IMG/VR virus record: IMGVR_UViG_3300011952_000021
Source: a virus
Lineage: Duplodnaviria; Heunggongvirae; Uroviricota; Caudoviricetes
Reading direction: 5' to 3' (one strand)
Length of the DNA stretch: 7,256 nucleotides
Shown: piece by piece, positions 1 through 7,256 of the stretch
Layout of the letters: each line of letters begins with the position of its first letter
How positions within the stretch are numbered: the first letter of the stretch is position 1
The notes under the pieces: generated by a model
Database searches by the model: none
What the model was told of the DNA's origin: nothing
The model's input: only the letters and a program-made list of their open reading frames with translations
Made by a program: the position numbers and the translations under genes

Positions 1-180
1 ATATTCGTCATAAACTTTGGGATCATACTGAAGCTCCCCGCCAGATGCCTCCTGTAGACGCATCGCGCGACCTTCAGGAACCAGTATCCCCCAAGCAGCA
101 ACACTTGCCAGTCTCACTCCTGCGGCATTGGCAAGCTTTGTTTTGCTGCCAAAAAAAGTAATTGCGTCAACTTTAAGCAT
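1..180 (-). CDS. dicC: Cro/DicC-like small HTH regulator, N-terminal 60 codons only; ORF runs off the window start
   Basis: Reverse complement of 1-180 is stop-free from an ATG (complement of 178-180): MLKVDAITFFGSKTKLANAAGVRLASVAAWGILVPEGRAMRLQEASGGELQYDPKVYDEY. It has an HTH-like core (SKTKLANAAGVRLASVAAW) and an SD AGAGGGGG (complement of 186-193) 5 nt before the ATG. It is divergent from the DicA-family repressor, as dicC is from dicA. Absent from the ORF track only because it is truncated by the window edge. Confidence 0.6.
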   Translation of the reverse strand, partial: MLKVDAITFFGSKTKLANAAGVRLASVAAWGILVPEGRAMRLQEASGGELQYDPKVYDEY

Positions 181-193
181 CAAAGCCCCCTCT

Positions 194-211
194 TGTTAGA
201 CTTTTCTAACA
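194..211. promoter_or_regulatory. Operator-like palindrome O1 (TGTTAGA-CTTT-TCTAACA) in the divergent promoter region between the dicC-like and dicA-like genes
   Basis: Perfect 7-bp inverted repeat with 4-bp spacer, read directly. The same half-sites recur at 704-723 and, degenerate, at 741-758. Its position between two divergent HTH regulator genes is typical of an immunity-region operator. Confidence 0.5.
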
Positions 212-260
212 TTATTGTGCGCGGGATACCTAAGTCAAGAAAAATTAGAATTACCTAACT

Positions 261-668
261 ATGGATACAAGAACCCTAGGCCAGCGAGTTCTGGCGCGAC
301 GAAAAGAATTACGCTTAACACAACGAGAAGCTGCGCGCCTCGCTGGAGTTGCTCACGTCACAATTTCACAATGGGAAAGAGACGAAACCCAGCCAGTCGG
401 AAAACGATTGTTTGCTTTAGCGGATGCTCTGAAGTGCTCACCTACATGGCTAATGTTTGGTGACGAAGACAAGGCACCAGTGCCTGCACAAGAACTTCAT
501 GTGGAAACAGAGCTAACTCCCAACCACAAAGAATTGATCGAATTATTCGATGCTCTTCCATCTTCCGAGCAGGAAGCCTTGCTGTCTGAAATGCGCGCAA
601 GAGTAGAAAACTTCAACAAACTCTTCGAAGAAATGCTTAAAGCGCGTAAAAATAAATCAATAAAATAA
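261..668 (+). CDS. dicA: DicA-family (XRE/cI-type HTH) prophage repressor, 135 aa
   Basis: ORF track 261..668. N-terminal HTH_XRE signature (LTQREAARLAGVAHVTISQWERDETQP). The segments KRLFALADALKCSPTWLMFGDEDK and LIELFDALPSSEQEALLSEMRARVENFNKLFEEMLKARK closely resemble E. coli DicA as I recall it, which is also 135 aa; I judge this a diverged paralog, not an identical copy. No SD precedes the ATG; a -10-like TAGAAT sits at 246-251, so the mRNA may be leaderless. Confidence 0.85.
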   Translation: MDTRTLGQRVLARRKELRLTQREAARLAGVAHVTISQWERDETQPVGKRLFALADALKCSPTWLMFGDEDKAPVPAQELHVETELTPNHKELIELFDALPSSEQEALLSEMRARVENFNKLFEEMLKARKNKSIK

Positions 669-703
669 CATTCTTTTCAAGTGATTAGTTGCGCCCACTC
701 TTT

Positions 704-723
704 TTGTTAGATCAATCTAACAA
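704..723. promoter_or_regulatory. Operator-like palindrome O2 (TTGTTAGA-TCAA-TCTAACAA) downstream of the repressor gene, upstream of the small-gene operon
   Basis: Perfect 8-bp inverted repeat with 4-bp spacer; same half-site as O1 at 194-211. Confidence 0.5.
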
Positions 724-730
724 AAAACAC

Positions 731-759
731 TTGCCTCTCGTGTTAGGTTATTCTAAATT
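731..759 (+). promoter_or_regulatory. Candidate sigma70 promoter for the downstream operon (-35 TTGCCT 731-736, 17-bp spacer, -10 TAAATT 754-759), overlapped by degenerate operator O3 (741-758)
   Basis: Hexamers match consensus 4/6 each with 17-bp spacing. O3 (TGTTAGG-TTAT-TCTAAAT) lies in the spacer and -10, the arrangement expected for a repressible promoter. Weak motif evidence only. Confidence 0.3.
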
Positions 760-836
760 ACTTTCCATCAAGACACCGCACGGTGTTCTCAGCAAACAGT
801 TCCGCGACCCCGGCGTTAAGGGGAAATGAGGTCAGC

Positions 837-992
837 ATGGATACTATCGATCTTGGCAACAGCGAATCTCTGGTATGTGGCGTGTTCCCCAACCAGGACG
901 GTACGTTCACCGCGATGACATATACCAAAAGCAAAACGTTTAAAACCGAAAATGGTGCCCGTCGCTGGCTGGAAAGAAACTCAGGTGAGTGA
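837..992 (+). CDS. ydfA: Small prophage protein, 51 aa, YdfA/YdaF-like (DUF-type hypothetical)
   Basis: ATG at 837 with SD GAGGT at 828-832. Product MDTIDLGNSESLVCGVFPNQDGTFTAMTYTKSKTFKTENGARRWLERNSGE is exactly 51 aa, the length of Qin YdfA, and sits first after the dicA-like gene as ydfA does. The track ORF 783..992 is the same frame with an upstream start that lacks an SD. Confidence 0.6.
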   Translation: MDTIDLGNSESLVCGVFPNQDGTFTAMTYTKSKTFKTENGARRWLERNSGE

Positions 993-993
993 T

Positions 994-1569
994 ATGGATT
1001 TCGACACAATCATGGAAAAGGCTTACGAAGAATACTTCGAAGGTCTTGCCGAAGGCGAAGAAGCTCTCAGCTTCAGTGAGTTTAAACAGGCACTCAGAAT
1101 AAGAATGTGCTCTCACAATGACGCGGAGCACAAATATGAGAAGCAAAATCAGACCGCAGAAAATTTTGTTCTGGAACCCGGAGAAACGCTTTTCAAAATT
1201 CCCGTTACGTGCCCCATTTGCGGTTTTACATCAGAAGAACTTGACGACTCCTGTAACAATCAGGAAACAACCAAGTATGTCGAAGATGATACCGAGTGCG
1301 CACGAAGAACGATTATATCCACGAGTCCAAACTCCAGGACCAATAAATCTCACTTTGAGAGGGTGATTAATCCACTCCCCCAAACCAATAAAAAAGATGC
1401 CGGAGGACAAAAAACCCAATGGAACAACGGGATATCTGTCAAAAAAAGACGTTCCATTAAAGACAAACAACGCAGCGCCAACAACTGTAAGCGCTTTATA
1501 CCAGTAATCAATTTTCATGTTCTTAAGCGGATTTATTGGTGGTTGCGACATTGCTTAATGAATCCTTAA
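994..1569 (+). CDS. Hypothetical protein with YdfB-like N-terminus (MDFDTIMEKAYEEYFEGLAEGEE...) and a CPICG motif; C-terminal extent uncertain
   Basis: ATG 994 lies 1 nt after the ydfA-like TGA (990-992), preceded by AGGTGA at 984-989, so the two genes look translationally coupled. Same frame as track ORF 952..1569. The frame is open to 1569, but the last ~110 codons are K/R/N/Q-rich low complexity and are codon-aligned antisense to a membrane-like ORF (1231..1551, -), so only one of the two may be real there. Confidence 0.45.
   Translation: MDFDTIMEKAYEEYFEGLAEGEEALSFSEFKQALRIRMCSHNDAEHKYEKQNQTAENFVLEPGETLFKIPVTCPICGFTSEELDDSCNNQETTKYVEDDTECARRTIISTSPNSRTNKSHFERVINPLPQTNKKDAGGQKTQWNNGISVKKRRSIKDKQRSANNCKRFIPVINFHVLKRIYWWLRHCLMNP
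1231..1551 (-). CDS. Possible small membrane protein (106 aa, about three predicted TM helices), possibly a truncated SieB-like superinfection-exclusion protein
   Basis: Track ORF 1231..1551 (-) has three hydrophobic stretches (ALTVVGAALFVF, GFLSSGIFFIGLG, ALGIIFDILGCFLIVTGVV). An AAGGA SD lies 11 nt upstream of the ATG. In Rac-type prophages a membrane sieB gene lies antisense between the small early genes and kilR. It could instead be a shadow ORF of the + strand ORF 994..1569, which shares its codon boundaries. Confidence 0.3.
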   Translation of the reverse strand: MSQPPINPLKNMKIDYWYKALTVVGAALFVFNGTSFFDRYPVVPLGFLSSGIFFIGLGEWINHPLKVRFIGPGVWTRGYNRSSCALGIIFDILGCFLIVTGVVKFF

Positions 1570-1590
1570 AACTGTGGTGATTTTAAGGAT
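1562..1590. other. Perfect 10-bp stem / 9-nt loop hairpin (ATCCTTAAAA-CTGTGGTGA-TTTTAAGGAT)
   Basis: Read directly. It contains the TAA stop (1567-1569) of the + ORF and the SD-like AAGGA of the minus-strand membrane ORF. No U-tract follows on + strand, so it is not a canonical intrinsic terminator. Confidence 0.35.
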
Positions 1591-1828
1591 ACCACCTCGC
1601 CTGACGTGGTTAAAAGCAGGCACACAACACGAAAGCGCACGGCGAAGTTCGTCTCACTGTACGGTGTCGTTAAATTTAATTCGACCGTGCGCTTCCGGTT
1701 GTGGCAACCCGCGAAATGGCGCGGCGGTAAGTATGGCGGGGTTATTCCTTCCCCGTTGAGGACACCGGGTTGTCAGGTTGACCATACGCTTAAGTGACAA
1801 CCCCGCTGCAACGCCCTCTGTTATCAAT

Positions 1829-1886
1829 TTTCTGGTGACGTTTAGCGGTATCAGTTTTACTCCGTGACTGCTCTGCCGCCGTTTTT
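1829..1886 (+). ncRNA. dicF: DicF-like antisense sRNA (ftsZ translation inhibitor) with 3' hairpin and U-tract
   Basis: TTTCTGGTGACGTTTAGCGGTATCAGTTTTACTCCGTGACTGCTCTGCCGCCGTTTTT matches the 53-nt E. coli DicF sequence as I recall it, with 1-2 substitutions. It ends in a GC-rich stem plus TTTTT (1882-1886) and lies inside the operon downstream of the ydfA/ydfB-like genes, as dicF does in Qin. Confidence 0.75.
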
Positions 1887-2060
1887 AAAGTGAATTTTGT
1901 GATGCGGTGAATGCGGCTGAGCGCACGCGGAACAGTTAAAACCAAAAACAGTGTTATGGGTGGATTCTCTGTATCCGACGTTAATTGTTAACTGGTTAAC
2001 GTCACCTGGAGGCACCAGGCACCGCATCAACAAAGTTCATTTGTAAAAATGGAGATAATT

Positions 2061-2282
2061 ATGATTGCACATCACTTCGGAACTGATGAAATACCACGTC
2101 AGTGTGTGACTCCTGGCGATTATGTTCTTCATGAAGGCCGGACATATATTGCCTCGGCAAACAATATTAAAAAGCGAAAACTATATATTCGTAACCTGAC
2201 CACAAAAACATGCATTACTGACCGCATGATTAAAGTCTTCCTCGGTCGTGATGGTTTACCTGTAAAGGCGGAGTCATGGTGA
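2061..2282 (+). CDS. kilR: KilR-like small protein, 73 aa (putative FtsZ/cell-division inhibitor)
   Basis: ATG 2061 with SD GGAGA at 2051-2055 (track ORF 2049..2282, same frame). The 73-aa length and the position immediately upstream of the ydaE-like, racC-like and recE-like genes reproduce the Rac order kilR-ydaE-racC-recE. Identification rests on synteny and length, not verified by alignment. Confidence 0.6.
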
Positions 2283-2452
2283 TGACTAAGAAAATAAAAT
2301 GTGCTTACCACCTTTGCAAAAAAGACGTTGAAGAAAGCAAAGCTATTGAAAGAATGCTTCACTTCATGCACGGGATTTTATCAAAAGACGAACCGAGAAA
2401 ATATTGCAGTGAAGCTTGTGCCGAAAAAGACCAGATGGCACATGAACTTTAA
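2282..2452 (+). CDS. ydaE: Small Cys-rich (putative zinc-binding) protein, 56 aa, YdaE-like
   Basis: Not in the ORF track (under 60 aa). ATG 2282-2284 overlaps the kilR-like TGA (2280-2282) in the string ATGGTGATGA. Product [56 protein letters not shown] has Cys pairs CxxxxC and CxxxC; stop TAA 2450-2452. The 56-aa length and position match Rac YdaE. An alternative in-frame ATG lies at 2276. Confidence 0.5.
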   Translation: MTKKIKCAYHLCKKDVEESKAIERMLHFMHGILSKDEPRKYCSEACAEKDQMAHEL

Positions 2453-2526
2453 TTAATTGACTATTCGAAACTGAATTTATGCCAGAAATGGCAGGTATTC
2501 GCTCAACCTTAATTAAGGAGAAAAAC

Positions 2527-2802
2527 ATGATTACCAATTATGAATCCACTGTTGTAACTACCGATGACATTGTTCACGAGGTGAATCTGGAAGGAAAGCG
2601 CATTGGCTACGTAATTAAAACAGAAAATAAAGAAACCCCATTCACTGTGGTTGATATCGATGGTCCATCAGGCAACGTAAAAACACTTGATGAAGGTGTC
2701 AAAAAAATGTGCCTGGTGCATATCGGAAAGAATCTGCCCGCAGAAAAAAAAGCCGAATTTCTGGCAACTCTAATTGCAATGAAATTAAAAGGTGAAATCT
2801 GA
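2527..2802 (+). CDS. racC: RacC-like hypothetical protein, 91 aa
   Basis: ATG 2527 preceded by a strong SD AAGGAG (2515-2520). Same frame as track ORF 2479..2802, whose upstream start lacks an SD. Length 91 aa and position immediately upstream of the recE-like gene match Rac racC. Confidence 0.65.
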   Translation: MITNYESTVVTTDDIVHEVNLEGKRIGYVIKTENKETPFTVVDIDGPSGNVKTLDEGVKKMCLVHIGKNLPAEKKAEFLATLIAMKLKGEI

Positions 2803-2807
2803 AAGAA

Positions 2808-2832
2808 ATAGCCTGCGTATGGCGCAGGCTAT
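2808..2832 (+). terminator. Stem-loop 5 nt after the racC-like stop (10-bp perfect stem ATAGCCTGCG / CGCAGGCTAT, 5-nt loop); no U-tract
   Basis: Inverted repeat read directly. The following sequence GAACAGTG is not U-rich, so this is at best a weak terminator or an RNA processing/stability element. Confidence 0.25.
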
Positions 2833-2903
2833 GAACAGTGTGTATCCGGCAAGATCATTCACTGAACAAAACGAATTTTAATCTGAGTTGAGGTTAAAAA
2901 ACA

Positions 2904-5518
2904 ATGAGCACAAAACCACTCTTCCTGTTACGGAAAGCGAAAAAATCATCCGGTGAACCTGACGTCGTCCTGTGGGCAAGTGACGATTTTGAATCGACCT
3001 GTGCCACTCTGGACTACCTGATCGTTAAGTCAGGTAAAAAACTGAGCAGCTATTTTAAAGCTGTTGCCACGAATTTTCCTGTCGTTAATGACCTGCCCGC
3101 TGAAGGTGAGATCGATTTTACCTGGAGTGAACGCTATCAACTCAGCAAAGACTCCATGACATGGGAACTAAAACCGGGAGCAGCACCAGACAACGCTCAC
3201 TATCAAGGCAATACCAACGTCAACGGCGAAGACATGACTGAGATTGAGGAGAATATGCTACTCCCAATTTCTGGCCAGGAACTGCCCATTCGTTGGCTTG
3301 CTCAACACGGCAGCGAAAAACCGGTAACGCACGTTTCACGCGACGGACTCCAGGCATTACACATTGCTCGGGCTGAAGAACTACCGGCTGTTACTGCCCT
3401 GGCTGTTTCCCACAAAACCAGCCTGCTCGACCCGCTGGAAATTCGCGAACTCCACAAACTNNNNNNNNNNGGTTCGTGACACTGACAAAGTTTTCCCTAA
3501 TCCTGGTAATTCAAACCTGGGACTGATAACTGCTTTTTTCGAAGCATACCTGAACGCTGACTACACCGATCGAGGACTGCTGACAAAAGAGTGGATGAAG
3601 GGTAATCGTGTTTCACACATCACTCGCACGGCTTCCGGTGCTAATGCTGGCGGCGGAAACCTCACCGATCGCGGCGAAAGTTTCGTACACGATCTGACGT
3701 CACTGGCGCGCGACGTAGCCACTGGCGTACTGGCCCGTTCAATGGACGTGGACATCTATAACCTTCATCCGGCACACGCTAAACGCATTGAGGAAATTAT
3801 CGCTGAAAATAAACCGCCCTTTTCTGTTTTCCGCGACAAATTCATCACCATGCCTGGCGGGCTGGATTATTCCCGCGCCATCGTGGTTGCGTCCGTAAAA
3901 GAAGCACCAATTGGGATCGAGGTCATCCCCGCGCACGTCACTGAATATCTGAACAAAGTACTGACTGAAACCGATCATGCCAACCCTGATCCGGAAATCG
4001 TGGATATTGCCTGCGGTCGCTCCTCTGCCCCGATGCCGCAGCGAGTAACAGAAGAAGGAAAACAGGATGATGAAGAAAAACCGCAACCATCTGGAACAAC
4101 GGCAGTTGAACAGGGAGAGGCTGAAACAATGGAACCGGACGCAACTGAACATCATCAGGACACGCAGCCGCTGGATGCTCAGTCACAGGTAAATTCTGTT
4201 GATGCGAAATATCAGGAACTGCGGGCAGAACTCCATGAAGCCCGGAAAAACATTCCATCAAAAAATCCTGTCGATGCCGATAAATTGCTTGCTGCATCAC
4301 GTGGTGAATTTGTTGACGGAATTAGCGACCCGAACGATCCGAAATGGGTGAAGGGGATTGAAACCCGCGATTCAGTGAACCAGAACCAGCAAGAAACGGA
4401 ACAGAACGACCAGAAAGCGGAACAAAACAGCCCAAATGCGTTACAAAACGAGCCAGAAACGAAACAACCTGAGCCAGTAGCGCAACAGGAAGCGGAAAAA
4501 ATCTGCACCGCCTACGGTCAGACCGGCGGCGGCAACTGCCCTGAATGTGGTGCGNNNNNNNNNNCGGACCGATCCGAAATGGGTAAAGGGGATCCAGTCT
4601 CGCGATTGTGTGTACCAGAACCAGCCAGAAACGGAAAAAACCAGCCCAGATATGAATCAACCTGAGCCAGTAGTGCAACAGGAACCGGAAATAGCCTGCA
4701 ATGCCTGCGGCCAGACTGGCGGGGATAACTGCCCTGACTGTGGTGCGGTGATGGGCGACGCAACATACCAGGAAACATTCGCTGAAGAGAGTCAGGTTGA
4801 AGCTAAGGAAAATGATCCGGAGGAAATGGAAGGCGCTGAACATCCGCACAATGAGAATGCTGGCAGCGATCCGCATCGCGATTGCAGTGATGAAACTGGC
4901 GAAGTCGCAGATCCCGTAATCGTAGAAGACCTAGAGACAGTTATCACATCCACCAGCAGGACGTGTGACCATCTAATGATCGACCTTGAAACCATGGGAA
5001 AAAATCCTGATGCCCCGATTATCTCAATAGGCGCAATATTTTTCGATCCACAAACCGGAGATATGGGACCGGAATTTAGCAAGACCATAGATCTGAATAC
5101 TGCTGGCGGAGTCATTGATCGTGACGTCATTAAATGGTGGCTGAAGCAATCACGTGAAGCGCAGTCTGCCATTATGACCGATGAAATCCCGTTAGATGAT
5201 GCACTGTTACAATTGCGGGAATTTATCGACGAAAACTCCGGTGAATTTTTTGTTCAGGTCTGGGGAAATGGAGCCAACTTCGACAACACGATTTTGCGCC
5301 GTTCATACGAACGGCAGGGGATCCCCTGCCCGTGGCGTTACTACAACGATCGCGATGTACGCACAATCGTTGAGCTGGGGAAAGCCATAGACTTCGATGC
5401 CAGAACGGCTATTCCATTCGAAGGTGAGCGGCATAATGCACTTGATGACGCCCGTTACCAGGCAAAATACGTTTCAGTTATCTGGCAAAAACTGATCCCG
5501 AGTCAGGCTGATTCTTAA
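2904..5518 (+). CDS. recE: RecE-like (exodeoxyribonuclease VIII family N-terminal region) protein, about 868 aa, with a C-terminal DEDDh/DnaQ-like 3'-5' exonuclease domain; reading frame broken by two 10-N runs
   Basis: Track ORFs 2904..3479, 3364..4665 and 4547..5518 are consecutive pieces in frames 0, +1, +2, each switching exactly at an N run; with the N runs removed they join in frame (..ELHK-L-VRDTDK.. and ..CPECGA-RTDPKW..). The N-terminus [29 protein letters not shown].. matches E. coli RecE as I recall it. C-terminal domain motifs: Exo I MIDLETMG (~4981), Exo [13 protein letters not shown] (~5265), Exo [16 protein letters not shown] (~5433). SD GAGG sits about 10 nt upstream of ATG 2904. 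Confidence 0.85.
3461..3470. other. Run of 10 N (assembly/scaffold spacer) inside the recE-like CDS
   Basis: Literal n x10. Flanking codons are only in frame if the true gap length is a multiple of 3, including 0. Confidence 0.95.
4336..4747 (+). repeat. Two diverged tandem in-frame copies of a 59-73 aa unit ([30 protein letters not shown]) inside the recE-like CDS, separated by the second N run
   Basis: Copy 1 at 4336-4554 (73 aa), copy 2 at 4571-4747 (59 aa). Both begin GATCCGAAATGGGT.AAGGGGAT and end CCTGA.TGTGGTGCG. Each carries a C-x2-C ... C-P-x-C-G zinc-ribbon-like Cys pattern. Confidence 0.8.
4555..4564. other. Run of 10 N (assembly/scaffold spacer) at the junction of the two tandem repeat copies
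   Basis: Literal n x10. Frame is restored if the true gap is a multiple of 3. Its placement exactly between repeat copies suggests a repeat-induced assembly break. Confidence 0.95.
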
Positions 5519-5590
5519 TGTTCAACTGTCGCCGGTTGTGACTGGTATTCTGCAACCGGCGCTCGTCTGATGTAAGAGATAAAGAAATCG

Positions 5591-5842
5591 ATGAGCGAAG
5601 TAATCATGATTGTCTCTCCCGGCAAATGGGTATCCGAAGAGCAGTTAATTGCGCTGAAAGGAATAAAAAAAGGTACGTTAAAAAAGGCCCGGGAAAAATC
5701 GTTTATGGAAGGAAGGGAATATAAGCATGTCGCTCATGACGGTATGCCATGGGATAACAGTCCATGCTTTTACAACCTGGAAGAAATTGATCGCTGGATT
5801 GAGCGCCAGGCATCAGCGAGACCAAGACGTCATCTTACTTGA
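5591..5842 (+). CDS. Excisionase-like small DNA-binding protein (Xis family), 83 aa
   Basis: Track ORF 5591..5842, immediately upstream of and co-oriented with the integrase (19-34 nt gap). The GREYKHVAHDG segment resembles the lambda Xis REYLFHESA region. The start is uncertain: ATG 5591 has a weak SD and ATG 5606 is an alternative. Confidence 0.65.
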   Translation: MSEVIMIVSPGKWVSEEQLIALKGIKKGTLKKAREKSFMEGREYKHVAHDGMPWDNSPCFYNLEEIDRWIERQASARPRRHLT

Positions 5843-5876
5843 CTAAAAGCCACACTAACTAATGAGAGAGGTTGAA

Positions 5877-7157
5877 ATGAAATATCCGACAGGCGTGGAA
5901 AACCATGGAGGGAAATTACGTATCTGGTTTGTTTATAAAGGCGTAAGAGTCAGGGAAAATCTGGGGGTTCCTGACACAGCAAAAAACAGGCGCGTTGCAG
6001 GTGAACTACGCGCCTCTGTTTGTTACGCAATAAAAACTGGTGTTTTCGACTATGCAAAACAGTTTCCCTCCTCACGCAATCTGGAAAAATTTGGTGAGGC
6101 CCGACAAGATTTAACCATAAAAGAACTGGCTGAAAAATTTCTGGCACTGAAAGAAACTGAAGTCGCCAAAACATCACTCAACACATACCGTGCCGTCATC
6201 AAAAATATCCTGAGCATAATCGGTGAAAAAAATCTTGCCTCATCGATTAATAAAGAAAAATTACTGGAGGTTCGTAAAGAGCTACTGACTGGATACCAGA
6301 TCCCCAAAAGTAACTATATTGTTACACAACCAGGGAGATCGGCTGTAACTGTAAATAATTACATGACAAATCTTAACGCCGTGTTCCAGTTTGGTGTTGA
6401 TAACGGTTACCTGCCAGATAATCCGTTTAAGGGGATCTCGCCATTAAAGGAATCAAGAACCATTCCGGATCCTCTTTCGCGGGAGGAATTTATCCGTCTT
6501 ATCGATGCGTGCAGAAATCAGCAAGCAAAAAATTTATGGTGTGTTTCTGTTTATACTGGCGTTCGCCCTGGTGAGCTGTGTGCACTTGGATGGGAGGACA
6601 TAGATCTGAAAAATGGAACAATGATGATCAGGAGAAATTTAGCAAAAGACCGTTTCACGGTACCAAAAACACAGGCGGGAACCAATCGGGTCATTCATCT
6701 TATTAAGCCAGCAATCGACGCTCTCCGGAGTCAGATGACATTAACGAGACTGAGCAAAGAGCATATCATTGATGTTCACCTCAGAGAGTATGGCAGAACA
6801 GAAAAACAAAAATGCACCTTTGTTTTTCAACCTGAAGTGTCAGCGAGAGTAAAAAATTATGGTGACCATTTTACCGTTGACTCAATAAGGCAGATGTGGG
6901 ACGCAGCGATAAAACGTGCCGGACTCCGCCATCGAAAATCATATCAGTCGAGACATACTTATGCCTGCTGGTCGCTGACAGCTGGTGCTAACCCGGCATT
7001 TATAGCAAACCAGATGGGCCATGCAGATGCGCAAATGGTATTTCAGGTATACGGAAAATGGATGTCTGAAAACAATAATGCACAGGTAGCTTTGTTAAAT
7101 ACACAGTTAAGCGAGTTTGCCCCAACCATGCCCCATAACGAAGCAATGAAAAATTAA
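5877..7157 (+). CDS. Lambda-family tyrosine integrase (site-specific recombinase, phage integrase family) with N-terminal arm-binding-type domain
   Basis: Track ORF 5862..7157; the preferred start is ATG 5877 (MKYPTG..) because SD GAGAGAGG lies at 5864-5871. C-terminal catalytic signature: R in VYTGVRPGE, then HRKSYQSRHTYACW (H-x-x-R/H box) and GHADAQMVFQVYGKW (His plus Tyr nucleophile). The xis-int order with int at the element edge is the lambda-like arrangement. Confidence 0.95.
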   Translation: MKYPTGVENHGGKLRIWFVYKGVRVRENLGVPDTAKNRRVAGELRASVCYAIKTGVFDYAKQFPSSRNLEKFGEARQDLTIKELAEKFLALKETEVAKTSLNTYRAVIKNILSIIGEKNLASSINKEKLLEVRKELLTGYQIPKSNYIVTQPGRSAVTVNNYMTNLNAVFQFGVDNGYLPDNPFKGISPLKESRTIPDPLSREEFIRLIDACRNQQAKNLWCVSVYTGVRPGELCALGWEDIDLKNGTMMIRRNLAKDRFTVPKTQAGTNRVIHLIKPAIDALRSQMTLTRLSKEHIIDVHLREYGRTEKQKCTFVFQPEVSARVKNYGDHFTVDSIRQMWDAAIKRAGLRHRKSYQSRHTYACWSLTAGANPAFIANQMGHADAQMVFQVYGKWMSENNNAQVALLNTQLSEFAPTMPHNEAMKN

Positions 7158-7158
7158 T

Positions 7159-7254
7159 TTAATATTTATCAAATAGTTGACACGTATGACTCTTGAAATC
7201 CATAAATTCAAGCGCAGTGCCCAGCCATCCCGATACTGCTGCTTTCACCAAATC
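7159..7254 (-). CDS. Possible 3' end of a convergent gene (host gene or att-restored terminus), last 31 codons only
   Basis: The reverse strand is stop-free from the window end to a TAA (complement of 7159-7161) just 2 nt beyond the integrase stop: ..DLVKAAVSGWLGTALEFMDFKSHTCQLFDKY*. It is very short and partial, and frame choice is uncertain because another reverse frame also reads ..GFGESSSIGMAGHCA*. Confidence 0.2.
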   Translation of the reverse strand, partial: DLVKAAVSGWLGTALEFMDFKSHTCQLFDKY

Positions 7255-7256
7255 CT

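Follow-up and report, generated by a model that had tools for sequence, protein, structure and literature searches.

The question raised by this locus is whether three inverted repeats that surround a repressor gene are the operators of that repressor. The original prediction had gone further, with a single repressor controlling both a divergent cro-like promoter and the promoter of an operon for cell-division inhibitors. The window (the whole 7256-nucleotide stretch of DNA that was analysed) is the immunity region of an E. coli Qin/Rac-mosaic lambdoid prophage, and its switch is a variant copy of one already described in E. coli K-12. Judged from sequence comparison, the three repeats are very likely operators, bound by the DicA-like repressor whose gene they surround, within a lambdoid immunity cassette spanning approximately 80-760. 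The regulatory genes and sites are as follows.

1-180, minus strand: dicC-like cro gene, ATG at 180; N-terminal 60 codons, the gene being cut by the left end of the window
194-211: O1, TGTTAGA-CTTT-TCTAACA (TGTTAGACTTTTCTAACA); homologue of K-12 Oc, 7-bp arms without mismatch
243-260: fourth, degenerate site (AATTAGAATTACCTAACT); homologue of K-12 'Oa', putative regulatory role
261-668, plus strand: DicA-subfamily repressor, 135 aa; N-terminal helix-turn-helix and short helical C-terminal part
701-726: O2, TTGTTAGA-TCAA-TCTAACAA at 704-723; core TGTTAGATCAATCTAACA at 705-722, inside a 26-bp palindrome
741-758: O3, TGTTAGG-TTAT-TCTAAAT (TGTTAGGTTATTCTAAAT); 3 of 14 positions mismatched against TGTTAGA-N4-TCTAACA

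The repressor matches the model NF007257 'transcriptional repressor DicA' at 224.7 bits (cut-off 101) over residues 1-134 of 135, which bears out its predicted assignment to the DicA family, and it is 57% identical to K-12 DicA over 132 aa. The families matched, PF01381 among them, are helix-turn-helix families only, and the N-terminal domain is homologous over residues 1-71 to that of P22 C2 (1ADR, E 1.3e-18; 2R1J, E 3.6e-18). The family search found no Peptidase_S24 or autocleavage domain in the 135-aa protein; consequently, the repressor is not classed as C2-type, although its DNA-binding domain is C2-like. At a 100%-identical locus, RefSeq annotates it as WP_000381212.1, and the allele with its flanks is present in 557 of 5426 complete E. 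coli genomes (approximately 10%). The divergent gene is indeed cro-like: it matches PF14549 P22_Cro at 46.6 bits (cut-off 30.2) and NF007282 DicC at 129.2 bits (cut-off 130) with only 60 of its 75 residues inside the window. The complete gene is annotated at the identical locus L002, where RefSeq names it a Cro/CI family regulator, and a YdaT-family gene lies next after dicC in this prophage.

All three repeats are real and lie exactly where they had been predicted. O1 had been described as a perfect 18-bp palindrome; its arms are perfect, but its 4-bp centre, CTTT, is not self-complementary, so that the site is palindromic in its arms only. O2, predicted as a perfect 20-bp copy, is longer still, with 12-nt arms (701-712 and 715-726) that are 100% complementary in the inverted-repeat search. 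Against TTGTTAG-N6-CTAACAA, O2 matches 14 of the 14 specified bases and O1 (193-212) matches 13, while O1 matches the 18-bp core TGTTAG-N6-CTAACA at all 12. O3 is degenerate, as predicted, with 2 of 12 mismatches to this core. The centres of O2 and O3 (713.5 and 749.5) are 36 bp apart, in agreement with the predicted value of about 36 bp. This spacing corresponds to approximately 3.4 helical turns, a geometry not obvious for face-to-face cooperativity.

The operator family itself stands, but its proposed consensus, TGTTAGA-N4-TCTAACA, requires correction: the core conserved among relatives is TGTTAG-N6-CTAACA, in which position 7 shows a purine preference rather than an invariant A, and a fourth, weak site at 243-260 had been missed. 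This fourth site is 89% complementary to O3 and adjoins the repressor start codon, and its counterpart directly before the ATG is kept in every allele class. It contains TAGAAT at 246-251, a possible -10 element for a near-leaderless repressor mRNA. Besides it, no further operator is recognisable in the window at either promoter: the 80-bp dicC-dicA spacer holds one strong site (O1), one weak site (243-260) and no third, and no site like K-12 'Om' is recognisable in the window. Annotated phage records list no operators for this allele.

At up to three mismatches, the motif occurs three times in the 7256 bp, compared with an expectation of 0.26, and three occurrences were reached in 0 of 200 dinucleotide shuffles. 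As a background, 421 kb of related prophage DNA outside the immunity regions contained 0.024 sites per kb with no more than 2 of 12 mismatches. At this rate, the two intergenic regions together should contain approximately 0.006 sites; three are seen. Chance is thus excluded as the source of the sites in the window.

The position of the sites relative to the promoters is the next point to consider.

211-238, minus strand: predicted dicC promoter, -35 TTGACT (238-233), -10 AATAAT (216-211), 16-nt spacer
731-759, plus strand: predicted dicBp-type promoter, -35 TTGCCT (731-736), 17-nt spacer, -10 TAAATT (754-759)
762-836, plus strand: conserved operon leader, with the inverted repeat ACACCG-CA-CGGTGT at 773-786

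The predicted dicC promoter is the sole sigma-70-like match in 1-1100 in a consensus scan (score 10 of 12), and each of the four E. coli alleles compared keeps its AGTCAA block. O1 adjoins the -10 of this promoter, covers approximately +1 and is separated by 13 bp from the dicC ATG, which agrees with its predicted place at a divergent cro-like promoter. The dicBp-type promoter scored too low to pass the consensus scan and was assigned by its position and by its homology to other alleles and to K-12 TTGACC-17-TAATCT. This predicted homologue of K-12 dicBp has its -35 between O2 and O3, which also overlap its -10, and the expected overlap with a promoter of the downstream operon is thereby given a specific form: the 26-bp palindrome of O2 stops 5 bp upstream of the -35, and O3 lies within the spacer, its degenerate right arm CTAAAT overlapping the -10 hexamer. 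The leader at 762-836 is the first block common to all E. coli immunity alleles, and from approximately 761 on the identity to three other E. coli alleles is 92-100%. We infer these promoter assignments, as well as the competition mechanism of autoactivation described below.

The same arrangement is found in related loci. Among the matches listed, 42 viral-contig loci encode repressors with 48-100% identity; they were gathered by exact match to one operator, so in each of them only the remaining sites count as independent evidence. Five further genome loci, from E. ruysiae, E. albertii, Citrobacter and Buttiauxella, were selected by protein. A common layout is kept in at least 47 related loci of six genera (viral contigs and genomes), although the distinct site sequences compared here lack phylogenetic independence. 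The dicC promoter carries one perfect site, as seen in all loci whose repressor has TQR where helix 2 begins; a pair of sites separated by 33-37 bp brackets the downstream -35; and the right arm of O3 serves also as the -10. This arm reads CTAAxx in 24 of 24 distinct homologues among the matches listed (mostly CTAAAT or CTAATC), and a T follows in all 24, which argues that the arm overlaps the -10. The O2 homologue is kept at +36 to +48 past the stop codon. Where prophages share an identical repressor, their operator arms do not vary, but their centres and spacers do so freely. The distance between the O1 and O2 centres is 511 bp in both the window and K-12 and, by a rough reckoning, approximately 496-519 bp in other loci; a looping constraint is therefore not claimed.

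When the repressor changes, the operators change with it. In the same slot, an allele with SQA...VAHVTISQWE is accompanied by the half-site CCTTAG-N6-CTAAGG at the same three positions, and an allele with SQN...SGSSISLWES by ATTGAG-N4-CTCAAT, also at the same three positions; neither motif was found in the window. Where helix 2 begins, the identity of the residue behind the conserved Gln goes with that of the two outer operator bases (TQR with TG, SQA with CC), and the recognition-helix variant tracks positions 7/12, with AHVTI accompanying purine/pyrimidine and SHVSV accompanying pyrimidine/purine in 27 of 27 distinct K-12-class sites. This covariation of half-sites with helix-turn-helix residues ties the sites to the repressor. 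In addition, all sites lie inside the variable cassette, whose bounds at approximately 80 and 760 indicate co-inheritance.

The DicA/DicC switch of the K-12 Qin prophage was described by Bejar et al. (1986/1988, as cited in PMC10448788) and treated by Yun et al. (2012, PMC3441716) and Ragunathan et al. (2023, PMC10448788); the operator names used here follow later papers than Bejar et al. 1986. In K-12, Oc (TTGTTAGTCATAACTAACAA, TTGTTAG-N6-CTAACAA) is bound by DicA in vivo, one A-to-C change abolishes the binding, Oc mutations relieve titration, and Oa shows no DicA binding in vivo (PMC3441716). Both dicC and dicBp are repressed by DicA (PMC3441716, PMC10448788), deletion of dicA derepresses dicBp 22-fold (PMC10448788), and transcription of dicA needs DicA, according to the work of others. 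A third operator has been stated at the promoters, and the DicA sites at K-12 dicBp were assigned by sequence; Reg-Seq (2020) lists the DicA site for dicB as low-evidence, location unknown (PMC7567609). The comparative footprint obtained here gives a predicted location for DicA-type action at a dicB-type promoter.

The window resembles K-12 in the gene order (dicC, dicA, ydfA-ydfB-dicF), in the 135-aa repressor of the DicA subfamily, in the half-site TTGTTAG with its 6-bp gap, and in the position of O1, which is that of Oc. A strong site lies at the dicC promoter in both (in K-12, perfect and 15 bp from the dicC ATG), and both have a weak 'Oa'-like site adjoining the repressor ATG. Paired sites flank the rightward -35, 35 bp apart in K-12 and 36 bp here, and O2 and O3 are positionally homologous to the K-12 sites 2210-2227 and 2245-2262 of locus L001. 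On the other hand, the recognition helix reads VAHVTISQWE here and ISHVSVSQWE in K-12 DicA; positions 7/12 are purine/pyrimidine here and pyrimidine/purine in the K-12 class; the centre is variable here and YATR there; and O2 is a perfect palindrome, whereas its K-12 counterpart is imperfect. Although it is only 57% identical to K-12 DicA, this allele, judged from homology and covariation, presumably binds and represses as DicA does in K-12.

The sites might instead be mainly targets of DicC, or be shared equally, with DicC binding explaining their conservation. Lambdoid CI and Cro use common operators, which fits such a view, and in the ATTGAG-type allele the DicC helix-turn-helix is changed too. 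PaaR2 and YdaS of CP-933P, encoded in the same genomic slot, protect overlapping DNA (PMC8630535), and in K-12 spontaneous dicBp switching needs DicC (PMC10448788). However, the DicC helix-turn-helix of locus L006 is identical to that of the window, yet the outer operator bases differ (TG in the window, CC in L006), a difference that tracks helix 2 of the repressor (TQR vs SQA) and not DicC. Moreover, dicA is required for Oc binding in K-12, where deletion of dicC has no effect on dicBp activity while DicA is present (PMC10448788). Shared use by DicC fits with operators of the DicA-like repressor, whereas exclusive use does not, and we regard a primary role for DicC as improbable.

It is more improbable still that the 26-bp palindrome at 701-726 is an RNA hairpin that terminates or stabilises the repressor mRNA at its 3' end, with only a secondary likeness to O1. 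The palindrome lies 33 nt past the repressor stop codon, and its RNA is predicted to fold into a 10-bp stem (-11.6 kcal/mol; z-score -3.07 vs shuffles), but this stem has only two G-C pairs, no U-tract follows it, and a terminator scan gave no match there. The homologous K-12 site (TGTTAGCTATAGCATACA) is an imperfect repeat incapable of forming a hairpin; relatives preserve the arm sequence itself, with no compensatory changes; and O1 and O3, at which a 3' end would not be expected, repeat the O2 sequence. The hairpin reading of O2 was rejected on the lack of a U-tract, its absence in K-12 and the conservation of the arms rather than of pairing alone. Least credible is the notion that the repeats are chance products of AT-rich DNA, or sites for a host nucleoid protein (H-NS/Cnu), unrelated to the repressor. 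Both intergenic regions are AT-rich, and the K-12 dicA promoter fragment is also shifted by another protein, H-NS/Cnu antagonising DicA there. Of 120 viral-contig matches listed as exact for the generic 20-mer, 77 are not beside a DicA-like gene, and the motif alone is therefore not diagnostic across huge databases; most of these unlinked matches, however, come from contigs with a G+C content of 28-41%, in which matches should arise by chance. Inside the window, the shuffles and the background rate rule out chance, and, with the host unchanged, a change of repressor allele is accompanied by a change of half-site.

With the repeats taken as operators of the DicA-like repressor, a mechanism may be proposed. 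A repressor dimer would occupy each 18-bp site through its P22-C2-like helix-turn-helix, reading TGTTAG with a purine preferred at position 7. On O1 (centre 202.5), the dimer would cover the start site and the -10 edge of the leftward dicC promoter and shut it off. Because the predicted dicC promoter faces and overlaps the weak promoter of the repressor, occupancy of O1 should also favour transcription of the repressor itself. At the rightward, PL-like promoter, a dimer on O3 (approximately -16.5) would fill the spacer and the -10, and a second dimer on O2 (approximately -52.5) would lie just upstream of the -35. Occupancy of both would silence ydfA, the ydfB-like gene, DicF, kilR, ydaE, racC, exonuclease, xis and int. 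DicC, acting on the same or overlapping sites, would make the switch bistable in the manner of CI/Cro. Control of both promoters by one repressor, as originally envisaged, is supported by homology and by K-12; yet DicC probably shares the operators with the repressor, which would make this a two-protein switch and not a single-repressor circuit.

The downstream operon contains the following features.

837-992, plus strand: ydfA (DUF1391), first gene of the operon; PF07151, 96.2 bits; RefSeq name
1830-1881, plus strand: DicF sRNA; Rfam RF00039, 64.8 bits (gathering score 48)
2049-2282, plus strand: kilR, Rac-type septation inhibitor; phrog_294 Kil, E 4.6e-37; RefSeq name
2276-2452, downstream of kilR: ydaE; RefSeq name
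2479-2802, downstream of ydaE: racC; RefSeq name

The operon encodes cell-division inhibitors, as predicted, and these are DicF and KilR. DicB was considered as the regulated inhibitor and rejected: there is no DicB family match, and the genes at this place are kilR, ydaE and racC, whose RefSeq names rest on 97.1% DNA identity. DicF, an antisense inhibitor of ftsZ translation, is the only Rfam match. The ydfB sequence is part of a fused 191-aa ORF, and exonuclease, xis and int also lie in the window, after kilR. Compared with K-12 ydfA-ydfB-ydfC-dicF-dicB-ydfD, the operon is a mosaic in which ydfA and DicF are present and kilR-ydaE-racC replace dicB and ydfD.

The analysis provides base-level predicted operator and promoter assignments for an allele that presumably controls two division inhibitors; its practical value is modest, and the known picture of lambdoid immunity is unchanged. 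The covariation table offers a ready design for specificity swaps and helps to predict which co-resident Qin-like prophages are homoimmune. The repressor of the window and K-12 DicA have the same 6-bp core and spacing, and cross-repression of division-inhibitor operons is therefore conceivable: in co-resident Qin-like prophages, the repressors might repress each other's operons. Alternatively, the two might be heteroimmune solely through position 7 and the centre. It could also be that the conserved 'Oa' site is the -10 of a leaderless repressor mRNA, and that the 'autoactivation' of DicA is relief of promoter competition and not contact with RNA polymerase. Taken jointly with these ideas of cross-talk and of leaderless, competing transcription, the proposal that a small modular code sets operator specificity in the syntenic cassette is tentative, possible rather than probable. 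If true, it would supply a compact recognition code and a mechanism for prophage cross-talk.

Other known systems share parts of this arrangement. Like P22 C2, the repressor has 18-bp, two-fold symmetric operators with an AT-rich, non-symmetric centre and a divergent partner of the P22_Cro family. Unlike C2 (216 aa), it has 135 aa and is without a C-terminal S24 peptidase or RecA-cleavable domain, the half-site sequence differs, and there is no array of three adjacent OR sites. In P22 C2 and 434 repressor, central uncontacted operator bases tune affinity; by analogy, it is plausible that the differing 4-bp spacers grade repressor affinity here, as had been suggested. Like lambda CI/Cro, the switch proposed here would have one repressor for a divergent cro promoter and a distant, leftward-type early promoter, self-stimulation and bistability. 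In lambda, however, OR and OL each comprise three adjacent operators, together with cooperative tetramers and looping between OL and OR; the window has a strong site and a weak one at its 'OR' and, at its 'OL', a pair separated by 36 bp. Induction in K-12 involves an antirepressor or instability, not RecA cleavage as in lambda (PMC10448788). PaaR2/YdaS/YdaT of CP-933P (E. coli O157:H7) are similar in having a repressor in the dicA slot, a divergent ydaS/ydaT-type operon and 18-bp palindromes at both the OR-like and the PL-like regions (PMC8630535). The repressor family of CP-933P is without sequence relation to the present one, its half-site is GTTTAGTAA, and four equally spaced palindromes and a toxin-antitoxin pair after the repressor are found only there. 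The paaR2 gene is leaderless (PMC8630535), which supports the leaderless reading of 246-261.

Three operator-like inverted repeats of the TGTTAGA-N4-TCTAACA family (O1, O2 and O3), together with a weaker copy absent from the original prediction, lie around the repressor gene (261-668).

194-211: O1, TGTTAGACTTTTCTAACA
243-260: weaker copy, AATTAGAATTACCTAACT, adjoining the repressor ATG
705-722: O2, TGTTAGATCAATCTAACA, within a 26-bp palindrome at 701-726
741-758: O3, TGTTAGGTTATTCTAAAT, 3 of 14 positions mismatched

The three sites stand where they had been predicted, and the centres of O2 and O3, expected to be about 36 bp apart, are separated by 36 bp. The description of perfect palindromes holds for the arms but not for the 4-bp centres, which are asymmetric. 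The operator finding is correct. With up to three mismatches allowed, the window holds three matches to the pattern where 0.26 would be expected, and none of 200 shuffles reached three. Outside immunity regions, related prophage sequence (421 kb) had a background of 0.024 sites per kb (at most 2 of 12 mismatches).

The window sites share their half-site and 6-bp gap with Oc, the 20-bp K-12 operator (TTGTTAGTCATAACTAACAA; PMC3441716). Oc is the in vivo target of K-12 DicA, and a single A-to-C change in one arm abolishes binding; in addition, clones of the region at high copy number are viable only if Oc is mutated, Oc and the -10 of the mapped dicC promoter overlap, and dicA transcription requires DicA (PMC3441716). 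The two other predicted K-12 sites, Om and Oa, showed no DicA binding (PMC3441716). DicA represses dicBp, the downstream operon promoter, 22-fold, and forms with DicC a bistable, CI/Cro-like pair (PMC10448788). The K-12 layout also matches that of the window: 15 bp separate a perfect site from the dicC ATG, a pair of imperfect sites spaced 35 bp apart surrounds the dicBp -35, and Oa immediately precedes the dicA ATG, just as 243-260 adjoins the repressor ATG. The window sites are a re-discovery, in a different allele, of the K-12 operator system described in 1986-88 and tested in 2012. A smaller addition is the base-level placement of operators at a dicB-type promoter, whose K-12 location was given as unknown in 2020 (PMC7567609).

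Two promoters were predicted next to these sites.

238-233 (-35, TTGACT) and 216-211 (-10, AATAAT), leftward: predicted dicC promoter, from a sigma-70-like scan
731-736 (TTGCCT), 17 nt, 754-759 (TAAATT): predicted downstream promoter, from alignment with K-12 and other alleles

The first is the sole sigma-70-like match within 1-1100, and it is directed leftward at dicC; given its -10, O1 begins at the last base of that element and spans the expected start site. The second aligns with TTGACC-17-TAATCT in K-12 and with TTGACG/TTGACC ... TAAATT in two other alleles. Its -35 follows the 18-bp core of O2 by 9 bp (5 bp from the 26-bp palindrome), and O3 fills its spacer. The right arm of O3 overlaps the -10 hexamer and reads CTAAxx followed by T in 24 of 24 distinct homologues (most commonly CTAAAT or CTAATC); this overlap accounts for the degeneracy of O3. 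A 10-nt direct repeat, AACACTTGCC, occurs exactly at 100-109 (within dicC) and at 726-735, where it overlaps the downstream -35; it is probably due to chance. The leader at 762-836, upstream of ydfA, shows 92-100% identity to its counterparts in the three further E. coli immunity alleles that were compared, starts exactly at the end of the variable cassette and contains an inverted repeat (ACACCG-CA-CGGTGT, 773-786). It could act in the processing, antitermination or stabilisation of the operon transcript.

Scanning viral contigs for exact matches to TTGTTAG-N6-CTAACAA gave at least 120 loci. Among the matches listed, 43 of 120 have a DicA-like gene within 700 bp, and the remainder are mostly low-G+C contigs, in which chance matches are expected. 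The same layout recurs, among the matches listed, in 42 loci whose repressors share 48-100% identity with that of the window: one perfect site centred 46-60 bp ahead of the repressor ATG, and two sites past the stop codon spaced 33-37 bp apart (35 bp, n=20; 36 bp, n=15). Since every viral locus was found via one of its own operators, only the other sites in each are independent evidence. A scan based on proteins, covering a single genome for each species and free of this selection bias, again gave the same three sites in E. ruysiae, E. albertii, two Citrobacter and Buttiauxella. Across prophages with identical repressors the arms are constant and the centres vary (O1: ACTTTT, ATTTTT, ATATTT, ACTTTA or ATATTC; O2: TCAA, CTAA or CCAA), so the conserved core is TGTTAG-N6-CTAACA.

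Other E. coli alleles occupy the same slot, with flanks (up to ~80 and from ~760 on) 92-100% identical to the window and an interior of just 30-87% identity per 40-nt bin. All four sites lie in this variable cassette. The operator half-sites differ with residues of the repressor, as seen on comparing window 194-758 with L003-L006, L028-L029, L062, L102 and L129-L134.

SQN...SGSSISLWES repressors (E. coli L003-L005): ATTGAG-N4-CTCAAT and derivatives at the same positions
SQA...VAHVTISQWE repressors (E. coli L006, Enterobacter, Pantoea, Erwinia): CCTTAG-N6-CTAAGG and derivatives at the same positions

Neither CCTTAG- nor ATTGAG-type motifs occur in the intergenic regions of the window. The outer operator bases are TG with TQR repressors and CC with SQA repressors (residues at the start of helix 2). 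Within the TGTTAG class, position 7/12 follows the recognition-helix variant: with VAHVTI, which the window repressor carries, purine/pyrimidine is preferred, and with ISHVSV, the K-12 class, 27 of 27 distinct sites are pyrimidine/purine and the centre is YATR. Operators that vary with the DNA-reading residues are the strongest computational evidence that the window repressor reads these sites. This specificity covariation, and the question of cross-immunity among co-resident Qin-like prophages, constitute the remaining novelty.

The same covariation, together with the site statistics, contradicts the explanation that the sites are chance matches or host-factor targets. O2 might instead be an RNA hairpin or terminator, and its predicted folding energy is -11.6 kcal/mol; this reading fails, however, because there is no U-tract, the K-12 homologue is unable to pair, and relatives keep the arm sequence rather than pairing alone. 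Use of the sites by DicC alone conflicts with both K-12 genetics and the TG/CC covariation. The repressor-operator interpretation first proposed is essentially right.

The window (7256 bp) is the left arm of an E. coli lambdoid prophage. Positions 1-1100 match a chromosomal locus beside rspB in strain WP2-W18-ESBL-08 at 100% identity, and of 5426 complete E. coli genomes 557 contain at least 80% of this segment.

ATG at 180, minus: dicC-like cro (P22_Cro family)
261-668: helix-turn-helix repressor, 135 aa
837-992: ydfA
994-1569, plus: ydfB fused into a 191-aa ORF (phrog_35040, a family without an assigned function, E 5e-141)
1830-1881: DicF sRNA (Rfam, 64.8 bits)
2049-2802: kilR, ydaE and racC, a Rac-type module
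after racC: exonuclease gene, broken by two N runs
after the exonuclease, last in the gene order: excisionase and integrase

The repressor passes the NCBI DicA subfamily model (224.7 bits; cut-off 101), is 57% identical to K-12 DicA and has an N-terminal domain homologous to that of P22 C2 (E 1.3e-18); a family search of the 135-aa protein found no peptidase domain. The kilR-ydaE-racC genes take the slot of dicB-ydfD in Qin-like prophages with the same immunity region, making the repressed operon a Qin/Rac mosaic whose division inhibitors are KilR and DicF.

A DicA-type immunity switch is the best-supported model. Repressor dimers at O1 would block the dicC promoter, and dimers at O2 and O3 would block the PL-like promoter of the operon for two inhibitors of FtsZ-dependent division, DicF and KilR. 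DicC probably uses the sites too. Its helix-turn-helix is the same in the window and L006, where the two outer operator bases differ; if it binds, we infer that it would read the inner TTAG...CTAA. The predicted -35s of the dicC and dicA promoters would be adjacent (233-238 and ~223-228), so repressor bound at O1 could, speculatively, raise its own transcription by removing the competing polymerase. By analogy with P22 C2 and 434 repressor, it is plausible that the spacers grade affinity; centres vary freely between prophages whose repressors are identical, which argues that any such effect is weakly constrained.

All allele classes, even those whose operators differ, have a counterpart of 243-260 at the conserved position. 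The window copy contains TAGAAT (246-251), 9 nt ahead of the repressor ATG, and no Shine-Dalgarno sequence precedes that ATG. As Oa is not bound by DicA and the CP-933P repressor of the same slot is leaderless (PMC8630535), 243-260 likely serves as the -10 of a promoter for a near-leaderless repressor mRNA, and possibly also as a DicC site or weak repressor site.

Repressor-allele copies with frameshifts or stops occur in E. coli ECMA0423 and two Shigella flexneri chromosomes (L135-L137). They keep part of the operator-like sites (a perfect O1 in L136; a perfect O2 plus O3 in L137) and look like decaying immunity regions. Antisense to 994-1569 lies a 106-aa hydrophobic ORF (1231-1551, minus) matching no family; the DNA of both is missing from the K-12 arrangement. 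The exonuclease region has two 10-base N runs (3461-3470 and 4555-4564), around which lie ORFs 3364-4665 and 4547-5518, and a protein module (…DPKWVKGI…QPEPV.QQE…C.ACGQTGG.NCP.CGA…) is found on either side of the second run, a pattern that suggests a duplicated segment or else sequence that was masked or scaffolded. Positions 4377-4467 hold 4.3 tandem copies of a 21-bp repeat.

Follow-up and report, generated by a model that had tools for sequence, protein, structure and literature searches.

A Rac-type kilR cassette downstream of DicF in the early-left region of a Qin-like prophage sequence

The window, the whole 7,256-nucleotide stretch of viral DNA analysed here, begins with an immunity region and ends with an excisionase and integrase; between them lie a small DUF1391 gene, the sRNA DicF, the division inhibitor gene kilR and a hybrid exonuclease gene (Table 1). 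A helix-turn-helix repressor gene stands divergent from a Cro-like gene with a putative operator at both promoters, which is the layout of a DicA/DicC-type switch. The Cro-like gene is partial, running off the start of the window, and is annotated as a Cro/CI family member in a matching Qin-type prophage locus (L001). The exact repressor protein is present on at least 1000 contigs, and positions 550–1094 are 84% identical to the K-12 dicA-ydfA-ydfB region. A pattern search for the operator palindrome returned two matches where 0.03 were expected. In K-12, DicA represses dicBp (PMC10448788); by analogy, the window repressor would bind both palindromes, and with the divergent Cro-like gene would constitute an immunity switch. 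Qin-type immunity had been proposed for this region in an earlier note made from the sequence alone. The DicA-family repressor is indeed there, but its specificity probably differs from that of DicA because the two are only 57% identical.

Table 1. Features of the window, with strand and supporting evidence
Feature	Position	Strand	Evidence
dicC-like (Cro-type) regulator gene, 5' part	1–180	-	82% identical to K-12 DicC residues 1–61; PHROG 409 transcriptional regulator
Operator-like palindrome TTGTTAGA-N4-TCTAACA, dicC/dicA divergent promoter region	193–212		Pattern search
DicA-family (CI-like) repressor gene, 135 aa	261–668	+	HTH_3 1.5e-14; 57% identical to K-12 DicA
Second copy of operator palindrome, perfect, upstream of ydfA (dicBp-equivalent early-left promoter region)	704–723		Pattern search
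ydfA (DUF1391), 51 aa	837–992	+	DUF1391 8.8e-28; 96% identical to YdfA, 86% to Rac YdaF
ydfB-like, first 34 codons	994–1095	+	100% identical to YdfB residues 1–34 only
Segment in place of K-12 ydfB 3' end and ydfC	1096–1611		Without K-12 homology; 99.8% identical in HannyBb
Conserved non-coding DicF leader (precursor region)	1612–1829	+	93.6% identical to K-12
DicF sRNA with intrinsic terminator hairpin	1830–1881	+	RF00039, 64.8 bits (gathering cut-off 48), E 6.9e-13
Conserved linker / 5' UTR common to dicB and kilR loci	1882–2060	+	Alignment; informative sites
kilR, 73 aa, FtsZ (and MreB) inhibitor of Rac	2061–2282	+	72/73 identical to K-12 KilR (98.6%)
ydaE, 56 aa, zinc-binding protein	2282–2452	+	100% identical to K-12 YdaE
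racC, 91 aa	2527–2802	+	98.9% identical to K-12 RacC; PHROG 4778
Hybrid exonuclease gene	2904–5518	+	RecE N-terminal part fused to DnaQ-like Rv2179c-type 3'-5' exonuclease domain
Excisionase gene (DUF1233)	5591–5842	+	PF06806 1.6e-31
Tyrosine integrase gene, Qin-type, beside ynfP/rspB attachment side	5862–7157	+	Arm-DNA-bind_2 and Phage_integrase

The Qin-like gene order noticed earlier (dicC-like, dicA-like, a 51-codon ydfA-like gene, ydfB-like, DicF) is present in full, with ydfB truncated to 34 codons. Beyond that point the ydfB frame diverges and runs through unrelated sequence to 1569; ydfC is absent, and RefSeq annotates the homologous gene as a partial ydfB pseudogene. The replacing segment carries overlapping uncharacterised ORFs, one on the plus strand (952–1569; PHROG 35040, unknown function) and one on the minus strand (1231–1551), for which no PHROG match was found.

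DicF had been predicted at 1829–1886, and a covariance-model search places it within one nucleotide of that start, matching the full model (positions 1–52). Two substitutions set it apart from K-12 DicF, namely C52G and G15A, the latter at the base of the terminator stem, while nucleotides 16–51, including UACUCC, are identical. A hairpin followed by TTTTT (1845–1886) forms an intrinsic terminator. [quoted passage not shown] When window DicF was scored against the ftsZ leader with RNAduplex, the result did not discriminate: 19 of 500 shuffled sequences scored at least as well, and KilS, the sRNA of K-12 Rac, behaved similarly.

Upstream of DicF, the interval 1570–1828 holds no conserved ORF, in agreement with the earlier reading of it as non-coding. 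A 63-codon frame at 1606–1797 does match PHROG 8854, but in-frame stops or 1-nt indels break it in most of the 25 distinct homologues, K-12 included, and it was therefore rejected as coding. Across the same homologues the leader is near-invariant from about 1685, and too invariant for covariation to support or reject the structure that Alifold predicts. This prediction is of a strongly structured RNA with a long stem (1633–1645/1683–1694) ending about 137 nt upstream of DicF. In K-12, RNase III generates a 190-nt and RNase E a 53-nt DicF species (PMC10448788). The leader matches in sequence the K-12 precursor that the two enzymes cut to DicF, and the predicted stem fits the RNase III site yielding the 190-nt form.

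The linker that follows DicF is conserved across the dicF-dicB locus of Qin, the kilS-kilR locus of K-12 Rac, the dicF-kil locus of O157 Rac and phage Evi; its match to STnc100, at 38.3 bits, is sub-threshold. The next gene, previously described as KilR-like, is kilR. Its product differs from K-12 KilR by the single change F51C, leaving intact the C-terminal 12 residues, which are needed for activity of a protein that inhibits FtsZ and MreB (PMC12482147). A Pfam scan of the window returned nothing for KilR, and the assignment was settled by identity to K-12 and by PHROG 294 ('Kil protein', E 1.4e-35), which it matches over its full length; proteins identical to it carry PF27398, and matching genomes annotate kilR. 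Near-identity to a characterised protein suggests that window KilR would inhibit the FtsZ ring and cause filamentation. By correspondence with K-12, ydaE starts at 2282 and not at 2276; the start of racC lies at 2527 and not at 2479. Comparison of the small ORFs with Rac and Qin proteins thus recovered the genes named beforehand, at or near their proposed positions.

Parent painting and informative-site analysis were used to map the mosaic, and resolve the window into five alternating blocks, each matching, at approximately 100% identity, one or other of two common prophage types. Positions 1–2000 are identical at all variable sites to the Qin-type prophage of locus L001, situated at the rspB/ynfP site, and the left arm proposed as Qin-like is 99.85% identical over 1–2041 to a Qin-like prophage. 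The right end (5998–7256) is 99.4% identical to K-12 intQ-ynfP, such that an intQ-type integrase lies beside ynfP/rspB as in K-12 Qin. From 2019 to approximately 4312 the sequence is instead approximately 100% K-12/O26 Rac, identical to O26 Rac from 2019 at informative sites, and bears out the proposal that Rac-type genes (kilR-ydaE-racC-recE') occupy the place of dicB. The switch falls at 2001–2018, an 18-bp identical stretch within the conserved linker of about 180 nt. No tblastn match to DicB, YdfD or YdfC was found in the window, which in this respect departs from a K-12-type Qin. Nor does it qualify as Rac, typified by IntR/XisR at ttcA and by recT and ralR/ralA downstream of recE: RecT and XisR had no match in the window, and RalA was absent from its Rfam scan. 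Taken together, the region is probably the early-left (pL-equivalent, 'dicBp') operon of a Qin-family lambdoid prophage at the ynfP/rspB site, encoding DicF and then KilR. The kilR-ydaE-racC-recE' cassette would have taken the place of dicB-ydfD-exo' by recombination with a Rac-type prophage, the left crossover falling in the conserved linker found ahead of dicB and kilR alike. All of the parts were known already, and are known modules reshuffled in the usual lambdoid manner.

The exonuclease gene raises the question of whether this exchange occurred in a bacterium or during assembly. Two runs of 10 Ns (3461–3470 and 4555–4564) interrupt it, both of them pure insertions. The RecE portion aligns over residues 1–599 at 90–99% identity to K-12 RecE, with the first ~1.4 kb of recE approximately 100% identical to Rac. 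Pfam detects PF06630 (Exonuc_VIII N-domain) and PF16473 (Rv2179c-like 3'-5' exonuclease), and did not find PF12684/DUF3799, the C-terminal nuclease domain of ordinary RecE (residues ~600–866 in K-12 RecE), so the product does not classify as RecE exonuclease VIII. A Zn-ribbon-like module that is single-copy in K-12 RecE, the Qin-type exonuclease and O157 RecE is duplicated here, its Qin and Rac alleles lying in tandem on either side of the second N-run. Since two N-runs accompany five alternating blocks, the mosaic may in part have arisen in scaffolding, and the window looks like a draft scaffold. Contigs of an ordinary Qin-type prophage (DicF-dicB-ydfD-exonuclease) and an ordinary Rac prophage (KilS-kilR-ydaE-racC-recE-recT) of one genome, being paralogous, could have been misjoined, an explanation that we consider plausible if somewhat doubtful. 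Several searches favour it. The exact Qin-backbone/Rac-cassette junctions occur in 0 of 5,426 complete E. coli genomes, and exact look-ups found neither the N-free 864-aa hybrid protein, among 15 billion proteins, nor the N-containing 191-aa ORF. Among the matches listed, the identical integrase adjoins rspB in 9 of 10 contexts and is accompanied by dicB in all 10, while the identical RacC allele occurs on three contigs, all of them ordinary Rac; no second copy of the mosaic was found among these integrase and RacC-allele contexts, which are exclusively ordinary Qin-type (dicB) or ordinary Rac.

Several features of the sequence itself nevertheless argue against misjoining. The DicF/kilR switch lies within uninterrupted sequence, and the bases beside two junctions match neither parent. 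Parental identity extends over only 18 bp at the DicF/kilR switch, and over 14 bp and ~3 bp at the other switches, too short for the usual k-mer graph misjoins. Deleting both N-runs restores a single stop-free frame of 864 codons. In addition, an independent metagenome contig (L009, 2.4x coverage) joins the same two parent types at another crossover, 1882–1918, though this contig could itself be chimeric. Lastly, DicF-kil junctions of the same structure are present in complete genomes.

Indeed, the rarity that the earlier note implied for the DicF-kil pairing does not hold, as this is a common natural arrangement. DicF lies directly upstream of kil in at least 134 of 5,426 complete E. coli genomes, for example in the Rac-type prophages of O157:H7 and O145:H28, as well as in phage Evi and 32 IMG/VR contigs (34 contigs when IMG/VR and metagenomes are combined). 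At the kil-adjacent loci of the complete O157:H7 and 2009C_3689 genomes and of phage Evi, DicF scores 75–76 bits, and the Evi-type loci share local linker sequence with the window. The pattern DicF-N(185-205)-kilR had no match in GTDB species representatives. These data raise a tentative interpretation, that the STnc100-like linker acts as a recombination joint across which prophages swap an 'sRNA slot' (DicF or KilS) and a 'protein slot' (DicB or KilR) independently; read in this way, four of four slot combinations occur in nature. Were it true, the window and contig L009 would have arisen recently and independently of each other, by Qin x Rac exchanges with crossovers at different points of the linker, which could take place between co-resident prophages through their own RecE/RecT-type functions acting on very short homologies.

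Co-transcription of DicF and KilR, DicF processing and the division phenotypes at this locus are modelled on experiments in K-12. We infer that, once the DicA-like repressor is lifted, a single transcript would span ydfA, ydfB', leader, DicF, linker, kilR, ydaE, racC, exonuclease, xis and int, as supported by the two operator-like palindromes and the K-12 data. RNase III would cut within the long leader stem to release the ~190-nt precursor, RNase E would set the 5' end of the 53-nt DicF and the intrinsic terminator its 3' end, whilst KilR would be made by polymerases reading through that terminator. DicF would pair with ftsZ mRNA to repress its translation, and KilR would block assembly of the Z-ring and, at higher levels, MreB; division would therefore be hit at both the RNA and the protein level. 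The double division block proposed in the earlier note is already a feature of Qin, with DicB as its protein component. In K-12, the transcripts comprise ydfABC-dicF and the read-through ydfABC-dicFB-ydfD, with no internal promoter (PMC10448788).

The junction might also be real without co-regulation, if intrinsic termination and Rho-dependent termination in the linker stopped most transcripts and KilR were silent or expressed under a signal of its own, as has been described for kilR of K-12 Rac. We regard this as unlikely, notwithstanding that the hairpin and U-run ending DicF could insulate kilR. In K-12 a 1,146-nt ydfABC-dicF RNA dominates, and the longer RNA containing dicB was seen only upon inactivation of RNase E (PMC10448788); kilR of K-12 Rac is repressed via Rho/NusG and induced via OxyS (PMC12482147), and KilS may possess its own promoter (PMC8175672). 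Conversely, expression of DicB in Qin starts at dicBp and passes the same terminator and a homologous linker, and derepression of Qin by Rem leads to DicB-dependent filamentation (PMC10448788). Moreover, no sigma-70 consensus promoter was found on the plus strand between ydfA and kilR, including 1882–2060, and the terminator stem of window DicF is slightly weaker than that of K-12, having an A-C mismatch at its base (-14.5 versus -15.9 kcal/mol).

The locus adds little new biology: DicF and its processing, KilR and the DicA-type switch have all been characterised before, and DicF-kil prophages are frequent among pathogenic E. coli. A real junction would be a clear instance of two resident cryptic prophages having recently recombined across ~18 bp of identity, creating a strain in which the partner of DicF is a dual FtsZ/MreB inhibitor and not the MinC activator DicB.

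Comparison with known systems places the window between two families. It shares with K-12 Qin (dicC/dicA, ydfA-ydfB-ydfC-dicF-dicB-ydfD-ydfE-intQ) the chromosomal site, the order cro-like gene, repressor, ydfA, ydfB, leader, DicF and linker (leader, DicF and linker together being 93.6% identical), and the coupling of an sRNA to a small protein that both block division, DicF and DicB in Qin. Unlike K-12 Qin, it has no dicB, ydfD or ydfC, its repressor has diverged from DicA, a 517-bp unrelated segment replaces the ydfB 3' end and ydfC, and its integrase is intact (431 aa) where intQ is a pseudogene. The Rac-type prophages of O157:H7, O145:H28 and 2009C_3689 at ttcA, and phage Evi, share with the window the functional DicF-kil arrangement, the leader and linker, and the presence of an HTH repressor and DUF1391 gene; they are 90–97% identical to the window and have other repressors. 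The three Rac-type prophages differ from the window in carrying a full recE-recT-ralR-xisR-intR at ttcA, and Evi in having a DnaQ-like exonuclease directly after kil. In the Rac prophages of K-12 and O26:H11 (racR ... ydaF, sieB, kilS, kilR, ydaE, racC, recE, recT), kilR-ydaE-racC is approximately 100% identical to the window and the linker past the sRNA terminator is homologous, with KilS in K-12 Rac filling the slot upstream of kilR where the window and Qin have DicF. In contrast to the window, these prophages carry sieB on the opposite strand, a RecE with the nuclease domain, and recT, and Rac IntR is only 43% identical to the window integrase. The window backbone, including the 1095–1611 segment, recurs in Escherichia phage HannyBb (PP925841; 98.8% identical over 753–2041) and in the Qin-like prophage of WP2-W18-ESBL-08 (99.85% over 1–2041). 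Both have the same excisionase and 1,296-bp integrase gene; in place of the Rac cassette they carry dicB-ydfD with an 823-aa YdfE-type exonuclease. Homologous and syntenic, the early-left operons of Qin and Rac are built on one plan, which runs from the repressor through a DUF1391 gene, an sRNA, the conserved linker and a small division inhibitor to recombination genes; within it, the inhibitors, RNA and protein alike, are interchangeable cassettes.

The window's sequence joins Qin-type immunity genes and DicF to Rac-type kilR-ydaE-racC-recE, as the earlier note had observed. The covariance match to DicF, the tblastn comparison of each ORF with K-12 proteins and the PHROGs assignment confirm the parts it named, and comparison with both parents bears out the mosaic. 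The gene calls also hold overall, except that ydaE and racC begin at other codons and ydfB is truncated. YdfC, DicB and YdfD have no tblastn match within the window. In place of the 3' end of K-12 ydfB and ydfC lies a 517-bp segment (1095-1611) with overlapping ORFs on both strands: a plus-strand ORF overlapping it (952-1569, 205 aa) is called as a gene in most cases, and a minus-strand ORF (1231-1551, 106 aa) has three hydrophobic stretches and the position and orientation of sieB in Rac.

Features and parental blocks of the window
Feature	Position	Strand	Match
dicC-like gene	1-180	-	82% identical to DicC over 61 residues; partial, cut by window edge
DicA-like repressor	261-668		57% identical to DicA; HTH_3
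YdfA	837-992		96% identical; DUF1391
YdfB, residues 1-34 only	994-1095		100% identical
DicF	1830-1881	+	Rfam, full model, 64.8 bits (gathering score 48)
KilR	2061-2282		72/73 identical to K-12; PHROGs 'Kil protein for bacterial septation inhibition', 1.4e-35
YdaE	2282-2452		100% identical
RacC	2527-2802		98.9% identical
RecE			residues 1-599 only matched
Excisionase	5591-5842
Integrase, 431 aa	5862-7157
Block	1-2000		Qin-type
Block	2019 to ~4312		Rac
Block	~4328-4554		Qin-type
Ten Ns	4555-4564
Block	4565 to ~4940		Rac
Block	~4941-7256		Qin-type

Painting against a Qin-type prophage locus and the Rac prophage yields five alternating blocks, each ~100% identical to one parent. Site by site, all variable sites up to 2000 are those of the Qin-type locus and from 2019 on those of O26 Rac; the switch falls within an 18-bp stretch common to both parents, part of the linker (the ~180 nt from the sRNA terminator to the small protein's start codon). 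The best left-arm megablast matches in complete E. coli genomes end at 2041 and are Qin-like prophages, in which dicB, ydfD, the gene for an 823-aa exonuclease, xis and int come after DicF and adjoin rspB; over 1900-3400 the window matches, at 97.9%, Rac prophages whose annotation reads kilR-ydaE-racC-recE. The prophage lies at the Qin site, since 5998-7256 is 99.4% identical to K-12 intQ-ynfP.

The exonuclease gene (2904-5518) holds two runs of exactly ten Ns, the first at 3461-3470 between adjacent recE bases. Both are pure insertions, and the second splits a Qin-allele copy from a Rac-allele copy of one 'PKWVKGI...CxxCG' module, which every reference examined (K-12 RecE, the Qin-type exonuclease, O157 RecE) contains just once. 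With the Ns deleted, one open 864-codon ORF results, whose product combines the Exonuc_VIII N-domain of RecE (PF06630) with a DnaQ-like Rv2179c-type 3'-5' exonuclease (PF16473); lacking recT and the nuclease domain of RecE, the locus would not encode a RecET recombination system. The window may be a chimeric draft scaffold, its mosaic the product of misjoined parts, as the N-runs and the doubled module suggest. The same is suggested by the absence of its junctions from complete genomes (in 5,426 complete E. coli genomes, megablast reaches 80% coverage of neither 1-2900 nor the entire window at any place), by the absence of the 864-aa hybrid from 15 billion proteins, and by the presence of dicB in every context of the identical integrase. 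However, parental identity at the switches is merely 18, 14 and ~3 bp, certain junction bases match neither parent, and deleting the Ns reopens a frame. Moreover, gut-metagenome contig L009, 98.1% identical to the window over 753-3796, joins the same parents independently with a crossover at 1882-1918, although this low-coverage contig could be chimeric too. We lean towards a genuine DicF-kilR junction in the window.

DicF is the sole above-threshold family in the Rfam scan. Its residues 16-51, among them the stretch with experimentally demonstrated pairing to the ftsZ RBS (PMC5069750), are the same as in K-12. Two substitutions distinguish it: G15A (window 1844) gives the terminator stem an A-C mismatch at its base, and C52G (window 1881) lies just past the stem. 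The 99.9%-identical Qin-like prophages have this allele too, but it is rare in the other collected DicF copies (1/39). The proposal that the sequence upstream is a precursor leader gains support from homology to an experimentally characterised K-12 region: 1612-1829 and the K-12 ydfC-dicF interval share 93.6% identity, and from ~1685 to DicF it is near-invariant in 25 distinct homologues, exceeding the adjacent kil gene in conservation. RNAalifold, on this near-invariant alignment, predicts a strongly structured RNA with a long stem (1633-1645/1683-1694) around a variable hairpin. In K-12, RNase III yields a 190-nt DicF species whose 5' end lies ~137 nt upstream of that of the 53-nt form, which is made by RNase E, and a search for a promoter within the operon gave none (PMC10448788); the equivalent point in the window, ~1693, falls on the 3' arm of the stem predicted here. 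A 63-codon frame (1606-1797) matches a PHROG of unknown function; a coding role was rejected because stops or 1-nt indels break it in most homologues, including K-12.

K-12 Qin (dicF-dicB), K-12 and O26 Rac (kilR), O157 Rac and phage Evi all have the linker in conserved form, and 1872-2068 of the window gives a full-length, sub-threshold Rfam match to STnc100 (38.3 bits, gathering score 47, E 1.9e-6). The slot held by DicF in the window is occupied upstream of kilR in K-12 Rac (L007 7906-8003) by the annotated sRNA KilS (PMC8175672); KilS and DicF have the terminator hairpin and linker in common and diverge 5' of the hairpin. In one complete genome, that of E. coli TUM1880, dicB follows a KilS-like sequence; with DicF-dicB, DicF-kilR and KilS-kilR, all four sRNA/protein combinations therefore exist. 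In this early-left operon of TUM1880, an inserted relB/relE-type toxin-antitoxin pair also separates the repressor gene from the DUF1391 gene (L042 1527-1998).

The palindrome TTGTTAGA-N4-TCTAACA occurs with one mismatch at 193-212, between the dicC-like and dicA-like genes, and perfectly at 704-723, upstream of ydfA (two in the window, 0.03 expected). By analogy with DicA, this fits a single repressor acting over the switch and the early-left promoter. No consensus plus-strand promoter was found from ydfA to kilR. In K-12, ydfABC-dicF and ydfABC-dicFB-ydfD transcripts are detected, and antirepressor induction causes filamentation dependent on DicF and DicB (PMC10448788); KilR blocks Z-rings and, at higher dose, MreB (PMC12482147). 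Derepression of the window's locus would, by the same analogy, produce a single transcript through DicF into kilR, with DicF pairing to ftsZ and KilR inhibiting Z-rings and MreB. Contexts of the identical 431-aa integrase (L044-L053) share one ydfA-DicF-dicB-exonuclease arm and carry at least three different repressors (174-aa Peptidase_S24, 135-aa HTH and 152-aa HTH types), which indicates immunity-region swapping on a single backbone.

DicF followed by KilR is not unusual. Many complete genomes span 1780-2300 end to end at 96-97%, and a query built so that 80% coverage needs both the DicF leader and kilR is matched in at least 134 complete E. coli genomes. An exact-pattern scan recovered the order in 32 IMG/VR and two metagenome contigs, three of them with a window-like immunity region over 1-1091/1094 (L020 and L036 at 97-98%, L033 at 93%). 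The mosaic is what lambdoid modular exchange routinely yields, its components are well studied, and its interest is hence low. Whether or not the window's own junction is genuine, the arrangement is so in other, complete genomes: O157:H7 strain 7.1_Anguil and E. coli strain 2009C_3689 carry DicF (75 bits) then kil in a Rac-type prophage at ttcA, ordered HTH repressor, DUF1391 gene, DicF, kil, ydaE, racC-like, recE, recT, ralR, xisR and intR, and phage Evi likewise has DicF (76 bits) then kil.

Follow-up and report, generated by a model that had tools for sequence, protein, structure and literature searches.

Which strand codes when two open reading frames (ORFs) face each other codon for codon? 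In the 7,256-nt viral sequence analyzed here (the window), a plus-strand ORF of 191 aa (994-1569) completely covers a minus-strand ORF of 106 aa (1231-1551). Re-deriving both translations confirmed that the two ORFs are present and that, as a sequence-only reading had claimed, they share their codon boundaries: 1231 minus 994 is 237, or 79 x 3, and because this offset is a multiple of three, plus and minus codons occupy the same triplets over all of 1231-1551. The features of the region are as follows.

261-668, plus strand: gene of the DicA-like helix-turn-helix repressor of the prophage (Pfam HTH_3, 1.5e-14; PGAP helix-turn-helix CDS at the matching place in locus L001)
837-992, plus strand: ydfA (DUF1391; Pfam DUF1391, 2.2e-27; PGAP ydfA)
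994-1569, plus strand: the 191-aa ORF, called as a whole by phage annotators (PHROG 35040 match at 5e-141)
1174-1230, plus strand: conserved peptide motif EPGETLFKIPVTCPICGFT, aa 61-79 of the plus ORF (third-position variation; pN/pS)
1231-1551, minus strand: gene of the 106-aa membrane protein, ATG at 1551-1549, stop TGA at 1233-1231 (homologues, dN/dS, AlphaFold2)
1563-1567, minus strand: Shine-Dalgarno-like AAGGA, 11 nt upstream of the minus ATG (read from the sequence)
1586-1623, minus strand: conserved 38-nt element with promoter-like hexamers, upstream of the minus gene (lineage comparison)
1830-1881, plus strand: DicF sRNA, downstream in the plus operon (Rfam RF00039, 64.8 bits, E 6.9e-13)
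2049-2282, plus strand: kilR-like gene, the next protein-coding gene of the plus operon (DNA 92.5% identical to K-12 Rac kilS-kilR-ydaE)

The window is 99.85% identical to locus L001, and at least 80% of positions 900-1700 is carried by 793 of 5426 complete E. coli genomes. Its repressor gene shows 86% identity to the dicA region of K-12 Qin, and ydfA, whose stop codon (TGA, 990-992) ends one base before the plus ORF starts, opens the early-left operon under repressor control. Over 601-1094, identity to K-12 Qin DNA is 85.8% overall; the homology stops at 1094. Downstream of the plus ORF follow DicF, kilR (the homologue of the kilR-like gene in locus L118 bears Pfam KilR), recombination genes, xis and int, and the corresponding plus ORF lies upstream of cII/replication genes in locus L175 or of a primase gene in locus L005. 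The segment from about 1174 to 1623 forms a compact two-strand module, inserted into the early-left operon of a lambdoid prophage of the Qin/Rac type and taking the place of the ydfB 3' end and ydfC.

Protein-level selection in the overlap was seen in the minus frame only. The dN/dS ratio was 0.12-0.19 in the minus frame; in the plus frame it was 1.3-1.7 for close pairs and 0.5-0.8 for distant pairs. Single-nucleotide polymorphisms among E. coli copies comprise 14 synonymous and 15 nonsynonymous changes when read in the minus frame, and 7 and 22, respectively, when read in the plus frame. A homology search with the minus product yielded 60 full-length homologues, with 34-58% identity in Yersinia, Herminiimonas and Reinekea, and at 23 of 29 distant genomic loci of the gene the antisense frame holds 1-17 stop codons. 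Neither amino-acid nor third-position constraint was detected on the plus-strand tail in the overlap by dN/dS and lineage comparison. These data indicate that the amino-acid sequence over 1231-1551 is set by the minus gene alone, and that the minus ORF is almost certainly a genuine gene. The opposite situation, in which only the plus strand would code through 1569 and the minus ORF would be a shadow, agrees with the usual choice of gene callers other than PGAP, which favour the longer ORF (a cluster of 1798 members versus 141; PHROG 35040; the annotation of phage HannyBb). We give it practically no credence: homologues of the plus product are confined to close relatives, at related loci this product diverges faster than the minus product (58-65% versus 84-88% identity), and the evidence from dN/dS, polymorphism spectra and the depth to which the minus protein is conserved runs in the opposite direction and already refutes it. 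The sequence-only reading had named conservation of the plus frame through 1569, with frequent stops in the minus frame, as the decisive counter-observation; the homologues show the reverse.

The minus product belongs to a family of 100-115-aa proteins (485 clusters in a profile search) without a family name. The window protein has this length, three hydrophobic segments (residues 17-37, 40-61 and 82-106) and the patterns D-Y-W-Y-K-A and G-x-G-E-W-x-N-H-P; in the family alignment 14 residues are invariant, and the motifs DYWYKA and GLGEWINHPL stand out. An AlphaFold2 model (pLDDT 83) contains helices at residues 17-32, 42-62 and 85-105 and a beta-hairpin at 65-79, in agreement with the hydrophobic segments and with the earlier description of a small membrane protein with about three helices. 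We propose an inner-membrane protein with its N-terminus inside, three predicted helices and a cytoplasmic beta-hairpin loop after GLGEWINHPL. The suggestion that the product is truncated did not hold, because family members of 100-115 aa align end to end: this is the full length across the family. Searches of Pfam, NCBIfam, PHROGs and PADLOC gave no match to a named family, neither product of the pair matched the PADLOC-DB 2.0 defence models at E<=1, and the fold search with the model found nothing usable (best E 0.9 in the PDB; best E 0.013 with a TM-score of 0.34 in BFVD). Exclusion and defence systems were accordingly not matched by homology or fold in sequence profiles, PDB or BFVD.

Two familiar classes of small membrane protein were considered and rejected. 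Toxins of type I toxin-antitoxin systems are single helices of less than about 60 aa paired with a small antisense RNA; the minus product has 106 aa and three helices, an Rfam scan of the window found DicF only, and the antisense partner of the gene is a long ORF. Class I holins have three transmembrane helices and about 100 aa, a size and layout like those of the minus product, and one BFVD entry named 'Holin' appeared among the non-significant fold matches (E 0.29). There was no significant match to holins, however, and the gene faces the lytic operon rather than adjoining an endolysin gene; at every prophage locus examined it lies in the immunity region, not in a lysis cassette.

A relationship to SieB (PF14163; lambda, P22, K-12 Rac) had also been suggested, and here position and homology disagree. 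As in the K-12 Rac map, the early-left region of a lambdoid prophage contains a small membrane protein gene that runs against the lytic operon; Rac sieB directly follows the DUF1391 gene ydaF, and the minus gene follows ydfA (DUF1391) on the opposite strand. The upstream DNA is recognizably related to that of sieB. The minus product nevertheless gave no match to PF14163 at E<=1, with Rac SieB as the positive control at 1.5e-31, and hhalign of the minus family alignment against SieB returned a probability of 0.2%. SieB proteins measure about 160-190 aa (162 aa in the direct comparison, versus 106 aa), with other motifs and another predicted architecture, whereas the minus family is uniform in length and has invariant motifs of its own. 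A truncated or divergent SieB is therefore very improbable and is refuted at the sequence and profile level; what stands of the suggestion is the shared slot. In addition, no open antisense frame covers Rac sieB, unlike the minus gene.

In the prophages of E. coli, Escherichia sp., Yersinia and Pantoea, the minus gene always adjoins the prophage repressor gene and opposes the early lytic operon. In the window it is convergent with the repressor gene; in L175 it lies between the repressor gene and cII; and in locus L172 it follows an S24 repressor gene on the same strand, with spacers of 10-42 nt. In Roseateles the homologue heads a primase operon. Members of a second branch of the family (subfamily B) occur in non-phage contexts; a search for recurring attC-like sequences of integron cassettes in those small-ORF arrays that contain them found none. 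Lambda rexB encodes a membrane protein co-transcribed with the cI repressor gene, and the L172 arrangement resembles such a cI-rex-like lysogenic operon; it differs in that no homology to any Pfam family was detected and there is no RexA-like partner, and in that the window gene converges on the repressor gene.

The minus gene is preceded by putative expression signals of its own. Its AAGGA is kept as AAGGA, ACGGA or AAAGA in relatives. The 38-nt element farther upstream comprises a -35-like hexamer TTAACC (1613-1608), a 16-nt spacer and an extended -10-like TGgTATCCT (1594-1586), and is nearly invariant across lineages with saturated synonymous sites, including Yersinia. It also precedes a different minus-strand gene in phage mEp460_ev081, occurs in a diverged form upstream of Rac sieB, and is found without a following minus gene in PPompW phages. 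We infer that it is a candidate promoter of the minus gene; its hexamers match at 4/6 and 4/6 positions with an extended -10, and a simple promoter scan did not pick it up. RNA folding of the element gave no support for a structure on either strand (z-scores -1.3 to +0.6). A search for an intrinsic terminator of the minus gene yielded a weak candidate only, at 1054-1035, 180 nt downstream.

The plus ORF is a composite. It opens with ydfB codons 1-34 (994-1095), preceded by a Shine-Dalgarno-like GGTGA 4 nt upstream of its ATG, and continues through a linker and an EPG-x9-CPxCGF motif (1174-1230) into 107 codons antisense to the membrane gene. From codon 35 on it is unrelated to YdfB of K-12 Qin, an uncharacterized protein of 42 aa. 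In the one genome examined, PGAP annotates neither ORF of the pair, only 994-1095 as a truncated ydfB. The motif, with CPICG at 1210-1224, runs right up to the antisense of the minus stop codon. It varies mainly at third positions among the E. coli, Escherichia sp., Yersinia and metagenome lineages (I-P-x-x-C-P-I/V-C-G-F), and its plus-frame pN/pS of 0.28-0.41 was the lowest of all six frames in two independent groups. By these measures the motif is under purifying selection in the plus frame, in line with the earlier judgement that the plus product is credible over its first ~80 codons. The earlier description of the rest as K/R/N/Q-rich low complexity holds as well, and the tail is hydrophilic: 21 of 112 residues are K or R, 12 are D or E and 34 are N, Q, S or T, with a mean hydropathy of -1.10.

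The PG-x9-CPxCG spacing is identical in Roseateles aquae and in environmental contigs, and the distance from CPxCG to the overlap is unchanged from E. coli to Roseateles. Partner ORFs are fused to different N-termini, in frame every time; in L118, L119 and L167 the plus ORF begins at the leader and ribosome-binding site that in the window precede ydfA. Pfam gave a weak rubredoxin-like match on the CPICG knuckle of the window product (E 0.13) and nothing on the partner ORFs of L118, L172 and L005, and a profile search for standalone homologues of the motif returned two close fragments only. An alternative partner head, 'PGSV...GW' (L006, L173, L198), gave no signal of plus-frame selection, its sequences being too diverged.

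Although its tail is unconstrained in sequence, the plus frame appears to be kept open. TTA, CTA and TCA are the reverse complements of the stop codons, and the plus frame is open over the overlap because the minus gene uses them in none of its 16 Leu and Ser codons. The probability of such openness, given the minus amino-acid sequence and the codon usage of neighbouring genes, was about 0.002-0.009. Five enteric lineages, which count as independent trials because synonymous sites are saturated between them, use these three codons at 0/16, 0/17, 0/16, 0/15 and 0/14 of their Leu and Ser positions; in neighbouring genes, TTA and CTA account for 15-34% of Leu codons. In an unbiased, non-redundant set with GC<0.50, zero antisense stops were found in 11 of 13 lineages of subfamily A, which is prophage-associated, versus 1 of 26 lineages of the partner-less subfamily B (Fisher p=5e-7). 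In some subfamily A genes the antisense frame is no longer open (4-9 stops), so the membrane gene works without it. We consider it likely from these codon patterns that the plus frame is kept open by selection and hence translated; because selection seems to keep it stop-free, both strands appear to be translated. The expectation that one ORF is a shadow of the other is consequently borne out for the amino-acid sequence of the plus tail, but not for its openness.

A reading in which only the minus strand codes, and the plus ORF from about 1096 on is a shadow cast by a moron cassette in ydfB, would make the openness a by-product of codon bias. It accounts for a plus-frame dN/dS above 1 between close relatives, for unconstrained third positions and for the truncated ydfB call of PGAP, and an open codon-aligned antisense frame occurred in 23 of 290 (8%) control windows of 107 codons from neighbouring prophage genes, so that openness by itself is no great surprise. 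Moreover, the plus ORF is interrupted with the minus gene intact in 8 of 121 E. coli-type copies, a sample collected via the minus protein, and likewise in L119, where GGT>TGA breaks it. Codon bias, however, does not sit well with the specific absence of TTA, CTA and TCA given that A-ending codons account for 20-31% in other codon families, nor with the difference in stop counts between the subfamilies at comparable GC; and a shadow would not be expected to carry, outside the overlap, a CPxCG motif that evolves as plus coding sequence at a kept spacing, or to be fused to different N-termini always in frame. We regard this reading as rather unlikely. A little less probable still is that the plus ORF is kept open solely to let ribosomes coat the RNA, the protein product being irrelevant: translation over the 321-nt antisense stretch would guard the early transcript from Rho-dependent polarity, or keep it from being paired with the resident minus mRNA and cut by RNase III. 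Such shielding predicts a frame that is open but not constrained in sequence, and the ORF indeed precedes the early operon genes named above, including those in L175 and L005. Shielding leaves the conserved CPxCG peptide unexplained, and Rho-shielding as the cause of openness is weakened by several observations: the plus strand is A-rich with a mild C excess only (GC skew -0.09 to -0.15), the K-12 operon copes with an untranslated RNA stretch of about 570 nt ahead of dicB, no antisense ORF lies over Rac sieB, and the L172 partner ORF has no same-strand genes downstream.

Improbable, but of interest, is an obligate two-protein switch in which an antisense-encoded lytic partner would neutralize the membrane protein of the lysogen, itself an effector of exclusion or abortive infection, and so act as an Esc-like self-immunity factor. 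The CPxCG head of the partner and its hydropathically complementary tail would then act on the resident membrane protein; the residue hydropathy correlation between sense and antisense is -0.71, which arises automatically whatever synonymous codon is used. If true, recombination could not part effector from antidote, since they overlap completely, and a tail translated yet without sequence conservation of its own would be explained.

Taken together, the best explanation overall, and in our view a probable one, is a two-strand module consisting of a lysogeny-phase membrane gene on the minus strand and a translated, open ORF on the plus strand. The timing of expression, the use of the promoter, the exclusion-type function and the reason why the plus frame must stay open are what we infer beyond the comparisons. 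The minus gene, with its own promoter-like element and ribosome-binding site, would be expressed in the lysogen, and its product would serve in exclusion or abortive infection, or as another type of membrane factor for lysogenic conversion; a lysogeny-phase, exclusion-type role is a tentative assignment. On induction, head-on transcription and the fully complementary RNA of the plus operon would shut the minus gene off. The plus ORF would be translated as part of the early operon; the EPG-x9-CPxCGF knuckle just before the overlap would be its functional core, and selection would remove each minus codon (TTA, CTA, TCA) that stops the plus frame.

Whether bacterial genes can be coded antisense to one another over their full length is disputed; the majority of proposed examples are evolutionarily young and depend on expression data. 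The antisense genes of E. coli O157:H7 are reportedly short ORFs within an established gene, with RNA-seq/Ribo-seq support. Reports on ano/ECs2385 (PMC5960689) and on three such genes in EDL933 (PMC9927249) likewise describe loci where each strand carries a protein-coding ORF. In the present pair it is the embedded gene that is old and widely conserved, the covering ORF combines a conserved head with a tail free of constraint, and the pairing recurs from Enterobacteria to Betaproteobacteria; the case for coding on both strands here is an evolutionary one. In P22 sieB/esc/sas, a nested escape protein and an antisense RNA form a switch, so that overlapping coding and antisense transcription separate a lysogenic function from the phage's own lytic growth (PMC12197685); there, Esc comes from the same strand as an internal in-frame product, and sas is a non-coding RNA, whereas here an opposite-strand coding frame spans the whole gene. 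Our literature search found no mention of this ORF pair, and the papers on the dicBF operon deal with K-12, which is without the module.

The pair has a clean evolutionary signature, with one frame constrained in sequence and the other in openness only, and selection on an overlapping frame is directly testable here with single synonymous substitutions. Annotation has masked a membrane-protein family that is conserved and occurs in hundreds of E. coli genomes; its minus-strand gene, placed where sieB lies in Rac/Qin-type prophages, is a candidate for a new membrane factor of the lysogenic phase, and the plus ORF is a candidate partner for the lytic phase.

Positions 1–2041 of the window match an E. 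coli chromosome (L001) at 99.85% identity; the PGAP annotation there runs from a Cro/CI gene through an HTH repressor gene, ydfA (DUF1391), a truncated ydfB pseudogene and ∼960 nt without annotation to dicB, ydfD, an exonuclease gene, xis and int. On sequence grounds, this gene order and a match to DicF assign the window to a lambdoid prophage of the Qin/Rac type, of which it is the immunity and early-left region; the repressor-controlled operon has the + strand as its sense strand. As the sequence-only reading had noted, a + ORF (994–1569, 191 aa) and a minus ORF (1231–1551, 106 aa) are read in the same triplets (1231 − 994 = 79 × 3). The minus ORF contains no TTA, CTA or TCA codons, which is why the + frame stays open opposite it. 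Since a codon-aligned antisense frame is also open over an equal length in 8% of the control windows taken from genes nearby, the bare pairing is unremarkable, and it is the behaviour of the two frames across relatives that decides. The relevant features are:

994, + strand: ATG of the + ORF, one base past the ydfA stop, with a Shine-Dalgarno-like GGTGA
codons 1–34 of the + ORF, + strand: ydfB
codons 61–79 of the + ORF, + strand: conserved motif
codons 80–186 of the + ORF, + strand: overlap with the minus gene, followed by five codons
1586–1623, minus strand: 38-nt element, 35 nt upstream of the minus ATG; GTGCCTGCTTTTAACCACGTCAGGCGAGGTGGTATCCT
1830–1881: DicF (Rfam)

A collection of 5.8 billion proteins yielded 60 homologues of the 106-residue minus product, from Yersinia, Herminiimonas, Reinekea and many metagenomes. 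Nearly all are 100–111 aa long and align from end to end at 34–58% identity, and the earlier impression of a truncated protein can be dropped. The family alignment contains 14 invariant residues, located in DYWYKA and GLGEWINHPL, and the family profile matched 485 cluster representatives (E ≤ 1e-3; 1.84 billion searched). Genomic scans placed the gene in Actinomycetes, Desulfobulbales, Nitrospirales, Arcobacter, and Beta- and Gammaproteobacteria. In 23 of 29 loci from these scans the codon-aligned antisense (+) frame carries 1–17 stops; it is the minus frame that is conserved, and not a + frame lying opposite a minus frame with stops. Most differences among enterobacterial relatives fall at minus third positions, with dN/dS values of 0.12–0.19 for the minus frame and of 1.3–1.7 (close pairs) and 0.5–0.8 (distant pairs) for the + frame. 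SNPs in the overlap of E. coli-type copies are 14 synonymous to 15 non-synonymous in the minus frame versus 7 to 22 in the + frame. In the AlphaFold2 model, which is confident (pLDDT 83), residues 17–32, 42–62 and 85–105 form helices and 65–79 a hairpin; the hydropathy is consistent with these helices. The charge distribution suggests an N-in, C-out topology with a cytoplasmic K/R-rich loop after GEWINHP. Homologues, substitution patterns, model and hydropathy thus favour the earlier view of a real, small membrane protein with about three helices, and these comparisons show a gene for a conserved, predicted membrane protein on the minus strand at 1231–1551. The product matched no model of Pfam, NCBIfam, PHROG or PADLOC, and comparison of the AlphaFold2 fold with the PDB and BFVD gave no match. 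A decayed copy of the gene, with several in-frame stops and deletions, is present in Shigella flexneri SFBU0723 (L025, 6001–6348).

At every enterobacterial locus the membrane gene lies less than ∼0.4 kb from the prophage repressor gene, on the strand opposite the adjacent lytic operon. This position is constant whatever the immunity type (both S24 cI-like and DicA-like repressors occur) and whichever early genes are present, and a Pantoea rodasii prophage has the identical layout. Three further arrangements preserve the same logic: at locus L172 five same-strand genes run from an S24 repressor to the membrane gene, with spacers of 10–42 nt; at locus L175 the gene lies between repressor and cII on the repressor's strand; and in Roseateles it is antisense at the head of a primase operon. 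The two ORFs sit at the lysis–lysogeny switch, in oppositely regulated transcription units. The proposed likeness to SieB holds for the slot, which is filled in K-12 Rac by sieB (after the DUF1391 gene, opposite strand), but not for the protein, as profile comparison ruled out a SieB relative.

The family splits into the prophage-associated subfamily A, with a [F/Y]P..P[T/L] loop, and the more distantly related subfamily B, found in non-phage contexts that include arrays of small same-strand ORFs. Unexpectedly, antisense stops were absent from all five enteric lineages: none of the 14–17 Leu and Ser codons in each is TTA, CTA or TCA (P = 0.002–0.05 per lineage), compared with 20–31% A-ending codons in other codon families and 15–34% TTA plus CTA among Leu codons of neighbouring genes. 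The lineages represent independent trials, because synonymous sites are saturated (third-position identity of 0.296 versus 0.277 expected). Among non-redundant lineages with GC < 0.50, antisense stops were lacking in 11 of 13 members of subfamily A versus 1 of 26 of subfamily B (Fisher p = 5e-7), and the three codons account for 21.7% of Leu and Ser codons in GC-matched subfamily B. Judged by these counts, stop avoidance is specific to subfamily A, which we had not expected. The same enteric and family data revealed no amino-acid constraint on the + frame inside the overlap, so that the frame appears to be held open while its sequence is not kept. The notion that one ORF is a shadow of the other is therefore apt for the unconstrained + sequence within the overlap, but not for the frame, which is seemingly kept open and follows a selected upstream motif.

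This motif, F-K-I-P-V-T-C-P-I-C-G-F, directly precedes the overlap in the + frame. Between E. coli, Escherichia sp., a metagenomic lineage of 58% identity and Yersinia, most of the variation in its codons is at + third positions (ATT/ATC/ATA, CCC/CCA/CCG/CCT, TGC/TGT, GGT/GGA, TTT/TTC). The + frame pN/pS is 0.35, and 0.28 in a second, environmental group, in both cases the lowest of the six frames; by this measure the peptide motif is under purifying selection, again an unexpected result. The distance from PG-x9-CPxCG to the antisense of the minus stop is constant in Roseateles aquae and several metagenome contigs. In other lineages the core is fused to different N-termini, in frame every time, and at loci L118, L119 and L167 the leader and ribosome-binding site found ahead of ydfA in the window lead straight into it. 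The + ORF extends into ydfC in some lineages (L167, P0067 and P0070 (E. coli)), running in frame through the 38-nt element with 245–280 aa open. It is broken in L119 and in 8 of 121 E. coli-type copies, a sample ascertained via the minus protein, and the minus gene is intact there. Collectively, these sequence comparisons show that the + ORF has a conserved head and that its frame is apparently held open over the whole membrane gene. Homology to K-12 Qin ends at 1094 and resumes at 1612, similarity to Escherichia sp. and related lineages starts at 1174–1175, and that to the 58% and Yersinia lineages spans ∼1209–1630; these boundaries define the mobile unit as motif, membrane gene and upstream element.

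The 38-nt element is near-invariant from E. coli to Yersinia, in prophages whose flanking genes are substitution-saturated. Its minus strand has TTAACC and then TGgTATCCT, separated by a 16-nt spacer; AAGGA follows downstream, 11 nt before the minus ATG. The element is a plausible candidate for an extended −10 promoter; a simple promoter scan of the window did not call it. In phage mEp460_ev081 (L209) the corresponding slot, directly after the element, is taken by a different gene (2436–2636, minus strand), which encodes a soluble 66-aa protein, and a diverged form of the element lies upstream of Rac sieB, which suggests a shared promoter with interchangeable cargo genes. The element also occurs in phages devoid of the membrane gene (PPompW/Stx2a phages, Evi and mEp460_ev081), those of the PPompW type having no convincing minus ORF. 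Two short inverted repeats overlap within it, and relative to Rac one change in them appears compensatory; an RNA-fold test of the element gave no signal and no thermodynamic support for RNA structure.

Members of subfamily B in Reinekea (L121/L122) and at loci L125 and L123 stand in runs of unannotated same-strand ORFs (∼100–150 aa, spacers of ∼90–120 nt), a layout that looks cassette-like; attC-type repeats were sought in these runs and none was found. A ParD-like gene adjoins the Reinekea homologue. In Herminiimonas aquatilis (L120, 7001–8179) a DUF5677 gene lies 88 nt downstream of the homologue, in an otherwise housekeeping neighbourhood. On an Arcobacter sp. MAG chromosome a stretch of at least 12.3 kb around a subfamily B homologue is present three times with 100% identity (L014, L015, L016), owing either to a mobile element in multiple copies or to duplication in the assembly.

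Beyond ∼1876 the window is closer to K-12 Rac (kilS-kilR-ydaE) than to Qin. Qin-type DNA (dicA-like, ydfA, DicF) extends to 2041, and the mosaic was noted at 1876–2452; 1876–2300 is 92.5% identical to Rac kilS-kilR-ydaE, and ORF 2049–2282 is therefore kilR-like and not dicB. The Rac kilS homologue coincides with the DicF match. A 63-aa + ORF (1606–1797) matching PHROG 8854 (5e-28) stands in DNA homologous to the K-12 ydfC–dicF intergenic stretch and so probably belongs to the DicF precursor RNA instead of being a gene. The exonuclease gene contains two 10-N runs (3461–3470 and 4555–4564). The flanks of the second (4273–4554 and 4637–∼4918) map to one common stretch of L001; by this mapping they represent contig ends that were duplicated where the scaffold has a gap, which makes ORFs 3364–4665 and 4547–5518 assembly artefacts of one gene.

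Antisense overlapping genes are of a known kind, as is antisense control at exclusion loci, exemplified by P22 sieB/esc/sas (PMC12197685). Here, however, it is the embedded gene that is ancient, the ORF over it combines a constrained head with an open, unconstrained tail, the pairing is kept across distant bacteria and the membrane-protein family is unnamed; a literature search retrieved no paper on this ORF pair or family. The openness of the + frame could mean that the protein itself is required, the properties of its tail being given automatically by the antisense code, through which hydropathy is correlated at −0.71. If ribosome transit were required instead, the mild C/G skew, untranslated stretches in K-12, Rac sieB without a covering ORF, and the L172 arrangement would be harder to accommodate. 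In the working that we propose, the lysogen would produce the membrane protein, and synthesis of the + ORF product would await derepression; the membrane gene would then be silenced by head-on transcription and by RNA complementary to it over 321 nt. The position, analogous to those of sieB and rexB, makes an exclusion or abortive-infection-type factor, or another conversion factor, the likeliest role for the membrane protein.

Follow-up and report, generated by a model that had tools for sequence, protein, structure and literature searches.

RecE of the Rac prophage of Escherichia coli K-12 is a mainstay of recombineering. Its PDDEXK domain (Pfam PF12684) occupies residues 615–850, and no function is known for its 600-residue N-terminal part (PMC11611040). 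The Qin prophage of the same strain carries ydfE, a truncated pseudogene cut by IS2 and 99% identical to residues 1–256 of the protein of phage Tritos. A 2025 survey names Tritos as a nuclease-only, annealase-free class of Rec module, listed in its Table 1 with a nuclease but neither SAP nor anti-RecBCD function and with 7–21 top-strand Chi sites (PMC12315714).

The gene described here lies in a 7,256-nucleotide stretch of DNA (the window) from the Caudoviricetes record IMGVR_UViG_3300011952_000021. Large and modular, it fills the 'exo slot' of a Rac/Qin-type lambdoid prophage and comes last before xis-int in the early-left region. Its predicted product has three parts: RecE-type N-terminal and middle domains, an acidic linker, and a YdfE-family DEDDh head. 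We hold this architecture and family assignment with high confidence. The DEDDh-headed family is the full-length form of K-12 ydfE, a widespread and already catalogued E. coli prophage family (phrog_2082; Pfam YdfE_N and YdfE_C), and on the definition given in the survey's Table 1 the gene belongs to the Tritos class (PMC12315714).

Genomic setting

All genes named here lie on the plus strand. In the Qin dicA position, an HTH repressor gene (261–668; Pfam HTH_3, E = 1.5e-14) opens the early-left region, followed by the DicF small RNA (1830–1881, plus strand; Rfam RF00039, 64.8 bits against a gathering score of 48) and by the Rac-type genes kilR (2049–2282), ydaE (2276–2452), and racC (2527–2802, or from 2479), named after the annotation of the K-12 Rac locus, L005. 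The exo-slot gene itself runs from an ATG at 2904 to a TAA at 5516–5518. As the preliminary description had counted, 72 bp separate it from xis, an excisionase gene of the DUF1233 type (5591–5842, ATG at 5591; Pfam PF06806, E = 1.6e-31), beyond which lies the tyrosine integrase gene of Qin-site prophages (5862–7157; Pfam Arm-DNA-bind_2 and Phage_integrase). This order matches dicA-ydfABC-dicF-dicB-ydfD-ydfE-intQ of K-12 Qin, and in the YdfE family, too, an Rv2179c-like head is followed directly by a DUF1233 excisionase and a Qin-site integrase. All ten E. coli loci shown have an 823-aa YdfE-type gene and xis ahead of an identical integrase; in nine of them the integrase adjoins rspB-/rspA-type genes and ynfA, the order of the K-12 Qin site. 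A scan for promoters and terminators, which is a weak test, found no promoter-like or terminator-like plus-strand site around the gene, and a moron-like independent transcription unit was rejected on that basis.

Two runs of ten Ns (3461–3470 and 4555–4564) split the frame into three pieces (2904–3458, 3472–4554, and 4565–5515); the frame stays open across both runs once the Ns are taken out. The first run is a zero-length scaffold join: its flanks, AAACT and GGTTCGT, abut exactly on K-12 RecE (K185-L186-V187), and zero residues are lost. The second falls inside a duplicated linker unit of about 70 residues (DPKWVKG...CPxCGA) that is present to its left and right and is single-copy in all closed relatives examined (K-12 RecE, MLI114, O157, Tritos, and the Qin-type prophage locus L010); homologues from draft assemblies are routinely broken here. 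The first 547 residues are joined to the DEDDh part only through the scaffold join across this run. The junction between RecE-like and DEDDh sequence, at 4944/4945, lies wholly within the right-hand contig and is therefore independent of the gaps.

The RecE-type front and its linker

The N-terminal domain (2904–3460) is non-catalytic and of the RecE type: it carries the PF06630 (Exonuc_VIII) match that marks the RecE family (E = 2e-99) and is 99.5% identical in amino acids to residues 1–185 of K-12-type RecE. YdfE_N (PF27430) is judged absent there from pairwise comparison and precomputed Pfam matches, and BLASTP found no similarity between this N terminus and Tritos residues 1–261. The conserved, all-helical middle domain of the RecE/YdfE scaffold follows at 3679–4041; no recognisable fold relative was found for it, so that a 'targeting' role for the scaffold would be a guess. 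RecE homology, in K-12 numbering, continues to residue ~599–601 (DNA 4944/4945). The RecE-like front reported in the preliminary description was real; its length of ~675 residues, however, was an overcount, because the ~70-residue linker unit had been counted twice. The NCBIfam RecE equivalog NF007259 is likewise matched only over model positions 1–608 of 877, with 299, 704, and 237 bits for the three pieces against a full-length cutoff of >1269 bits; an intact relative, L001, also stays below that cutoff at 1171 bits.

The two copies of the linker unit differ in type. Copy 1 (4332–4554; DPKWVKG...CPECGA) has the long Qin/YdfE-like form with a degenerate Cys motif, CTAY. Copy 2, together with the acidic Rac-type linker (4565–4944), is 98.4% identical to recE of Rac-type locus L099 and 92.5% identical to that of K-12. 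Within the Rac-type linker, a CxxC-x8-CxxC motif lies at 4697–4741, and aspartate or glutamate accounts for 32 of 135 residues; this acidic linker with its Cys4-like motif is probably disordered.

A DEDDh head in place of the RecE nuclease

From 4945 to 5518, the gene encodes a predicted DexA-like DEDDh 3′-5′ exonuclease head, recognised by Pfam and Foldseek and 99.7% identical to L010. This 180-residue domain matches PF16473 (Rv2179c-like; E = 1.2e-66, residues 136–307 of the third piece) with 224.2 bits against a gathering threshold of 27, covering profile positions 2–177 of 177; a Pfam scan gave no PF12684 match to the gene. The Exo motifs appear in order as D-L-E (4982–4990), N-F-D (to 5284), and H-N-A-L-D-D (5432–5449), following the DEDDh superfamily pattern (DxE, Nx2-3(F/Y)D, Hx4D). 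All five catalytic residues (codons D 4982–4984, E 4988–4990, D 5282–5284, H 5432–5434, and D 5447–5449) align with D7, E9, D119, H186, and D191 of T4 DexA, which bears out the three DnaQ-family motifs noticed earlier, and all are invariant in 35 aligned homologues.

Structural comparison points the same way. A search of PDB sequences returned T4 DexA at E = 3.7e-7 and nothing else below E = 0.8, the only further hits at E ≤ 1 being unrelated RNA polymerase chains. An AlphaFold2 model of the head (mean pLDDT 86) has an RNase H-like alpha/beta fold of the DEDDh type, whose top Foldseek match is again DexA (8KEN/8KEL; E = 1e-10, TM 0.71–0.75). Foldseek gave 131 PDB matches at E ≤ 0.001; DexA heads the best 50, with RNase T, REXO2/Orn, and a Cas-associated DnaQ domain coming next, and those 50 include no PD-(D/E)XK structure. 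A PD-(D/E)XK fold for the C terminus was rejected on the PF16473 match and these DEDDh neighbours, and neither the window nor any of 14 related loci gave a tblastn match to RecE residues 600–866. The proposed exchange of nuclease modules on a RecE-like scaffold thus holds, with PD-(D/E)XK replaced by DEDDh exactly at the domain boundary; neither a C terminus of the lambda-Exo/RecE type nor a recT in the gaps came to light.

The dN/dS of the head is 0.08–0.28, about 0.1 across lineages, indicating purifying selection. The sole Chi octamer of the window, GCTGGTGG, lies on the minus strand at 4950–4957, 5 bp beyond the module junction, and CCACCAGC is kept in all YdfE-type genes aligned.

Absence of an annealase

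The preliminary description had seen no annealase partner, and the relatives agree: tblastn with RecT, RalR, and RcbA gave no match to the window or to the 14 related loci, and the gene tables of 10 relatives, read from repressor to int, contain no Pfam family of annealases. A recT hidden in the gaps was rejected because the stop codon, spacer, and xis follow one another without a break in a single contig. The locus differs from two-component recombinases (RecET/Red) in having neither an adjoining annealase gene nor a PD-(D/E)XK 5′-3′ exonuclease.

Mosaic origin of the window copy

The copy in the window is a recent recombinant, a Qin-type prophage with a Rac insert reaching from kilR into the 5′ part of recE. 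Positions 1–2041 are 99.8% identical to L010, positions 2042–3460 are 99.7%–99.8% identical to Rac of K-12 and to L099, positions 4273–4554 are 96.5% identical to L010, and positions 4945–7256 (head, spacer, xis, and int) return to L010 at 99.7%–100%. In it, dicB-ydfD and the 5′ part of ydfE have been swapped for Rac kilR-ydaE-racC and the 5′ part of recE, while the Qin dicA-like repressor, dicF, the 3′ end of ydfE, xis, and int were kept. The switch points coincide with short runs of identical sequence (22 nt and 14 nt), the change from Rac to Qin coming after the shared 14-mer GATCCGAAATGGGT at about 4350. None of the 5,426 complete E. coli genomes has the exact Rac-to-DEDDh junction, exact searches for it found nothing in IMG/VR, GTDB representative genomes, or JGI metagenome contigs, and megablast of 4565–5100 against the complete E. 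coli genomes gave a best identity of 84%–86%. The RacC allele of the window was found in three contigs—one a canonical Rac with recE-recT, the other two short and ending inside recE—and none of the three holds the Rac/DEDDh mosaic.

Distribution of the DEDDh-headed family

The rarity that the preliminary description implied is not borne out. A DEDDh head followed by xis is present in about 75% of the 5,426 complete E. coli genomes, cryptic prophages included, and the head also occurs in the viable lambdoid phages Tritos, mEp460, and HannyBb. This version is thus among the commonest E. coli prophage genes, O157:H7 included. Among genomes with a hit, the median number of matching places is two for the broader queries and one when the query is the DEDDh head itself. 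Searches for homologous proteins gave proteins of up to ~336 aa, and full-length architectures come from a HMMER scan of representatives; intact ORFs of 814–823 aa are found in closed genomes and in phages Tritos and mEp460. Stand-alone versions of the head (180–190 aa) occur in E. coli, Klebsiella, Salmonella, and Enterobacter. Public records label the gene 'exonuclease' or '3′-5′ exonuclease'; for DEDDh-headed genes, 'exodeoxyribonuclease VIII' is a wrong annotation.

Proposed function and alternatives

Judging from the dN/dS of about 0.1 and the intact ORFs in closed genomes and phages, the gene appears to be functional. Taken as a whole, the reading of it as a modular RecE/YdfE exo-slot gene for DexA-like 3′-5′ processing of DNA ends seems to us somewhat better than an even bet. 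The gene would be transcribed after induction or infection and its product would act as a Mg2+-dependent exonuclease on DNA 3′ ends, as T4 DexA does, the shared scaffold guiding the head to the site or partner used by RecE. By analogy, the head is likely to be an active 3′-5′ exonuclease, and DNA is its moderately favoured substrate; both substrate and role are suggested by a relative, T4 DexA, of 21%–27% identity. DexA is a 3′-5′ DNA exonuclease (T4 record annotation; PMC12153337) and itself scores 79.9 bits on PF16473, which makes DNA a plausible substrate. The 'possibly RNA' of the preliminary description is weakened because this DNase, the closest solved relative, belongs to the very family.

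The protein would work without a phage annealase and, in phages, also without a RecBCD inhibitor. Since these are lacking, and since Tritos-type phages are Chi-rich by the survey's account (PMC12315714), the likeliest role may be to trim or blunt DNA ends so that the RecBCD/RecA pathway of the host can use them, or else to clear 3′ tails in replication and recombination. Such an end-processing role is proposed tentatively. As a counterpoint, the same survey states that 3′-5′ exonucleases usually inhibit rather than promote homologous recombination (PMC12315714). The window prophage is lambdoid. Lambda-type cohesive ends are 5′ overhangs and create no evident demand for 3′ trimming.

Two other activities can be envisaged for the head, both improbable in our view. 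As part of a prophage-borne anti-phage defence, it would degrade the modified DNA of superinfecting phages, like EcD ('HREX'; HAK9828821.1), an E. coli DexA homologue reported to cut 5hmC T4 DNA, spare unmodified DNA, and protect against T4 (PMC12153337). The window domain is indeed a DexA homologue, kept by about 75% of the complete E. coli genomes, also in cryptic prophages, and stand-alone heads occur in the same genera as the bacterial DexA homologues of that study; but W152 and D169 (DexA numbering), the residues proposed to recognise 5hmC, align with Y and A of the head, and the tetramer residue D90, which the HREX type lacks, aligns with D, in a region where the alignment is weak and uncertain. 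Moreover, PADLOC gave only a weak, generic DEDDh match, and the gene, around which no separate promoter-like site was seen, sits in the repressor-controlled early-left region and is borne by viable phages. The accession of EcD was not among the members listed for 10 clusters, which leaves its kinship with the window domain tentative. An exoribonuclease, equally improbable, would act on phage or host RNA, trimming the 3′ ends of early-left transcripts or DicF or degrading oligoribonucleotides. PF16473 is named after the M. tuberculosis exoribonuclease Rv2179c, the next structural neighbours are RNase T, REXO2, and Orn (E = 2e-8 to 4e-7), and dicF lies upstream on the same strand. Against this, the best match by both sequence and fold is a DNase, DexA; Rv2179c chains are missing both from the sequence hits at E ≤ 1 and from the best 50 fold matches; RNase T trims DNA 3′ ends too, and the matched PDB entries are DNA complexes; and the head stands in for a DNA exonuclease on a scaffold that elsewhere bears DNA-recombination heads.

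Could the gene instead be an assembly artefact, its RecE-like front and DEDDh back drawn from two prophage genes and joined at the second gap? That gap cuts a unit that is single in closed relatives, the two copies have different nearest relatives, matching genomes hold a median of two matching places (broader queries), draft assemblies break here, the switch points are identical stretches of 22 nt and 14 nt, and the exact mosaic occurs in no closed genome. Nevertheless, we judge this very unlikely. The junction at 4944/4945 lies in one contig, where the parents share only about 5 nt, so that a k-mer graph cannot create it; the left contig is YdfE-like from about 4350 and so heads for a DEDDh end too; both outer arms match the same prophage, L010 (99.8% and 100%); both gaps are in frame without their Ns; and uninterrupted genes with PF06630 and a DEDDh head exist in closed genomes. 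That the gene is a decaying, non-functional remnant, retained just as part of cryptic prophages, is scarcely credible: K-12 ydfE is a pseudogene cut by IS2, IS elements interrupt some relatives (H9, H12), and database entries are often fragments, but the 'partial' entries are mostly contig-end artefacts, inducible or cultured phages carry the ORF at full length, dN/dS stays at about 0.1 from lineage to lineage, and the catalytic residues are invariant in the 35 homologues.

Other heads on the same scaffold

DexA-like end processing, our preferred reading, concerns one of several heads. Among 61 long representatives with the middle domain in the HMMER scan, 13 carry PD-(D/E)XK, 10 carry DEDDh, and seven carry a probable Rad52-like annealase, for which a profile search against PDB sequences was negative. 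A fourth, uncharacterised head is found on the same scaffold in other phages. Natural versions of the scaffold thus include one that bears a nuclease of the opposite polarity and lacks an annealase and, in other phages, one with a probable annealase and no nuclease, so that its job must be independent of RecT and of 5′-3′ resection; these natural chimeras provide a test set for that job. It is conceivable, though unlikely, that the RecE/YdfE N-terminal scaffold is a head-agnostic recombination platform and its DEDDh version an annealase-free strategy that feeds the host RecBCD-Chi-RecA pathway. The scaffold would then dock any C-terminal head at the same site or partner, and a phage 3′-5′ exonuclease would ready DNA ends in lambdoid phages that have neither Gam nor annealase and are Chi-rich by the survey's account. 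Were this so, the Chi site conserved 5 bp inside the DEDDh module would also account for the boundary being a recombination hotspot among prophages.

Because the DEDDh version is common and present in viable phages without Gam or annealase, its activity bears on their recombination and replication; and since one DexA homologue is a reported defence nuclease, the head also bears on prophage-conferred immunity.

Comparison with known systems

Rv2179c of M. tuberculosis, an exoribonuclease according to the family description, shares PF16473 with the window head. T4 DexA (exonuclease A; 8KEL, 8KEN) shares the Pfam family and the DEDDh residues and is the best structural match, but identity is only 21%–27%, and DexA is a free-standing protein of 227 aa with extra loops and helices from a virulent phage, whereas the window head is fused and encoded by a prophage.

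Rac RecE is homologous from residue 1 to about 599 and occupies the same operon slot after kilR-ydaE-racC; the window lacks its PD-(D/E)XK 5′-3′ domain (RecE 606–866), recT, ralR, and rcbA, and the predicted polarity of the window exonuclease is the opposite one. The 814-aa 'exonuclease' of O157:H7-type and MLI114-type prophages, a partial PF06630 and Rv2179c-like protein followed by excisionase and integrase genes, shares the RecE-like N terminus, middle domain, linker, and DEDDh head; its N-terminal domain, however, is just 63%–66% identical to that of the window, and its linker is of the YdfE type with one unit rather than two. Full-length YdfE (Tritos, mEp460, and HannyBb) has the same slot before xis, no annealase, and the same plan of middle domain and linker. 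The window differs from it in that the first ~480 residues are of the Rac RecE type (PF06630) and not YdfE_N, the linker beside the head is Rac-like, and the genes upstream are kilR-ydaE-racC instead of dicB-ydfD.

Architecture of the gene

The gene at 2904–5518 is a new recombinant member, with a Rac front and a Qin back, of a very common and already catalogued family, and its activity is predicted. It runs on the plus strand from an ATG at 2904 to a TAA at 5516–5518 and is split by two runs of ten Ns (3461–3470 and 4555–4564) into three frame pieces: 2904–3458 (185 aa), 3472–4554 (361 aa), and 4565–5515 (317 aa). In Pfam, piece 1 is Exonuc_VIII (PF06630, E 2e-99), and piece 3 contains a complete Rv2179c-like domain (PF16473) at residues 136–307 (E 1.2e-66, 224 bits) as well as a weak RNase_T match. 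The preliminary description of a RecE-like front joined to a DEDDh C terminus without recT is borne out: the gene covers only positions 1–608 of 877 in the NCBIfam RecE equivalog model, and neither a C terminus of the RecE/lambda-Exo PD-(D/E)XK type nor a recT-like gene is found, tblastn with RecT, RecE 600–866, RalR, and RcbA giving no match across the window and 14 related loci. K-12-type RecE carries its PDDEXK domain (PF12684) at residues 615–850; here, a DEDDh head stands in place of that nuclease and no annealase accompanies it, which supports the reading as a module swap.

The gene is the last before xis (PF06806), which begins 72 bp past the stop codon and is followed by a tyrosine integrase gene. 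Within this spacer, at 5530–5561, lies a perfect 9-bp inverted repeat (CGCCGGTTG ... CAACCGGCG) that encloses a 14-nt loop and is not followed by a T run. Between racC and the RecE-like gene, at 2808–2832, a hairpin of 10 pairs scores as terminator-like on the minus strand only.

Mosaic origin and the assembly gaps

Positions 1–2041 are nearest to a Qin-type E. coli prophage locus (L010; 99.8% identity), 2042 to approximately 4349 to Rac of K-12 and of a second Rac locus, L099 (99.6%–99.8%), approximately 4350–4554 to L010 (96.5%, measured over 4273–4554), 4567–4944 to Rac of L099 (98.4%), and 4945–7256 again to L010 (99.7%–100%). The left Qin-to-Rac switch falls within a 22-nt stretch (GTCACCTGGAGGCACCAGGCAC) that is identical in both prophage types. 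After the DicF sRNA (1830–1881; Rfam, 64.8 bits) come Rac kilR-ydaE-racC where dicB-ydfD would stand, and Qin-site prophages encode an identical integrase protein between ydfE-xis and rspB-/rspA-type genes plus ynfA. Where Rac has sieB, the window has a 205-aa plus-strand open reading frame (ORF; 952–1569) that is called as a gene in relatives and has no Pfam family; overlapping it is a 106-aa minus-strand ORF (1231–1551) whose sequence resembles a small membrane protein.

At the DNA level, the window tracks Rac recE to 4944 (..VADPVIVED) and the DEDDh-bearing family from 4945, a breakpoint equivalent to K-12 RecE residue 599–601 or thereabouts. The preliminary estimate of some 675 RecE-like residues was too high, a linker unit of around 70 residues having been counted twice. 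The crystallised fragment of RecE presumably starts at residue 606. A review gives the RecE nuclease domain as residues 564–866 (PMC11611040). Searches for the exact Rac-to-DEDDh junction found it neither in 5,426 complete E. coli genomes, where the best match reached 84%–86% over 4565–5100, nor in IMG/VR, GTDB representatives, or JGI metagenome contigs. At 4950–4957, right at the mosaic junction and 5 bp into the DEDDh module, the minus strand has the window's only Chi octamer (plus-strand sequence CCACCAGC); every YdfE-type gene in the alignment shares it, and it might help to make the module boundary a recombination hotspot.

A rival reading is that the fusion is a scaffolding artefact. The first gap is a zero-length join, its flanks (AAACT|GGTTCGT) encoding K185-L186-V187 of RecE. 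The second is in frame once the Ns are removed, the left contig ending in ..NCPECGA and the right starting with RTDPKWVKG..., so that the unit DPKWVKG...CPxCGA—single in K-12 RecE, phage Tritos, L010, and the closed E. coli genomes MLI114 and O157—occurs twice, as a direct repeat at 4332–4554 and 4567–4747 with the N run between. The left copy is long and Qin/YdfE-like (96.5% identical to L010), and the right is short and Rac-like (98.4% identical to L099). The linker is acidic (32 of 135 residues are D or E) and contains a CxxC-x8-CxxC motif, which is degenerate (CTAY instead of CTAC) in the left copy and L010. Homologues from draft assemblies routinely begin at DPKWVKG, which points to a habitual assembly break; the two units are either a true tandem duplication or two overlapping contigs. 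The conclusion is independent of which applies: the right contig alone contains the junction of RecE linker and DEDDh head, at a site where the two parents have no more than about 5 nt in common; the left contig has turned YdfE-like by approximately 4350; and one prophage type matches both outer arms.

A common family

The unusualness implied by the preliminary description is not supported by the distribution of the gene's relatives. Segment 4945–5650, spanning the DEDDh head and the start of xis, is covered to at least 80% in 4,046 of 5,426 complete E. coli genomes, mostly at 95%–99% identity. In every row sampled, the matched feature is annotated as 'exonuclease', '3′-5′ exonuclease', or '3′-5′ exoribonuclease domain-containing protein', and, from the top of the sampled ranking down through about two thirds of it, the same excisionase also lies beneath the match. 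Closed genomes contain uninterrupted genes of 814 aa (PF06630 plus PF16473; near ompW in MLI114 and near ynfA in the O157 strain) and of 823 aa. The DEDDh gene is present in the records of lambdoid phages Tritos, mEp460, and HannyBb; in the two examined, Tritos and mEp460, the order is dicB-ydfD-exonuclease (823 aa)-xis-int, without an annealase gene.

The 823-aa protein has precomputed Pfam matches to YdfE_N, YdfE_C, and Rv2179c-like. The K-12 Qin pseudogene ydfE (b1577, L018:4079–4999) is interrupted by IS2, and its first 256 residues share 99% identity with residues 1–256 of Tritos; hence, the family corresponds to full-length YdfE, its nuclease end lost in K-12, where IS2 has left just the 5′ end of a gene for an 823-aa DEDDh exonuclease. 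In PHROGs, the family is phrog_2082, and a 2025 Genome Research paper (PMC12315714) makes 'Tritos' the prototype of a class of Rec modules with a nuclease and many Chi sites and without annealase, SSB, or anti-RecBCD. The DEDDh domain is recovered by tblastn from 1,196 phage records, which range from lambdoid phages to those of Vibrio and Acinetobacter and to T4-like phages.

Predicted activity and role

T4 DexA (8KEL, 8KEN) is the only meaningful PDB sequence match to the head (E 3.7e-7) and itself scores 79.9 bits on PF16473, so a DNase belongs to this family alongside the RNase that gave it its name. The active site is intact: DexA residues D7, E9, D119, H186, and D191 are kept in an alignment of the window protein, Tritos, and stand-alone 180–190-aa homologues from E. 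coli, Klebsiella, Salmonella, and Pluralibacter, and they vary little or not at all among 35 homologues. An AlphaFold2 model of the head (mean pLDDT 86, pTM 0.84) has DexA as its best Foldseek match (E 1e-10, TM 0.71–0.75), followed by RNase T, REXO2/Orn, and a Cas-associated DnaQ domain. That the gene is a dead remnant has to be set against purifying selection on the head, with dN/dS of 0.08–0.28, mostly around 0.1, over 180 codons in six lineages.

The protein is probably an active 3′-5′ exonuclease. Its likelier substrate is DNA, as suggested by DexA being the nearest relative, by the DNA exonuclease that the head replaces, and by the recombination heads that the scaffold carries in other phages; an RNase, like the family's namesake, is a less likely rival. 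Another less likely rival is a defence nuclease resembling EcD/HREX (PMC12153337): the proposed 5hmC-recognition residues appear not to be conserved in the head, where the alignment is weak, and EcD was not placed in its family when sought among members of 10 clusters. Expression would be together with the early-left genes, since gene order is the same as in the dicA-controlled region of Qin and a scan, a weak test, found no promoter-like or terminator-like site on the plus strand. As a DNA exonuclease, the protein may trim or blunt 3′ ends for phages that depend on the host's RecBCD/RecA and not on an annealase of their own. This is the least supported step; 3′-5′ exonucleases usually depress recombination, as PMC12315714 notes.

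Alternative heads on the same scaffold

The remaining interest lies in the function of the scaffold (the RecE/YdfE N-terminal and middle domains) and of its DEDDh head, and in the other heads that it carries. No function is known for the N-terminal part of RecE, and full-length RecE improves linear-linear recombination (PMC11611040). A HMMER search of 1.84 billion representatives with the middle domain gave 99 clusters, 61 of them long: 13 have a RecE-type PD-(D/E)XK head, 10 a DEDDh head, one a directly fused RecT (a deletion form), and 37 none of these. The RecT fusion, P0270 (703 aa), joins the RecE N-terminal and middle domains straight to a RecT domain (residues 516–703) without the nuclease domain and apparently arose from recE-recT by deletion. 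A QGLCANP tail (phrog_26058, unknown function), without a Pfam match, is found in 15 of the 37 (P0272, P0279, P0296, P0341, and 11 others) and can be regarded as a fourth C-terminal head, giving at least four on one scaffold.

In seven of the 37 (P0274, P0281, P0285, P0286, P0294, P0308, and P0336), and in other phages at loci L019–L098 (e.g., L019:4474–6843), the nuclease is replaced by a tail of around 280 aa with the motif KKSLTDAxKKALSxLGF..LGLYD. Across 80 IMG/VR loci, the tail invariably forms the C terminus of a 690–800-aa ORF, and the surrounding 6 kb contain no ORF for DEDDh, PD-(D/E)XK, or RecT. A PDB profile search with the tail was negative. Its most frequent Pfam family is Rad52_Rad22 (29 of 40 diverse copies, best E 1.2e-4), at around 18 bits in two copies with printed scores, under the 20.3-bit cutoff, and it is collinear over 113–116 columns with the N-terminal domain of human RAD52 (hhalign E 0.017–0.02). 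The tail is thus probably an annealase head of the Rad52 type. In PHROGs, the proteins that bear it go under the label 'exonuclease'; they are probably the 'RecE-2' proteins of PMC12315714, described there as lacking a nuclease domain.
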